Assembly (NCBI GenBank): GCA_963750945.1
Contig: CAVVSH010000004.1
Coordinates: 719,004-783,003 of the forward strand
DNA: 64,000 bases
Origin: an uncultured Actinomycetota bacterium
GTDB lineage: Bacteria; Actinomycetota; UBA4738; HRBIN12
Direction: 5' to 3'
The translations under genes were made by a program, and so were the position numbers. Below the pieces are notes generated by a model. The model was not told where the DNA came from, did no database searches, and worked only from the letters and a program-made list of their open reading frames with translations. The first letter of the stretch is position 1, and every line of letters starts with the position of its first letter. This document shows positions 1-64,000 of the stretch, in pieces.

Positions 1-932
1 TCCCGAACTACTGGGCGCTGGCGGAGCACTTCACGCTCGCGGATCGCTTCTTCAGCTCGATCTACGGCCCGACGGGAGTCGAGCACATGTGGGTGATCGC
101 GTCGCAATCCGACCGGTTCGTGGACATGGAACGCAGGGGTCAGCAAGGGACAGGAGAGCCGCGGGAACGGTGTCTCGATCCGGCCGAACGGGCGTATTCC
201 TTCAAAGAGCTCACCGAAGAGGAGGAGGACGAGGCGTTCCGGCTGGAAGAGATCCCCGCGATCATCCCGCTGACGACGCGATTCTGGACGGAGCGGTGGC
301 CCTGTAGCGAGATCAAGATCCTCCCGGACCTCCTCGAGGAGCGGGATATCTCTTGGCTGTACTACCAGGGCGGCCACTCGCAGATGAAGGTGATGGATGG
401 GATCAAACACGTCCGGTTCGGGCCGATGTGGGAGAAGGTCGTCGATAACGAGGACTTCCTTCCCGACGTCGAAGCCGAGGAGCTTCCTCAGGTCTCCTGG
501 CTGATCCCTCCCGACGGACTCAACGATCACCCCCGTGGGGGGAGAGCGAGCATGTGCGAGGGTGAGAACTGGACCGTGGAGATCCTGAACGCGCTTCAAC
601 GCAGCCCCTATTGGAAGGAGACGGCGGTCGTCCTCACGTGGGATGACTTCGGCGGCTTCTACGATCATGTCGCCCCACCTCACGTCGACCTTTACGGGCT
701 CGGTCCCCGCGTGCCCGCGATCGTCATCTCGCCGTGGGCTCGACCCGGGTACATCGATAGCCGCACGTACGAGTTCTCCTCCGTCCTCAAGTTCATCGAG
801 ACGGTGTTCGATCTCCCCGCGTTGACCGACCGGGATCGCCGCGCGAGCGACATGCTCGATGCGTTCGACTTCCTCCAGCCTCCGTTGGACCCGCTGATCC
901 TCGAATCGCGCGAGTGTCCCGCATCGGCGTGA
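1..932 (+). CDS. Phosphoesterase / phospholipase C (AcpA/PlcN-like) family protein, 5'-truncated by the window edge
   Basis: Frame is open from nt 3 ([24 protein letters not shown]). Family motifs [34 protein letters not shown] and [11 protein letters not shown]. Confidence 0.85.
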
Positions 933-951
933 GGGCACACCGACGCCCTCG

Positions 952-2421
952 ATGACCTCGACGACAGGTGCCGATCCGGCGCAACGGTCGGACGAGTCCG
1001 ACCCTTCGGCTCGAGAGCAGGCGCTCGCGTGGCGACTCCTGATCGTCATCGGGGTTGCCTATGTGGTCGCCCAGGTCGTCTTGATACCGCTTTCCCGGCC
1101 ACCCGCTTGGGACGAAACGATCTACCTCTCTCAGGTCATGCCGGGGATCGATCCGATGATCTTCGAGGCGTGGCGCGCAAGAGGGGTCCCCCTCCTGGTG
1201 GCTCCTGTGACGTTCCTGGGAGGATCGGTCGGAGACGTCCGGCTATTCCTGATGCTCGCCTCCGCGGTCACGATCACGGCAACGTTCAGGTTGTGGATCC
1301 CATCGGTTGGCCTGGCAGCACCGGTCGCCGCCTGGCTGTTCTCCTTCTCGTGGCTCGGTCTCTGGAGTGGATCCGAGGTGATGCCGAACCTCTGGGCAGC
1401 GATCCTCGGGCTCGCGACGGCCGGGTTCGTCGCTCGATACCTCGACGGCGGGGAGAGATGGCACGCTGTGCTCGCCGCGATCGTGCTCGCCGCGATGGCG
1501 TTGGTCCGCCCGACGGAAGCGACGGTGCTTACCGGAGCGATCGGTCTGTACGTCGTGGTGTTCCGAAGGGCTCGATGGCGCCTGCTGTTCGGCCTCGGCC
1601 TGGGCCTCGTGCTCGGATGGGTGCCCTGGCTGATCGAGATGTCCATCCGGTTCGGAGGACCGATGAGCGCACTCGATGAGGCTGCGGTCGAACATTTCGC
1701 GAGAGCTCCGGTCGCGGACAACGTCCTTCTCCATCTGACCGCCACCGATGGAAGACCCCCGGATTCCCCGATTCCTTTGGGGGGCGTTCTCTGGTGGGGC
1801 ATCCTGCTGATCCTCGCGATCGTCGCGATCACGAGAGCGCCGAGACCGAAGGATCGGTCCGCTGCGATCCTCGCGAGCTTCGGGGCGCTGGCACTCGCGG
1901 CGGAGTACCTCGTGTTCGTGTCCGCACTTGCTCCCCGGTTCTTGCTACCCGCGTACGCGTTCGGCTCGCTCCTCGCCGCGATCGGCGTGGTCACACTCAT
2001 CCGAGGTGGGGTCGTCTCCCGGGCCACGGGCGCGGTCGTGCTCATGCTCGCGATCCCGTGGACGATCTGGCAAGGTGCCGTGGCGGACCGATACCAGGAG
2101 AGAAGGATGATCTCGATCCTGGCGTACCGTGACGTCGGCCTCACGATCCGACAGCTGGCCGATGGCCGGTCCTGCTCGTTCATGAGTCCGCAGGGGTACC
2201 CTCAGATCGCGTTCGCCTCAGGGTGCGACGGGGCCGAGCTCCTCCGGGCCCGTGGTCCGATGGTCGGTGAGCTGGAGGAGCTCCGGAACGACGGAGAGGA
2301 AGTCTTCGTGATCCTCAAGCGGGTAGCTCCGGCCGACTCGCCTCTCGGCTCCCTGGATCCCGTTCAGGTCCCCGGGCCACGCAGGACGTGGTTCATGTAT
2401 CACGTCTCCGGGTCGACGTGA
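952..2421 (+). CDS. Polytopic membrane protein, GT-C/PMT-like glycosyltransferase (paralog A)
   Basis: Many hydrophobic segments; acidic WDETIYLSQV loop after the first TM; strongly similar to 8076..9545. Confidence 0.7.
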   Translation: MTSTTGADPAQRSDESDPSAREQALAWRLLIVIGVAYVVAQVVLIPLSRPPAWDETIYLSQVMPGIDPMIFEAWRARGVPLLVAPVTFLGGSVGDVRLFLMLASAVTITATFRLWIPSVGLAAPVAAWLFSFSWLGLWSGSEVMPNLWAAILGLATAGFVARYLDGGERWHAVLAAIVLAAMALVRPTEATVLTGAIGLYVVVFRRARWRLLFGLGLGLVLGWVPWLIEMSIRFGGPMSALDEAAVEHFARAPVADNVLLHLTATDGRPPDSPIPLGGVLWWGILLILAIVAITRAPRPKDRSAAILASFGALALAAEYLVFVSALAPRFLLPAYAFGSLLAAIGVVTLIRGGVVSRATGAVVLMLAIPWTIWQGAVADRYQERRMISILAYRDVGLTIRQLADGRSCSFMSPQGYPQIAFASGCDGAELLRARGPMVGELEELRNDGEEVFVILKRVAPADSPLGSLDPVQVPGPRRTWFMYHVSGST

Positions 2422-2455
2422 TGGATGATGCGAGGTCTTCGCGATCGGTCACAGA

Positions 2456-3817
2456 TCACCCGGGACACTCGGCGCCGGCGCAGGATCGGAGCCGCTCCAG
2501 CCTGGCCCCGAGTCGAGCCACGTTGGGATCGTTCGCGTCATCGCCATCATGCAGCAGATTCACGAGCTGATCGGGATCGCCGCGGATCCGGTAGTACTCG
2601 CGGAACGTGACCTCCTTCGTTCGATCGCTCACATACTCCACATAGATCCATGACTTCGTGAGGACCGCGGTCCACGAAGGTTCGTCCGAGATCCGCCATG
2701 ATTCGAGGAGGAGTCCAGCGCGATCGGAGGTTCGATCGAGCAGGTTGCGCCCGTCGAACGCGGATGGGGCCTCGACGCCCGCTGCGGCGAACATCGTGGG
2801 GCCGATGTCCAGGCTGCCGACCAGCCTGGTGTCGATGCCGCCGGCGGCCACGTGACCGGGCCAGCGGACGTAGAGAGGCACCTCGATCGCGGGCAGGTAC
2901 GGCGCAGCCTTCTTCGAGCGCCCGTGCTCGCCCCACAGGTAGCCGTTGTCCGAAACGAAGATCGCGGCGGTGTTCTGCAGCTCGCCCATCTCTTCCAGCG
3001 CGCGCATGATGCGATCGACCTGATCGTCGACCGCCACGAGCGACCGGAGGGCAGGGACCCGCCGCAGTTGGATAGCGTCGAGGCTCCGTAGACGGCGGCT
3101 TCGCACGTAGCCCGGCTTGTCGCTCCGGTCGACCTCGAGCATCGCGGAGTTGGGTTCGAGCGGCGGCACGACCACATCGAGGTATCGAGGTTCCACCGTC
3201 GCGGGCAGATGCGGAGCCATGAAGGCGAGGTCGAGGAACCATGGCCGTGCGTCGTCGCGCTCGCGGTTCATGAGGAAGGAGATCGAGAGGTCGCCGAGGA
3301 AGCTCGTCGAGTTCTGTGTCACTTCCCTGACCTCGCCGTCGACATTCCACTCCTCGCCTCCGAATGCGACGAATGGTGTGGTCGCCCACCGATCGAAGTT
3401 GGCGGGATCTCGTTCGTTCGGCCAGTTGTTCAGATACTTGCCGAAGAGGGCGGTCCGGTATCCGTCGTTCCGAAGGGCTCGCTGCACCATCAACGGCTCC
3501 GCGGCCGCAAGGACGTCGAGGTTCTCCCGATTCGTGTGGATCCCATGATTGTGCGCATACAGTCCGGTCAAGATCGATGCGCGCGCCGGACAGCAGGCGG
3601 GAGTCGTGACGAAGGCGTTCTCGTACCGGGTTCCGCCGGCTCCGAACCATCGTTCGACATCCGGCATCATCGACATCGTTCCGTCTCGCTGGTCGTCGGT
3701 GACGATGAGCAAGATGTTCGGTCTCCCCGCATCTGGGGAGTTGTCGTGAGGCGTGACCGGATCGGCGGTACAGGCAACCAGCGTGAGTAGCAAGAGAAGC
3801 GCCCACTGCCGATTCAC
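2456..3817 (-). CDS. Sulfatase, probable lipoprotein
   Basis: PNILLIVTDDQR; formylglycine motif CCPARASILTG; FGKYLN; SDNGYLWGEHG; lipobox-like LVAC after a hydrophobic stretch. Confidence 0.9.
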   Translation of the reverse strand: MNRQWALLLLLTLVACTADPVTPHDNSPDAGRPNILLIVTDDQRDGTMSMMPDVERWFGAGGTRYENAFVTTPACCPARASILTGLYAHNHGIHTNRENLDVLAAAEPLMVQRALRNDGYRTALFGKYLNNWPNERDPANFDRWATTPFVAFGGEEWNVDGEVREVTQNSTSFLGDLSISFLMNRERDDARPWFLDLAFMAPHLPATVEPRYLDVVVPPLEPNSAMLEVDRSDKPGYVRSRRLRSLDAIQLRRVPALRSLVAVDDQVDRIMRALEEMGELQNTAAIFVSDNGYLWGEHGRSKKAAPYLPAIEVPLYVRWPGHVAAGGIDTRLVGSLDIGPTMFAAAGVEAPSAFDGRNLLDRTSDRAGLLLESWRISDEPSWTAVLTKSWIYVEYVSDRTKEVTFREYYRIRGDPDQLVNLLHDGDDANDPNVARLGARLERLRSCAGAECPG

Positions 3818-3941
3818 CGGAGGAGCTTATCGGACTGCCGAGCGAAGCCTGCTCGGATCGTGGCATCTATCGGAGAAGTGACGAGGATCACTGAACCCAC
3901 GAAGGTGCTCGCCCGTCCGGCCGCACCTAGACTTCCCGGCT

Positions 3942-6056
3942 GTGCCGGCCGCCTCGATCCCCAGCGTCTTGATCGTGCTCGCCTACCTCCTCGTACCCGG
4001 AATGGGCATCTGTCTCGCGACCGGTGTCGCTCGGATGCGTGGGCCTGTCACGTTCCTCGCCCTGTCGTTGGGATGCGGGTTCGCCGCCGTCGCGAGTATC
4101 TCGTTCGTCCTCGTCCTCCTGGGGCTCCTCACCCTTCCGGCGGTCGCGATCGTCTGGACGCTCACGAGTGCCGCCGCGTGGGTCGTGGCACTCACGACGA
4201 ACGCCGTCGGTGCGCACATCAGGCGATGGCGCCGGGCGATCTCGGACGATCCGTGGAGCACGTTGGCGGCGGTCGCGACGATCGTCGGCGTGGCGGCGGT
4301 GCGATGGACGTACCCGCCGATCGCGAACATGGGCGCCACCGCGATGCGGTATTGGGCGGACGCGCTCGAGATCGCCGACGCAGGGAGGATCCCTGCGGAG
4401 ACGCTCCAGTGGGGAACGCTCCTGCGGCCGGCGACGAGCAAGTCGGTCTTGAACAGCTTCAACGCCGGCATCTCGCTCCTGACGGGGCGCGGTCCGCTGG
4501 ATTCGATGGGCATCCTGTTGTTCATCGTCTCCGTCTCGCTCGTGATCGTGATGATCGCTCTTCTCTGGGCGCTCGGGTTGAAGCGGCTCGCTCCTCTCGG
4601 TGCGCTCGCCCTCTTCGCCAACCAGGTGACGGGCAGCGAGCTCACCGCAGACCTCACGCGGAACCTCGCGGAGAATTGGGGACGGCTCGCGGCGCTCGTC
4701 GGGATCATCCTCGTGATCTTCGCCCTGAGGCGTCCGTCCGAAGACCGCGCGGGAGCGGGGGATGCCGCTGATGCGGATCCCGTTCGGCCGAGCGACCTGG
4801 TGATCGCCGGCTGGGTGCTGGGCGCGGCGGCCGGCACCCATCTGGTGGCGGCCGCGACCGGGGCCCTTTTCATCCTGGCCTATGCGGTGGGCCAGATGGC
4901 GATCCGAGGCTCACCGAGGGCGACGCTGTCTCGCACCGTTGGGGTCGGGGCCGTCGCGTTCGTCGTGGCGACGCTCAGCCTTGCGCTTCCCGCCGGTGAT
5001 CTGGGGTTCGGAGGCGCGGGCGGGGACGCCGCGTACCAGGACCTGCGCGCAGAGTTGGGGCTCTCGCCGACGTTCGACCCGACGAGGTTCCTCGTCACGT
5101 CGGAGCTCGAACAGCCTTTGGACGACGAGACCCTCGGGATCGAGGACGTCGCGATGGCGTTCGCGTATCGCGCGGCCGGCAGGAACGTCCAGGTCGTGAC
5201 ACCGGAGCGGGTCCTTCCTCCCTGGGCTCTCATCATGCCGATCGCCCTGGTCTTCCTGATCGTGGTGATGGTTCTCGTATGGGGACCCAACGACGCACGT
5301 GTGACCGTGCTGTGCGCAAGCGTCTTCGCGGGATTCCTGTTCCTTGGGGGTGTCGCGTTCGCGCTCCGGTACGACCTCTACGCACTCGAACGATTCGGGA
5401 ACCGGCGTCTCTTCAACTACGCGATGGTCCCCTACGTCATCGTGTTCCTCGCAGGCGCAGAGGGGGTGCTGCGATGGATCGCGGCTCGCGGGCGGGTGCA
5501 GATGCGGCTCGTCTCGATCGGCGCGTGCGGGCTCGTGGTCGCGTCGATGCTCGTCTTCTTGCCCTCGGCAGGCTGGCCGAAGGTGGAGAAGATCGACAGT
5601 CTCCGGGAACAGATCGCGTTGCTACGGTGGATCGGCGAGCACGTGCCCTGCGAAGGGAGGGTGTTGGCGGACCGACGCACCCTCGGCACGTTCCAGACCA
5701 TGACGGGTCATGCCGCGGTTCTGGAGGGGATGGGCCCTCACGTTCGACCCGAGGTGTTGACGAGGGCGATCGGCGAACTGTTCCTGGCCACGGACTTCTT
5801 CGAGGATCCCCGAGCAGGCAGGAGATACCTGAAGGAGCGAGGAGTGGCGATCGTGGTCGCGACGAGACCGTTCGCGGACTTCGCGGGCTGGCGTCGAGTC
5901 GGCAGGCTTCGGCCTCATCCCTTCCGGGACATCGGGTTCCTCCGACGTGTCTACACCAGCCCCGTGGGGTTCGTGTTTCGCGTCAAGGGGTCGGTGCCGG
6001 ATCCGTCGCTCCCAGCCGTGGAAGGTCGACCGGGGTATCGCTGCACGGCAGGTTGA
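3942..6056 (+). CDS. Large polytopic membrane protein, possibly GT-C fold
   Basis: 704-aa ORF with many hydrophobic helices and a soluble C-terminal domain. TAGACT -10-like hexamer lies just upstream of the GTG (possibly leaderless). Confidence 0.65.
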   Translation: MPAASIPSVLIVLAYLLVPGMGICLATGVARMRGPVTFLALSLGCGFAAVASISFVLVLLGLLTLPAVAIVWTLTSAAAWVVALTTNAVGAHIRRWRRAISDDPWSTLAAVATIVGVAAVRWTYPPIANMGATAMRYWADALEIADAGRIPAETLQWGTLLRPATSKSVLNSFNAGISLLTGRGPLDSMGILLFIVSVSLVIVMIALLWALGLKRLAPLGALALFANQVTGSELTADLTRNLAENWGRLAALVGIILVIFALRRPSEDRAGAGDAADADPVRPSDLVIAGWVLGAAAGTHLVAAATGALFILAYAVGQMAIRGSPRATLSRTVGVGAVAFVVATLSLALPAGDLGFGGAGGDAAYQDLRAELGLSPTFDPTRFLVTSELEQPLDDETLGIEDVAMAFAYRAAGRNVQVVTPERVLPPWALIMPIALVFLIVVMVLVWGPNDARVTVLCASVFAGFLFLGGVAFALRYDLYALERFGNRRLFNYAMVPYVIVFLAGAEGVLRWIAARGRVQMRLVSIGACGLVVASMLVFLPSAGWPKVEKIDSLREQIALLRWIGEHVPCEGRVLADRRTLGTFQTMTGHAAVLEGMGPHVRPEVLTRAIGELFLATDFFEDPRAGRRYLKERGVAIVVATRPFADFAGWRRVGRLRPHPFRDIGFLRRVYTSPVGFVFRVKGSVPDPSLPAVEGRPGYRCTAG

Positions 6057-6103
6057 TCTCTCTTCAGGGTGGCCTGACGCGAACGAGGTTCCACCGAGGG
6101 CGG

Positions 6104-7342
6104 TCACAAGAGATCGGCGAGTGCTCCGAGCACGCGATCGACCTCACCCGGGGTGTGGTAATGGCAGAAGCCGATCCGAACGGCCCCTCCCGACTCCCAC
6201 AGCCCGAGCCTGATCATGATCTCCCGCGCGTAGTAGTCGCCGTCCCACACGAAGATGCCGTGCGCCGCGAGCCGCTTGGCGGTCTGCACGGGAAGCTCGT
6301 CCTGGACCCGGATCGCGAACGTCGGCGTTCGCTCGTCCAGCCGAGCCCGATCGGAGATGCCCCAGAGCCGCACGCCGGGGAGGGTGGCGATCCCCTCGAG
6401 GAAGCGATCTGCGAGGGCCCGCTCATGGGTCGCGATCGCGACGTAGGAAGCCGTGAGACGCTCCCGACGCGACGTGCCGGCCGCGCCCTCGATACCCGCG
6501 AGATACTCCACGGCGGCAACCAGTCCGGCCAGGCCTTCGTGGTTCTGGGTGCCGGTCTCCCAGCGTTCCGGATCTCCGTCGGACGCGGGGACCAGCTTGT
6601 ACGGTGTCCACGTCTCGAGGAGATGGCGGCGCGCCGCGAGGATGCCGAGATGTGGCCCGAAGAACTTGTAGGGAGAGCAGACGAGGAGGTCGGCGCCGAG
6701 TCCATGCAGATCGGGGAGGCGGTGCTGTGCCAGGTGCACCGCATCGACCGCCACGAGGGCGCCGACCTGCTTGGCCAGCGCCACGAGGTCGGCTGCCGGT
6801 GGGATCGTGCCCACCGCGTTGGACGCGAGAGTGAACGCGACGAGTTTCGTTCGCGGGGACAGCGCGGCACGGAAGGAATCGATGTCGATCGTCACGTCGT
6901 TGTCGCGGACATCCACCCATCGGACGGTCGCCCCTGCGTCGGCGGCCGCCAGCACCCACGGGCGGACGTTCGCATCGTGATCCAGCCTGGTCACCACGAC
7001 CTCGTCGCCGGGCTCCAGGGTCTTCGAGAAGGATCGGGACACATGGAAGAGGAGGGTCGTCGCGTTGGGACCGAACACGACCTCGCCGGGGTCCGCACCC
7101 GTGAGGTCGGCAGCCGCGCGCCGAGCCTCCGAGATGACGTCGTCCGTCTCCTCGCTCGTGGCGAACACACCGTGCGTGTTGCTCAACCCTCGCCGGTAGT
7201 GACCCGCCACGGCCTCGATCACGGCATCGGGGACCTGGGAGCCGCCCGGCGCATCCGCGAGCACCGGCGGCCTGCCGTCCTCGCCGAGGCGGGCGAGCGC
7301 GGGGAATCGGGCACGGATGCTTCGGAGGTCCAGCACGGTCAC
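6104..7342 (-). CDS. Cysteine desulfurase-like class V PLP aminotransferase
   Basis: IRARFPAL, DAPGGSQVP, TRLDHDANVRPW, PLP-lysine motif SPYKFFGPHLG, ETGTQNHE. Start at 7342 or 7354. Confidence 0.88.
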   Translation of the reverse strand: MTVLDLRSIRARFPALARLGEDGRPPVLADAPGGSQVPDAVIEAVAGHYRRGLSNTHGVFATSEETDDVISEARRAAADLTGADPGEVVFGPNATTLLFHVSRSFSKTLEPGDEVVVTRLDHDANVRPWVLAAADAGATVRWVDVRDNDVTIDIDSFRAALSPRTKLVAFTLASNAVGTIPPAADLVALAKQVGALVAVDAVHLAQHRLPDLHGLGADLLVCSPYKFFGPHLGILAARRHLLETWTPYKLVPASDGDPERWETGTQNHEGLAGLVAAVEYLAGIEGAAGTSRRERLTASYVAIATHERALADRFLEGIATLPGVRLWGISDRARLDERTPTFAIRVQDELPVQTAKRLAAHGIFVWDGDYYAREIMIRLGLWESGGAVRIGFCHYHTPGEVDRVLGALADLL

Positions 7343-7406
7343 AGGCTCCCGCACCCCGTGCCCGGCGGCAACCGGGCACCGGCGCCGCCGCCGATCACGC
7401 CGGCGA

Positions 7407-8030
7407 TCATTCCGACGACCCGGGGTCCACGTTCCATCCGGCCGGCAGCTCGGGGGTCGGCCAGGCGGGGTCGGGGCGCCAATCCTCCCAATCCCGATCG
7501 AAGGGCGGCTTCCGCGAGATGATGCGATCGACGGCTCGGGCGCCCCAGTCGCGGAATCCGGCAGCCTCCTCCGCAGAGAACAGCCCGTCGCGAACCGCCT
7601 CCATCAGCTCCTCCTCGTCTTTCCACCCCCAGGATGAGCCGTTGAGCTCGATCAGCACGTCCAGCACGTGGTCGACGGTGTCGAAGCCGATGGGCGTGCG
7701 CTCGAGCGGGTCCTCGAGGTTCACGTACCAGACGCGTGGCCGGTCCTCCGGGGCCCACAGAAGGACGGAGTAGGGCGTGTCCGGCCACGCGAACGAAAGG
7801 ATCGGTTGGTCGCCACGGAGCCGGACCTCCAAGTGCCAGGGCCCGTCGGGGAGCCTTCGGACACGATCGTCATCTCCGATCGGCAGGCCGCACCGAACGC
7901 CGCCGGGCAAGAAGAACATGGCCTGGTCGGGATCGTCCTGGACGACGGTCATCGGCCGTGCCTCGAAGACACGACCGTGCCACAGCTCTCGAAGCGCGAT
8001 CGGCTCGCCCGGTTGGAATCTTCGTGGCAC
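7407..8030 (-). CDS. DUF402 domain protein
   Basis: C-terminal part of ORF 7407..8864 from the GTG at 8030: WYVNLEDPLERTPIGFDTVDHVLDV...WKDEEEL. Confidence 0.75.
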   Translation of the reverse strand: MPRRFQPGEPIALRELWHGRVFEARPMTVVQDDPDQAMFFLPGGVRCGLPIGDDDRVRRLPDGPWHLEVRLRGDQPILSFAWPDTPYSVLLWAPEDRPRVWYVNLEDPLERTPIGFDTVDHVLDVLIELNGSSWGWKDEEELMEAVRDGLFSAEEAAGFRDWGARAVDRIISRKPPFDRDWEDWRPDPAWPTPELPAGWNVDPGSSE

Positions 8031-8075
8031 GTCGACAAGCGTACGGCGTGGTCGCGCACGATCGTCGAGCGTCCG

Positions 8076-9545
8076 ATGACCGCGACGATCGATCGAGACC
8101 CGAAGGATCTTCAGGAGGAGGCCGAAAGTCACACGAGCCGCGAGCGCGCGCTGGCGCTCGGTCTCGTGATCGCCATCGGCGTCGTGTCGCTCGTCGTTCA
8201 GCTCCTGTTCATCCCCCATGACTGGCCGACGAGCTGGGATGAGGCCGTCTACCTCTCGCAGGTCACGCCCGACATGGACGGACTCTTCTTCAATGCGTGG
8301 CACGCGAGAGGCATCACGCTCCTGGTGGCTCCTGTCACGTCGCTGGGAGGTTCCGTCAGCGACGTCCGTCTGTTCCTGACGGTGCTGTCCGCCATCGCGG
8401 TCACGCTGACGTTCCGGTTGTGGATCCCCGTCGTCGGGATCGCGGCGGCGCTCGCCGCCTTCGTCTTCTCCTTCTCCTGGCAGGGGCTCATCCCGGCAAG
8501 CGAGATCAAGCCGAACTACTGGGGAGCGCTCCTGGGCCTCGCGACCGCGGGCCTGATCGCCCGGAGACTCCAGGGCGACCGCACGCGAGACCTGGTGTTC
8601 GCGTCGATCGTCCTCGCCGCGATGGCGCTGGTGCGCCCGACGGAAGCAACCGTCCTGGCCGGCGCCATCGGGGCGTACATCCTGTTGTTCAGAAGGACGT
8701 CGTGGCGCGACCTCTTCGCGTTGGGCGCCGGGCTGTTCCTGGGCTGGCTGCCGTGGGTCATCGAGATGTCCGTACGGTTCGGTGGGCTCCCGGGAGCGGT
8801 GCGGGAGGCCGGCAAGGAGCATCACTTCGGGTTGGTCCCGGTCGCGGAGAACGTGCGTCTTCATCTCCTCTACACGGATGGGAAGTACGGTGAGTCGGCG
8901 ATCCCGGGGGCGATCTGGTGGGGCGTGCTCGTCCTGATGGTCGTCGTCGCGATCGCCCGGGGGGTGACGAGGGACGATCGTGCGGCGGCGCTGCTCTGCG
9001 CCGTCGCCGCGCTGTTCCTCGCCGCCGAATACCTCTTCTTCGTTCCGGCGCTGACGTACCGGTTCCTGCTCCCGGCGTATGCGATGGCCTCGATCCCGTT
9101 CGCGGTCGGGGTGGTCTCGCTGCTTCGAGGCACCATCCCTTCACGGATCATCGGCGCCGGTGTGTTCCTGCTCCTCGTCCCGTGGACGATCTGGCAGGGT
9201 GCCGTCACCATCGAGCAGGCTCCGAAGGTGAATCGTGGCGCGGCCGGCCCGGTGCGCGTCGGCACGACGATCCGGCGGCTGGCGGAGGGTCGGCCCTGCC
9301 TGGTCCTGAGCCAGCGCGCCTACCCGCAGGTCGCCTACGCGGCCGGGTGTTCGGGTGGACCGGCGGAGTTCCGTCTGCTCACCGAGGAGCGCCTCGAGCA
9401 GCTCTCCAGGAGCGGACGAGCGGTCTTCGTGGTGCGGATCAGGGAGGTGCCGGAGGACTCGCCGCTCGGCTCGATCGAACCGGTACCCGTCCTCGCGGCG
9501 TTCTCGAACTGGTTCGTCTACGAGATCCCGACGACCCCCGGCTGA
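8076..9545 (+). CDS. Polytopic membrane protein, GT-C/PMT-like glycosyltransferase (paralog B)
   Basis: ATG at 8076; [10 protein letters not shown]; colinear with 952..2421 ([27 protein letters not shown]). Confidence 0.7.
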
Positions 9546-9574
9546 TACGAGCCGCCGGTGACGTGATCCGGGCC

Positions 9575-11053
9575 TCAGCGGAATCGGAGCTTCCGGGCTC
9601 CGATCAGTGCCATCCGAGCGAGCAGGAGCCCGTGCCGCCACCGATCGATGTTGGTCGTGCCGTACGTGCGCTCCCGGTATCGCACCGGCACCTCGCGGAT
9701 CTTCAAGCCGAGGTTCGCCGCCCCGAAGAGGAGATCGAAGTCTCCGAACGGGTCGAAGTCCCCGAACGTCTTCCTGTTGGCCGCGATCCGACGGTAGTCG
9801 CGTGCCCACAGGACCTTGGTGCCGCACAGGGTATCCGTCACCCGTTCGCCGAGGATCCAGCTGAAGATCAGACTGAAGACCTTGTTGCCGGCCGTGTTGG
9901 CGAGGCGCATCGCGTTGTTCTCCATCGGGTAGACGAGTCTCGTCCCGTTGATGAACTCTCCCCGCTCCTCGACGAGTGCGGACCAGAACTTCGGGAGATC
10001 CTCCGGCGGAACGGTGAGGTCGGCGTCGAGGATCATCAGCACGTCACCGGTCGCGAGCTCGAATCCCTTCCGGACCGCGTCGCCCTTGCCCGTCCCGTCC
10101 TGTCGCGTCACCTTCACGTCGAGCTCCGGGTGCTCGGCGATCACCGCTTCGATCTCCTCGTAGGTGCCGTCACTCGAATGGCCCTCGACGAAGATCAGCT
10201 CGGTATGGCTTCCCAGACGGGGGAGGCGCTCGACCGCATCCCGGATGTTCCCGCGCTCGTTCCGTGCCGGGATGACCACGGTGCACGTCGGCTCCGAGAT
10301 CCGGGGGATCACCTCCGCCTTCTTGGGTCTGGCCGTGACGAAGGAGATCAGCCCGAGACGGTTGATGAGGGGGACCGCGGACAGCAGGTTGTTCAGCGGA
10401 CGCGTCAGCCACGCAGGACCCACGGGCAGCGGCGTCCGGTAGCCGGACTTCACGACCTCGAGGTCGGTCATCTCGACGAGGTTCGCCAGGCCGTCGTTGG
10501 ACAACCAGCTCTGGAGCGGTTCCTGCGCTTTCAGTCCGAACCGCTCCGCGAGCCACAGCACCGGCTCCCACGCGAAGTTGTAGTACGCGACGATGACCCG
10601 AGACGAAGGATGCGTCACGCTCGTCAGCGTGCGGAAGAGTTCGTTGACGTCCATCACGAAGCCGACCACGTTGCTGGCGATCACATAGTCGAAGGTCCCC
10701 GAGATCGGGAGCCGCTCCACGTCTCCGCAGACGAAGTCGAGATCCGGATGGCGGCGTCGGGCGTCCACGAGCATCGGGAGCGAGAAGTCGACGCCGACGC
10801 CGCGGGAGGGCTGGAGGGAGGCGAGCAGCGCCCCGTCGCCGCACCCGAGATCGAGGACCGTCGCCCCGGGCTCCACCTGATCGCGGATCATCCCGTAGAG
10901 ATCGTCGTAGTAGTACCGGTGTCGGGATCGCGTCGCGAGACGTTCCGGGGCGGCACGGTCGAAGTGACGGCGGACGCGGCGGCGCGCCCGGTCGTCGAGA
11001 CCGTTCGCGCCACCGTCCCGCGTGTCGGGCGACGGCGACTGTTGGCTTCCCAC
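9575..11053 (-). CDS. Class I SAM methyltransferase / GT2 glycosyltransferase fusion
   Basis: SAM motif VLDLGCGDG; GT2 motifs [18 protein letters not shown] (DXD) and DTLCGTK. Start estimated at GTG 11053. Confidence 0.85.
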
Positions 11054-11104
11054 GAAGGGTGGAATGATAGGCTCATCTCTCCGCGGACATCGCGCGGATA
11101 TCGC

Positions 11105-12127
11105 ATGGCCTCCAAGCGCGCACTGATCACGGGCATCACCGGCCAGGACGGTTCCTACCTGGCCGAATTGTTGCTCTCCAAGGACTACGAAGTGCACGGG
11201 ATCATCCGAAGGTCCAGTTCGTTCAACACCGGCCGGCTGGATCATCTGTACACCGATCCCCACGACCCGGCCGGGCACCTGTTCCTCCACTACGGGGACC
11301 TGGTCGACTCCACCGTCGTGTCCCGGATCGTGCGCGAGGTCGCTCCCGACGAGGTCTACCATCTGGGCGCGCAATCCCATGTACGGGTCTCCTACGACAT
11401 CCCCGAGTACACGGGCGACGTCACGGCACTGGGGACCACCCGCTTGTTGGAAGCGATCCGACAGGAGGGAAGCCCCGCCCGGTTCTACCAGGCGTCGTCC
11501 TCGGAGATGTTCGGCACCAACCCGGACATCCCCTCCAACGAGGAGAGCCGGTTCTACCCGGCGTCTCCGTACGCGGCCGCCAAGGTGTACGGGTACTGGA
11601 TGGCGGTGAACTATCGCGAGGCCTACGGCATGTTCTGCACGAACGGCATCCTCTTCAACCATGAGAGCGAGCGCCGAGGCGAGACCTTCGTCACCCGGAA
11701 GATCGCCAGGGGGCTCGTCGACATCCTCGCCGGACGCGCGGACGTGATCCACCTCGGGAAGCTCCAGAGCCAGCGGGACTGGGGCCATGCGGCCGACTAC
11801 GTCGAGGCGATGTGGATGATGATGCAGGCGGACGAGCCGGATGATTACGTGATCGCGACCGGCGAGCCACATTCGGTGCAGGATTTCCTCGAGGAAGCGT
11901 TCAGCTACGTCGGTCTCGACTGGGAGCCGCACGTCCGGCAGGACCCACGATACTTCCGCCCGGTCGACCCACCGATCCTCGTCGGAGACGCATCGAAGGC
12001 ACGGACGAAGCTCGGATGGAAGCCGAAGGTGAGCTTCCAGGAGCTGGTCCGCTCGATGGTCGATGCGGAGCTCACCGCTGCGGGGCTCGAACGTCCCGTT
12101 TCCGATCGGAGCGTCACGCATCCATGA
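11105..12127 (+). CDS. gmd: GDP-mannose 4,6-dehydratase
   Basis: [50 protein letters not shown]. Confidence 0.96.
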
Positions 12128-12157
12128 CCCGCGCGAAGCCATGATCCGAGTCCGGTC

Positions 12158-13114
12158 ATGAGCGGCGTCTGGTCGGGCAAGACCGTCGCGGTCCCGGGTG
12201 GGTCCGGCTTCCTCGGCTCCGAGGTCGTGGAACGCCTCGAAGCCGGCGGGGCATCCGTCTTCGTCCCCCGCAGCCGCGACTACGATCTCACGACCGAGGA
12301 TCGGGTTCGAGCGATGTACGAAGATTCGAGCCCCGACGTCGTGGTCCATCTCGCCGCTCGCGTCGGAGGCATCGGCGCGAACCAGCGGTCCCCGGGCACG
12401 TTCTTCTACGACAACCTGCAGATGGGGGCGCTGTTGATCGAGCACGCGCGGCGACGGGAGCTCGAGAAGTTCGTGTGTGTCGGCACGGTGTGCTCGTATC
12501 CCAAGTTCGCGACCGTGCCGTTCCGCGAAGACGACCTCTGGTCGGGCTACCCGGAGGAGACGAACGCGCCGTACGGCATCGCGAAGAAGGCGCTCCTGGT
12601 GCAACTGCAGGCGTACCGCCAGGAGTTCGGGATGCGCGGCATCTACCTGATCCCCGTGAACCTGTACGGGCCTCGGGACAACTTCGACCTGGAGAGCTCA
12701 CACGTGATCCCGGCGCTGATCCGCAAGTGCGTGGAGGCGGCGGATCGGGGCGACGATGTGATCGAGGTGTGGGGATCGGGTGAGCCCACCCGCGAGTTCC
12801 TCTACGTGGAGGACGCCGCCGACGGGATCGTCGCGGCCGCGGAGCGCTACGAAGGCGCCGAGCCGGTCAACCTCGGGACGGGTAGAGAGATCTCGATCCG
12901 CGACCTCGCGGGCCTCATCGCGGAGCGCACCGGCTTCCGCGGGACGTTCTCGTGGAACGCGGCGAGACCTGACGGTCAACCCCGGCGTGCCCTGGACGTG
13001 TCGCGAGCGCGAGATGAGTTCGGCTGGATGGCCAAGGTCCCCTTCGAAGAAGGACTCGAGGCCACGATCTCCTGGTACCGCGAGTCACGGATGCCGTCTC
13101 CGGCCGGCAGTTGA
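12158..13114 (+). CDS. fcl: GDP-L-fucose synthase
   Basis: [43 protein letters not shown]; directly follows gmd. Confidence 0.93.
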
Positions 13115-13143
13115 CGCGGCCGAGCGTCCCCACCCGCCACGCC

Positions 13144-13173
13144 TTGACGGATGTCCTGGCGGGGCCCTATCGT
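13144..13173 (+). promoter_or_regulatory. Sigma70-type promoter of the DUF6504-like gene
   Basis: TTGACG (13144-13149), 18-bp spacer, TATCGT (13168-13173). Confidence 0.6.
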
Positions 13174-13181
13174 TGCCCACC

Positions 13182-13195
13182 CGAACACACGTTCG
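13182..13195. promoter_or_regulatory. LexA (SOS) box
   Basis: CGAAC-ACAC-GTTCG, just downstream of the predicted -10; matches the Gram-positive GAAC-N4-GTTC consensus. Confidence 0.85.
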
Positions 13196-13210
13196 ACCAG
13201 CGAGGCACTC

Positions 13211-13456
13211 ATGACGAAGCGGTTCGACGAGGAGGTGATGGTCGAGCGGGACGGGGGGATGCCCTCGGGCTTCGAATGGCGAGGGCGTCGCTATCGGGTC
13301 GTGGACGTGATCGGACGGTGGCGGATCGAGGGCCGGTGGTGGGAGGACGGCCGCGATCGCGAGTACTGGCGGGTCGAGGCGCGCGGCGGCGCCGTCTGGG
13401 ACCTGTACCACGACCGCCAGCGCGACCGCTGGCACGTGGAGCGCTTGTGGGATTGA
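13211..13456 (+). CDS. DUF6504-like small protein resembling the ImuB C-terminal domain
   Basis: GAGG RBS and ATG at 13211; Trp-rich PSGFEWRGRRYRV..RWW..REYWRVE..WDLY..WHVERLWD. Confidence 0.8.
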   Translation: MTKRFDEEVMVERDGGMPSGFEWRGRRYRVVDVIGRWRIEGRWWEDGRDREYWRVEARGGAVWDLYHDRQRDRWHVERLWD

Positions 13457-13460
13457 TCTT

Positions 13461-13513
13461 CTCGGGGGCTACGCTCGCTGGCGCTCGCTACTTGAGCCCC
13501 CGAACCCCCGGGG
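13461..13513 (-). repeat. Hairpin (REP-like) repeat, intergenic copy
   Basis: TCGGGGGCT...AGCCCCCGA inverted repeat between convergent genes. Its reverse complement aligns with the units inside dnaE2. Confidence 0.75.
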
Positions 13514-14740
13514 CTACGCGCGCTCGGCCAGCGCGCTCACGATCCGCTCGAGGGACCACTCGAGATCCTCGCGCGACACCACCAGCGGCGGCGCCAGCCG
13601 GACCGTGGTCTCCTGCGTGTCCTTCGCGAGCACTCCCAGCGCCAGCAGCCGTTCGCAGACGTCGCGCGCGGGCGCGGCCTCGGGCGTGAGCTCGATGCCG
13701 AACCACAGGCCGCGCCCGCGAACCTCCGTCACCGACGTGGGCGCCTCCTCGCGCAGCCGCTGGAGGAACCACGCCCCGAGGTCCTTCGAGCGCTGCTGAT
13801 ACTCGTGGGTCCGAAGGAGCGCGAGGACCTCGAGACCCACCGCGCACGCGATCGGATTGCCTCCGAACGTGCTCCCGTGCTCACCCGGTTCGAAGACCCC
13901 CAGCACCTCGGCCCGCGACACGACCGCCGACACCGGCAGGATCCCGCCGCCGAGCGCCTTCCCCAGGATGTACACGTCCGGCTTCACGCCGTCGTGGTCG
14001 CACGCGAACGTCGCACCGGTTCGGCCGAGTCCCGTCTGGATCTCGTCGGCCAGCAAGAGGACGTTGCGTTCGGTGCAGAGTCGTCGCGCTTCGCGAAGGT
14101 AGCCGTCGGGCGGGATCCGGACGCCGGCCTCGCCCTGGATCGGCTCGACGAGGAACGCCACGACGTCCGGATCCTCGAGCGCCGCCTCCAGCGCCGTGGC
14201 GTCGCCGAAGGGAACCGACACGAACCCCGGCGTGAAGGGACCGAAGCCCTTCGTCGCCGACGGATCGGAGGAGAAGCCCACGATCGTGATCGTCCTGCCG
14301 TGGAAGTTCCCGTCGCACACGACGACCTTCGCGCGCCCCTCCGGTACGCCCTTCACGTCGTAGCCCCACCGGCGTGCGGTCTTGAGGGCGGTCTCGACCG
14401 CCTCCGCGCCCGAGTTCATGGGAAGCACCATGTCCATGGCGCAGAGCTCGGCGAGCTGTTCGCAGAACGGTCCGAACCGGTCGTGGTGGAACGCGCGGGA
14501 GGTGAGCGTGACGAGGTCGAGCTGTGCCTTGGCCGCGCGGATCAGATCCGGATGGCGATGGCCGAAGTTCAACGCGGAGTAGGCGGACAGCATGTCGAGG
14601 TAGCGCTTGCCCTCGACGTCGGTGACCCATGCGCCCTCGGCCTCGGACACGACGACGGGGAGCGGGTGGTAGTTGTGCGCGCTGTGCAGCTCCGTCAGCG
14701 CGATCAGCTCGGCCGTCAGGAGCCCGCTCTGAGTCTTCAT
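13514..14740 (-). CDS. rocD: Ornithine--oxo-acid transaminase
   Basis: SAHNYHPLPVV, DMLSAYSALNFGH, MNSGAEAVETA, DEIQTGLGRTG, HGSTFGGNP. Confidence 0.93.
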   Translation of the reverse strand: MKTQSGLLTAELIALTELHSAHNYHPLPVVVSEAEGAWVTDVEGKRYLDMLSAYSALNFGHRHPDLIRAAKAQLDLVTLTSRAFHHDRFGPFCEQLAELCAMDMVLPMNSGAEAVETALKTARRWGYDVKGVPEGRAKVVVCDGNFHGRTITIVGFSSDPSATKGFGPFTPGFVSVPFGDATALEAALEDPDVVAFLVEPIQGEAGVRIPPDGYLREARRLCTERNVLLLADEIQTGLGRTGATFACDHDGVKPDVYILGKALGGGILPVSAVVSRAEVLGVFEPGEHGSTFGGNPIACAVGLEVLALLRTHEYQQRSKDLGAWFLQRLREEAPTSVTEVRGRGLWFGIELTPEAAPARDVCERLLALGVLAKDTQETTVRLAPPLVVSREDLEWSLERIVSALAERA

Positions 14741-14828
14741 GGGTCGCAATCCTACGCATCGAACGCCGACCGTCGAGCCGACCATTAGGATGCTGTCTCG
14801 GTCCCGGCGTCCTCGAGGACGAGGCTGC

Positions 14829-16829
14829 ATGAGGAGTTCCGATGAACCCGTGAGGATCGAGACGACGGACGACGAGGTTTCGCCGTCGCCCGTACGGCCC
14901 CGTGACGCGCTGATCGGAAGCGTGGCCCTCGTCGCGGGGTCGCTCCTTTCCGTGGTCCTCTATCTGAGAGCGTTCACGCAGGCGCTCGCCCCGCTGGGTC
15001 CCGACCTGTTCGGCTACATCTGGCAGACGCGGATCGTCGGGAACGCTCCGCTCTCGTCGATCGAAGCCCGCCCCGGGGTGCCGATCCTCGGCTCGGTGCT
15101 CGCCGGTTTCGGCCTGACCTCGGACGGGTTGGCGCCGCTGGTGCTCGCCCCCGTGATGATGGTGGCGCTCGGGTTCGCGGTCGCGGTGGCCCTCCGCCTG
15201 GCCTTCCGTCTCCCTCTCTGGTCCGTGGGTGTCATCGGATCCGTCGTGACCCTGTGGGGCGGCGCACTCCATCTCGCGCAGGGGCACCTGGCCAATCTCC
15301 TGAGCCTCGTGTGCATCGTTCCCGCGCTGGTCGTGCTCGCCGTGCCGAGCGAACCCTGGAGGGTCCGCGTGGCGTGGGCGGCGGTGATCGTGACGGCATC
15401 GGGGCTGGCGCATGCAGGGCTCCTTGCCTTCTACGCGGTGACGGCGGGCCTCTGGGTCCTGCTCTCGGCCCCTTCGCTCCTGCGCGCCCGTAGAGAGGGC
15501 AGGCGATGGTGGCAGGAGCCGTCGTGCTCGTTCGTGGTCGCGCTCGTGATCGGGGGCGCCGCGGTCGGCCTGGTGATCTTCGTCGCGATGGGGGTCACCG
15601 TGGAGGAGTTCACCAACATCGACGATCGCGTTACCGAGTTCGGGAACCGGCTCGCGCAGATCGAAAGAGCGATCGGATTGTGGGTGTCCGCGATGACCGT
15701 GCTCGCCGCCGTCGGCGCCGTCGCGGTGTGGAGGTTGTCGCGACGCTCGTCTCGGGCGCTCACCCTCCTGGGCCTCGCGTGGCTGACGGCGTCGGCGGTC
15801 GGAGGACTGCTCGCCGTCCGCGATCCGACGTTCCCGGGTCATCGCGTGCTGGGAGTCATCCTTCCTCTTCCCGCGTTGGCCGGGATGGGCATCGTGGGGA
15901 TCGCCCTCCTCGTGATCGGCTGGAAGGCGACGGCGACCGACGGGCGAACCGGCCTCCGTCTGGCGCGCGCGTTCGCGGCGGCGTGCGTGGTGGTCGTCCT
16001 GACGATGCTCGTCGTGTCCCCGCGACTCGACCGTCTCGCGAGGCGGGCCGGAGGCGAGCCTCGCGGAGCGCTGGCGCGCACCATCGCCTCCTATATCGCG
16101 GTCGTCGATCCGCAGGTTCCGGTCGTGGTCTTCGCCGATCCCCCGACACGACTCGCCGCACTGGCGTGGAGAGGGCGGCAGAATCAGGTCCGCGCCCTCG
16201 CGCCCACCGAGTCGATCGACCGGATCTTCTTCCTGATCGGTCGACTCGGCGAAGACGGCCTGCCGGAACAGGGTGTGGCGCCGAGGATGCAAGGGGACAG
16301 AGCCTTCGCGTACGCCGTCGAGCAGAGTTGGTCGGCCGGTGGAGCTGCACTCGAGGAAGGGGCGATCATCCTGGCGCCCCGGGCGTACATGCGCGGGCAG
16401 GCGTGGAGACGGATCGCCTCCGACGCCAGCCGCGTGGTGATCCCCGAGCTCGCCGTCTTGCGAGGGCCGCGTCAGCCGCCAGGCGATCTCGTGCCGACCG
16501 CGAGGGTGCCCATCGCGCACGCCCGGTGGCAGATCATCGCCTGTCTCCTCGCGCTCGTCGTGATGGGCGGGGGATACGGCGCGGCGGTCGCATGGGGACG
16601 CGGAGGATCCGTGGTCGACGGCATCGCGCTCGCTCCCGCCGTCGGCATGGTGGTGGTGGTGACGATCGGCGTGACGGTGGCGCTGCTGGGCGCGGACCCG
16701 GCCGCAGCAACCGGCCTGATCCCGACGGGCCTCGCCGTGGTGGGTGGCTACCTACTGGCGTGGCGACGGTGGCAGGAGCGCCGGAGGAACCCTGACGATC
16801 TTCGCGAGGCCGTCGGTCAGCCGGTGTAG
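14829..16829 (+). CDS. Large polytopic membrane protein, possibly GT-C-like
   Basis: Many TM segments; GPDLFGYIWQTR...ARPGVP loop after the first TM; start uncertain. Confidence 0.6.
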   Translation: MRSSDEPVRIETTDDEVSPSPVRPRDALIGSVALVAGSLLSVVLYLRAFTQALAPLGPDLFGYIWQTRIVGNAPLSSIEARPGVPILGSVLAGFGLTSDGLAPLVLAPVMMVALGFAVAVALRLAFRLPLWSVGVIGSVVTLWGGALHLAQGHLANLLSLVCIVPALVVLAVPSEPWRVRVAWAAVIVTASGLAHAGLLAFYAVTAGLWVLLSAPSLLRARREGRRWWQEPSCSFVVALVIGGAAVGLVIFVAMGVTVEEFTNIDDRVTEFGNRLAQIERAIGLWVSAMTVLAAVGAVAVWRLSRRSSRALTLLGLAWLTASAVGGLLAVRDPTFPGHRVLGVILPLPALAGMGIVGIALLVIGWKATATDGRTGLRLARAFAAACVVVVLTMLVVSPRLDRLARRAGGEPRGALARTIASYIAVVDPQVPVVVFADPPTRLAALAWRGRQNQVRALAPTESIDRIFFLIGRLGEDGLPEQGVAPRMQGDRAFAYAVEQSWSAGGAALEEGAIILAPRAYMRGQAWRRIASDASRVVIPELAVLRGPRQPPGDLVPTARVPIAHARWQIIACLLALVVMGGGYGAAVAWGRGGSVVDGIALAPAVGMVVVVTIGVTVALLGADPAAATGLIPTGLAVVGGYLLAWRRWQERRRNPDDLREAVGQPV

Positions 16830-17059
16830 CCCTCGACCGTCCGAGGATCGCGGATGCTCGTGTCGTCGGGGTCCTGCCCCGCCGTCCGCCTCGCCCGGCG
16901 CTGATGGAGCAGGTCCCAGCACTGGTCGAGGGTGACGCCGAGCTCACGGAGCCGTTCCCGCTCGGCGTCGGTGGCCTCTCCGCGGCCTTCGCGCTCCCAG
17001 AGCTCGTGCTCCTCGTGCGCGATCTCGTTGATCCGGCCGATCACCTGCTGGTCATCCAT
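16817..17059 (-). CDS. DUF2630 family protein
   Basis: MDDQQVIGRINEIAHEEHEL...LDQCWDLLHQRRARR...VEGY, preceded by GAGGAG. Confidence 0.85.
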   Translation of the reverse strand: MDDQQVIGRINEIAHEEHELWEREGRGEATDAERERLRELGVTLDQCWDLLHQRRARRTAGQDPDDTSIRDPRTVEGYTG

Positions 17060-17146
17060 CGAAGAGCTCCTCTCACGCCTCCTGAGGAGTGTCGCAGACG
17101 ATGGAACATCCGTTTGGGCCCTAGACAGCCTCGATAGGAGCCACCT

Positions 17147-17170
17147 AGTATCGAACATGTGTTCGATACT
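17147..17170. promoter_or_regulatory. LexA (SOS) box of dnaE2-dinB
   Basis: AGTATCGAAC-ATGT-GTTCGATACT extended palindrome; overlaps a TAGTAT -10-like hexamer and the dnaE2 start. Confidence 0.92.
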
Positions 17171-20100
17171 GTGAGGAGCTCGGGGGGGTTCGTCCATCTC
17201 GACGTCCGGTCCGCGTTCTCGTTGAAGGAAGGGGCGTTCGTCCCCGAGCATCTCGCCGCGCTCGCGAGCGAGATGGGGATGCCGGCCGTGGCGATCACCG
17301 ACCGGGACGGGCTCTACGGCGCCGCCCGGTTCGTCGCCGCCTGCGAGCGGGGAGGGATCCGTCCGATCCTCGGCGCCTCGCTCACGGTCCGGGAGGGTGG
17401 ACACGACGCCCCGCTCGTCCTGCTCGCGCAGGACGGGCGGGGCTACGCCAACCTCTGCCGTCTGGTCACCGACGCGCACATGCTGGGGGAGCGCGGGGAT
17501 CCCTCGATCACCGCGACCCAGATCTGTGCCCACGCCACCGGTCTCGTCGCGCTCGCCGGCCCGCGTTCGCACGCGGGCCGGCTCGCCGTCCGCGGCCTCA
17601 TCGACGCCGCCGCGGCGGCGCTCCATCCGCTCCATGAAGCGTTCGGCCGCGAACGGTTCTTCGTCGCGGCCGAGCACCGGATGGAACGGGGCTCGAACAC
17701 GGAGATCCGTTCGATGCTCCGCCTCGCCGAGCGGATGGGTGTCCGCGCCGTCGCCACCAATCCCATCCGCTACCTCGTGCCCGAGGACGCGTTCCTGGCC
17801 GACGCGCTCGAGTGCATGCGTCGGATCGTGCCGATCGCGGCGAACCACGTCTCCCGCACCAACGCCGAAGGATGGCTGAAGCCCGCCGAGGCGATGCGCC
17901 TGCTGTTCGCAGAACGGCCCGACCTCTGCGACACGACCCTGGAGATCGCCGACTCGTGCCGGTTCGACCTCGGGCTGAAGAAGGTCCATTTCCCGGACTT
18001 CCCGACGCCGGCCGGACGCAGCGCCGACGCGATCTTGGCCGAGCGCTGCTGGGCGGGCGTCTACGACCGAGGGATGACCGAGGACGAACGCCTCCGCGAT
18101 CGGCTGCATCTCGAGCTCTCGATGATCCGCCGGATGGGCTACGCGGCGTTCTTCCTCACGGTCGCCGACATCACGGCCGACATCCGCGCGATGGGGATCC
18201 ACGTCGCGTGTCGCGGCTCGGCCGCCGGCTCGCTCGTGTGCTACCTGCTCCGGATCTCCGACGTCGACGCGCTCCGTCACGACCTCTCGTTCGAACGGTT
18301 CCTGAACCCGATGCGCGACGAGCTCCCGGACATCGATGTCGACGTCGAGTCCGCCCGGCGTGAGGACGTCTACGACATGGTGCTCTCGCGTCACGGCGAC
18401 GAGCGGACCGGCTGCGTCGCGATGATCGACACGTACCGGGCGCGCGCCGCGGTCCGCGAGGTGGGGAAGGCGCTCGGACTGCCGGAGGTCGAGGTCGGGA
18501 TGGTGGCGAAGTCGTTCCCGCACATCTCGGCGAGGAACCTCCGGGAGTCGCTCACGCGCCTCCCGGAGCTCGACGGGATCAACCTCCCGATGGCCCAGCT
18601 GGAGCTCCTGTTCCGTGTGGCCGAGCGACTGGACGGGTTCCCGCGCCACATCGCGTTGCACCCGTGCGGGATCGTGCTGTCCTCCCACGACCTCGTCGAC
18701 CGCGTGCCGCTGGAGCGATCCGCGAACGGGCACCGGATGATCCAGGCCGACAAGGACGACGTCGAGCTGCTCGGGTACCTCAAGCTCGACGTCCTCGGCG
18801 TGCGGATGCTGTCGTCGATGCGCCATGCGACGGATGAGATCGCGCGGACGATGGGGGAGAAGGTCGACCTCGATCGGATCCCGCTCGACGACGAGCTCAC
18901 GTTCGAGATGATCCGTGACTCCGACACCCTCGGCTGCTTCCAGATCGAGTCCCCCGGCCAGCGCGAGTTGCTGCAGAAGCTCCAGCCGAGCCGGTGGGAG
19001 GATCTGATCGTCGACATCTCGTTGTTCCGGCCAGGTCCGGTGAAGTCCGACATGATCACCCCGTACCTCCGGCGGCGCGCCGCCTTGGAGGGGCCGGTCT
19101 ACATCCATCCCGATGTGCGACCCGCGCTGCGGGAGACGTTCGGGGTGATCGTCTACCACGAGCAGGTGATGCGGACGCTCGCCGCGGTCGCCGGCTGGGA
19201 CCTCACCTACGCCGATCACGTCCGCCGTCATCTGGATCACGAGGAGCTCGTGCCCGGGTTCCGCGAGGAGTTCCTCCGGCGCGCAGCGGAACGGGACGTG
19301 GATGCCATGGCTGCGGAGAAGACCTGGGACGCCGTCGCCCAGTTCGCCTCGTTCGGCTTCTGCAAGGCGCACGCGGCGGCGTTCGCGGTGCCGACGTATC
19401 GGAGCGCCTGGTTGAAAGCGCACTACCCGGCGCACTTCATGGCCGGGATCCTCACGCACGACCCGGGGATGTATCCCCGGCGGGCGCTCCTGGACGACGC
19501 GCGCCGTCACGGCATCCCCATCCTGCCGCTGGACGCGAACGTGAGCGAGCAGGAGTACACGGCGGAAGAGACCCCCCAGGGAGGGGGGTCTGGGGGGCTC
19601 AAGAAGCGAGCGCCCCGCGCGAGCGTAGCCCCCCAGGAGGTAGGGGTCTGGGGGGCTCAAGAAACGAGCGCCCCACGCGAGCGTTGCCCCCCAGGGATAT
19701 GCCATCCGGTTGGGACTCCAGGACGTGCACGGGATCTCGGACGCGGAGGTCCGCTCGATCCTCATGGCGCGCGCGGAGAGGCCCTTCGCGAGTGTGGAGG
19801 ACTTCCTCACCAGGACCTCGGTGGCCAAGCCGGTGGTGGAGGCGCTCGCGCACGCCGGCGCGTTCGACGCGCTCCCGGAGCGAACCAACCGCCGCGGCCA
19901 TCTCTATACGGCGATGACCACCCAGCCCGAACGTGAAGGAGATCAGCTGCGGCTGTCATCCGTGTCGAGCGTGACCGACCATCGCTCGGATCGATTCGCC
20001 TTCCAGGATTACACCGACGCCGAGGTCGTCCGAGCGGAGCTCGAGGTCCTCGGGCTGGACGCCACTCGCCACATCGTCAGCTTCTACGAACCGCTGCTCG

Positions 20101-20510
20101 CCGACCTCGGCGTCACATACTCCGAAGACGTCTGGCGATGCCGGGCGAACGAGTGGGTGATGGTTGCCGGGGTGAAGGTCTCCTCACAGACCCCGGCGAT
20201 CCGAAGCGGCCAGCGGATCATCTTCCTCACGCTCGATGACGGCACCGGTCCGCTCGAGGTCACGGTCTTCGAGTCGGTGCAGCCCAGGGTTGCCAAGACC
20301 GTGTTCCATGCGTTCGCGATGGCGGTATGGGGACAGGTGCGCAGGACCGGACTGAAAGGGGTGAGCGTCGTCGCCGAGGACATCTGGGACCTGACGGCAT
20401 TGCACCGGGCACGCGCCGACGGCTCGCTCCGCGAGGTGATGGCCGGGCCCGCGCAGCCGCGGAGCCCGGATCGTCGACTCTGGCATGCGAGCCCCGGGTC
20501 TGCGGGGTGA
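17159..20510 (+). CDS. dnaE2: Error-prone DNA polymerase III alpha (DnaE2/ImuC) with an apparent +1 frameshift inside a repeat insertion near 19640
   Basis: PHP domain (HLDVRSAFS, TDRDGLYGA), RGSAAGS, catalytic PDIDVD and FCKAHAAAF lie in ORF 17159..19936. HhH/OB parts (AIRLGLQDVHGIS, FLTLDDGTG) and the WHASPGSAG tail lie in the frame ending at 20510. Confidence 0.9.
19572..19697 (+). repeat. Tandem 57+58-bp hairpin repeat insertion inside dnaE2
   Basis: Two units CCCCCCAG..GGGGTCTGGGGGGCTCAAGAA.CGAGCGCCCC.CGCGAGCGT.G, bounded by CCCCCCAGGGA at 19572-19582 and 19687-19697. Confidence 0.9.
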
Positions 20511-20566
20511 CGGGCTCTCGCGGGATGATGACCTCGTGAGCCAACCATGAGGATCTTTGCGCACCC

Positions 20567-21745
20567 ATGACTCGTAGGCCGTCCGAGCCGATCCTCCACG
20601 TCGACCTCGACGCGTTCTATGCATCGGTCGCGATCCTGAAAGATCCGTCTCTGAAGGGGAAACCGGTGATCGTCGGGGGAACCGGCGCCCGAGGGGTCGT
20701 CACCAGCGCTTCGTACGAGGCTAGGCGATACGGGGTCCACAGCGCGATGCCGTCGGTTCGCGCGCGCCGGCTGTGTCCGGACGGGATCTTCCTTCCCCCG
20801 GACTTCGACGCCTATCGCGTCCACTCGAACCGCTTCCGGGAAGTCCTGCTCGCGCACACCCCGCTCGTGGAGCCGATCTCCATGGACGAGGCGTTCCTCG
20901 ATGTCGGCGGCGCCGTCATCCTGTTCGGCTCGCCGGAAACGATCGCGAAGAGGATCCGTCGTGAGGTCGCCGGGGAGGTCGGCATCACCTGCTCGGTGGG
21001 CATCGCGCCGACCAAGTTCGTGGCGAAGCTCGCCTCGGACGGCTGCAAGCCCGACGGGTTGCTCCACGTGCATGCGGGGGACGTCGCGAGCTTCCTCGAG
21101 CCACTCGCCGTGGGGAGGCTCTGGGGTGTGGGGGAGAAGACCGCAGAGATGTTGGGGCGCTTGGCGATCCGGACGGTGGGCGACCTGGGCAAGACGCCCG
21201 TGACGATCCTAGAACGACTCCTCGGGGAGGCGGCGGCGAGGCATCTCACCGAGCTGGCGAGGGGGATCGACGATCGGCCGGTCGTGGCGTACGAGCGGCC
21301 CAAGTCCATCGGTCACGAAGAGACGTTCGATCGGGATCTGGACGACGAGGACGAGATCCTGCGCGAGCTGCTCGCGCTGTCAAGCCGGGTGGCGGCTCGT
21401 CTGCGGGAGGACGGGTACCGATCGAGGACGGTGACGCTGAAGGTCCGGCTCGCGAACTTCACGACGCTGACGCGTTCGCGGACGCAGGCCGATCCCACCG
21501 ATCTGGGCGCGGATCTCCATCGGATCGTCTCGGAGCTGTACCGAGGTCTGCCGGGGGCCACGCGCAGGGTTCGGCTCCTGGGTGTCCAGGCGGGCGGGCT
21601 GGTCTCGGCAGGTGCTCAGCAACTGGCGCTCCTTCAGTCCGAACGCTGGGACGACGTGGAGCGCACCGTCGACCGCATCGAGCGTCGTTTCGGCCCCGGC
21701 GCGGCGGGTCCCGCGAGCCTGCTCCGCAGAACTCCTCGACGGTAG
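20567..21745 (+). CDS. dinB: DNA polymerase IV
   Basis: ILHVDLDAFYASV, SYEARRYGVHSAM, catalytic SMDEAFLD, KSIGHEETF, clamp-binding-like QLALL. Confidence 0.95.
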   Translation: MTRRPSEPILHVDLDAFYASVAILKDPSLKGKPVIVGGTGARGVVTSASYEARRYGVHSAMPSVRARRLCPDGIFLPPDFDAYRVHSNRFREVLLAHTPLVEPISMDEAFLDVGGAVILFGSPETIAKRIRREVAGEVGITCSVGIAPTKFVAKLASDGCKPDGLLHVHAGDVASFLEPLAVGRLWGVGEKTAEMLGRLAIRTVGDLGKTPVTILERLLGEAAARHLTELARGIDDRPVVAYERPKSIGHEETFDRDLDDEDEILRELLALSSRVAARLREDGYRSRTVTLKVRLANFTTLTRSRTQADPTDLGADLHRIVSELYRGLPGATRRVRLLGVQAGGLVSAGAQQLALLQSERWDDVERTVDRIERRFGPGAAGPASLLRRTPRR

Positions 21746-21814
21746 GTTCCGCTCAGTCCGAACCCCTCTCTATAATCGAGGGAGCAACAGGTCGTTCCAC
21801 GACCGGAGGACGCG

Positions 21815-22174
21815 ATGCCCCTCAACGAGAACGAGCAGAAGATCCTCGAGGAGATCGAGCGGCGCCTCTCCGAAGAGGACCCGAGGCTCGTCGAGCACGT
21901 CAACCGCACCGACCTCCACACCCACGCCTGGCGTCGGATGAAGATGGCGATCGCCGGGTTCGTCTTCGGTCTTTTGCTGCTCCTGCTGGTCGGTATGTCC
22001 GTCTGGATCGCCGCCGCCGGTTTCGTCGTGATGACTTTGTCGGCGTTGCTCGCGTATCGCTACGCCGGCCGTCTCGGGGACGATCGGATGGCCCCGGGCG
22101 CCTTCGGAAGGATCGCCGCGCGCGTCGCGGGACGTCTCCGTCCGCCCGCGCCGGGTCGTCCTACCGACGAGTGA
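21815..22174 (+). CDS. DUF3040 family membrane protein
   Basis: MPLNENEQKILEEIERRLSEEDPRL plus two TM helices; GGAGG RBS; TATAAT at 21771. Confidence 0.85.
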   Translation: MPLNENEQKILEEIERRLSEEDPRLVEHVNRTDLHTHAWRRMKMAIAGFVFGLLLLLLVGMSVWIAAAGFVVMTLSALLAYRYAGRLGDDRMAPGAFGRIAARVAGRLRPPAPGRPTDE

Positions 22175-22395
22175 TCGACGTTCGCGCGCTCGCGCGTGCA
22201 TCCCGCCGGCGCGAACGTCGTGTCGATCACACCGTCTGACCACTGCGCTTGCCACGACTTCACGGATGGGTGTAGAACGTCTTCCTTCCCCTGGGTGCGA
22301 GTTGTCGCCGGAGGGCGGGTCTCCCAGGAGAGCCCGTGACGGCCGCGCCGGATGGTTCGAGTCGTGAGGTGTGGATCGAAAGGGCGCGCGTCCGG

Positions 22396-22896
22396 ATGGA
22401 GGGTTTCACCGCGCATCAAGCGTGCAAGTTCACAGGTTGCTCGGCACGTCAGCTCCGCTACTGGGATGAGATCGGGCTCGTGCAGCCGTCGGTCCAGGGC
22501 ACCGGGGGGCGTCCGGGCGTGCCGCGGTTGTATTCCTTCCGAGACCTGGTCGCGCTTCGCGTCGTGAAGTCGTTGCTGGACGGCGGCATGTCGCTCCAGC
22601 GGGTTCGCCGATCCTGGGAGTTCCTCACGAAGAAGGCCGGGCTCACGAAGCATCTCTCCGAAGTGAAGCTCGTGACCGACGGGCAGTCGATCTTCAAGAT
22701 CTGTCGCCGTGACGGCGAGGTGATGGACGCCCTTCGAGACGGGCAGATGGCGTTCTTCGTGGCGATCGACGACATCGCGACGGGGGTCGAGACCCGGGTT
22801 CGCCAGTTCGAGGAGGACCGGGAGAAGTTCGTCCGGGCGCTGCGGGCCGCGGCGGCGCAGACGGCAACGTCGCAGACCCACGCCGCCGCTCGCTGA
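22396..22896 (+). CDS. MerR-family HTH regulator (Rv1830-like)
   Basis: ARQLRYWDEIGLVQPS, RLYSFRDLVALRVVKSLLDGGMSLQRVRR. Confidence 0.85.
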   Translation: MEGFTAHQACKFTGCSARQLRYWDEIGLVQPSVQGTGGRPGVPRLYSFRDLVALRVVKSLLDGGMSLQRVRRSWEFLTKKAGLTKHLSEVKLVTDGQSIFKICRRDGEVMDALRDGQMAFFVAIDDIATGVETRVRQFEEDREKFVRALRAAAAQTATSQTHAAAR

Positions 22897-22899
22897 GGC

Positions 22900-25140
22900 T
22901 CAGGGGCGTCGATACAGCCCGACCAGCCATCGGGCCGGCCCGACGGCTCGCCTGATCTCCCGGATCGCGGTCTCCGCGGCATCGCCCGCGTCCCTCGCCT
23001 GCTCACCGTCGGGATCGCGAGGGGAGTAGGCGGCCGCCGTCGCCAGCCGCGTCAGCCGGTCCAGATCGCCGTTCGAGAGATAGCCGGTCTCCACCACCTT
23101 GCGCCGGTACTCCTCCAAGGTCTCTCCGGGGCCGCGGCCGAGCCCCAGCCCCGCCGCTCGCTCGGTGAACTGCTCATACGTCACGAGGATCAGCCGCCGG
23201 GGCTCGGTCGCGGCCCCGCGGCGTCGCATCGCGCGCCGGAGGGCACGGGCCGGCGGGACGACGAGGAGGATGATCGCTCCCACGATCGCGGCGATCAGCA
23301 ACGCGGTTCGCGCACTGATCGGCGGGTCGTTCCCGATCGGCGCGGCCGCGGGAAAACCGGTGGGGGGCAGTGGAGGGGCGCTCCCGAGCCTCGGGTCGCC
23401 CTCGATGCGCTCTCGCTGGCTCCCACCGGGCCCCCCGGCAGGCGAGGCCGTCTCGCCACCCGTCTCGCCTCCCGTCTCAGGGCCCGTGTCGACGGGAGGG
23501 TTGTAGCCCACGACCGTCGGGTTCACACGCCTCGGGGTCGGTTCGAACGGCATCCATCCCCAGCCCGGGAAGTAGACCTCCACCCACGCGTGGGCACGGT
23601 CCGTCAGCACCGAGTACTGGCCGGTCGTGCGCGTGAGGTTCCCGGTCGCGAAGCCGACGACCACCCGAGACTGGATGCCGATCGAGCGGAGCATCACCGC
23701 CATCGAGCTCGCGAACTGCTGGCAGAACCCGGCCCTCGACTCCGTCAGGAACTCGAGGATCGAACGGGTTCCCCAACGGAGCTGCGTGTCCATCGTGTAC
23801 CTGAACTCCGACGGGTCCTGGAAGTGCTCCTGGATCGCGAACGCCTTGTCGAAGGCGGAGTCGGCCTCGGCCGTCCATCGCAGCGCGATCTCCCGGATCT
23901 CCTCCGGATAGTCCGGGAGGGCGAGATACCGACCGTTCTCCAGTGGGGCCGAAGAGGTCTCCGCCCTGAGATCCTCTGCGGTCGGCTGGGCGAGCGACGC
24001 TTCGACGGTGTAGCTATCGCCCGCCTCCAGCGGGGCGTCCACCAACGTCGTCCCTGTCGCCGCCACGTACCGAACGGTCCGGCCGGGCACCTCGATCGAC
24101 GTCATGGGATAGGGCGCGGGCACCCAGTGCTGTGCCAGACCGGCCGTCATGTCGATGGTCACCGGATCCGTCGGACCGTCGGGTCGATCGGGCCCCGGCA
24201 CCGGGTCGCCCGCCTCGAGGATCGCTCCCTGCTCGGCGCCCGGCCTCCAGATCACGCCGTCGAAGTCCGGGCTCGCGATCAGCCGGATATACGTCGGTCG
24301 CGAGGCGGTGACGCGGAGCACCTCGACCGGCGTTTTCTGGGTCAGATAGTTCTGCACGGAGACGAGTGGATCGATCGCGACGCGATCCGTCGCGGGCGTG
24401 CCGAAGTCGACGATGGCCTTGGATCCGAAGCCCGGGACGAAGATCGGGGCCAGGACGGCCGCACCCAATGCGGTGACCGCGAGGCGACGTGCCCCCCGGC
24501 TCGCGGAGCGAGCGACCCCGCGCCGAGAAGACGACCAGATCGGACCCCATCCCTGGACCCGTGCCAGGCCATCGGCGAACACCACGAGCAGCGCGGCCGC
24601 CAGGAACGCCACCCCGTAGAGCGGTTTCACGAACTCCTCCAGCACGGTGTCGGCGAACGCCACCAGGGCCACCGGCGGGATGAGCCCGAGGAGCGGACTT
24701 CCGGCGCGGAAGGCCAGCGCATGGGCCGAGAACACCGCGGCCCAGAGCGAGACCACCGCGGCGAGGAGGAGCGGCGCGATCGGCTCCGCCGGCGCCGCCT
24801 GGATCCTCGCCTGCTCGCCGACCACGGCGGCGGCATCGAGCGTCGCGCGGAGCGTATCGGCCGTCGGGATGCCGTACCACGTGGTCTCCGGGAAGACGAT
24901 CAAGCCGATCGCGAGGGCGAGTCCGGCGGCGCTCGCCGCCGTCGAGAGCAACAGGCTGCGCCGTTCGAACGCGACCGCGAGACCGGCAGCAGCGACCGCG
25001 GCTCCCACCAGCTGCAGGCTGCTCGCCGCCCCGAGGAAGACCCGTCCGAAGGCGAGGGCCGTCGTCGCCGCCAACAGGAGCGCGGCGAGGAGCCCGATCA
25101 GACGGTGCGTGCGAGCGGACGTTCCAGCGGCGTGTGCCAT
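22900..25140 (-). CDS. Membrane transglutaminase-like protein (TgpA/DUF3488)
   Basis: N-terminal TMs; GFCQQFASSMAVMLR; HAWVEVYFPGWGWMPFEPTP. Confidence 0.88.
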   Translation of the reverse strand: MAHAAGTSARTHRLIGLLAALLLAATTALAFGRVFLGAASSLQLVGAAVAAAGLAVAFERRSLLLSTAASAAGLALAIGLIVFPETTWYGIPTADTLRATLDAAAVVGEQARIQAAPAEPIAPLLLAAVVSLWAAVFSAHALAFRAGSPLLGLIPPVALVAFADTVLEEFVKPLYGVAFLAAALLVVFADGLARVQGWGPIWSSSRRGVARSASRGARRLAVTALGAAVLAPIFVPGFGSKAIVDFGTPATDRVAIDPLVSVQNYLTQKTPVEVLRVTASRPTYIRLIASPDFDGVIWRPGAEQGAILEAGDPVPGPDRPDGPTDPVTIDMTAGLAQHWVPAPYPMTSIEVPGRTVRYVAATGTTLVDAPLEAGDSYTVEASLAQPTAEDLRAETSSAPLENGRYLALPDYPEEIREIALRWTAEADSAFDKAFAIQEHFQDPSEFRYTMDTQLRWGTRSILEFLTESRAGFCQQFASSMAVMLRSIGIQSRVVVGFATGNLTRTTGQYSVLTDRAHAWVEVYFPGWGWMPFEPTPRRVNPTVVGYNPPVDTGPETGGETGGETASPAGGPGGSQRERIEGDPRLGSAPPLPPTGFPAAAPIGNDPPISARTALLIAAIVGAIILLVVPPARALRRAMRRRGAATEPRRLILVTYEQFTERAAGLGLGRGPGETLEEYRRKVVETGYLSNGDLDRLTRLATAAAYSPRDPDGEQARDAGDAAETAIREIRRAVGPARWLVGLYRRP

Positions 25141-26327
25141 CGCTCCTGCAATCTCATCGAAGGGGGAAGGACGATGACGTCCCACCCCGCGCGGGCGAGG
25201 GACAGACGGGCCTGGCTGGCCCGCCCTTCGAGCTGAGCCTGACGTTCCGGGGGCAGGCGGACGGGGTCGGTCGGGTAGATCAGGACGGCGAGCTTCTGCC
25301 CGAAGCCGGCGCCGGCACGGATGAGCGGGCCGACCTCGGCGGGGACCGGGGGCGCCGACACCAACACGAGCGAGGTGTCGGGCGAAGAACCGGCCCGCAG
25401 GTGCGCGAGCGCCGGTCCCATCGAGCGAGCCTCCGCATGGGAGATCCCCGTCAGCGCGTCCATGAATCGATCCTCCGACAGGGCAGCCGCCGGGAGCTCT
25501 GTCGTCGCCAGACGGAGCACGAAGCCACGATGCGCCAGCAAGACGCCGATCGATGCCGCCGCGGAGACGCCGCGTTCGAACGCAGGCGTGTGGGTTCGGC
25601 CGAGCGCCGCCGACCGCGTGTCGAGGAACACCAGCCCGCTCGCGCGACGCGTCGACTCGTCCTGGCGGATCATCAGCTCGCCGGTCCGCGCGACGGAGGG
25701 CCAGTGGATCCGTCGGAGGTCGTCGCCCTCCTGGTACGCACGCATCGTGTAGTACTCCTGACCCGTTCGGAACAGCTGCCGAGCCCGCGAGGCTCCGAAG
25801 GACGGGCCGGACGCGGGATCCGGCGCCGTGCTGAGGTCTTCGATCTCGGGGGCCACGAGGAGCTCATCTCGTTCGGGGAACTCCAGGCGCAGGCGCGTCA
25901 GCGCGAACGGGTCCGACACGTCCACGACCAGGGGGCCGAGGAGGTAGCGACCGCGCGACTGGGGCATCAGCGTGTAGGTCGCTCGCTCGTGGAACCCGGG
26001 GCGGACCCCACCGATCACGAGCCTCGCCGCCCGCCCCAGCGGCGTGGGGAGACGATCCTCCAGGAGGAGGAACGACGTCGCGAACGGCGACCGGTTCTCC
26101 ACGTCGAGCGTGACCATGACCCGTGAACCAGGCTTGACGCGAACGTCGGACAGGCGCCGCCGCACCAGGATCCGCCGCGCTCCCCGTTTGGCGGCCACGG
26201 CCGCCAGCAAGGGAAGCGCGGCGATGCCGATCGCGATCACCTCGAGGCCGGGGGAACCGAGGAGGCGCGAGGCGAGCCACATCACGAGGCCCGTCACGAA
26301 GACGGTGACGCCGCGCCCCGCGAGCAT
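25098..26327 (-). CDS. DUF58 domain protein
   Basis: RAYQEGDDLRRIHWPSVARTGELMIRQ; lies between moxR and the transglutaminase gene. Confidence 0.9.
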   Translation of the reverse strand: MLAGRGVTVFVTGLVMWLASRLLGSPGLEVIAIGIAALPLLAAVAAKRGARRILVRRRLSDVRVKPGSRVMVTLDVENRSPFATSFLLLEDRLPTPLGRAARLVIGGVRPGFHERATYTLMPQSRGRYLLGPLVVDVSDPFALTRLRLEFPERDELLVAPEIEDLSTAPDPASGPSFGASRARQLFRTGQEYYTMRAYQEGDDLRRIHWPSVARTGELMIRQDESTRRASGLVFLDTRSAALGRTHTPAFERGVSAAASIGVLLAHRGFVLRLATTELPAAALSEDRFMDALTGISHAEARSMGPALAHLRAGSSPDTSLVLVSAPPVPAEVGPLIRAGAGFGQKLAVLIYPTDPVRLPPERQAQLEGRASQARLSLARAGWDVIVLPPSMRLQERWHTPLERPLARTV

Positions 26328-26390
26328 CAGGTGCCCGCGAGCATCATGGACCGACAGGCATGGGACCCACAGGCGTGGGGCTCACGAACA

Positions 26391-27365
26391 TCAGGGGTTC
26401 TCCGCCACGGGCACGTCGACCTCGTCGACGATCTCCTTCACGAGGACGTCGGCCGAGCGCCCGCTCATGATCGCGTCCGCGGTGACGATGATCCGGTGAG
26501 ACAGGGCGGAGGGTGCGAGCGCCTTCACGTCGTCCGGGATCACATAGTCCCGTTCCTCCGCCGCCGCGAGCGCGCGCGCCGCTCGCAGGATCATGATCGA
26601 CGCCCGCGGGCTCGCCCCGAGGTAGACATCGGAGTGACGCCGGGTCGCCTCGACGAGCTCGACGATGTAGCGCCGGATCGCAGGGGCCGCATGGATCTGC
26701 CGGGCCTCTTCGATCATGTCGCGCACGCCGCGTGCGTCGCTCACGGGCCGGATGTCGTCTAACGGAGCGCCGGATGCGTGGCTCGCCAGGATCTCGACCT
26801 CCACCTCGGAGGACGGGTAGCCGATCGCGAGACGCAGCATGAACCGGTCCAGCTGCGCCTCGGGCAGGGGGTAGGTCCCCTCGTGCTCGATCGGGTTCTG
26901 CGTGGCGATGACGATGAAGGGGGTGCCGAGCGTGTGGGTTTCGGTGTCGACCGTGACCTGTCGCTCCTCCATGCACTCGAGAAGGGCGGACTGCGTCTTC
27001 GGCGAGGCTCGGTTGATCTCGTCACCCAGCACGATGTTGGCGAAGATGGCGCCCGGCTTGAACTCGAAGTCACCCGTCTCCTGGCTGAACACGTTGACGC
27101 CGGTCACATCGGTCGGCAGGAGGTCGGGGGTGAACTGGATCCGCCTGAAGGAGCAGTCGATCGACCGGGCGATGGACTTCGCGAGCATGGTCTTGCCGAC
27201 GCCGGGTACGTCCTCGATCAGGAGGTGCCCCTCGGCGATGAGTGCGACGAGCGCCAGCCTGATCTCCCGGTGCTTGCCCCGGACCACGCGTTCGACGTTC
27301 TCCTCGATCTCGCGGAACCGAGCAGCGAACGCCTGCGGATCCGGGAGCTTCTCTCGTACCTCCAT
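26391..27365 (-). CDS. moxR: MoxR family AAA ATPase
   Basis: EDVPGVGKT, RIQFTPDLLPTD, DEINRASPKTQSALLE, GTYPLPEAQLDRF. Confidence 0.93.
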   Translation of the reverse strand: MEVREKLPDPQAFAARFREIEENVERVVRGKHREIRLALVALIAEGHLLIEDVPGVGKTMLAKSIARSIDCSFRRIQFTPDLLPTDVTGVNVFSQETGDFEFKPGAIFANIVLGDEINRASPKTQSALLECMEERQVTVDTETHTLGTPFIVIATQNPIEHEGTYPLPEAQLDRFMLRLAIGYPSSEVEVEILASHASGAPLDDIRPVSDARGVRDMIEEARQIHAAPAIRRYIVELVEATRRHSDVYLGASPRASIMILRAARALAAAEERDYVIPDDVKALAPSALSHRIIVTADAIMSGRSADVLVKEIVDEVDVPVAENP

Positions 27366-27667
27366 CAGATAGACCCCCGAGTTCGGGACTGCGAGCAGGT
27401 GTCCAATAGTACGTCTGTGAGGGGGAGCGGGTTGCCCCGAGGAACAAGACGGACCGGGCGCAGGCAAGTTCCCGACAAGAGCCGCACCGCGGAGGAAGAA
27501 CGGCGGGCCGGCCCGCGAACGGACGCCCCGAGCGGCCCCTATTCGCAGGATGCAGGCATCGCGCGCGGGCCGGCCCGCCTCGATCGGGAAGATTACACCC
27601 TTGTGATTCGCCTGTTCGTATCTTCGCGATACCCTCGCAGCTCCTGCGAGGTCGCTACACTGCGCGC

Positions 27668-28153
27668 ATGGGCCGCGCCCTCGTGCTAAACGCGTCGGAG
27701 TCGCCGCTCGCGGTGGTGGCAGCCAGGCGAGCGGTCGTCATGGTGCTCAAGGAGAAGGCCGACGTCGTGATCAGCAACGGCTTGGTCTTCCACTCGGCCC
27801 ATCTGACGATCGAGGCGCCATCCGTCGTCCGCTTGCGCCGCTACGTGCACGTGCCGTACCGGCCCCATGCCCCCCTCACGCGACGGGCGGTCTTCGCCCG
27901 AGACTCCAGCACGTGCCAGTACTGCGGCGCGACCGCCGAGAACCTCGACCACGTGATCCCTCGCTCCCGGGGCGGGCTCCATTCATGGGAGAACGTCGTT
28001 GCCTCGTGTCGGAAGTGCAACGCACGGAAGGAAGATCGGACCCCGCACGAAGCGGGCTTCTCGTTGCTCCGCCAGCCCTACGCGCCGCGGGACGGGTTCC
28101 ATCTGACCCTCGGCCGGATCGAACCCGGCTGGGAGCTCTACCTGGCTTCCTAG
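27668..28153 (+). CDS. HNH endonuclease
   Basis: CQYCG..DHVIPRSRGG..WENVVASCRKCNARK; TACACT -10 lies 6 nt before the ATG (leaderless). Confidence 0.9.
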   Translation: MGRALVLNASESPLAVVAARRAVVMVLKEKADVVISNGLVFHSAHLTIEAPSVVRLRRYVHVPYRPHAPLTRRAVFARDSSTCQYCGATAENLDHVIPRSRGGLHSWENVVASCRKCNARKEDRTPHEAGFSLLRQPYAPRDGFHLTLGRIEPGWELYLAS

Positions 28154-28201
28154 TCGTCCCCTTCCGGACGGCCGTCGGGCGATTCCTTATTCCGGGTTTT
28201 T

Positions 28202-28297
28202 CCCCTTTTCCGACCACCGGCCCCTATTTCCTCCACTGATGTATTGACGTAGTGGAGTGTTAGTGGCATAAACGTGGGGCTCAGTGGAGGAGAGGGG
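28202..28297. promoter_or_regulatory. dcw promoter region with MraZ-type GTGG repeats
   Basis: GTGG at 28252, 28263, 28274 and 28284 (10-11 bp period); inverted CCAC copies at 28214 and 28233; TTGACG at 28244. Confidence 0.7.
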
Positions 28298-28305
28298 AGG
28301 AAGGC

Positions 28306-28752
28306 GTGGCCGAGCTCCTCGGCACGCATAGCTACTCACTCGACCCGAAAGGCAGGGTGTCGTTGCCCGCGAAGTTCCGCGAGGCGTTCGACGAAGGCCT
28401 CTGGCTGACCATGGGCCAGGACCGGTGCCTGTATTGCTTCCCCAGGGTCGAATGGGAGCGGCGGAGCAGCGAGGTCGACGCCTTCGCCCTCTCCGACAAG
28501 GACGGCCGGGCCTTCTCCCGCCTGTTCTTCTCCTCGGCGGACGAGGTGAAGCTCGACGGGCAGGGACGCGTGACGATCCCGCAGCGCCTCCGAGAGGCGG
28601 TCGGCATCAAGAAGGAGGTCGTGGTCCTCGGCGTGCGCGAGCGCATGGAGATCTGGGACCGCGGGGAGTTCGAGCGATACCGCGATGCCCACGCGGTCGC
28701 ATACGAGAACGGAGACCTCGAGCCCCGGGCGCCGGCAGGTCGCGGCACGTAG
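28306..28752 (+). CDS. mraZ: Division/cell wall cluster transcriptional repressor MraZ
   Basis: LDPKGRVSLPAKFR and LDGQGRVTIPQRLR repeats; MEIWD. Confidence 0.95.
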   Translation: MAELLGTHSYSLDPKGRVSLPAKFREAFDEGLWLTMGQDRCLYCFPRVEWERRSSEVDAFALSDKDGRAFSRLFFSSADEVKLDGQGRVTIPQRLREAVGIKKEVVVLGVRERMEIWDRGEFERYRDAHAVAYENGDLEPRAPAGRGT

Positions 28753-28827
28753 TCGGGAGCCCGTTCGCCGGGGGCACACACGCCCGGGTGAGACGGATCC
28801 CATGGACGGATGAACAGAGGAGGGAAC

Positions 28828-28941
28828 ATGCAGACGAAACTCTCGACGGAGGTTCGACAGAGCCTCTCGCTCCTGGCGATGACGGCGTTGACGCTCCTCG
28901 CGTCGATCGGTCTCGGCGTGCTGGCGGGACAGATCGGGTGA
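28828..28941 (+). CDS. Putative 37-aa single-pass membrane microprotein
   Basis: GGAGG RBS at 28819-28823; ATG 28828; MQTKLSTEVRQSLSLLAMTALTLLASIGLGVLAGQIG; stop 1 nt before the rsmH GTG. Confidence 0.65.
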   Translation: MQTKLSTEVRQSLSLLAMTALTLLASIGLGVLAGQIG

Positions 28942-28942
28942 C

Positions 28943-29830
28943 GTGGCGAACGGCGACGCGCGGCATGAACCGGTCATGGTGGCGGAGGTTGTCGACTTCC
29001 TGGTCGCCGGGCGGTCCGGGACCGAGGGGAGGTTCGCCGACATGACGGTGGGCGGCGGCGGCCATGCCGAGGCGCTCCTCGAGGCCGGCGTGACCACGGT
29101 GCTCGGGTTCGATCGCGATGAGGAGGCCGTACGGATCGCGGACCAGCGTCTGGCCGGCTACGGCGACCGCTTCACCGCTGTGCATCGACGCTTCTCCCAG
29201 GTCGGAGAGGCCGAAGCCACGGGGCCGCTGCAAGGGGTCCTCTTCGACCTGGGAGTCTCGTCGATGCAGCTCGACGAGCCCGCTCGCGGGTTCTCATATC
29301 GCGTCGACGGGCCACTCGACATGCGGATGGGTCCGAGCGGCGTCACCGCGGCGGATCTCGTGAACGATCTTCCGGAGCACGAACTGGCCGATCTGCTGTA
29401 CGAGTTCGGGCAGGAGCATCGGTCGCGCCGCATCGCGCGGGCGATCGTCCGGGCCCGGGACCGAGCTCGCATCGAGACCACCGACCAGCTGGCCGGTGTG
29501 GTCGCGGGCGCTGTGGGACGACGTCCGGGGGGCCCCCACCCCGCGCGTCGTGCGTTCCAAGCGCTCCGTATCGCGGTCAACCGGGAGCTCGAGGAGCTCG
29601 CCGCCTCCCTGCCTCGGGCGGTCGGGCTCCTCGGCCCCGGTGGCCGCGTGGTGGTGCTCTCGTACCACTCCTTGGAGGACGGCATCGTGAAGCGGGCCTT
29701 CCGTGACGACGACCGGCTCCGCGTGCTGACCAAGAAGCCGCTGACTCCTTCCGCGGAGGAGACGGCTCGCAACCCACGGGCTCGCAGCGCGAAGCTACGC
29801 GCGGCCGAGCGCATCGAGGAGGCCGCATGA
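28943..29830 (+). CDS. rsmH: 16S rRNA m4C1402 methyltransferase
   Basis: HEPVM, DMTVGGGGHA, DLGVSSMQLD, SYHSLED, NPRARSAKLR. Confidence 0.96.
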   Translation: MANGDARHEPVMVAEVVDFLVAGRSGTEGRFADMTVGGGGHAEALLEAGVTTVLGFDRDEEAVRIADQRLAGYGDRFTAVHRRFSQVGEAEATGPLQGVLFDLGVSSMQLDEPARGFSYRVDGPLDMRMGPSGVTAADLVNDLPEHELADLLYEFGQEHRSRRIARAIVRARDRARIETTDQLAGVVAGAVGRRPGGPHPARRAFQALRIAVNRELEELAASLPRAVGLLGPGGRVVVLSYHSLEDGIVKRAFRDDDRLRVLTKKPLTPSAEETARNPRARSAKLRAAERIEEAA

Positions 29831-30279
29831 GTCTCCCCGCGCGTGAGGCGGAACGGTGGGTCTCGCCCACCCCGCAGCCCGTCCGACGTCGTGCGGTCAC
29901 CCCCGCACGCGCGCCCGCGGCGCGCCCGCCGACCCTCAAGCCTCCCCATCCCAATCGGCGGGCGCGCCGCGAGCACCACTCGGCGTTCTGGATCCTGACC
30001 GCGGTGATCGTCTCCGGCATGGTGGTGGGTCTCGTGTCTCTGAACGCCATGCGCGTTGACGCCGCGTACCGCACCCGCTCGGTGTCCGAGCGGGTCCGGC
30101 TGCTGACCGATGAACGTCGAACCCTCGTCAACGACGTCGCGCGACTCTCCTCGCCGTCTCGGATCGGCTCGTGGGCGCGCCGGGAGGGCCTCGTGCACCC
30201 GGCCTCGGGAGACGTGGTGATCCTGCAGGTGCCCGGAACGGCCGGCTCGTCTTCCTCGAAGGACGAGGTCGGGGAGTGA
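29827..30279 (+). CDS. ftsL: FtsL-like cell division protein
   Basis: Single TM followed by a coiled coil (LSSPSRI); position between rsmH and ftsI. Confidence 0.7.
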   Translation: MSLPAREAERWVSPTPQPVRRRAVTPARAPAARPPTLKPPHPNRRARREHHSAFWILTAVIVSGMVVGLVSLNAMRVDAAYRTRSVSERVRLLTDERRTLVNDVARLSSPSRIGSWARREGLVHPASGDVVILQVPGTAGSSSSKDEVGE

Positions 30280-31982
30280 AACGTCCACCCGCGGGCCGCC
30301 TCGTGGCCCTGCTGGGTGCCATGGTGCTGGCGTTGGTCGGCGTCACCGCGCGCTTGGTCACGTTGCAGGTGGGGGACCATCGAGCCTTGGCCGCGCAGGG
30401 GCTCGAGCAACGCGTGCACCCGACGGAGCTGCCGGCCGAGCGAGGCGCGATCGTCGATCGAACCGGCGCGCCCCTCGCGATCACCCTGCACGCGCGGGAC
30501 ATCTACGCGGATCCGCGCTACGTGACCGACCCGGTCGCGGAGGCGAGGAAGATCGCGCGCGTCTTGGACATGCCCGCCCGAGACGTCGAGCGGCGGCTGC
30601 AGACCCCCGACGCGACGTTCGTCTACCTCGGGCGCCAGATCGACGTGAAGGTCGCGGATCGTCTCGAAGCGCTCGGGCTCCCGGGGATCGGCTTCCTCGA
30701 CGTGCCGAAACGCTATTACCCGGCGGGCTCGCTGGCGCCGCAGGTCCTCGGGTTCGTGGGTGTCGACGCGACCGGGCTGGCGGGGCTCGAATACGAGTAC
30801 GAGGATGTGCTCGCGGGCACGTCGGGAACACGCACCGTGGAGCTCGATGGCGACGGCTTGCCGATCGCGAGCGGCATCGAGATCCTCGAGCCGGCGATCG
30901 CCGGGAGGACGCTCGTCACCACGCTCGATCGAGAGGTGCAGTACCTGGCGCAGGAGGCACTCCGGAGGGCCGTGAGGGAGAACCATGCGAAGGGCGGAAC
31001 GATCGTCGTGATGGACGCGCGCACCGGGGACATCTCCGCCATGGCCAGCTACCCGTGGTTCGATCCGAACGATTTCGAGCACGCCCACCGCGAGGCGGTT
31101 CGCAACCGAGCGGTCACCGACATGTTCGAGCCGGGTTCCGTGAACAAGGTCGTGACGGCCGCCGCCGCGCTCGAAAGCGGATCCGTGGGCGTGCGCGAGG
31201 TCTTCCAGGTGCCGTGGTGGATGCGGGTGGGGGGGTACACCGTGAACGACTCGCACTCCCACCCCGTCCAGCCGATGACGCTCGGCGACATCGTCGCGCA
31301 TTCCAGCAACATCGGATCCGCGATGGTGGCCGAGCGGGTCGGCAGCGCCGAGCTCGCCTCGGTCCTCGCGCGGTTCGGCTACGGGAGCCCCACCGGCGTC
31401 GAGTTCCCGGGGGAGGCAGGCGGTGTCGTGCCCGACCTCCTCAACTGGACGGACATCACCCGCGCCACCGCGGCGTACGGCCAGGGCATCTCGATGACGC
31501 CGCTGCAGATGGCCGCCGTGTACGCGACGGTGGCGAACGGTGGGTTGTGGGTCCAGCCTCGCCTCGTTCGTGGGACATCGGAGCCCGACGGACAGCTGGA
31601 CGTCGCGGCCCGTCCTGAGCCGCATCGGGTCCTGTCCGAGGACACGGCGAGGATGCTCACGCGGATGCTCGCGTCCGTCGTGGAGACGGGAACGGGGGGC
31701 GCGGCGCAGATCCCCGGCTACCAGGTGGCGGGGAAGACGGGCACGGCCCGGAAGCTGGTGGACGGCCGGTACGTCCGACGGTACATGGCCTCGTTCGTGG
31801 GGTTCCTGCCGGCGTCGGATCCCCGTGTGGTCATCGTGGTCTCGATCGACGAGCCTCGCACCGTCTACGGCGGGGTGGCGGCGGCCCCGGTGTTCTCCGA
31901 GATCGCGCGCCACGTGATCCAGCGGCTGGCGATCCCTGCCGCACCCCCGGTGCGACTCCCCCCGTTCGCCTCCGATCTCTGA
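30276..31982 (+). CDS. ftsI: Penicillin-binding protein FtsI
   Basis: RGAIVDR, EPGSVNK (SxxK), SSN (SxN), GKTGTA. Confidence 0.92.
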   Translation: MKRPPAGRLVALLGAMVLALVGVTARLVTLQVGDHRALAAQGLEQRVHPTELPAERGAIVDRTGAPLAITLHARDIYADPRYVTDPVAEARKIARVLDMPARDVERRLQTPDATFVYLGRQIDVKVADRLEALGLPGIGFLDVPKRYYPAGSLAPQVLGFVGVDATGLAGLEYEYEDVLAGTSGTRTVELDGDGLPIASGIEILEPAIAGRTLVTTLDREVQYLAQEALRRAVRENHAKGGTIVVMDARTGDISAMASYPWFDPNDFEHAHREAVRNRAVTDMFEPGSVNKVVTAAAALESGSVGVREVFQVPWWMRVGGYTVNDSHSHPVQPMTLGDIVAHSSNIGSAMVAERVGSAELASVLARFGYGSPTGVEFPGEAGGVVPDLLNWTDITRATAAYGQGISMTPLQMAAVYATVANGGLWVQPRLVRGTSEPDGQLDVAARPEPHRVLSEDTARMLTRMLASVVETGTGGAAQIPGYQVAGKTGTARKLVDGRYVRRYMASFVGFLPASDPRVVIVVSIDEPRTVYGGVAAAPVFSEIARHVIQRLAIPAAPPVRLPPFASDL

Positions 31983-32024
31983 GGCTGCCGGTCTCGCGAC
32001 CAGGCCCCGGTACGCTGGACGGCG

Positions 32025-33485
32025 GTGAGACGTCTTCCCCACGTGCCGCTGTCCGCGGTCGCGGCCGCCGTGACCGGCGCCGAGATTCGCGGTGACGCAA
32101 GCGTCCCGGTCGGCGAGGCCACGTTCGACTCTCGTCAGGTGGTTCCGGGTGCCCTGTTCTTCTGCGTGCCCGGCGCCCGGGCCGACGGGCACGACTTCGC
32201 CGGAGTCGCTGCTCGTTCGGGGGCGGTCGCGACGGTGGTGGAGCGGTGGCTCGACCTCGACCTTCCGCAGGTCCTGGTCCCTTCCGCCCGGTGGGCGATG
32301 GGGCCGATGTCGGCCGTGGTGTTCGGCGAGCCGGCCCGGACGCTCACGATCGTGGGAGTGACCGGTACCAACGGCAAGACGACGGTCGTCCATCTGCTCG
32401 ACGCGGTGCTCCGGGCCGCCGGACAGCGGACCGGGGCGATCGGCACGGTCGGCGCGCACGTGGCGGGAGACCCGATCCCTCTCGCACGAACCACACCCGA
32501 GGCGCCCGACCTCCAGCGTCTGCTCGCACGGATGCGGGGTGAGGGCGTCACGACCGTGGCCATGGAGGTGTCGTCGCATGCGCTCGATCAAGGTCGGGTC
32601 GAGGGGATGGTCTTCGACGCGGCCGTGTTCACCAACCTCTCGCATGATCACCTGGACCATCACGGCTCGATGGAGTCCTACTTCGCGGCGAAGGCGTCAT
32701 TGTTCGCCCCCGGGCGAACCGAGCACGCGCTGGTGAACCTCGACGATCCGTGGGGAAGGCGTCTCCTCGACCTCGCGGTGCCGGTCACCACGTACGGACT
32801 CGATCCGGGAGCCGACGTCCACGCGGAGGACGTTCGGGCGACGGTGGACGGCCTGGCGTTCCGGGTGGGCGACCGAGAGGTCACGAGCCCGCTCCGGGGC
32901 GCGTTCAACGTGTCGAACTGCCTCGCCGCGATCGCGGCCTCCGGGGTGATCGGCGTGGACGCGGAGGACGCGATCTTGGGCGTGGCGAGCACAGGGCAGG
33001 TGGCGGGCCGGATGGAGCCGGTGGAGGGTGGGCAGGATTTCCTGGTGGTGGTGGATTACGCGCACACGCCGGATAGCATCCGAACAGTGCTTGCCGCGGC
33101 ACGCCCGTTGGCGACGGGCCGGGTGATCGTCGTCTTCGGTTGCGGTGGTGACCGTGACCGCGCGAAGCGGTTCCCGATGGGAGCTGCGGCAACGGAGGGA
33201 GCTGATCTCACGGTCATCACCACCGACAATCCACGCTCCGAGGACCCCAACGACATCATCGTCGATGTCGTGCGGGGGGCCGCAGCAAGCGGCGGACGCT
33301 ACGTCGTCGAGCCGGATCGCCGTTCGGCGATCCGGCTCGCGCTGGGCGAGGCGTCTCCCGGAGACGTCGTCATCGTTGCGGGGAAGGGCCACGAGTCGGA
33401 GCAGGAGCTGGCCGGCGGATCGGTGCCGTTCGACGACCGCGTGGTCGTCCACGAAGAGCTCGAGAGCCTGCGGGGTTCCGAGTGA
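32025..33485 (+). CDS. murE: UDP-MurNAc-dipeptide:meso-DAP ligase
   Basis: GTNGKTT, MEVSSHAL, DYAHTPD, DAP-specific DNPR. Confidence 0.95.
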   Translation: MRRLPHVPLSAVAAAVTGAEIRGDASVPVGEATFDSRQVVPGALFFCVPGARADGHDFAGVAARSGAVATVVERWLDLDLPQVLVPSARWAMGPMSAVVFGEPARTLTIVGVTGTNGKTTVVHLLDAVLRAAGQRTGAIGTVGAHVAGDPIPLARTTPEAPDLQRLLARMRGEGVTTVAMEVSSHALDQGRVEGMVFDAAVFTNLSHDHLDHHGSMESYFAAKASLFAPGRTEHALVNLDDPWGRRLLDLAVPVTTYGLDPGADVHAEDVRATVDGLAFRVGDREVTSPLRGAFNVSNCLAAIAASGVIGVDAEDAILGVASTGQVAGRMEPVEGGQDFLVVVDYAHTPDSIRTVLAAARPLATGRVIVVFGCGGDRDRAKRFPMGAAATEGADLTVITTDNPRSEDPNDIIVDVVRGAAASGGRYVVEPDRRSAIRLALGEASPGDVVIVAGKGHESEQELAGGSVPFDDRVVVHEELESLRGSE

Positions 33486-34855
33486 GGCCGAGGCGGCTCG
33501 CAGAGGTGGCGCTCGCCGTGGAGGGGACGCTCGAGGGCGAGGACGTCGAGGTGCGGTCGGTGACGACCGACTCGCGAGACACGGCTGCCGGTGCACTGTT
33601 CGTCGCACTGTCGGGGGAGCACACGGACGGTCATCGTTTCGTGGATCAGGCGTTCGCCGGTGGGGCGGCGGCGGCGATGATCGACGCGTCGGGGAGCGTG
33701 GGGAGCGACCCCGCGGGACCCGTGGTGCGAGTGGGTTCCACGGCCGAAGCGCTGATGCGCTTGGCCGCCGACGAGCGCACCTCGATGACGGCGACCGTCG
33801 TCGGCGTCACGGGGGCGAACGGCAAGACGTCGACGAAGGATCTCGCGCGCGCGGTCGCGCAGACACGGTTCCGCGTGCACGCGAGCCCGGGCTCGTTCAA
33901 CAACGAGATCGGGCTGCCGATGACCTTGCTCGGCGCGCCCCCCGACTCGGAGGTCCTCGTGGCCGAGATGGGCGCACGACGGCTCGGCGACGTGAAGCTC
34001 CTGTCCGGGATCGCCCGCCCCGACATCGTCGTGGTGACGAACGTGGGCGTCGCCCACATGGAGGTCTTCGGGTCGTGGGCGTCGATCGTCGAGGCGTCCG
34101 CCGAGCCGATCGACGCACTCGGTCCCGACGGGCTCGCGATCTTGAACGCGGACGATCCCATCGTCATCGCCTACGGGGATCGGTGCCCCGGCCGGGTGAT
34201 GACCTTCGGCACTCGCCCCGACGCCGACGTGCGAGCCCGCGACGTCGCGCTGGGGCCCGACGGGCGGGCGTCGTTCCGGCTCTTCTCCGGTGACGCAGAG
34301 ACCGAGGTGACGTTGGCCGTGCCGGGCGAGCACATGGTGTCGAACGCACTGGCCGCCGTCGCCGTCGGGCTCGAGCTGGGCATCCCCCTGGCGGAGGTCG
34401 GCCCCGCGCTCGCGCAGGCGGGCGTGTCCCGCTGGCGGATGGAGACGTTCACGACGGCGTCGGGGGTCCGTGTCCTGAACGACGCGTACAACGCGAACCC
34501 GGAATCCACCGCGGCGGCACTCCGGACCGCGCGGTGGATGGCGGGTAAGGGTCGCCTCATCGCGGTGCTCGGTGAGATGGCGGAGCTCGGCACTATCTCG
34601 GAGGAAGAGCACGACCGGGTGGGTGAACTGGCGGCGCGGATCCGCGTCGACCGGCTGCTCACGGTGGGGGAGACCGCGCGCACGATCGCGCGCGCGGCCG
34701 TCCGGGAAGGGATGGGGTCGGTGGACGTCGCGAGCTACGACGACCCTGCCGACGCGCTCGCGGACATCCGGCGCTCCGCGGCTCCCGGGGACCTGCTGCT
34801 CTGCAAGGGCTCGCGGGTGGCCGGCCTCGAGGCCTTGGCGGAGGCCCTTCGGTGA
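33482..34855 (+). CDS. murF: UDP-MurNAc-tripeptide:D-Ala-D-Ala ligase
   Basis: GANGKTSTK, SFNNEIGLP, NDAYNANPES, KGSR. Confidence 0.95.
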   Translation: MRPRRLAEVALAVEGTLEGEDVEVRSVTTDSRDTAAGALFVALSGEHTDGHRFVDQAFAGGAAAAMIDASGSVGSDPAGPVVRVGSTAEALMRLAADERTSMTATVVGVTGANGKTSTKDLARAVAQTRFRVHASPGSFNNEIGLPMTLLGAPPDSEVLVAEMGARRLGDVKLLSGIARPDIVVVTNVGVAHMEVFGSWASIVEASAEPIDALGPDGLAILNADDPIVIAYGDRCPGRVMTFGTRPDADVRARDVALGPDGRASFRLFSGDAETEVTLAVPGEHMVSNALAAVAVGLELGIPLAEVGPALAQAGVSRWRMETFTTASGVRVLNDAYNANPESTAAALRTARWMAGKGRLIAVLGEMAELGTISEEEHDRVGELAARIRVDRLLTVGETARTIARAAVREGMGSVDVASYDDPADALADIRRSAAPGDLLLCKGSRVAGLEALAEALR

Positions 34856-35922
34856 TCCCGATCCTCGTCGCGGGCGCGGTCGGTCTGGCGGTGACGCTGC
34901 TCGGGACCCCGGTCGCGATCCGCATCTTCCGGACATGGGGGTGGGGTCAGCGGATCCGCGAGGACGGGCCACATACCCACTTCGAGAAGGTCGGCACGCC
35001 CACGATGGGCGGGATCGTGATGCTCGTGGCGCTCGTCGTCGCCTACCTCGCGACGCGGCCCACGATCGCCGCCGGGATCACGTTCAGCCCCGCGGGACTC
35101 GCCCTGATCCTCGCCGCGGTGGGGTTCGGGCTCGTAGGCTTCGTCGACGACTTCCTGAAGGTCCGACGGAAGCGATCCCTCGGGCTGTCGAAGACACAGA
35201 AGTTCTTGGGCACCGCCATCGTGTCGATGCTCTTCGCGCTCGTCGTCGTCGCGTTCTCCGGAGATACCGGCACGTCCACGAGCTTGTCGTTCGTCCGGCC
35301 GACGGCCCTGGATCTCGGTGTCTTCTTCTACGTGTGGGTGTTCGTGGTGCTGACGTCCTCCTCGCACGCGGTGAATCTGACCGACGGGCTCGACGGGCTC
35401 GCCGCCGGTTCCTCGATCCTCGTCCTCGCGGGATACGTGTTCATCGCGTTCTGGCAGTTCCGGCACACCTGTGAAGGGCCCGGACCCGACGTCGCGTGCT
35501 ACGGCGTCGACCTTCTCGCGATGCAGGACACCGCGATCATCGCGGCGGCGATGATGGGCGCCGCCATGGGCTTCCTCTGGTGGAATGCGGCACCGGCGCG
35601 CATCTTCATGGGCGACACCGGCGCCCTGGCGCTCGGCGGTCTGTTCGGCGCCATGGCGATCACGACGAACACACAGATGCTGCTGATCATCCTCGGCGGT
35701 CTCTACGTGATCGAGACGATGTCGGTGATCTTCCAGGTGATCTCCTTCCGGGGGTTCGGGAGGCGGATCTTCCGGATGTCGCCGATCCATCACCATTTCG
35801 AGCTTTCGGGGTGGCCCGAGTTCACCGTGATCGTCCGGTTCTGGATCATCGCGGGCCTCTGCGTCGCGGTCGGGCTCGGCGTGTTCTACGCGGATTTCAT
35901 CGCCCGAGGAGGACTCGATTGA
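34852..35922 (+). CDS. mraY: Phospho-MurNAc-pentapeptide transferase
   Basis: GTPTMGG, NLTDGLDGLA, FMGDTG, PIHHHFEL. Confidence 0.96.
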   Translation: MIPILVAGAVGLAVTLLGTPVAIRIFRTWGWGQRIREDGPHTHFEKVGTPTMGGIVMLVALVVAYLATRPTIAAGITFSPAGLALILAAVGFGLVGFVDDFLKVRRKRSLGLSKTQKFLGTAIVSMLFALVVVAFSGDTGTSTSLSFVRPTALDLGVFFYVWVFVVLTSSSHAVNLTDGLDGLAAGSSILVLAGYVFIAFWQFRHTCEGPGPDVACYGVDLLAMQDTAIIAAAMMGAAMGFLWWNAAPARIFMGDTGALALGGLFGAMAITTNTQMLLIILGGLYVIETMSVIFQVISFRGFGRRIFRMSPIHHHFELSGWPEFTVIVRFWIIAGLCVAVGLGVFYADFIARGGLD

Positions 35923-37268
35923 GCGGGCGGTTCGCGGGGGAGCGAGCGGTCGTCGTCGGTGCGGGGGTCGCCGGTACCGGTTCGGCGCGAGCGCTGTCGG
36001 CGGAGGGCGCCCGCGTCCTCGTGACGGAGACTCGTCCGGAGACCGACGTGCCGGTCGCCGACGAGTTGCGTGCGATCGGCGTCGAGGTCCGTACCGGTGG
36101 ACACGACCGGAGCCATCTCGAGGGCGCCACGCTGGTGGTCACGGGGCCGGGCGTAGCGCCCGACACCGATGTCCTTCGGTGGGCGCGGGAGCGGGGCCTG
36201 CCCATCTGGGGTGAGATGGAGCTCGGCGCCCGCCTTGCGCAGGCGCCGTATCTGGCCGTCACCGGCACGAACGGCAAGACGACCGTCACGGCGATGATCG
36301 AGGCGTGTCTGCGAGCGGGCGGGAGCGACGCCCTCGCATGCGGCAACATCGGCCTCTCTTTCCCCGAGGCGGCCCTTCAGGAGCGCGACGTCCTCGTCGT
36401 GGAGGTGTCGAGCTTCCAGCTCGCCGTCCAGACGTCGTTCCATCCCACGATCTCGGTCCTGCTGAACGTCGCGCCCGACCACCTCGACTGGCACGGCTCC
36501 CTCGAGGCTTACTCGGAGGCGAAGGGAAGGATCCATGCTCTCCAGACCGGGTCCGACGTGCACGTCGGCAACCGCGACGACCCTGCGGCGGCGGAGATCT
36601 CCTCGAGGGCGACGTGCGAGCTTCGCTGGTTCCGTCAGGGGCCGCCGGATGAAGGGGAGGTCGGCTACGTGGGGGAGGAGCTCGTCTCCCGGGTCGATGG
36701 CACCCACCGGCTCGGCGTGATCGACGGCGAGCGAGCCGGGTACCGGGAGGACGCGGCCGCGGGGGCAGCCGTCGCGCTCACCTTCGGCGTGGACCCGGCT
36801 GCCGTGGCGGCCGCGCTCGCGGAGTTCCGGGCCGCGCCGCACCGTGGCGAGGTCGTCGCGACCATCGACGGGGTTCGCTTCGTCGACAACTCGAAGGCCA
36901 CGAACGTCCACGCCGCGGCGGCGGCGATCGACGGCGCCGGCGACGCCGTCTTGATCGCGGGCGGCCGCGCCAAAGGCGTGGATCTCTCTGCCTTGCGGGC
37001 GCACGCGGGCCGCCTCCGGGCCGTGATCGCGATCGGGGAGTCCGCCCCCGACGTCGTGGATGCGTTCGAAGGATCGGTCCCGACGAGCCGCGCGGGATCC
37101 ATCGAGGAGGCCGTGCGGGATGCCTTCGAGGCCGCGGAGCCCGGCGACACCGTCCTGCTGGCGCCGGCGTGCGCGAGCTGGGATCAGTTCACGAGCTACG
37201 TCGAGCGTGGCGAGCGATTCTCGGCGGCGGCCAGGTCGTTGCGGGCGGAGGCCGGCGCACGTGGCTGA
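35919..37268 (+). CDS. murD: UDP-MurNAc-L-Ala:D-Glu ligase
   Basis: TTG start overlapping the mraY stop; GTNGKTT, EVSSFQL, DNSKATN, APACASWDQF. Confidence 0.94.
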   Translation: MSGRFAGERAVVVGAGVAGTGSARALSAEGARVLVTETRPETDVPVADELRAIGVEVRTGGHDRSHLEGATLVVTGPGVAPDTDVLRWARERGLPIWGEMELGARLAQAPYLAVTGTNGKTTVTAMIEACLRAGGSDALACGNIGLSFPEAALQERDVLVVEVSSFQLAVQTSFHPTISVLLNVAPDHLDWHGSLEAYSEAKGRIHALQTGSDVHVGNRDDPAAAEISSRATCELRWFRQGPPDEGEVGYVGEELVSRVDGTHRLGVIDGERAGYREDAAAGAAVALTFGVDPAAVAAALAEFRAAPHRGEVVATIDGVRFVDNSKATNVHAAAAAIDGAGDAVLIAGGRAKGVDLSALRAHAGRLRAVIAIGESAPDVVDAFEGSVPTSRAGSIEEAVRDAFEAAEPGDTVLLAPACASWDQFTSYVERGERFSAAARSLRAEAGARG

Positions 37269-38526
37269 TCGCACGGTCACTCGTCGCCGTCCCAAGGCGG
37301 TCGCCGCCGGATCCCATCTGCGTCTCGTGCGCACCGAGGATCTCATGCGCGCGGCGCCGACCCCGGCGGCCGTCACGCGCCGGAACCTCTCGCTCCTGCT
37401 CGTGCCGGCCGCACTCCTCACGGTGATCGGACTCGTGATGATCCTCTCGGCCGGCTCGATCTCCGCGGTCGAGGGCTACGGCACCAGCTTCTGGTACTTC
37501 AACCGGCAGACGCTGTACGCGGTCGTGGGCGTGGTCGGGCTCGTGGTAACCGCGCGCGTGCCGTACGCCTTCTGGCGCCGTGCCGCGATCCCGATGCTCC
37601 TGGCGGTGCTGCCGGTGATGCTGCTGACACTCCACCCCGCGTTCGGGTCTTCCCTGTACGGCGCCGCCCGCTGGATCGATCTCGGCCCCATCACCCTCCA
37701 GCCGGCGGAGTTCGCGAAGTTCCTGACGGTCTGTGCGGCCGCCGCGATCTTGTCCCGGCCGTGGAAGCATCTCGACCGTCCGCGGGACGCATTCCTGCCG
37801 CTCGGTCCTCTCGTGGCCGTGGTGGCCGGCATCGTGATGCTGCAGAAGGACCTGGGCACGACCCTCATCATCTGCGGGAGCGTCTTCCTGTTGCTCTTCG
37901 CCGCCGGCCTCCGCCTGCGCCACCTCGCGTGGACCGGACTCGCGGGCGTGGCGGTCATGTCGTTCTTCACCTTCGGGACGGCCTACCGGCGCACCCGATT
38001 CCTGGAGGCGTGGCTCAACTGGGAGCTGGATCCCAGCGGTGCGGGATGGCAGCTGCGTCAGGGCCTGATCGCGCTCGGGTCCGGCGGCTGGCTCGGGATC
38101 GGCCTCGGCAACAGCCGTCAGAAGTGGGACTACCTCCCCAACGCGCACAGCGACTTCGTCTTCGCCGTCCTCGGGGAGGAGCTCGGGCTGATCGGCGCGC
38201 TGGCGGTCCTGACGCTGTTCGGGATGCTGCTCTTCGCCGGCATCCGCATCGCGGTGAACGCACCGGACACGTTCGGCCGGTTGTTGGCCGCGGGGATCAC
38301 CGGCTGGATCGGGCTGCAGACCCTCGTGAACCTCGGGGCCGTCACCGGACTCCTGCCGATCACGGGCGTCCCGCTGCCGTTCCTCTCGTTCGGGGGGACC
38401 GCCCTCGTGGTCACCCTCGCCGGGGTGGGTGTCATGGCGAGCGTGGCGCTCGAGGGCGTGCGATCCGCGGAAAGGAGGCACATCCGCGATCGGCGCCGCC
38501 AGGGCGGCGAGGGGAGTCGGCGGTGA
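37261..38526 (+). CDS. ftsW: SEDS peptidoglycan polymerase FtsW
   Basis: QPAEFAK, QKDLGT, PNAHSDFVFA, GVPLPFLSFGG. Confidence 0.94.
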   Translation: MADRTVTRRRPKAVAAGSHLRLVRTEDLMRAAPTPAAVTRRNLSLLLVPAALLTVIGLVMILSAGSISAVEGYGTSFWYFNRQTLYAVVGVVGLVVTARVPYAFWRRAAIPMLLAVLPVMLLTLHPAFGSSLYGAARWIDLGPITLQPAEFAKFLTVCAAAAILSRPWKHLDRPRDAFLPLGPLVAVVAGIVMLQKDLGTTLIICGSVFLLLFAAGLRLRHLAWTGLAGVAVMSFFTFGTAYRRTRFLEAWLNWELDPSGAGWQLRQGLIALGSGGWLGIGLGNSRQKWDYLPNAHSDFVFAVLGEELGLIGALAVLTLFGMLLFAGIRIAVNAPDTFGRLLAAGITGWIGLQTLVNLGAVTGLLPITGVPLPFLSFGGTALVVTLAGVGVMASVALEGVRSAERRHIRDRRRQGGEGSRR

Positions 38527-39626
38527 GGATCGTGATCGCCGGCGGCGGCACGGCCGGGCACATCTCCCCTTCGATCGCGGTGGCCGACCGTCTGCGTGAC
38601 GACGGAGCGACCGTCGGATTCATCGGCTCCCCGGAAGGACAGGAAGCCGCGATCGTGCCGGCCGCCGGCTACCGGTTCCATCCCGTCGCGGCGGCGCCGT
38701 TCCGCCGCGAGCTCTCTCTGCGGTCGGCGGCCGCCCCGTTCGTGGCGATGCGCTCGGTGGTGACCTCCCGGCCGATCGTGCGTGGGGCGGATGCGGTGCT
38801 GGGCGTGGGCGGATACGCGAGCATCGGGCCGGTGCTCGCGGCACGATCGCTCGGGGTCCCCGTGGTCCTGCACGAGCAGAACGCGATCCCGGGACTCGCC
38901 AACCGACTCCTCGCGAGGCTCGCGACGACGATGGCGCTCACGTTCGAAGACTCGCGCGGCCGACTTCCTCGGTCCGTCCGGACGGAGGTCACTGGACTCC
39001 CCCTCCGCCGCGAGATCCGCGAGGTGGCTATGCGACGGGGCGAGCTCGCCGCGGAGGCGCGACAGGTGTGGGGCCTCGAGGCCGGGCGAACGACGCTGCT
39101 CGTGACGGGGGGGAGTCAGGGGGCGCTGCACGTGAACCGGACGATCGCGGACGCGATCCCGCTCCTGGCCGGGCGATCCGACCTCCAGATCCTCGTGCTC
39201 ACCGGGTCGGCCCACGAGCCGGTTGTCGCCTCGGCCACGAGGCGAGAGATGGAGCTGATCGTGCGGACCGTGGCGTTCCTCGAACGGATGGAGCTCGCCC
39301 TCGCGGTCGCGGATCTCGCGGTCGCGCGGGCGGGAGCGAGCACGATCCACGAGCTCGCGGCCTGCGCGATCCCGTCGATCCTGGTGCCCTACCCGCACGC
39401 GACCGACGATCATCAGTCGGCGAACGCGAGGGAGCTGGAGCGCGCCGGTGCCGCCGAGGTGTACCCGGATCGAGCGCTGACGCCGGAGGGGCTCGCTCGA
39501 CGGATCCTGTCGCTCACCGGCGACGCGGAACGGCGGACCGTGATGGCGAAGGCGGGGGAGGGGTGGGCCAAGCCCGATGCCGACGAACGCGTGGCGGAGC
39601 TCGTTCGGGAGGTGGCGAGGCGATGA
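38523..39626 (+). CDS. murG: Lipid II GlcNAc transferase
   Basis: AGGGTAGH, HEQNAIPGLAN, GGSQGA, RAGASTIHE. Confidence 0.95.
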   Translation: MRIVIAGGGTAGHISPSIAVADRLRDDGATVGFIGSPEGQEAAIVPAAGYRFHPVAAAPFRRELSLRSAAAPFVAMRSVVTSRPIVRGADAVLGVGGYASIGPVLAARSLGVPVVLHEQNAIPGLANRLLARLATTMALTFEDSRGRLPRSVRTEVTGLPLRREIREVAMRRGELAAEARQVWGLEAGRTTLLVTGGSQGALHVNRTIADAIPLLAGRSDLQILVLTGSAHEPVVASATRREMELIVRTVAFLERMELALAVADLAVARAGASTIHELAACAIPSILVPYPHATDDHQSANARELERAGAAEVYPDRALTPEGLARRILSLTGDAERRTVMAKAGEGWAKPDADERVAELVREVARR

Positions 39627-41062
39627 AGCGGACGCCGCTCTATCACCCGCGGCCGGGCTCGATCCCGACGCTCGGCGTGCCCTCCCTGGATGCCGTGCTC
39701 ACCGTGCATCTCATCGGAGCAGGGGGGGCCGGCATGCGGAACCTCGCCCGGCTCTTCCTTGCGCGCGGCATCGAGGTCTCGGGGTCGGACCTCAAGGACT
39801 CCGACGGGCTGCGGGAGCTCGAGGCCGCGGGCGCTCGCGTGCGCGTGGGTCACGACGCCGACGCGATGGGCGATCCCGATGCCGTGGTGATCTCGAGTGC
39901 GATCGCCGAGGAGAACCCGGAGCTCGCCGCCGCTCGTGCCCGCGGCCTCCCCGTGTGGGCGCGTCAGCAAGCGATCGCGGCCTTCGCCGCGGACCATCGT
40001 TCCATCGCCGTGGCGGGCACGACCGGGAAGACGACGACCACGTCGATGATCGCCACCATCCTCGAACAGGCCGGGCTCGACCCGACGTACCTGATCGGCG
40101 GCGACCTGAACGAGAGCGGCAGCGGGGCGCGAGCCGGGGAGAGCGACCTCTTCCTCTTCGAAGCCGACGAAAGTGACGGCTCCTTCCTCCTCACCGATCC
40201 TTCGATCGGCGTGGTGACCAACGTCGCGGTGGACCACGTCGACTTCTATCCGGGCGGGGCGGACGAGCTGCGGTTGGCCTTCGCGGAGTTCTGCGCGCGC
40301 TCGGGCCGGATCGTCGCCTGTCTCGACGACGAGGGAGCCCGCGAGGCACTGCGGATCGCGGAGGTCGAGCCGATCGGCTACGGGGTCGGCAGGAACGCGG
40401 ACGTTCGTCTCACGATCGAGACGCCGGGCCCGGGTGGCGCCCGCGGCACGATCGACGTCGACGGTGCCGTCGTCCCGTTGACGCTGCGGGTCGATGGCGC
40501 GCACAACCTGCTGGACGCCGCTGCCGCGATCGCGGTGGGACGCGTCGTCGGCGTCCCCGCCGAGGACGCCGCGCAGGCTCTGTCCACGTTCGACGGGATC
40601 CGCCGCCGCTTCGAACACCGGGGGAGTGTCCGAGGGGCGGAGTTCTACGACGACTACGCGCACGTCCCGACGGAGCTCATCGTCACCCTCGAGGTGGCGC
40701 GAGCACGAGGGCCGCGCCGGCTGGTCGCCGTGTTCCAGCCCCACCGGTACTCCCGGACCCAGGCCCTCTGGCGCGAGCTGGGGGCGAGCCTGACGGAGGC
40801 CGACCTGATCGTCGTGACCGATGTCTACGGCGCGAGCCAACGACCGATCCCAGGGGTCACGGGCGCGCTCGTGGTCGACGGCGTGCGTCTCGCGGCCCCC
40901 GAGCGCACGGTGATCTACGCACCGCACGGCGAGGACGCGGTGTCCTTCCTCGCTCGCGAGGTGGACGAAGGCGATCTCGTCATCACGCTCGGGTGTGGCG
41001 ACGTCTGGATGCTCGGGGATGCGGCGCTCTCCCGGATCCGGGAGGCCGATGGTGGCTCCTGA
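39623..41062 (+). CDS. murC: UDP-MurNAc:L-Ala ligase
   Basis: GAGGAGM, GKTTTT, EADESDGSFL, FQPHRYSRT. Confidence 0.93.
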   Translation: MKRTPLYHPRPGSIPTLGVPSLDAVLTVHLIGAGGAGMRNLARLFLARGIEVSGSDLKDSDGLRELEAAGARVRVGHDADAMGDPDAVVISSAIAEENPELAAARARGLPVWARQQAIAAFAADHRSIAVAGTTGKTTTTSMIATILEQAGLDPTYLIGGDLNESGSGARAGESDLFLFEADESDGSFLLTDPSIGVVTNVAVDHVDFYPGGADELRLAFAEFCARSGRIVACLDDEGAREALRIAEVEPIGYGVGRNADVRLTIETPGPGGARGTIDVDGAVVPLTLRVDGAHNLLDAAAAIAVGRVVGVPAEDAAQALSTFDGIRRRFEHRGSVRGAEFYDDYAHVPTELIVTLEVARARGPRRLVAVFQPHRYSRTQALWRELGASLTEADLIVVTDVYGASQRPIPGVTGALVVDGVRLAAPERTVIYAPHGEDAVSFLAREVDEGDLVITLGCGDVWMLGDAALSRIREADGGS

Positions 41063-41984
41063 CCTCGCGGACGCGGAGCGTCTCCTCCGCGAGCGGCTGG
41101 GCTCGCGACTGCGCGTGGGGTTCCCGCTCGCGCCCCTGACGAGCTTCCGCATCGGCGGACCTGCCTCGCTGTTCGTCGAGGCCGAAGAGGACGGTGCACT
41201 CGAAGCGGTCGGCCTCGCGGTGGAGCGGACGGGTGTGCCGGTGGTGGTGATCGGCAAGGGATCCAACGTGTTGGTGTCGGACGACGGGTTCGACGGCATC
41301 GTGGTGCGCCTCGGTCGTGGGTATCGGTGGGCGGGCCGCGACGGAGACCTGCTCACCGCAGGGGGTGCGATGCCGCTCCCGGCGCTCGCCGGGATCGCGA
41401 TGCGACACCGCCTCGCCGGGCTCGAGTTCGGCGTCGCGATCCCGGCCAGCCTGGGCGGCGCCGTGAAGATGAACGCCGGTGCGCACGGACGGTCGATGTC
41501 CGAGGTGATCGAGCGGGTGGACGTCTACTCGCTCGCCCGCCGCGGCCGGGGCTCCCTCTCGGTCGACGAGGCCGGGTTCGGCTATCGGCGGTCGAGCCTG
41601 CCTCCCGGTGACGTCGTGGTCGCCGCTGCGGCACGGCTCGAGCCCGGCGACGAGCGAGAGATCCGGGCTCGGATGGAGGAGGCCCGGGACTGGCGCCGGC
41701 GCACGCAGCCGCTCGCGGAGCCGAACTGCGGATCGGTCTTCAAGAACCCCGACGGCGACCACGCCGCCAGGCTGATCGAGGCGGCCGGCGCGAAGGGACT
41801 TCGGCTCGGAGGGGCCCAGGTCTCCGAGAAGCACTCGAACTTCATCGTCGCGGGTCCGGGCGCCTCGTCCTCCGACGTCTGGGCGCTGATCGAACGGGTG
41901 CGAGCGCTCGTGGAGTCCCACGCCGGGATCCGACTGGAAACCGAGGTCGAGTTGATGGGAGCCGTCCGCGATGCGGAGCGCTGA
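41049..41984 (+). CDS. murB: UDP-N-acetylmuramate dehydrogenase
   Basis: FRIGGPA, GKGSN, MNAGAHG, GSVFKNP, SEKHSNF. Confidence 0.94.
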   Translation: MVAPDLADAERLLRERLGSRLRVGFPLAPLTSFRIGGPASLFVEAEEDGALEAVGLAVERTGVPVVVIGKGSNVLVSDDGFDGIVVRLGRGYRWAGRDGDLLTAGGAMPLPALAGIAMRHRLAGLEFGVAIPASLGGAVKMNAGAHGRSMSEVIERVDVYSLARRGRGSLSVDEAGFGYRRSSLPPGDVVVAAAARLEPGDEREIRARMEEARDWRRRTQPLAEPNCGSVFKNPDGDHAARLIEAAGAKGLRLGGAQVSEKHSNFIVAGPGASSSDVWALIERVRALVESHAGIRLETEVELMGAVRDAER

Positions 41985-42717
41985 CGAGGAGCGGCGGGGC
42001 ATCCGACGCTGGACGGTGGCTGCCATCGCGACGATCCTGGTGGCCTCAGTGGCGGTCGCGGTGACGTACACCCCGTTGTTCGCGGCGAGCGACATCCAGA
42101 TCGAGGGCTCCCACGGGATCTCGAGCGCCGATCTCCTCGTCCTTGCTCGCGTGGACGAGGATTCGAACGTGTTCCATCTCGATACCGGCGCGGTCGAGCG
42201 GCGCCTGGAACGCGACCCGCGGATCCTCGAGGCGCGGGTCATCACGTCGCTCCCGGACGCGCTCACGATCGAGGTCGTCGCTCGGACCCCCGTCGGCGTC
42301 GTGGGCGCCGGTGGGGTGGGAACGCCGATGGACCTGGTCGGTGCCGACGGCGTCGTGATCGGGCCCGCGGGGCACACCGTCGACCTGCCGGCGCTGCTCG
42401 CTCCGGACGGCGGCCCCGTCGGAGTGGGGAGCCTGGCGACTGCCGCGGCCGCGGCCGGCGCGCTCGACCCGACGTTGCGACGCGCCGTGGACGCCGTGGT
42501 CGTGTCACCGGAAGGGGGAGTGGAGGTCCGGCTCGCGGCCGGGTTCTCCGCCTCCCTCGGAGATGGGTCGGAGCTCACCGCGAAGGCCGCGTCGCTGGCT
42601 GCCCTGTTGGCGTGGGTGCAGGAGCGGGATGTCAGCGTGGTGTCGGCCGATCTGAGCGTGCCGGGGAGCCCGACCGCGAAACTCGCACAAGGTTCGACCG
42701 CGGTGCCGATCCCCTGA
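41971..42717 (+). CDS. ftsQ: FtsQ/DivIB POTRA protein
   Basis: N-terminal TM plus POTRA-like region; position before ftsZ. Confidence 0.8.
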   Translation: MRSADEERRGIRRWTVAAIATILVASVAVAVTYTPLFAASDIQIEGSHGISSADLLVLARVDEDSNVFHLDTGAVERRLERDPRILEARVITSLPDALTIEVVARTPVGVVGAGGVGTPMDLVGADGVVIGPAGHTVDLPALLAPDGGPVGVGSLATAAAAAGALDPTLRRAVDAVVVSPEGGVEVRLAAGFSASLGDGSELTAKAASLAALLAWVQERDVSVVSADLSVPGSPTAKLAQGSTAVPIP

Positions 42718-42794
42718 TCCGTGACGCGATACACGGTCGTTCTGATTGTCACGAGTAAGCGCAAGCGAGGACCCGTGACGTGTGCCACAACTTC

Positions 42795-42823
42795 TTGACG
42801 GACCTGCGATTCCGAAGTAGGGT
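42795..42823 (+). promoter_or_regulatory. Sigma70-type promoter of ftsZ
   Basis: TTGACG, 17-bp spacer, TAGGGT. Confidence 0.6.
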
Positions 42824-42991
42824 CGCTACCTCCACATGAGCTAGATATGACAATAACGTTCAAGTGGAGCCTTACGGTTTTGCTCGCAGTGAGCAGGGAC
42901 GGCGAGTGAGTTCGCACCAACGGTCGACCACAGGTTGCAGTCGGAGGCGGGACCTCCAGGTACGCGGGCCGGGGCCCGGGAGGGAAAGCGG

Positions 42992-44146
42992 ATGATGGAC
43001 GCTCCTCAGAACTACCTCGCCGTGATCAAGGTCGTGGGCATCGGCGGGGGCGGCGTGAACGCGGTGAACCGGATGATCGAGGCAGGCCTCCGGGGCGTCG
43101 AGTTCACCGCCGTCAACACCGACGCACAGACCTTGCTGATGTCCGACGCCGAGGTGAAGCTCGACATCGGCCGGGAGACGACGCGCGGTCTGGGCGCCGG
43201 CTCCGATCCGGACGTCGGCCGGCGCGCAGCGGAGGAGCACGCCGACGAGATCGAGGAGATCCTCAAGGGCGCCGACATGGTGTTCATCACCGCCGGCGAG
43301 GGCGGGGGCACGGGAACCGGCGGCGCTCCGATCGTGGCGGAGGTCGCGAGGAACCTCGGGGCTCTCACGATCGGCGTCGTGACACGCCCCTTCGGCTTCG
43401 AAGGCCGCAAGCGCGCGACCCAGGCGGACCTCGGGATCACGGAGCTCAAGAAGGCAGTCGACACGTTGATCGTGGTGCCGAACGACCGGCTCCTCCAGGT
43501 AGCCGACGCCAGCATGCCGATGCTCGACGCGTTCCGGATGGCGGACCAGGTGCTCTATCAAGGTGTCGACGGCATCACCTCGCTCATCACCACTCCGGGG
43601 TTGATCAACCTCGACTTCGCCGACGTGAAGTCGATCATGGCGGGCGCCGGTTCGGCGTTGATGGGGATCGGCCTCGGGTCCGGACAGGACCGCGCCACGG
43701 AGGCCGCCAAGGCAGCGATCAGCTCCCCGTTGCTGGAGTCCTCGATCGACGGCGCGAAGGGCGTCCTGCTCTCGATCGCCGGTCCGACCGACCTGACCCT
43801 GCACGAGGTCAACGCGGCGGCGGATGCGATCACGCGCGTCGCCCACCCGGACGCCAACATCATCTTCGGCGCGGTGGTCGACGATGCGTTGGGCGAGGAG
43901 GTGCGCGTCACCGTCGTGGCCGCGGGCTTCGACAAGGTGACGGCCGTCTCCGACAGTCGCTTCGAGAGCCGGCTCTCCCGGCTGCTCGAGGAACCCACCG
44001 AGGAAGGAGCCGCGAGCGAAGAGCCGCTTCCGTCGATCCTGGCCGAGGACGACGAGGACCGGGTCTTCACGAGCGGTGAGGGATCCGCCCCGCTGACCTT
44101 CGACGCCGAGGAGGACCTGGACATCCCGGACTTCCTCAAGAGCTGA
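42992..44146 (+). CDS. ftsZ: Cell division protein FtsZ
   Basis: GGGTGTG tubulin motif, NLDFADV, C-terminal DIPDFLK. Confidence 0.98.
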
Positions 44147-44170
44147 CACCCGCCCCGCGCGGCCCTCGAC

Positions 44171-44240
44171 CGGGGTGGGGAGGTCCACGAGAGGAGGCGC
44201 CCTTCCCCCGCCTCCTCTCGAAGAGGATCTCCCCGCCCCG
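44171..44240 (+). terminator. Long stem-loop downstream of ftsZ (terminator or mRNA-stabilising hairpin)
   Basis: 16-bp outer stem with two G-U pairs, 12-bp perfect inner stem, CCCTTCCCC loop. Confidence 0.55.
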
Positions 44241-44265
44241 TTCGTCTGTTCGGGCCCGCCGAGGG

Positions 44266-45021
44266 ATGACGATGGCGGGGGTCGCGCCACGATCACGAGA
44301 GGACGCGGTGACCGCGGATCGCGAGGAGGTACGTAGCAACGTCGAGGAGGTACGGTCGCGCATCGCCGCCGCCGCCACTCGCTCGGGCAGGACCCCCGGG
44401 GACGTCTCGCTGATCGCGGTCACGAAGACGGTCGAGGTCGAGCGGGTCCGATGGGCGATCGAGGCAGGGGTTCGTGATCTCGGCGAGAACTACGTGCAGG
44501 AGCTGCGCGACAAGCGGGACGCGATCGACACCGCTACGTGGCACTTCATCGGGACGCTCCAGTCGAGCACGGCCCACCGCGTCGCCGACCACGCCGATGT
44601 CGTCCAGACGGTCGCGGGGGAGCGGGCGGCGCGACGGCTCGCGCGCCGCGCCGCCGGCTCCGGCCGCAGGCTCGACTCGTTGATCGAGGTCGATCTCACG
44701 GAAGCACGGACGGGTGTGCCCCCGGCCGAGCTTCCCGCCTTCGCCGATCTGGTCGCTTCGCTCGAGGGCCTTCGCCTGATCGGTCTGATGACCGTGCCCC
44801 CGGTCGGGGAGACGGCCGAGGACGCACGCGCCTCCTTCATCCGGTTGCGCCGGCTCCGCGACGAGATCCGAGAAGAGCACCCCGACGTGCTGGCATTGTC
44901 GATGGGGATGTCGTTGGATTACGAGGTCGCGGTGGAAGAAGGCGCTACCATGGTCCGGATCGGGACGGCCCTGTTCGGCCCCCGAGCAGCCAGGCCTAGA
45001 AATAGGGAGGAACCAACATGA
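44266..45021 (+). CDS. yggS: YggS/PROSC family PLP-binding protein
   Basis: IAVTKT, GENYVQE, WHFIGTLQS, LSMGMS, VRIGTALFG. Start may be 44272 or 44308. Confidence 0.92.
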   Translation: MTMAGVAPRSREDAVTADREEVRSNVEEVRSRIAAAATRSGRTPGDVSLIAVTKTVEVERVRWAIEAGVRDLGENYVQELRDKRDAIDTATWHFIGTLQSSTAHRVADHADVVQTVAGERAARRLARRAAGSGRRLDSLIEVDLTEARTGVPPAELPAFADLVASLEGLRLIGLMTVPPVGETAEDARASFIRLRRLRDEIREEHPDVLALSMGMSLDYEVAVEEGATMVRIGTALFGPRAARPRNREEPT

Positions 45022-45485
45022 GCGGCGTGTGGAAGAAGACGCTGAACTATCTCGGTCTGGTCGAAGACGACGAGGAGTTCGTCGAGGAACTCCCCGACGT
45101 CGAGCCTGCGGCCGTGCGGCGGATGCGGCCTCAACCGGTCCGTGAGGTGTCCTCAGAGGCGGAAGGCGTGGTGCGCACGATCGCCTCGCCTCGCCAGGTG
45201 GGTGCATCGGCGGCGATCCACAAGTCGGAGCCCAAGCGATTCAACGAGGCCCGCGAGGTCGCCGACCGGTTCAAAGAGGGCACGGCTGTCATCATGAACC
45301 TGCAGGGCACCGAGGATTCCACCGCTCGCCGGCTCGTCGACTTCGCCTCCGGTCTCGTCTACGGACTGGACGGCAAGATCGAGCTCGTGGCGAATCGCGT
45401 GTACCTGCTCACACCGGCAGACGTCGAGGTCTCGGCCGAGGAGCGGGAACGCATCGCCGGCGGCGGGTTCTACAACCAGTTCTGA
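45018..45485 (+). CDS. sepF: Cell division protein SepF
   Basis: WKKTLNYLGL, RRLVDFASGLVYGLDGKI, YLLTP. Confidence 0.93.
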   Translation: MSGVWKKTLNYLGLVEDDEEFVEELPDVEPAAVRRMRPQPVREVSSEAEGVVRTIASPRQVGASAAIHKSEPKRFNEAREVADRFKEGTAVIMNLQGTEDSTARRLVDFASGLVYGLDGKIELVANRVYLLTPADVEVSAEERERIAGGGFYNQF

Positions 45486-45534
45486 CGACGCTTCGGTCCG
45501 GGCGCGGTCCTTGCACTGCTAGCCTTGCCCGTCG

Positions 45535-45819
45535 ATGACCGCAGCCAACGGGAACGACTTCGTGAGCGAGCTCATCTGTCTCGTGCTCTTCGTCTTCATG
45601 ATCCTCTTGTTCATCAGGGTGATCCTCGGCTGGGTGCAGTTCGCGGGGTGGCGGCCACCGCACTCGGGACCCCTCCGAGCGGGTTTCGATGTCGTGATCG
45701 ACGTGACGGAACCGCCGCTCCGGCTGCTGCGGAGGATCGTGCCGCCGGCGGGCGTGCTCGACCTCTCGGTGCTGGTTGCGTTCGTAGTCCTCGTCGTGTT
45801 GCGTACAGTGTTCTGCTAA
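45535..45819 (+). CDS. YggT family membrane protein
   Basis: VTEPPLRLLRRIVPPAGVLDLS. Confidence 0.9.
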   Translation: MTAANGNDFVSELICLVLFVFMILLFIRVILGWVQFAGWRPPHSGPLRAGFDVVIDVTEPPLRLLRRIVPPAGVLDLSVLVAFVVLVVLRTVFC

Positions 45820-45879
45820 GCGATGGCCGGAAGCGACCGAACCCAGGGCGGATGAAGTGGGCGAGGAGAAGAAACCAAG

Positions 45880-46662
45880 ATGAAGAAAAAGGACACCACC
45901 GGCGGCGCATCGGATTGGACCTCGGCTCCGGCAGGGCGCATCACGCCCCTGGAGGTCCAACAGAAGGAGTTCCAAGTCGCCCGGTTCGGTGCGGGTTACC
46001 GGATGCGGGAGGTCGACGAGTTCCTCGATCAGGTGACCGACGCGATGACCGCGCTGGTGGCGGAGAACGAGCGTTTGGCCCGAGGAGCGAGCGGCCCCGA
46101 GCCGGCTCCGAGCCGGTCATCGGTCCCCACGGCGACCGGCGACGCCGACCGCGCCGCGGTCGAGGCGTTCCTGCGGCGCGAGAAGGGATTCCTGCAGGAT
46201 CTCGGCGGCCTCGTCCAGGAGCACGCCGAGGAGCTCCGGTCCATGGTGCGGACGGTTCGGCAGGACGCATCGGCCGTGGCCGGGACAACGACGCAAGAGT
46301 CCGCGATGACGGAGTTGCCCCCGGCAGCGTCGCCGTCGCCAGAGGCCGCGGAGGCCCCGGCACCGACGCCGCCGCCTGAGGCCGCGTTCGCTCCGGGGGC
46401 ATCGGAGGAACCCGACGCGCCGCAGGCCGAGATCGCCGAAGGCCCCGACGTGACCGGGACCACGGCGCAGACCACGCCCGATGTCCCGGATGAGGAGGGA
46501 AAGGGCGAGGATCGCACGACCCTCGCGGGGTCGGCGACCGTCATCACCGGCGCCGTCGCCGACGAGCCGATCCTGCTGGATGAGCCGGAACCCGCACGGT
46601 CGGGACGTCCGGACGAAGAAGAGGACAGCTCGCTCCGGGAGCTGTTCTGGGGCGAGGAATGA
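45880..46662 (+). CDS. DivIVA domain protein
   Basis: ITPLEVQQKEF...GYRMREVDEFLDQV, followed by an acidic low-complexity tail. Confidence 0.85.
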   Translation: MKKKDTTGGASDWTSAPAGRITPLEVQQKEFQVARFGAGYRMREVDEFLDQVTDAMTALVAENERLARGASGPEPAPSRSSVPTATGDADRAAVEAFLRREKGFLQDLGGLVQEHAEELRSMVRTVRQDASAVAGTTTQESAMTELPPAASPSPEAAEAPAPTPPPEAAFAPGASEEPDAPQAEIAEGPDVTGTTAQTTPDVPDEEGKGEDRTTLAGSATVITGAVADEPILLDEPEPARSGRPDEEEDSSLRELFWGEE

Positions 46663-46671
46663 ACCGGGCCC

Positions 46672-49842
<3,171 letters not shown>

Positions 49843-49859
49843 CCGCTCGCCTCCCGACA

Positions 49860-50135
49860 CGCGAAACGCCTCGTCCTCGTCTCGCGAGGACGAGGCGCGA
49901 GCCCCGCGGTACCACCTCGCTTGCCGGATGCCTCGCGGCATCCCGGCCGCTCGCGGCCGCGATCACGGCCTGCCGCTGTTCCGGGCGGACCCGCCTGCGC
50001 CTACTGGGAGCCGTAGGCCGGCTCGGTTCGGGCAGGGGCTCGGGGAGGATGTTCGCGGGGCGCTCGGCACCGGGCTTCCACCGTCCCCGGCTCGCTCTGG
50101 CTCTGCGGTCCCTGCGACGTGTTCCCGTCGTCGCC
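49860..50135 (-). promoter_or_regulatory. Ile T-box riboswitch
   Basis: T-box GGTGGTACCGCG (49905-49916, reverse strand); specifier GAAC-ATC (50048-50050); stem I AGCGAG/GGTGGAAG motifs; TAGCAT -10 at 50144-50149. Confidence 0.88.
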
Positions 50136-50336
50136 TCGCGTGCATGCTACACACGCGGGCCGCACGACGATGCGCGATCCGCGACACCTCCTCCTTCGGG
50201 GAGGGGTGCCCCTCCCCGTGGACCGGGTTCGCTGGTGGAACGACGGAAGTGTAAGCGCTGCAACGTTTCCAGACCCGACCGACGCCGCCACGTCGCCAGT
50301 CATGGCCGATGCGCCGACGTGCTACCCTTCGCCCCC

Positions 50337-50723
50337 ATGACGCAGGCCAAGCTCACCGCGAAGGAGCTCGATGACCTCCGCGCCCGGCTCCTGGAAGAGC
50401 GCACCCACCTCGAGGCGCAGCTCGCGTCGATCGTCGAGGGTTCCTTCGCGGCGACACAGTCGGATCTGTCGGGGGACGTGGGGCTCGACGACGAGTCGGC
50501 GGACGCCGGCACCGCCACGTTCGAGCGTGAGAAAGACCTCTCGATCGAGAACAACGTGCGAGACCTGCTGCGGAAGATCGAGGGCGCGTTGAAGCGGATG
50601 GATGCGGGGACCTACGGCCTGTGCGAGCGTTGCGGCAAGCCGATCGAGAAAGCCCGGATCAAGGCCCTGCCGTACGCGGAGCTCTGCATCAAGGACGCGC
50701 AGGCGGCGCAGTCGCGTCGCTGA
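50337..50723 (+). CDS. TraR/DksA family zinc-finger protein
   Basis: DESADAG coiled-coil tip; GTYGLCERCGKPIEKARIKALPYAELCIKD. Confidence 0.9.
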   Translation: MTQAKLTAKELDDLRARLLEERTHLEAQLASIVEGSFAATQSDLSGDVGLDDESADAGTATFEREKDLSIENNVRDLLRKIEGALKRMDAGTYGLCERCGKPIEKARIKALPYAELCIKDAQAAQSRR

Positions 50724-50726
50724 CCC

Positions 50727-51254
50727 GTGGACGCGCGGCGGAGCCGGGCGGCGCGAACGCTCTTCGTCGTGGCCGTCGTCTCCTTCGGCCTTGACCGGAT
50801 CACGAAGATCTGGGCCGAGGCGACCCTCCCCGGCTCTCCGATCGAGGTCGTGCCGGGCGTCCTCACGTTGCGATTCACGACCAACTCCGGCGGTGCATTC
50901 AGCATCGGCCAGAGCGCCCCGTGGTTCTTCGTCGGGGTGTCGGCGGTCGTGGTCGCGATCATCCTCGCTACCTCGTTCCGGCACACCAGCCGGATCGTCG
51001 GCGTGGGGCTGGGGCTGGTGCTCGGTGGCGCGCTCGGCAACCTCACGGATCGCGCGTTCCGGGATGAAGGCTTCCGGGGACGCGTCGTCGACTTCATCGA
51101 CTTCCACGTCTGGCCCGTCTTCAATCTCGCCGACTCCGCGATCGTGATCGGCGCGATCGTGCTCGCGTGGGCGGGAACGCGGGACCGCTCTGGGCAACGG
51201 CCGGGGGAAGGCCCGGGGAAGGAGCAGCCCGAGCCGACGGCGGCGCCGCGGTGA
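50727..51254 (+). CDS. lspA: Lipoprotein signal peptidase II
   Basis: NSGGAFS, GGALGNLTDR, VVDFID, FNLADS. Confidence 0.94.
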   Translation: MDARRSRAARTLFVVAVVSFGLDRITKIWAEATLPGSPIEVVPGVLTLRFTTNSGGAFSIGQSAPWFFVGVSAVVVAIILATSFRHTSRIVGVGLGLVLGGALGNLTDRAFRDEGFRGRVVDFIDFHVWPVFNLADSAIVIGAIVLAWAGTRDRSGQRPGEGPGKEQPEPTAAPR

Positions 51255-52135
51255 GACGAACGCTCGTCGCCGAGGAGGGGCGGCTCGATGCCGTCATCGC
51301 GCGGATGACCGGCGAGGCGCGAGCGGACGTCCAGCGCGCGATCGCCTCGGGCAAGGTGCAGGTCGACGGCGAGCCTCGGCCGAAGTCCTTCCACTTGCGT
51401 GGTGGCGAGCGGGTGACGCTCGAGCTCGAGCGGGACGAGCCCGTCGCCGCCGAGGGCCCTCCCGTGCCGGTCCGCTACGAGGACGACCACCTCCTCGTGA
51501 TCGTGAAGCCCGCCGGCCTCGTGACGCATCCCACCGCCGGCCGGCGCGGCGGGACGCTCGTGAACCGATTGCTCGGGATGGGCGTCCCGCTCGCGCCGGC
51601 CGGCGGTCCGCTCCGTCCCGGCATCGTGCACCGACTGGACGTGGGCACGTCCGGGCTGCTGGTCGTGGCCAAGACAGACGAGGCCTACGCGGCACTGAGA
51701 AGCATGTTCGGCGTCCACGCCGTGGAGCGCGGGTATCTCGCACTCGTCCGGGGTGCGGTCGCCAACGACGCATTCGCCGTGGACGCCCCGCTCGGCCGCC
51801 GCGCGGCCAAGATCGTCGTGGACGCGACCGAGGGCAGGCGGGCGGAGACGGGGTTCGAGGTCCGCGAGCGGTTGGACGGCGCGACGCTCTTGGAGGCGGT
51901 CCCGCGAACCGGACGTACGCACCAGATCCGGGTGCATCTGGCGGCGATCGGGCATCCGATCCTGGGAGATCGCGCGTACGGCGGAGGTGGGAACGACGCC
52001 CGCCGGGTGGGGCTCGAGCGCCCGTTCCTGCACGCCTGGCGCCTGTCGTTCACCCACCCGGTCGGCGGGGAGAGGATCGAGGTGGTGGAGGACCTCCCCG
52101 AGGAGCTCGCCGAGGCGCTCGCCCGGTTCCGATGA
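51251..52135 (+). CDS. RluA/RluD family pseudouridine synthase
   Basis: S4-like N-terminus, KPAGLVTHP, VHRLDVGTSG, TGRTHQIRVH. Confidence 0.93.
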   Translation: MRRTLVAEEGRLDAVIARMTGEARADVQRAIASGKVQVDGEPRPKSFHLRGGERVTLELERDEPVAAEGPPVPVRYEDDHLLVIVKPAGLVTHPTAGRRGGTLVNRLLGMGVPLAPAGGPLRPGIVHRLDVGTSGLLVVAKTDEAYAALRSMFGVHAVERGYLALVRGAVANDAFAVDAPLGRRAAKIVVDATEGRRAETGFEVRERLDGATLLEAVPRTGRTHQIRVHLAAIGHPILGDRAYGGGGNDARRVGLERPFLHAWRLSFTHPVGGERIEVVEDLPEELAEALARFR

Positions 52136-52145
52136 AGGGGTTCGC

Positions 52146-52174
52146 TTGACGGCGCCGAAGCCGCGACGTAGCGT
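52146..52174 (+). promoter_or_regulatory. Sigma70-type promoter of dnaE
   Basis: TTGACG, 17-bp spacer, TAGCGT. Confidence 0.6.
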
Positions 52175-52227
52175 GGGGCTCCTACGAATCACAGTCATGT
52201 AAGTTTCCACAACCGGCCGGGACGGGT

Positions 52228-55200
52228 GTGGAAAACCCCTCGCCGGAGGTCGCCACGGCAGCGCGAGACGGTTTCGTCCATCTGCACGTTCACTCCGAGT
52301 ATTCGCTGCTGGACGGGGCTGCCCGCATCGAGGCTCCCGCGGCCAACCGATCCGCACCGACGATCTTCTCGGAAGCGCAGCGCATGGAGATGCCGGCGGT
52401 CGCCATCACCGATCACGGGGTGATGTTCGGCGCGCTCCCGTTCTACGAGGCGGCGCACGCCCACGGCATCAAGCCGATCCTCGGGGTCGAGGCCTACGTC
52501 GCGCCGGGTTCCCGATTCGACCGCGAACCAGGAGAGAACGAGGAGAAATACCACCACCTCACGCTGCTCGCCCGCAACGAGACGGGCTATCGGAACCTGC
52601 TGAAGCTCGTGTCGGCGGCCCACCTCGAGGGCTTCTACCACCGCCCGCGCATGGACAAGCAGCTCCTCGCGGAGCACGCCGAAGGGCTGACCTGCCTGTC
52701 CGGTTGCCTGTCGTCGGAACTGTCGAAGTTCCTGCTCACCGAACAAGAGGCTCGAGCGCGGGCGGTGGCCGCGGAGTACCGGGACATCTTCGGCGCCGGC
52801 AATTACTGGATCGAGCTCCAGGACCACGGCCTCTCGGAGCAGCGCCGGGTGACGCCGCGGCAGGTGTCCCTCGCACGGGAGCTCGGCATCGGCCTGGTCG
52901 CGACCAACGACCTGCACTACACATCGGCCGCCGACGCCAAGCCGCACGACGTGTTGCTCTGCATCCAGCAGCAGAAGCTGCAGACGGACCCGAAACGGCT
53001 TCGCTTCGACTCCGAGGAGTTCTATCTGAAGTCGGCGGAGCAGATGCGGGCCCTCTTCGCGGAGCTCCCCGAAGCCTGTGATCACACGCTCGAGATCGCG
53101 GAGTCGGTGGAGCTCGAGCTCATCTACGGCGACGCCGCCCCGCTGGAGGAGCGCTACCACCTGCCTCGCTTCGAGGCGCCGGACGGTCGGTCGCTCGAGG
53201 CGTACCTCCGCGAGCTCACGCTCGCCGGGGCCACGCAGCGGTACGGAGATCCGTTGCCCTCGGCGATCGGGGACCGACTCGATCTGGAGATGAGCGTGAT
53301 CCTCCAGATGGGTCTGGCCGGGTACTTCCTGGTGGTCTGGGATCTGATCCGCTTCGCTCGCGAGCAGGGCATCCGCGTCGGACCGGGCCGAGGATCGGCC
53401 GCCGGCTCGGTCGTGTCCTATTGCCTTCGGATCACCGACGTCGATCCGCTGAAGTACGGGTTGATCTTCGAGCGCTTCCTGAATCCCGAGCGGATCCAGA
53501 TGCCGGACATCGACATGGACTTCGACGAGCGTCGCCGTGACGAGGTGATCAGGTACGCGAGTACGAAGTACGGCGCCGACCACGTCGCGCAGATCGTCAC
53601 GTTCCAGACGATCAAGGGCAAGCAGGGGATCCGCGACGCCGCGCGCGTCCTCGGTTTCCCGCCGTCGGTGGGGGACCGCCTGTGCAAGATGTATCCCTCG
53701 CCGGTGATGGGTCGCGATCATCCGATCGAGGAGGCGCTGCGTCTGTCCCCGGAGCTCGCGACCGCCTACGAGGGCGAGCCGGAGGCAAAAGAGATCGTCG
53801 ACACGGCGAAGGCGCTCGAGGGGCTGCGCCGGGAGGATTCGGTCCACGCGGCCGGCGTCGTGATCGGCGACGCGCCGCTGGTGCGCTATCTGCCGCTGAA
53901 GCTGTCGAAGGATTCGCGCGACGACTCCAAACGCATCGTCACGCAGTTCGACATGCACGGCGTGGAGAAGCTGGGTCTGCTCAAGATGGACTTCCTCGGG
54001 CTCCGCAACCTCTCGGTGATCGAGGACACCCTTCGTCATCTCCGCGTCGACGGGATCGAGATGGACATCGACCACGTGGCACTCGACGATCCGGACACCT
54101 ACGCGCTCCTGTGCCGCGGCGAGACCACCGGCGTGTTCCAGATGGAGTCCGGCGGGATGCGCAGCCTGATCAAGCTCCTCGAGCCCGATCGGTTCGAGGA
54201 CCTGATGGCCCTCGTGGCGTTGTATCGGCCCGGCCCGCTCAACAACGGCCTGCACACCGAGTACGCGGAGCGCAAGCACGGACGCAAGCCGGTGACCTAC
54301 CCACATCCCGACCTGGAGCCGATCCTGCGGGATACCTACGGCGTCATGGTGTACCAGGAGCAGGTGATGCAGATCGCCGTGACGATGGCCGGCTTCTCGA
54401 TGGGCGAGGCGGACACGCTCCGCAAGGCGATGGGCAAGAAGAAGATCGAGTACCTGATGCCCTTCAAGGAGCGCTTCGTCAAGGGGGCCGTCGATCGCGG
54501 CTACCCCGAACGGAGCGCAGCGGACATGTTCGAGATGTTCGTCCCGTTCGCGGACTACGGGTTCAACGCCTCGCATGCGTGCGCGTACGGCCTCGTGGCC
54601 TACCAGACCGCCTACCTGATGGCGCACCACCCGGTCTCGTACATGGCGGCGATCCTCACGTCGGTGAAGGACGACAAGGACCGCAAGCCGTACTACCTCT
54701 ACGCGTGCCGCGCGATGGACATCGAAGTGCTTCCGCCGGACGTGAACGACTCCGCGCTCGACTTCGCTCCGGCCGCCGGCGGCGGTCGGGCGATCCGGTA
54801 CGGGCTCTCCGCGGTGCGTAACGTCGGCGAGGGCGCGGTGCAGCAGATCATCGAGGCACGAGACGCGAAGGGCCCCTTCGAGTCCTTCTCCGACTTCTGC
54901 CGGAAGGTCGACCCGTCGGTCCTCGCGAAACGGATGCTGGAGTCGTTGATCCTGGCCGGCGCGTTCGACTCGCTGGGGTACCGGCGGCGGGCGCTGCTGG
55001 TCTCACAGGACAAGGTGTCCGGCCCGATCGTCGCCGAGCGCAAGGCGGAGGCGGCGGGGCAGTTCTCGCTGTTCGGCGGCGACTCGGAGGTCGGGCAGAT
55101 CGACGAGTCGGTCCTGCAGGGGGAGGAGTTCGACAAGCCTGAGCTCCTCCGCTACGAGAAGGAGATGCTCGGGCAGTTCGTCTCGGACCATCCGCTCCTC

Positions 55201-55779
55201 GAGGTGGCGGACGCACTTCGAGCGCAAAGCACGCACGACATCGGCGACCTCGAGGGCGCCGATGACGGCGAGCTCGTGACCGCGGCCGGCATCATCGGCG
55301 GGGTCGCCAGGAAGTACACGAAGCGGGGGGAGCCCTACGCGCAGTTCCGTCTCGAGGGGCTCGCGGCCGGCGTCGAGGTGGTGGCGTTCCCCTCGGTGTA
55401 CGAAGCAGATCCCGACCTCATCTCGGCGGACCGGATCGTGGTGGTCGTCGGGCGGATCGACCGGCGGGGACGGGAGCTCCAGATCCGGGCGAACGAGGTG
55501 CGCGAGCCGATCCTCGCCGGTGTCGCCGCGCAGAACGGACCGGAGTCCGTCGTGATCGACCTCACCGCGGCGGCGTGCACGGACGCCGTACTGGCGAAGA
55601 TGGCCGAGCTGCTGCGGTCACGGCCGGGACCCGCGCCCGTGAAGGTGCGGTTCCACTCCTCTGCCGGCGTGCGACCACTCGACATGGGCGAGTTCCGCGT
55701 GGACTCCTCGGGCGCGCTGATGGGGGAGCTGACCGGATTGCTCGGGGCCGGCACCGCCCGCGTGGAACGCTTCGTCTGA
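52228..55779 (+). CDS. dnaE: Replicative DNA polymerase III alpha
   Basis: HLHVHSEYSLLDGA, TDHG, GRGSAAGS, PDIDMDF, clamp motif QFSLFG; no intein seen. Confidence 0.96.
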   Translation: MENPSPEVATAARDGFVHLHVHSEYSLLDGAARIEAPAANRSAPTIFSEAQRMEMPAVAITDHGVMFGALPFYEAAHAHGIKPILGVEAYVAPGSRFDREPGENEEKYHHLTLLARNETGYRNLLKLVSAAHLEGFYHRPRMDKQLLAEHAEGLTCLSGCLSSELSKFLLTEQEARARAVAAEYRDIFGAGNYWIELQDHGLSEQRRVTPRQVSLARELGIGLVATNDLHYTSAADAKPHDVLLCIQQQKLQTDPKRLRFDSEEFYLKSAEQMRALFAELPEACDHTLEIAESVELELIYGDAAPLEERYHLPRFEAPDGRSLEAYLRELTLAGATQRYGDPLPSAIGDRLDLEMSVILQMGLAGYFLVVWDLIRFAREQGIRVGPGRGSAAGSVVSYCLRITDVDPLKYGLIFERFLNPERIQMPDIDMDFDERRRDEVIRYASTKYGADHVAQIVTFQTIKGKQGIRDAARVLGFPPSVGDRLCKMYPSPVMGRDHPIEEALRLSPELATAYEGEPEAKEIVDTAKALEGLRREDSVHAAGVVIGDAPLVRYLPLKLSKDSRDDSKRIVTQFDMHGVEKLGLLKMDFLGLRNLSVIEDTLRHLRVDGIEMDIDHVALDDPDTYALLCRGETTGVFQMESGGMRSLIKLLEPDRFEDLMALVALYRPGPLNNGLHTEYAERKHGRKPVTYPHPDLEPILRDTYGVMVYQEQVMQIAVTMAGFSMGEADTLRKAMGKKKIEYLMPFKERFVKGAVDRGYPERSAADMFEMFVPFADYGFNASHACAYGLVAYQTAYLMAHHPVSYMAAILTSVKDDKDRKPYYLYACRAMDIEVLPPDVNDSALDFAPAAGGGRAIRYGLSAVRNVGEGAVQQIIEARDAKGPFESFSDFCRKVDPSVLAKRMLESLILAGAFDSLGYRRRALLVSQDKVSGPIVAERKAEAAGQFSLFGGDSEVGQIDESVLQGEEFDKPELLRYEKEMLGQFVSDHPLLEVADALRAQSTHDIGDLEGADDGELVTAAGIIGGVARKYTKRGEPYAQFRLEGLAAGVEVVAFPSVYEADPDLISADRIVVVVGRIDRRGRELQIRANEVREPILAGVAAQNGPESVVIDLTAAACTDAVLAKMAELLRSRPGPAPVKVRFHSSAGVRPLDMGEFRVDSSGALMGELTGLLGAGTARVERFV

Positions 55780-55827
55780 AGCATCACTCGGTTCGACCCT
55801 CGTCTCTCGCCACGCGGGGCCTCTATC

Positions 55828-56544
55828 GTGCACGGCGTGTTCGAGGTCATGCCCGCGATCGACGTGAGCGACGGCGCCCTCGCCACGTTCACACCGACGG
55901 GACCCCGGCCGGTGGAGGCGTTCGGAGGGGACCCGCTCGCCGCCGCGCATGCGGCGGTGGCGGCGGGTGCCCGATGGCTCCACGTCGTGGACATGGACCT
56001 CGCGTTCGGCGGCGAGGCGCGGAACCTGGAGGTCCTCGCCGAGATCGCCTCGCTCCCCGTGGCCGTGCAGGCGGCGGGCGGCGTGCGCGACGCCGAGGAG
56101 GTCCGAACCCTCTTCGAGGCGGGAGCCACGAGGGTCGTCCTTGGATCGGCCGCCCTCGCGGACGAGCACGGGGCGACGACGCTCCTGTCGGCGGAGGGAC
56201 CTCGCCTCGCGATCGGGATCGAGGTGGACGAGGGGCGCATCCGCTCGCGCGGCCGCGACCCGGTCGACCTGCCGCTGCTCGAGACCCTCGGGTGGGTCGT
56301 CGCCGCCGGCGCCGCCACGCTGCTCGTGACGTCGATCGACCGGGTGGGACGGCGAGGCGGCCCGGACCTCGAGCTGGTGAGGCGCGTGGGGCGTGCAGGC
56401 CGCCCCGTGCTGGCGGCGGGAGGCATCGCGTCGATCGCGGACCTGCGCAACGTTCGGGCGGCCGGCGCCGCGGGCGCGGTCGTCGGGAGCGCCGCGCTCG
56501 ACGGCTCGATGGATCTGGCGGCGGCGATCGCCGAGGTGGCCTGA
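55828..56544 (+). CDS. HisA/PriA-like TIM-barrel isomerase (degenerate motifs)
   Basis: PAIDV, LHVVD, GGVRD, VVLGSAA, AAGGI, VVGSA. Confidence 0.75.
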   Translation: MHGVFEVMPAIDVSDGALATFTPTGPRPVEAFGGDPLAAAHAAVAAGARWLHVVDMDLAFGGEARNLEVLAEIASLPVAVQAAGGVRDAEEVRTLFEAGATRVVLGSAALADEHGATTLLSAEGPRLAIGIEVDEGRIRSRGRDPVDLPLLETLGWVVAAGAATLLVTSIDRVGRRGGPDLELVRRVGRAGRPVLAAGGIASIADLRNVRAAGAAGAVVGSAALDGSMDLAAAIAEVA

Positions 56545-56579
56545 GGCCGCGATCGACCGGCGTCTAGACTCGCCGCCCC

Positions 56580-57361
56580 ATGGGGTTCCTCAGCGATCTC
56601 ATCGAGCGGCTCGAGCGGGAGCTGCACGAGCACCCGCTCGACGATCTGGCGTTGATGTCGCGCGCATCCGCGATGCCGCCGGTGCGAGATCTCGAGGCGG
56701 CCCTCCGGCTCGCAGAGCCGCCCGCGCTGATCGCCGAGGTGAAGCGCGCCTCGCCGTCGGCCGGCGTGATCGCGGAACACGTGAACCCGAGCGTGCTCGC
56801 CCGGGGATACGAGGCGGGTGGTGCCGCAGCCGTCTCGGTCCTCACCGAACCCCGGCACTTCCACGGGTCTCTCGCCGATCTGCAGGCGGCTCGGTCGTCG
56901 GTGTCGATCCCGGTGCTGCGGAAGGACTTCTTGATCCACCCGTCCCAGGTGATCGAGGCGAGGGCATCGGGCGCCGATGCCGTCCTGTTGATCGTGGCGG
57001 CCCTGACCGACACACAGCTCGGGGCGCTCCTGGAGGCTGCGCGCGACCTGGGTCTCGGCGCGCTCGTGGAGACGCATTCGGATGAGGACCTGCGGCGTGC
57101 CCTCGAGACCGACGCCGGCGTCATCGGGGTCAACGCGCGGGACCTCGAGACGCTCGAGGTCGACGTCGACGCGGCGCTGGCACGGATCGGACGGGTGCCG
57201 GCTGGCCGGATCTCGGTGCTGGAGAGCGGGATCTCGACCCGGGCGAACGTCGACGCCGCGCTCGAGGCGGGGGCGTCTGCCATCCTGGTGGGCGAAGCGC
57301 TGATGCGCGCGGACGATCCCGCGCGCGCCGTGAGGAAGCTCCTCTGGAGGGAACTCCGCAC

Positions 57362-57365
<4 letters not shown>
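56580..57365 (+). CDS. trpC: Indole-3-glycerol phosphate synthase
   Basis: [31 protein letters not shown]. Confidence 0.95.
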
Positions 57366-58555
<1,190 letters not shown>

Positions 58556-59326
58556 GTGGGACGGCTCGAGGTGGCGTTGCGCGCCCGCCGCGACGCCGGC
58601 GGGCGCGCGTTCGTGCCGTACGTGACGGGAGGGTTTCCCGGGGTGGACGCGGATCTGCTCCGGCGGCTCGACGCCGCGGGTGCGGATGCCATCGAGGTCG
58701 GCATCCCGTTCTCCGACCCGGTGATGGACGGTGGCGTGGTCCAGGAGGCCTCCGCCGAGGCGCTTCGCCTGGGTACCCGGCCGACCGACGTCCTCGCGAA
58801 GATCGGGGAGGCGGCGATCGACATCCCGGTCGCCGTCATGACGTACGTGAACCCGGTCTACAGGCACGGCATCGGGTCCTTCCTGGACGAGGTGGTGGCG
58901 TCGGGCGTGAGCGGGATCATCGTCCCCGACCTGCCCGTGGACGAGTCCGGCGACCTCGAAGAGGCGGCGGTCGCACGCGGATTGGACGCGGTGCTCCTGG
59001 CCGCGCCCGGGAGCACGCCGGAGCGCCTGGCCGAGATCGGACGCCGGTCACGCGGGTTCGTCTACTGCGTCGCGACCTACGGCGTGACCGGCGCCCGCGA
59101 CCACCTGGACACCGCGGCGAGAGGCCTCGTGGACGCCCTCCGGCCCCACACGGACCTTCCCCTCCTGTTGGGGGTGGGGATCGGCGCGCCCGAGCAGGCG
59201 GCGGAAGCATGCACCTTCGCGGACGGGGTGGTGGTCGGAAGCGCCCTGATGGCGCGCGTCCTCGGAGGGGACCTCGACGGTGCCGTCAGCCTCGCGAGGG
59301 ATTTCCGATCCTCGATCCCCGCCTGA
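58556..59326 (+). CDS. trpA: Tryptophan synthase alpha chain
   Basis: EVGIPFSDPVMDGGVVQ, MTYVNP, PDLP, GVTGAR. Confidence 0.95.
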   Translation: MGRLEVALRARRDAGGRAFVPYVTGGFPGVDADLLRRLDAAGADAIEVGIPFSDPVMDGGVVQEASAEALRLGTRPTDVLAKIGEAAIDIPVAVMTYVNPVYRHGIGSFLDEVVASGVSGIIVPDLPVDESGDLEEAAVARGLDAVLLAAPGSTPERLAEIGRRSRGFVYCVATYGVTGARDHLDTAARGLVDALRPHTDLPLLLGVGIGAPEQAAEACTFADGVVVGSALMARVLGGDLDGAVSLARDFRSSIPA

Positions 59327-59488
59327 CCCATCGCGTCCCGCGCCATCTCCCGCCCCCGACCGTCACGTATGACCAGGGGAAACGCCCCGAGTGGATTGGC
59401 CAATCGGGGGCGGGATGTGATAGTCACACACCATCTCGGGGGACCGAGAAGAGCATCTCGGGGGACCGGGATAGAGAAGGGGGGCTCC

Positions 59489-60802
59489 ATGAAGCACCGT
59501 TCATGGTTCAAGGCGTTCGCCCTGGTTGCCGTGCTGTCCATCGTTGCGTCGGCGTGTGCCGGCGATGACGAGGAGCCAAGCGGCAACGGAGGGGACGTGG
59601 ATTGTGCGACCGTCGAGTTCGGCTGCGTGGAGGTCGGCGCAGACGAGCCGATCAACCTTGGCGCGGCCCAGGTCATCAGCGGCGCCGACGCCACGCTGGG
59701 ACAAGACCAGGTGAATGCCATCGAGCTCGCGATCGACCATCTCGACGGGACGTTCGACCAGACCGACGGCACGCTACTCGATCACCCCGTGAACCTCACC
59801 GTGGAGGACGAGCTGTGCTCCGCGGATGGCGGGCAGACCGCCGGCACGGCGCTGGCGGCCGATGCATCGATCGCGGCGGTCATCGGGACGAGCTGCTCGA
59901 GCGCGGCGCTCGGCGTGGCGGACACGATCCTCGGCGACAAGGGCATCACGCTCATCTCGGGCTCGAACACCAGCCCGGCGCTGACCGATCCTGAGCTGCA
60001 CAACCCGTTCTACGCCCGTACGGCCCACAACGACCGCATCCAGGGCGCGATCGGTGCCGAGTTCGCGCTGGGCGAAGACCTCGGCGCCACCACGGCGGCG
60101 ACCATCGCCGACGAGAGCCCCTACACCCAGGGTCTCGTGGCTGCGTTCCGAGCGAACTTCGAGGCTGGGGGCGGCACCCTCACGGGCGAGGAGCAGGTCA
60201 ACTCCGAGGACACCGACTTCAAGCCGGTCCTCAGGTCGTTGGCCGAACAGGATCCGGACGTCCTGTACTTCCCGATCTTCGTGGCAGCCTGCACGCTGAT
60301 CATCAAGCAGGCGCAGGACATCATGCCCGACGCCGAGCTGATCGTGGCTGACGGATGCCTGTCGAGCGACACCCTGAAGAACGCGGGGGCGGCGGCGGAG
60401 GGCGTCTGGGCATCCTCACCCGACCTGTCGGCGTTCCAGACCAACGAGTTCTACTCCGGCGAGTTCATCCCCGCGTATCAGGAGGCGTTCAGCACCGAAC
60501 CGCTCTCGGTGTTCCACGCCCACTCCTACGATGCGACGAACGTGGTGTTCGCGGCGATCGAGGAGGTCGCGATCGACAACGGCGACGGATCGCTCTCGAT
60601 CCCTCGCCAGGCGCTCCGTGACGCGATCTTCGCCACGAGTGGATACGAGGGCGTGACGGGGACGATCACGTGCCTCGACACGGGTGACTGCGCGACGGAC
60701 GTCACGATCGGGCTGTTCCTCGCTCCGGGTTGGCCGGTCGAGGGAGGCACGGACGATCCGGCGGTGTACACCGACACGAAGTCGCTCGACGAAGTGCTGT
60801 AG
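59489..60802 (+). CDS. Branched-chain amino acid ABC transporter substrate-binding lipoprotein (LivK-like)
   Basis: Lipobox ASAC; GTSCSSA, RTAHNDRIQG, HSYDA. Confidence 0.88.
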   Translation: MKHRSWFKAFALVAVLSIVASACAGDDEEPSGNGGDVDCATVEFGCVEVGADEPINLGAAQVISGADATLGQDQVNAIELAIDHLDGTFDQTDGTLLDHPVNLTVEDELCSADGGQTAGTALAADASIAAVIGTSCSSAALGVADTILGDKGITLISGSNTSPALTDPELHNPFYARTAHNDRIQGAIGAEFALGEDLGATTAATIADESPYTQGLVAAFRANFEAGGGTLTGEEQVNSEDTDFKPVLRSLAEQDPDVLYFPIFVAACTLIIKQAQDIMPDAELIVADGCLSSDTLKNAGAAAEGVWASSPDLSAFQTNEFYSGEFIPAYQEAFSTEPLSVFHAHSYDATNVVFAAIEEVAIDNGDGSLSIPRQALRDAIFATSGYEGVTGTITCLDTGDCATDVTIGLFLAPGWPVEGGTDDPAVYTDTKSLDEVL

Positions 60803-60826
60803 AGGAACAGCAACGAGAAGAACGGC

Positions 60827-60872
60827 GGAGGGGCCGCGGGCGGAGCCGAGAGGCTCGCCCGCGGCCCCTTCC
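60827..60872 (+). terminator. Intercistronic GNRA-capped stem-loop after the binding-protein gene
   Basis: GGAGGGGCCGCGGGCG(G)AGCC-GAGA-GGCTCGCCCGCGGCCCCTTCC; no U-tail. Confidence 0.55.
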
Positions 60873-60888
60873 CTCGAGGGAGGGAACC

Positions 60889-61992
60889 CTGGGTAGCACC
60901 GAGTCCCCCCGTGTGGCCGCCGCTCGGCTGGGTCGCTTCGAGCGGCTGCCGTGGCGGCGCATCATCCTCATCGTCCTGGGCATCGTCGTCGTCGGCGTGG
61001 TGGTGCTCGGGACGTATCTCACGCTCACGCTCGACTCGGCCGAGGGCGGGTACTCGGCCGGAGCGTGGCGCGACTTCATCGTTCAAGGCCTCGCGCAAGG
61101 CGCGATCTTCGCGATGATCGCGCTCGGCTACAGCCTCGTCTACGGGATCCTCCGGATGATCAACTTCGCCCACGGCGAGGTGTTCATGGCCGGCGCGTTC
61201 GTTTCGTTCTTCTGGGCGGACGCCTATGCGAAGAGCGGCTTCTTGAACCGGAATCCCGTCGTCGCGCTCGCGATCGTGACGACCGTCGCGATCGTCATCT
61301 CGATGGGCACGGCCGTCCTGCTGGAGCGGCTCGCCTATCGACCGCTCCGCAACGCGCCCAGGCTGGTTCCGCTCATCACCGCGATCGGTGCCTCGTTGTT
61401 CTTGTCGAACGCGTTCCGAGGCTTCTTCGGCCCCCAGCCCTACGGCTATCCGAAGCCGGACGTGCTGGCGGGGAGCATCACGGTGCTAGGGATCCCGATG
61501 GAGAAGATCCAGCTGCTGGTGCTCGTCGTCGCCCTGATCTGCATGGTCGTCCTGCAGTGGTTCGTCGCCACGACGACGACGGGACGCTCGATGCGCGCGG
61601 TCGCGCAGGATCGGGAGATCGCCAGCCTGATGGGCATCAACGTCGACCGGGTGATCGTCATCACGTTCGCGATCGGGGGGGTGCTCGCAGGCATCGCCGG
61701 GGTCTTGTACTCGCTCACGTTCGAGCAGGTGCAGTTCACGATGGGGTTCCGCCCCGGGATCGCGGCGTTCACCGCCGCCGTGCTGGGCGGGATCGGGAGC
61801 ATCGGCGGCGCGGCGCTCGGTGGGTTCGTGATCGGGCTGCTGCAGGCGATCGGGCCGCCGCTGATCCTCACCGGATTCGGGATCCCGAGCGTCTTCTCCC
61901 TCCGAGACGCGTTCGTCTTCCTCGTCCTGGTGCTCGTCCTGGTCTTCCGTCCCGGAGGGCTGCTCGGCACGGGTGAAGCGGAGAAGGTGTGA
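60889..61992 (+). CDS. livH: Branched-chain amino acid ABC permease (LivH-like)
   Basis: ALGYSLVYGILRMINFAHGE, AFTAAVLGGIGS, RPGGLLG. Start is CTG 60889 or GTG 60913. Confidence 0.88.
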   Translation: MGSTESPRVAAARLGRFERLPWRRIILIVLGIVVVGVVVLGTYLTLTLDSAEGGYSAGAWRDFIVQGLAQGAIFAMIALGYSLVYGILRMINFAHGEVFMAGAFVSFFWADAYAKSGFLNRNPVVALAIVTTVAIVISMGTAVLLERLAYRPLRNAPRLVPLITAIGASLFLSNAFRGFFGPQPYGYPKPDVLAGSITVLGIPMEKIQLLVLVVALICMVVLQWFVATTTTGRSMRAVAQDREIASLMGINVDRVIVITFAIGGVLAGIAGVLYSLTFEQVQFTMGFRPGIAAFTAAVLGGIGSIGGAALGGFVIGLLQAIGPPLILTGFGIPSVFSLRDAFVFLVLVLVLVFRPGGLLGTGEAEKV

Positions 61993-63791
61993 TGGCGGGC
62001 CGATGGGTCCGCATGGGAGCGCTCTCGGGCGTCGTCACGATCTTCCTCGCACTCGTCGGCCTGATCGGGAACTTCACCGAGGTGTATCTGATCGACGACG
62101 ACCTCACGTTCGCCGGGCTGATGCTCGTCCTCCCTGCCATCGTGGCCGGTCTGGTGGCGGCCGCGCCCCGGGTCGAGGGTGGGGAGCGGCACGAGATGCG
62201 GAGCTCCGAGGCCGCGGTCGCGGCCGCGGTGGCCGGCGCGGCCGCCGGAGCGACCTTCGCCGTCGCCGTGGTCCTGTCCGACTGGATCGGGGACGAGCGG
62301 ATCCGAGCTGTGTTCCTCAACGTGACACCGCAGCTGATGGAGTTCGTCACCTTCGGGCAGCCGCCGCTGATCGGTGGTTCGATCATCGTCGTGATCTCCG
62401 CCGTGGCAGGCGTCCTGGGAGGGCTCCTGCGGGTAGCTCCCGTGAGGATCCGGCGGCCGATCACGACGGCGGTGATCACCACGTTGATGTTCGGCTTCCT
62501 CCAACGGGTCATCCCGATCGCCCTCGACCAACTGAGTCTCGAGCGTGACTGGCTCTACAGCCCGCAGTTCGACGGACTGACCTGGATCGGCGCCCTCGTC
62601 GTGGCGGTGGTCGCCGCAGGGATCAGCGTGCTGAACACCCGCTACGGCGCCCGGCTCCGGGCCTCGTGGGGCGTCCCCGGCGCGACAAGCGTCCCCGGCG
62701 CGACCGGCGCAGACAACCCGGGGATCAGCCCCCTCCGGCTGGTGGCCGGTGTGGTCGTCCTCGCCCTGTTGCTCGTCGCGCCGCTGCTCCTCGGGTCCGT
62801 GATCTCCGAGGTCCTGGGGACGGTGATGGTGTTCGCCCTCCTCGGTATCGGGCTGAACATCGTCGTCGGCTACGCGGGCCTGCTCGATCTCGGCTACGTC
62901 TTCTTCTTCGCGCTCGGCGCGTACTCCGTCGCGCTCCTCACCGGTGCGACACTGAACGCGTTCGGGATCCCACCGGAGCCGGCGATCTCCGGGAGCCTGA
63001 ACTTCTATGTCGCGATCCCGATCGTGATGGTGATCGCGGCTGCGGCGGGACTACTGGTCGGTGCACCGGTGCTGCGGCTCCGGGGGGACTACCTCGCGCT
63101 CGTGACGCTCGGCCTCGGCGAGATCGTGACCGTCCTCCTCGCGAGCCCGTGGCTCGTGCCGCTCGTCGGCGGGCCGAGCGGGATGCGAGGAATCACCGAC
63201 GCGGCGATCGGCGGCTTCGGCTTCCGCGATCCGCAGCACTTCTATTACCTCGCGCTCGCGTTCGTCGCCCTCGCCGCGTTCGTCTCATGGCGGCTCGCCT
63301 CCTCGCGGATCGGCCGGGCATGGACCGCGATGCGGGAGGACGAGCAGACCGCCGACGCGATGGGGATCAGCACGACCCGCTTCAAGCTGCTCGCGTTCGC
63401 GATCGGCGGCGCGATCGGGTCGCTCGGTGGAGCGCTCTTCGCGGTGAAGATCGGATCGCTCACGCCGGCGAGCTTCCAGGTCATCGTGTCGATCCAGGTG
63501 CTCGGTCTGGTGATCCTCGGCGGCATCGGAAGCATCCCCGGCGTGCTCGTGGGTGCGCTCGTGCTCGTCGGCCTGCCGGGCCTGCTCCGAGAGTTCGAGG
63601 AGTATCGCTTCCTCGCCTACGGCGCGGCGATCGTCGCGGTGATGATCCTGCGGCCGGAAGGACTGGTGCCGAACGTTCGCCGCAGCCGCGAGCTCAAGGA
63701 CGAGGAGAGCGCGCAAGACGAATGGGCGAAGACCGTCGAAGAAGCGGGGGCCTCGCCCGACGCCGCCCCCGCGACCGGGGCGACGACGTGA
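61992..63791 (+). CDS. livM: Branched-chain amino acid ABC permease (LivM-like) with N-terminal membrane extension
   Basis: GLNIVVGYAGLLDLGY, LRLRGDYLALVTLGLGEI, GRAWTAMREDE. Confidence 0.88.
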   Translation: MAGRWVRMGALSGVVTIFLALVGLIGNFTEVYLIDDDLTFAGLMLVLPAIVAGLVAAAPRVEGGERHEMRSSEAAVAAAVAGAAAGATFAVAVVLSDWIGDERIRAVFLNVTPQLMEFVTFGQPPLIGGSIIVVISAVAGVLGGLLRVAPVRIRRPITTAVITTLMFGFLQRVIPIALDQLSLERDWLYSPQFDGLTWIGALVVAVVAAGISVLNTRYGARLRASWGVPGATSVPGATGADNPGISPLRLVAGVVVLALLLVAPLLLGSVISEVLGTVMVFALLGIGLNIVVGYAGLLDLGYVFFFALGAYSVALLTGATLNAFGIPPEPAISGSLNFYVAIPIVMVIAAAAGLLVGAPVLRLRGDYLALVTLGLGEIVTVLLASPWLVPLVGGPSGMRGITDAAIGGFGFRDPQHFYYLALAFVALAAFVSWRLASSRIGRAWTAMREDEQTADAMGISTTRFKLLAFAIGGAIGSLGGALFAVKIGSLTPASFQVIVSIQVLGLVILGGIGSIPGVLVGALVLVGLPGLLREFEEYRFLAYGAAIVAVMILRPEGLVPNVRRSRELKDEESAQDEWAKTVEEAGASPDAAPATGATT

Positions 63792-64000
63792 GCGGGCCGA
63801 CGCCCCTGCCGGGAACGGGAACGGGAACGGGAACGATCCTGGAGGTGCGCGGCCTCGAGAAGCACTTCGGCGGGCTCTACGCGCTTTCGGGCTTGGACAT
63901 GGAGGTGCGAACGGGCGAGATCGTGTCGGTGATCGGCCCCAACGGCGCGGGGAAGAGCACGCTCTTCAACGTGATCACCGGCATCTACGAGCCCGACGTC
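63788..64000 (+). CDS. livG: Branched-chain amino acid ABC ATPase (LivG-like), 3'-truncated by the window edge
   Basis: GTG overlapping the livM stop; LEVRGLEKHFGGL; Walker A GPNGAGKST. Confidence 0.88.
   Translation, partial: MSGPTPLPGTGTGTGTILEVRGLEKHFGGLYALSGLDMEVRTGEIVSVIGPNGAGKSTLFNVITGIYEPDV

Follow-up and report, generated by a model that had tools for sequence, protein, structure and literature searches.

The tandem array at positions 19572-19697 of the window (the whole 64,000-nt stretch of DNA analyzed) can be resolved with high confidence into two full units of a 55-60-nt hairpin repeat that is restricted to the genus, preceded by an 11-nt piece of the repeat's 3′ end. Here an intergenic hairpin repeat contributes additional residues to a loop of an error-prone polymerase, and the array belongs to a between-species series in an uncultured soil actinobacterial genus, in which 0, 1, 2 or 3 units and a broken form are found at one codon position. 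In the genome studied here (G000; 95.96% complete) the 115 extra bases amount to a +1 shift of the DnaE2-type polymerase gene. We give an even chance to this frame break being a real loss-of-function allele of very recent origin, which may still be polymorphic. In that event, part of the SOS mutagenesis machinery is missing from the strain or can be toggled by it; in a MAG built from long reads, a frameshift within an insert of this kind calls for a read-level check before it is labelled a pseudogene or a switch.

The original prediction placed tandem units between identical 11-mers in this gene, and this was borne out. Tandem Repeats Finder gave a period of 58, 2.2 copies, 90% matches and a score of 208 for 19572-19697, a repeat search of the window found two 58-nt copies that are 84% alike, and the 11-mers CCCCCCAGGGA occupy 19572-19582 and 19687-19697, 115 nt apart. 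In the best parse, an 11-nt partial unit is followed by units of 60 and 55 nt, all on the plus strand. The partial unit (19572-19582; repeat search) is the 3′ end of the repeat, CCCCCCAGGGA, and doubles as the upstream direct repeat. Translation, repeat search and fold together define unit 1 (19583-19636), which reads GGSGGLKKRAPRASVAPQ in the upstream frame and whose stem arms at 19590-19599 and 19627-19636 are 100% complementary, and unit 2 (19644-19697), which reads GSGGLKKRAPHASVAPQG in the downstream frame and whose arms at 19648-19657 and 19685-19694 contain one mismatch. The 10-nt spacer between the units, GAGGTAGGGG (19637-19646), receives the end of an AGGAGG tail (19635-19640) and contains a TAG (19641-19643), which is a stop in the downstream frame, and a G4 run (19643-19646) where relatives have G6. 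The 27-nt core of the unit had 2 matches in the window compared to 0 in 100 shuffles, and the array folds as DNA at -43.4 kcal/mol (z -3.56), with an equally good fold in 0 of 200 shuffles. Three substitutions separate the cores of the two units; two of them are synonymous, as had been noted (AAG/AAA and GTA/GTT), and the third, CGC/CAC, exchanges R for H.

The upstream frame of the polymerase gene, which begins at 17159, includes EYTAEETPQGGGSGGLKKRAPRASVAPQEVGVWGAQ and stops at 19934-19936, and the downstream frame reads a stop followed by GSGGLKKRAPHASVAPQGYAIRLGLQDVHGIS and ends with a stop at 20511-20513. Removal of 19583-19697 joins EETPQG to YAIRLG in frame, so that a 115-bp deletion restores DnaE2 as expected. 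The upstream piece (17159-19582, plus strand), which extends to EETPQG, was matched by Pfam to PHP, the Pol III alpha core (DNA_pol3_alpha) and the fingers, and the downstream piece (19698-20513, plus strand; 94% identity to the relative G021) to an HHH_6 domain (profile positions 23-85 of 90), representing (HhH)2, and an OB fold that leads to the stop codon. NF004225, “error-prone DNA polymerase,” is the best NCBIfam family of the upstream piece (668 bits); the intact orthologues of G021 and G023 score 801.5 and 798.4 bits, respectively, which is below the cut-off of 939, although the family still ranks first for them, with DnaE next at 757 bits. A true DnaE1 is also encoded in the window (52228-55779; 1358 bits, cut-off 1002), and the split gene is therefore a second Pol III alpha paralogue beside it. 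According to sequence alignment with E. coli and Taq Pol III alpha, on which the surface-loop placement is based, the insertion site corresponds to the hairpin tip around D827-G829 of the E. coli protein, and in this DnaE2B-type polymerase the insert is thus predicted to lie at the end of the beta-hairpin just ahead of the (HhH)2 domain.

The surroundings of the gene fit an SOS polymerase. We scanned for a consensus that we take to be that of the SOS (LexA)-type box and found a single match without mismatches in the window, TCGAACATGTGTTCGA (17151-17166, plus strand), which overlaps the GTG start of the polymerase gene. The 3.08-Mb genome contains 7 perfect boxes in all, this one included, and G021 has an identical box that likewise lies on the start codon. 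Directly 3′ of the polymerase gene is dinB (Pol IV, Y family; 20567-21745, plus strand; Pfam IMS and IMS_C; NF003015, 381.7 bits, cut-off 367). A stand-alone ImuB-C-like (DUF6504) gene is found at 13151-13456 on the plus strand (PF20114, 57 bits, cut-off 24.2); its likely start is the ATG of MTKRF..., which gives 81 aa, and a one-mismatch SOS-type box lies ahead of it at 13181-13196. With a second Pol III alpha paralogue, an SOS-type box, dinB and ImuB-C as mutasome partners, and NF004225 as the best family albeit below cut-off, the label of a mutagenic dnaE2 given in the original prediction is reasonable. None of the 4 IMS matches is an ImuB-like protein. A 666-aa gene at 14826-16829 was rejected as ImuB because it matches no family and its relatives are only “hypothetical,” and an 80-aa ORF at 16932-17174, which is Ser/Arg-rich, was rejected as ImuB-C.

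This arrangement resembles the DnaE2B-PolY-[ImuB-C] putative mutasome of Actinobacteria as described by Timinskas et al. (2026; PMC12926913), with which it shares a DnaE2 paralogue, an adjoining and apparently active Y-family polymerase and a stand-alone ImuB-C (DUF6504). In their description ImuB-C is in the operon, whereas here it sits 4 kb upstream of the polymerase gene with its own SOS-type box. The same work models the (HhH)2 region of DnaE2 in contact with the ImuB thumb, close to the insertion site, and the loop may therefore not be wholly indifferent.

Repeats of this family consist of a 9-10-bp G/C stem, an invariant inner loop (CAAGNAGCGAG ... GAGCGTAG) that encloses a short, covarying apical stem, and a 3′ AGGAGG tail. 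A strict pattern of this architecture was present in 21 of 26 same-genus genomes, in 0 of 10 from other genera of the family and in 1 of 24 genomes of the order's other families, and the pattern run backwards as a control was found 0 times. Across 44 aligned units, 94.4% of 695 cells pair and the covariation score was reached by 0 of 500 shuffles, with the outer 3 and the apical pairs being the informative ones because the units were chosen by a pattern that demands G and C runs. GTAG is invariant in all 44 units; it lies inside the loop, beside the 3′ arm, although where units are in tandem it comes ahead of the inter-unit hairpin. No Rfam family matches the unit, and the RNase P RNA adjoining one copy was the sole real match in that search.

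Using BLAST and nhmmer, we located 12 units at 8 loci in G000, including the rpsR-rplI, rpoB-rpoC and ABC ATPase-permease gaps. Another copy in the window (13458-13509, minus strand; BLAST and nhmmer) lies just beyond the stop of a rocD-like gene (13517-14749, minus strand; profile match to ornithine aminotransferase) and is absent from the orthologous site in G019 and G021. The 26 scorable arrays other than those in dnaE2 lie between genes, with the upstream frame entering or crossing a unit in 3 of them; a co-oriented gene stops 9-25 nt ahead of the stem in 16, and a start codon follows within 1-30 nt of the repeat in 10. The usual context is thus after a stop codon and before AGGAGG and the next start, and several copies have a TGA or TAG directly before their 5′ G run. 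Such a home, after a co-oriented stop and often just before the next start, suggests a REP/MIRU-like intercistronic cassette. Intergenic arrays have periods of 55-63 nt, and the usual 5′ arm of the intergenic copies in this genome is G4. We rejected the idea that the repeat targets SOS genes, as 2 of the 8 loci touch mutasome genes and the others are in ribosomal, RNA polymerase and transporter operons. As at dnaE2, other arrays of this genome start with a 3′ fragment of the repeat (C4:133740, C6:54634 and the rocD site).

We collected the dnaE2 loci of relatives by tblastn anchoring, and the count of units across relatives that had been suggested at the outset gave 0, 1, 2 or 3. Among 21 same-genus species, the site is empty in 9 (36-39 nt), holds one unit in frame in 9 (75-96 nt) and three units in 1 (195 nt, in frame), and is broken in 2. 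The site is therefore in frame in 19 of the 21, with 0, 1 or 3 units, and the insert is read in frame in 10 of the 12 species that carry one, the exceptions being the G000 assembly and G015. Two in-frame units were found in four further public proteins. Taken with the 19 in-frame species, these proteins support the original view that the palindromic repeat is tolerated as a coding insert in a surface loop. In P0038, a protein with two in-frame units, the first 66 residues are identical to the upstream frame of this genome, after which the protein continues in frame. The reading frame of the insert in relatives is always GGSGGLK(K/E)RAPRASVAPQ, and coding copies keep the codons TCT, CGA and GTA, although the genes of G000 have only ~10% A or T at third positions. 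On a tree of the 21 species, 6 changes of presence are needed, and the starred branches force at least 4. Because there are 0-3 units at one codon position and in one frame, with frequent gain and loss, we consider the insert to be a tolerated, fast-changing coding tandem repeat. Two checks that could have overturned the assignment to this repeat family came out in its favor, as the unit does occur in intergenic DNA and is related to the inserts of relatives.

All 5 proteins found to contain the repeat module, among the best 8000 candidates scored, are DnaE2-type, and they carry it at two sites. In other genera, different palindromes lie at the identical spot of dnaE2. The L112 genome contains 2 additional copies of its insert, but the L104 and L128 inserts do not recur in their genomes, so some inserts at the site are not dispersed repeats today. 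These comparisons document that the hairpin tip before HhH and the HhH-OB linker have been invaded repeatedly.

REP-type repeats inside dnaE2 and other replication/repair genes were published in 2013 by Di Nocera, De Gregorio and Rocco (PMC3733652), who noted that REP-bearing ORFs may be the sole coding sequences affected in a species and argued that the inserts lie in flexible loops. Going by that description, the phenomenon is already known, and what we add is a new lineage in which it occurs and a new repeat family that shows it. Both kinds of repeat are small G/C-rich stem-loops that are mostly intergenic, with a few in frame within ORFs. The repeat studied here differs from those described in 2013 in its host, an uncultured soil member of the Actinomycetota, and in its unit, which is longer (55-60 nt), ends in an AGGAGG tail and has an inner loop that is asymmetric and conserved. 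Moreover, the published REPs have a GTAG or CGTC tag 5′ of the stem, whereas here GTAG is within the loop, next to the 3′ arm; their intragenic units are in frame, whereas the G000 allele is out of frame; and the GTAG families as described have an associated RAYT, whereas no RAYT/Y1 transposase (PF01797) was matched in the 95.96% complete G000, in a search whose controls matched in 6 of 14 genomes. No dedicated transposase for the repeat was found.

The comparison with Rickettsia palindromic elements made in the original prediction is apt for how the insert works, although the intragenic REPs are the closer precedent. As described in PMC10969869, the Rickettsia elements are likewise in-frame palindromes with a conserved peptide at fold-compatible places. 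They are about 150 bp long and occur in dozens of unrelated genes, compared to 55-60 nt and coding use only in DnaE2-type polymerases here; the likeness is one of description, and the phylum differs. The tandem units of 40-100 bp between co-oriented operon genes also recall the MIRU-VNTR loci described in PMC3184786, which have 40-100-bp units that are often in tandem, lie between operon genes and are co-transcribed with them, end near the flanking stop and start codons, and vary in copy number between strains, as the present repeat does between species. Those loci belong to another genus, have another sequence and are described as intergenic, whereas this array is in a coding loop, and the tetranucleotide direct repeats of MIRU as described there were not seen at it.

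The frame change in G000 can be assigned to the 10-nt spacer. Since lengths of 9 or 12 nt would keep the frame, translation of the first part does not continue into the HhH-OB part. The split of the gene over two frames is also what an old, decaying pseudogene would show. We consider this reading very improbable, as neither piece has a further stop or frameshift, both are 93-95% identical to the G021 protein, and the SOS box is intact. Lineage-specific changes numbered 14 synonymous and 2 non-synonymous in the upstream piece and 10 and 2 in the downstream piece, which argues not only against old decay but also for translation of the downstream piece during nearly the whole terminal branch.

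A different account of the break is a consensus or assembly artefact, in which the true insert is in frame (114 or 117 nt) and the extra base arose in the polishing of a strain-variable repeat rich in G/C runs. We regard this as a serious possibility, if a somewhat less than even one. The purifying selection on the downstream piece is in its favor, as is P0038, which keeps its frame after 66 matching residues. The assembly, however, looks clean. In a GC3-filtered scan of the 64-kb window, dnaE2 was the sole frame switch shown by all three relatives, and the other flagged events, which were short, N-terminal or seen by one relative only, we read as artefacts or as the relative's own breaks. Genome-wide, a codon-position detector gave 12 frameshift-like events with dnaE2 at the top (71.6; next 47.9), counts that are lower bounds, as G019 has at least 4 known breaks and the detector recovered only 1. 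Homopolymers were neither enriched for frame switches (16 of 281 callable G/C runs of 6, or 5.7%, compared to 4.4% of random positions) nor compressed, with as many long runs in the window as in the short-read relative G021. The break is at the G4 run and not in the G6/C6 runs, all five of which read as 6, as in the in-frame relatives; a change from G6 to G4 would be a 2-base miscall, and the junction departs from known in-frame junctions by several bases beyond run length.

Other observations point back toward an artefact. The broken inserts at this site other than that of G000 are G015 copies C1 (G5 where G6 is expected) and C4 (a 62-nt remnant with a C7 run), L099 and L118, all from long-read-type MAGs. 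In a wider set of inserts >60 nt, 3 of 20 long-read-type MAGs were broken compared to 0 of 25 short-read or other MAGs, the long-read class being inferred from record titles, and the contiguity of this genome (15 contigs, largest 932 kb) suggests long reads too. Same-genus long-read MAGs have other frameshifts, at least 4 in 68 kb in G019, and dnaE2 is broken elsewhere in G008, G012 and G014. Nanopore bins below about 40-fold coverage have been reported to retain indel errors (PMC9262707). In addition, the dnaE2 locus differs between strains in soils, with several alleles together in single soil runs, and such variation invites consensus errors.

Searches of public data for the allele were negative. 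None of the public runs contained it (best share of words 0.38), and in Logan contigs of 4 soil runs the site was covered by the alleles of relatives only, which is uninformative on the frame of this one. Exact scans gave no independent copy of the 5′ junction, and neither JGI metagenome contigs nor species-representative genomes yielded the junction between units in a G4, G5 or G6 version; as these scans may omit records near the window, the null is uninformative.

The original prediction had proposed that the array acts as an ON/OFF switch on SOS mutagenesis, for which we found no evidence. Such a contingency (phase-variable) switch, in which unit number and G/C-run length would flip the SOS polymerase ON and OFF in soil populations, is a special case of a real lesion, and we think it unlikely. 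It would fit the rapid change in unit number between species (0, 1, 2 or 3 units, with at least 4-6 changes) and the existence of P0038 as an in-frame sibling allele. Loss of one base from either adjacent 6-run would restore the frame with few residues altered, and transient OFF states predict continued selection on the downstream piece. Known phase switches, however, mostly use tracts longer than 6 nt, while the runs here are just 6 nt and the break lies outside them. Most alleles differ by whole in-frame blocks, pointing to selection for ON only; an OFF allele occurs in 0 of 25 short-read MAGs with inserts, and the contigs of the 4 soil runs display relatives' alleles only, with no variation seen within a population. 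Were there a switch after all, which is doubtful, lineages would alternate between mutator-capable and mutator-silent states and the broken allele would be one OFF phase.

The spacer also has features of a programmed +1 ribosomal frameshift, by which tRNA-Gly at a P-site GGG (19643-19645) would slip to GGG (19644-19646) in a prfB-like manner and yield full-length protein. GGG-G is a perfect re-pairing site, the SD-like AGGAGG ends 2 nt ahead of it, the downstream frame opens exactly at 19644, straight after the TAG, and the downstream piece is under purifying selection. The prfB frameshift needs a defined SD spacing and a slow A-site codon; the A-site codon here is GTC, which is no stop and, going by GC3, not rare. 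Programmed sites are conserved, whereas this junction was found in no relative or public contig scanned, and we hold this explanation to be highly improbable.

As for the origin of a real, young lesion, units are probably gained and lost through recombination, template switching or slippage. The broken allele could have arisen if the array exchanged sequence with intergenic copies or slipped into their form, in which the 5′ arm is G4 and the period is not divisible by 3. The exchange partners may be the ends of the repeat itself and native sequence that resembles them, to judge from look-alikes at two sites only. At the hairpin tip of the polymerase, the native codons GAGGAGGTGGGGGGAGGGGAG resemble the AGGAGG-TA-GGGG unit junction, and at the rocD site native GAGCG(A/C)GCGTAG resembles the 3′ half of the repeat.

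The tandem insert in dnaE2 was present as originally predicted, spanning 19572-19697 with a period of 58, 2.2 copies and 90% matches (Tandem Repeats Finder). The identical 11-mers CCCCCCAGGGA expected at its ends were seen at 19572-19582 and 19687-19697, spaced 115 nt apart, and the three core substitutions that had been listed between units, two of them synonymous, were correct on sequence check. A repeat search of the window returned two copies of 58 nt that match each other at 84%, with 10-nt hairpin stem arms of perfect complementarity. The window contains the 27-nt repeat core twice, against none in 100 shuffles, and the fold of the insert stretch beats 200 of 200 shuffles. The upstream frame translates as ...EETPQG GGSGGLKKRAPRASVAPQ EVG... 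and is then out of frame as far as 19936, and the downstream frame opens directly 3′ of a TAG, translates as GSGGLKKRAPHASVAPQGYAIRLG... and ends at the natural stop. The first piece of the broken gene carries the PHP, Pol III alpha core and fingers domains, and the second the remainder of HHH_6 and the OB fold (Pfam). We located the frame change in GAGGTAGGGG (19637-19646), where relatives have GAG GTA GGG GGG (12 nt) or GGA GGG GGG (9 nt).

Two Pol III alpha genes are found in the present genome (G000). One (52228-55779) scores 1358 bits, above the cut-off of 1002, and is a clear DnaE1; NF004225, 'error-prone DNA polymerase', is the best family for the broken gene as for its intact orthologues, which score 801.5 and 798.4 bits, under the curated cut-off of 939. 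The GTG start of dnaE2 is overlapped by a perfect SOS-type box, TCGAACATGTGTTCGA. Only seven perfect SOS-type boxes, this one included, occur in G000, and the short-read relative G021 has one at the same dnaE2 position. Directly downstream of dnaE2 is dinB, and 4 kb upstream a domain match identifies a stand-alone ImuB-C-like DUF6504 gene on the plus strand (13151-13456). Its Trp/Arg-rich product has 81-101 aa, 81 aa being likely, with the ATG of MTKRF as the start; a one-mismatch SOS-type box precedes the gene (13181-13196), and a further hairpin repeat copy lies on the minus strand 2 nt from its stop (13458-13509). None of the four IMS matches resembles ImuB. The gene set around dnaE2 corresponds to the DnaE2B-PolY-[ImuB-C] module described for Actinobacteria (PMC12926913). 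The 666-aa protein encoded directly upstream of dnaE2 (14826-16829, plus strand) belongs to no Pfam or NCBIfam family; its 35 public relatives are without name or 'hypothetical', and it is kept in the relative G019 with 88% identity. Another one-mismatch SOS-type box, CCGAACCATCGTTCGA (3642-3657), lies within a 453-aa ORF of the minus strand or at its edge.

The codon position that holds the insert (site 1) aligns with the hairpin tip that shortly precedes the HhH motif of E. coli Pol III alpha, near D827-G829. By anchoring on flanking peptides, site 1 was read in 21 same-genus species: in nine the hairpin tip is bare (36-39 nt, EYTAEEVGGGEY), nine others carry a single in-frame unit (75-96 nt), G023 carries three exact 57-nt units (195 nt), and two are out of frame, namely G000 (148 nt) and G015 (80 nt). 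In a tree of the flanking sequence, with the insert excluded, presence and absence of the insert takes six changes, and well-supported branches force at least four of them. With the three-unit module as a protein query, five proteins were found, all DnaE2-type, four of which carry two in-frame units. The first 66 residues of the public DnaE2-type protein P0038 are identical to the G000 upstream-frame translation, including the peculiar EETPQG start, and past residue 66 this protein stays in frame (...APQR GGSGG...APQR YGIRLG). Of the two open frames in the unit, all coding copies use one and the same; their stems are G6/C6 and their loop lengths bring the unit to a multiple of 3, whereas intergenic arrays have periods of 55-63 nt. 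Since the coding copies retain the codons TCT, CGA and GTA despite third codon positions that are ~90% G or C in G000 genes, the nucleotide sequence is conserved or repeatedly renewed, beyond the peptide.

We give about an even chance to the frameshift being real and recent, a figure that takes in two special cases. Within the 64 kb, dnaE2 has the only frame switch shown by the orthologues of all three relatives (G021, G019 and G003), the other flagged switches being read as scan artefacts or the relatives' own breaks, and it stands far ahead among the 12 events recorded genome-wide by a codon-position detector. Homopolymers likewise argue for a real lesion: frame switches are no more common at G/C runs of at least 6 than at random positions (5.7% vs. 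4.4%), long runs in the window match those of the short-read relative in frequency, each of the five runs of 6 in the insert is read as 6, and G4 is the normal 5′ arm of the intergenic copies in G000. As a special case of a real lesion, the ON/OFF switch raised by the original prediction is unlikely, and +1 recoding at GGG-G behind AGGAGG is scarcely credible. Alternatively, a consensus error may have made the one-base break, which we regard as a substantial minority possibility. All other broken site 1 inserts are in long-read-looking MAGs (G015 C1, G015 C4, L099 and L118), and in the wider set they were found in three of 20 long-read-type MAGs vs. none of 25 others, a class inferred from record titles. 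The contiguity of G000 also points to long reads, several site alleles co-occur in single soil runs, and low-coverage Nanopore bins keep residual indels, according to PMC9262707. Lineage-specific changes in dnaE2 are mostly synonymous on both sides of the break (14 synonymous and 2 non-synonymous upstream, 10 and 2 downstream), which makes the break a young one whether real or an error; an old pseudogene is very improbable.

The G015 bin holds two dnaE2 loci, 96.4% identical (C1:14700-20700, L180, and C4:43700-48419, L179), which are broken at site 1 differently, C1 having an 80-nt insert with a G5 run where G6 is expected and C4 a decayed 62-nt remnant that contains a C7 run. Frame switches are numerous in several relatives whose assemblies are contiguous but 70-78% 'complete'; one lies in dnaE1 of G019 (G019:C12, L057-L060), and dnaE2 of G008, G012 and G014 is broken elsewhere. 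All of these look like assembly indels. The second- and third-strongest frameshift-like signals of G000, at C14:69498 and C14:71400 (scores 47.9 and 37.7), are 2 kb apart on opposite strands, with no homopolymer at either switch point.

The repeat unit is dispersed in G000 (3.08 Mb), where BLAST and an nhmmer profile found 12 units at eight loci, four of them with tandem pairs, and several arrays begin with a 3′ fragment, like that in dnaE2. A strict pattern for the repeat matches in 21 of 26 same-genus genomes, in none of 10 further genera within the family and in one of 24 genomes from elsewhere in the order; its backwards control had no match in the genomes scanned, and Rfam holds no family for the unit. 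Over 44 distinct aligned units, CTCAAG.AGCGAG and GAGCGTAGCCCC are invariant and the apical stem covaries (GCGC/GCGC, GGGC/GCCC, GCC/GGC). In the proposed hairpin 94.4% of cells are paired, with a covariation score matched by none of 500 shuffles, the pairing being informative only at the three outer pairs and the apical pairs because the rows were chosen by a pattern that demands G and C runs.

Of the 26 scorable arrays away from dnaE2, 16 have a co-oriented gene that stops 9-25 nt ahead of the stem, 10 have the next start codon 1-30 nt past the stem, after an AGGAGG tail, and eight face a convergent gene; these counts are not independent because many loci are orthologous between species. Copies in G000 separate rpsR from rplI, rpoB from rpoC and an ABC ATPase from its permease, and others lie beside RNase P RNA and 3′ of a rocD-like gene. 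We read the repeat as a REP/MIRU-like intercistronic 'stop-hairpin-SD' cassette, and its position suggests that it may act at the RNA level in 3′ end protection, processing or SD donation. At G000:C3:89903-89957 (L003) the frame of the upstream ABC-transporter ATPase continues through the unit to a stop 51 nt past the stem start, so that the unit may encode the last ~17 residues of the protein. At G000:C4:563776-563879 (L007) two tandem units directly follow the 3′ end of the gene for RNase P RNA (Rfam RF00010, 215 bits), but on the opposite strand. The empty site 1 of G005 (L033) and the one-unit allele of G002 (L038) come from unpublished genomes, as do the tree places of both and the G002 rows in the pattern, 44-unit and array-position counts; the unpublished G059, G041 and G049 enter tallies only, and no conclusion hangs on unpublished genomes.

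No Y1/RAYT transposase was found in G000, and the repeat has no terminal inverted repeats beyond the stem. The rocD 3′ end forms a clean pair, filled in G000 and empty in G019 and G021, and the native GAGCG(A/C)GCGTAG there resembles the 3′ half of the unit. Native dnaE2 GAGGAGGTGGGGGGAGGGGAG resembles the inter-unit AGGAGG-TA-GGGG junction, and a duplicated GAGATGGGGGG is kept on both sides in some one-unit dnaE2 alleles. Given the lack of a transposase and the native look-alikes at rocD and dnaE2, we favour a scheme in which units would come and go through template switching guided by homology, or through unequal recombination, with later slippage inside arrays.

According to Di Nocera et al. 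(2013; PMC3733652), REP-tagged proteins include DnaE2 polymerases, REP-tagged ORFs may be the sole coding sequences hit in a species, and the inserts probably sit in flexible loops. RPEs (PMC10969869) and MIRUs (PMC3184786) are functional analogues of the present repeat. The present case is therefore a new repeat family in a new lineage and an instance of a known phenomenon. What is unusual here is the clean 0/1/2/3-unit series at one codon together with an out-of-frame allele, and the restriction of the repeat, among coding sequences seen so far, to DnaE2.

Across the wider family, site 1 inserts measure 33-300 nt, and most of the long ones are in-frame, near-perfect palindromes, as judged from folds without a shuffle control. 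In dnaE2 of other genera (L049-L054 and L086-L148), long near-perfect palindromes of 100-300 nt stand in frame at site 1 and comprise several unrelated sequence types. One of three inserts tested was dispersed, that of L112 having two more copies in its own genome and those of L104 and L128 no further copies in theirs. The repeat unit itself is found in frame at a second dnaE2 site of another genus (L132:1685-1740 and L142:1640-1800), between AFDEL and RRRQL, past the HhH domain and ahead of the OB linker, where it uses the same frame, GGSGGLKERA.ASVAPQ, in L142 also with a preceding 3′ fragment.
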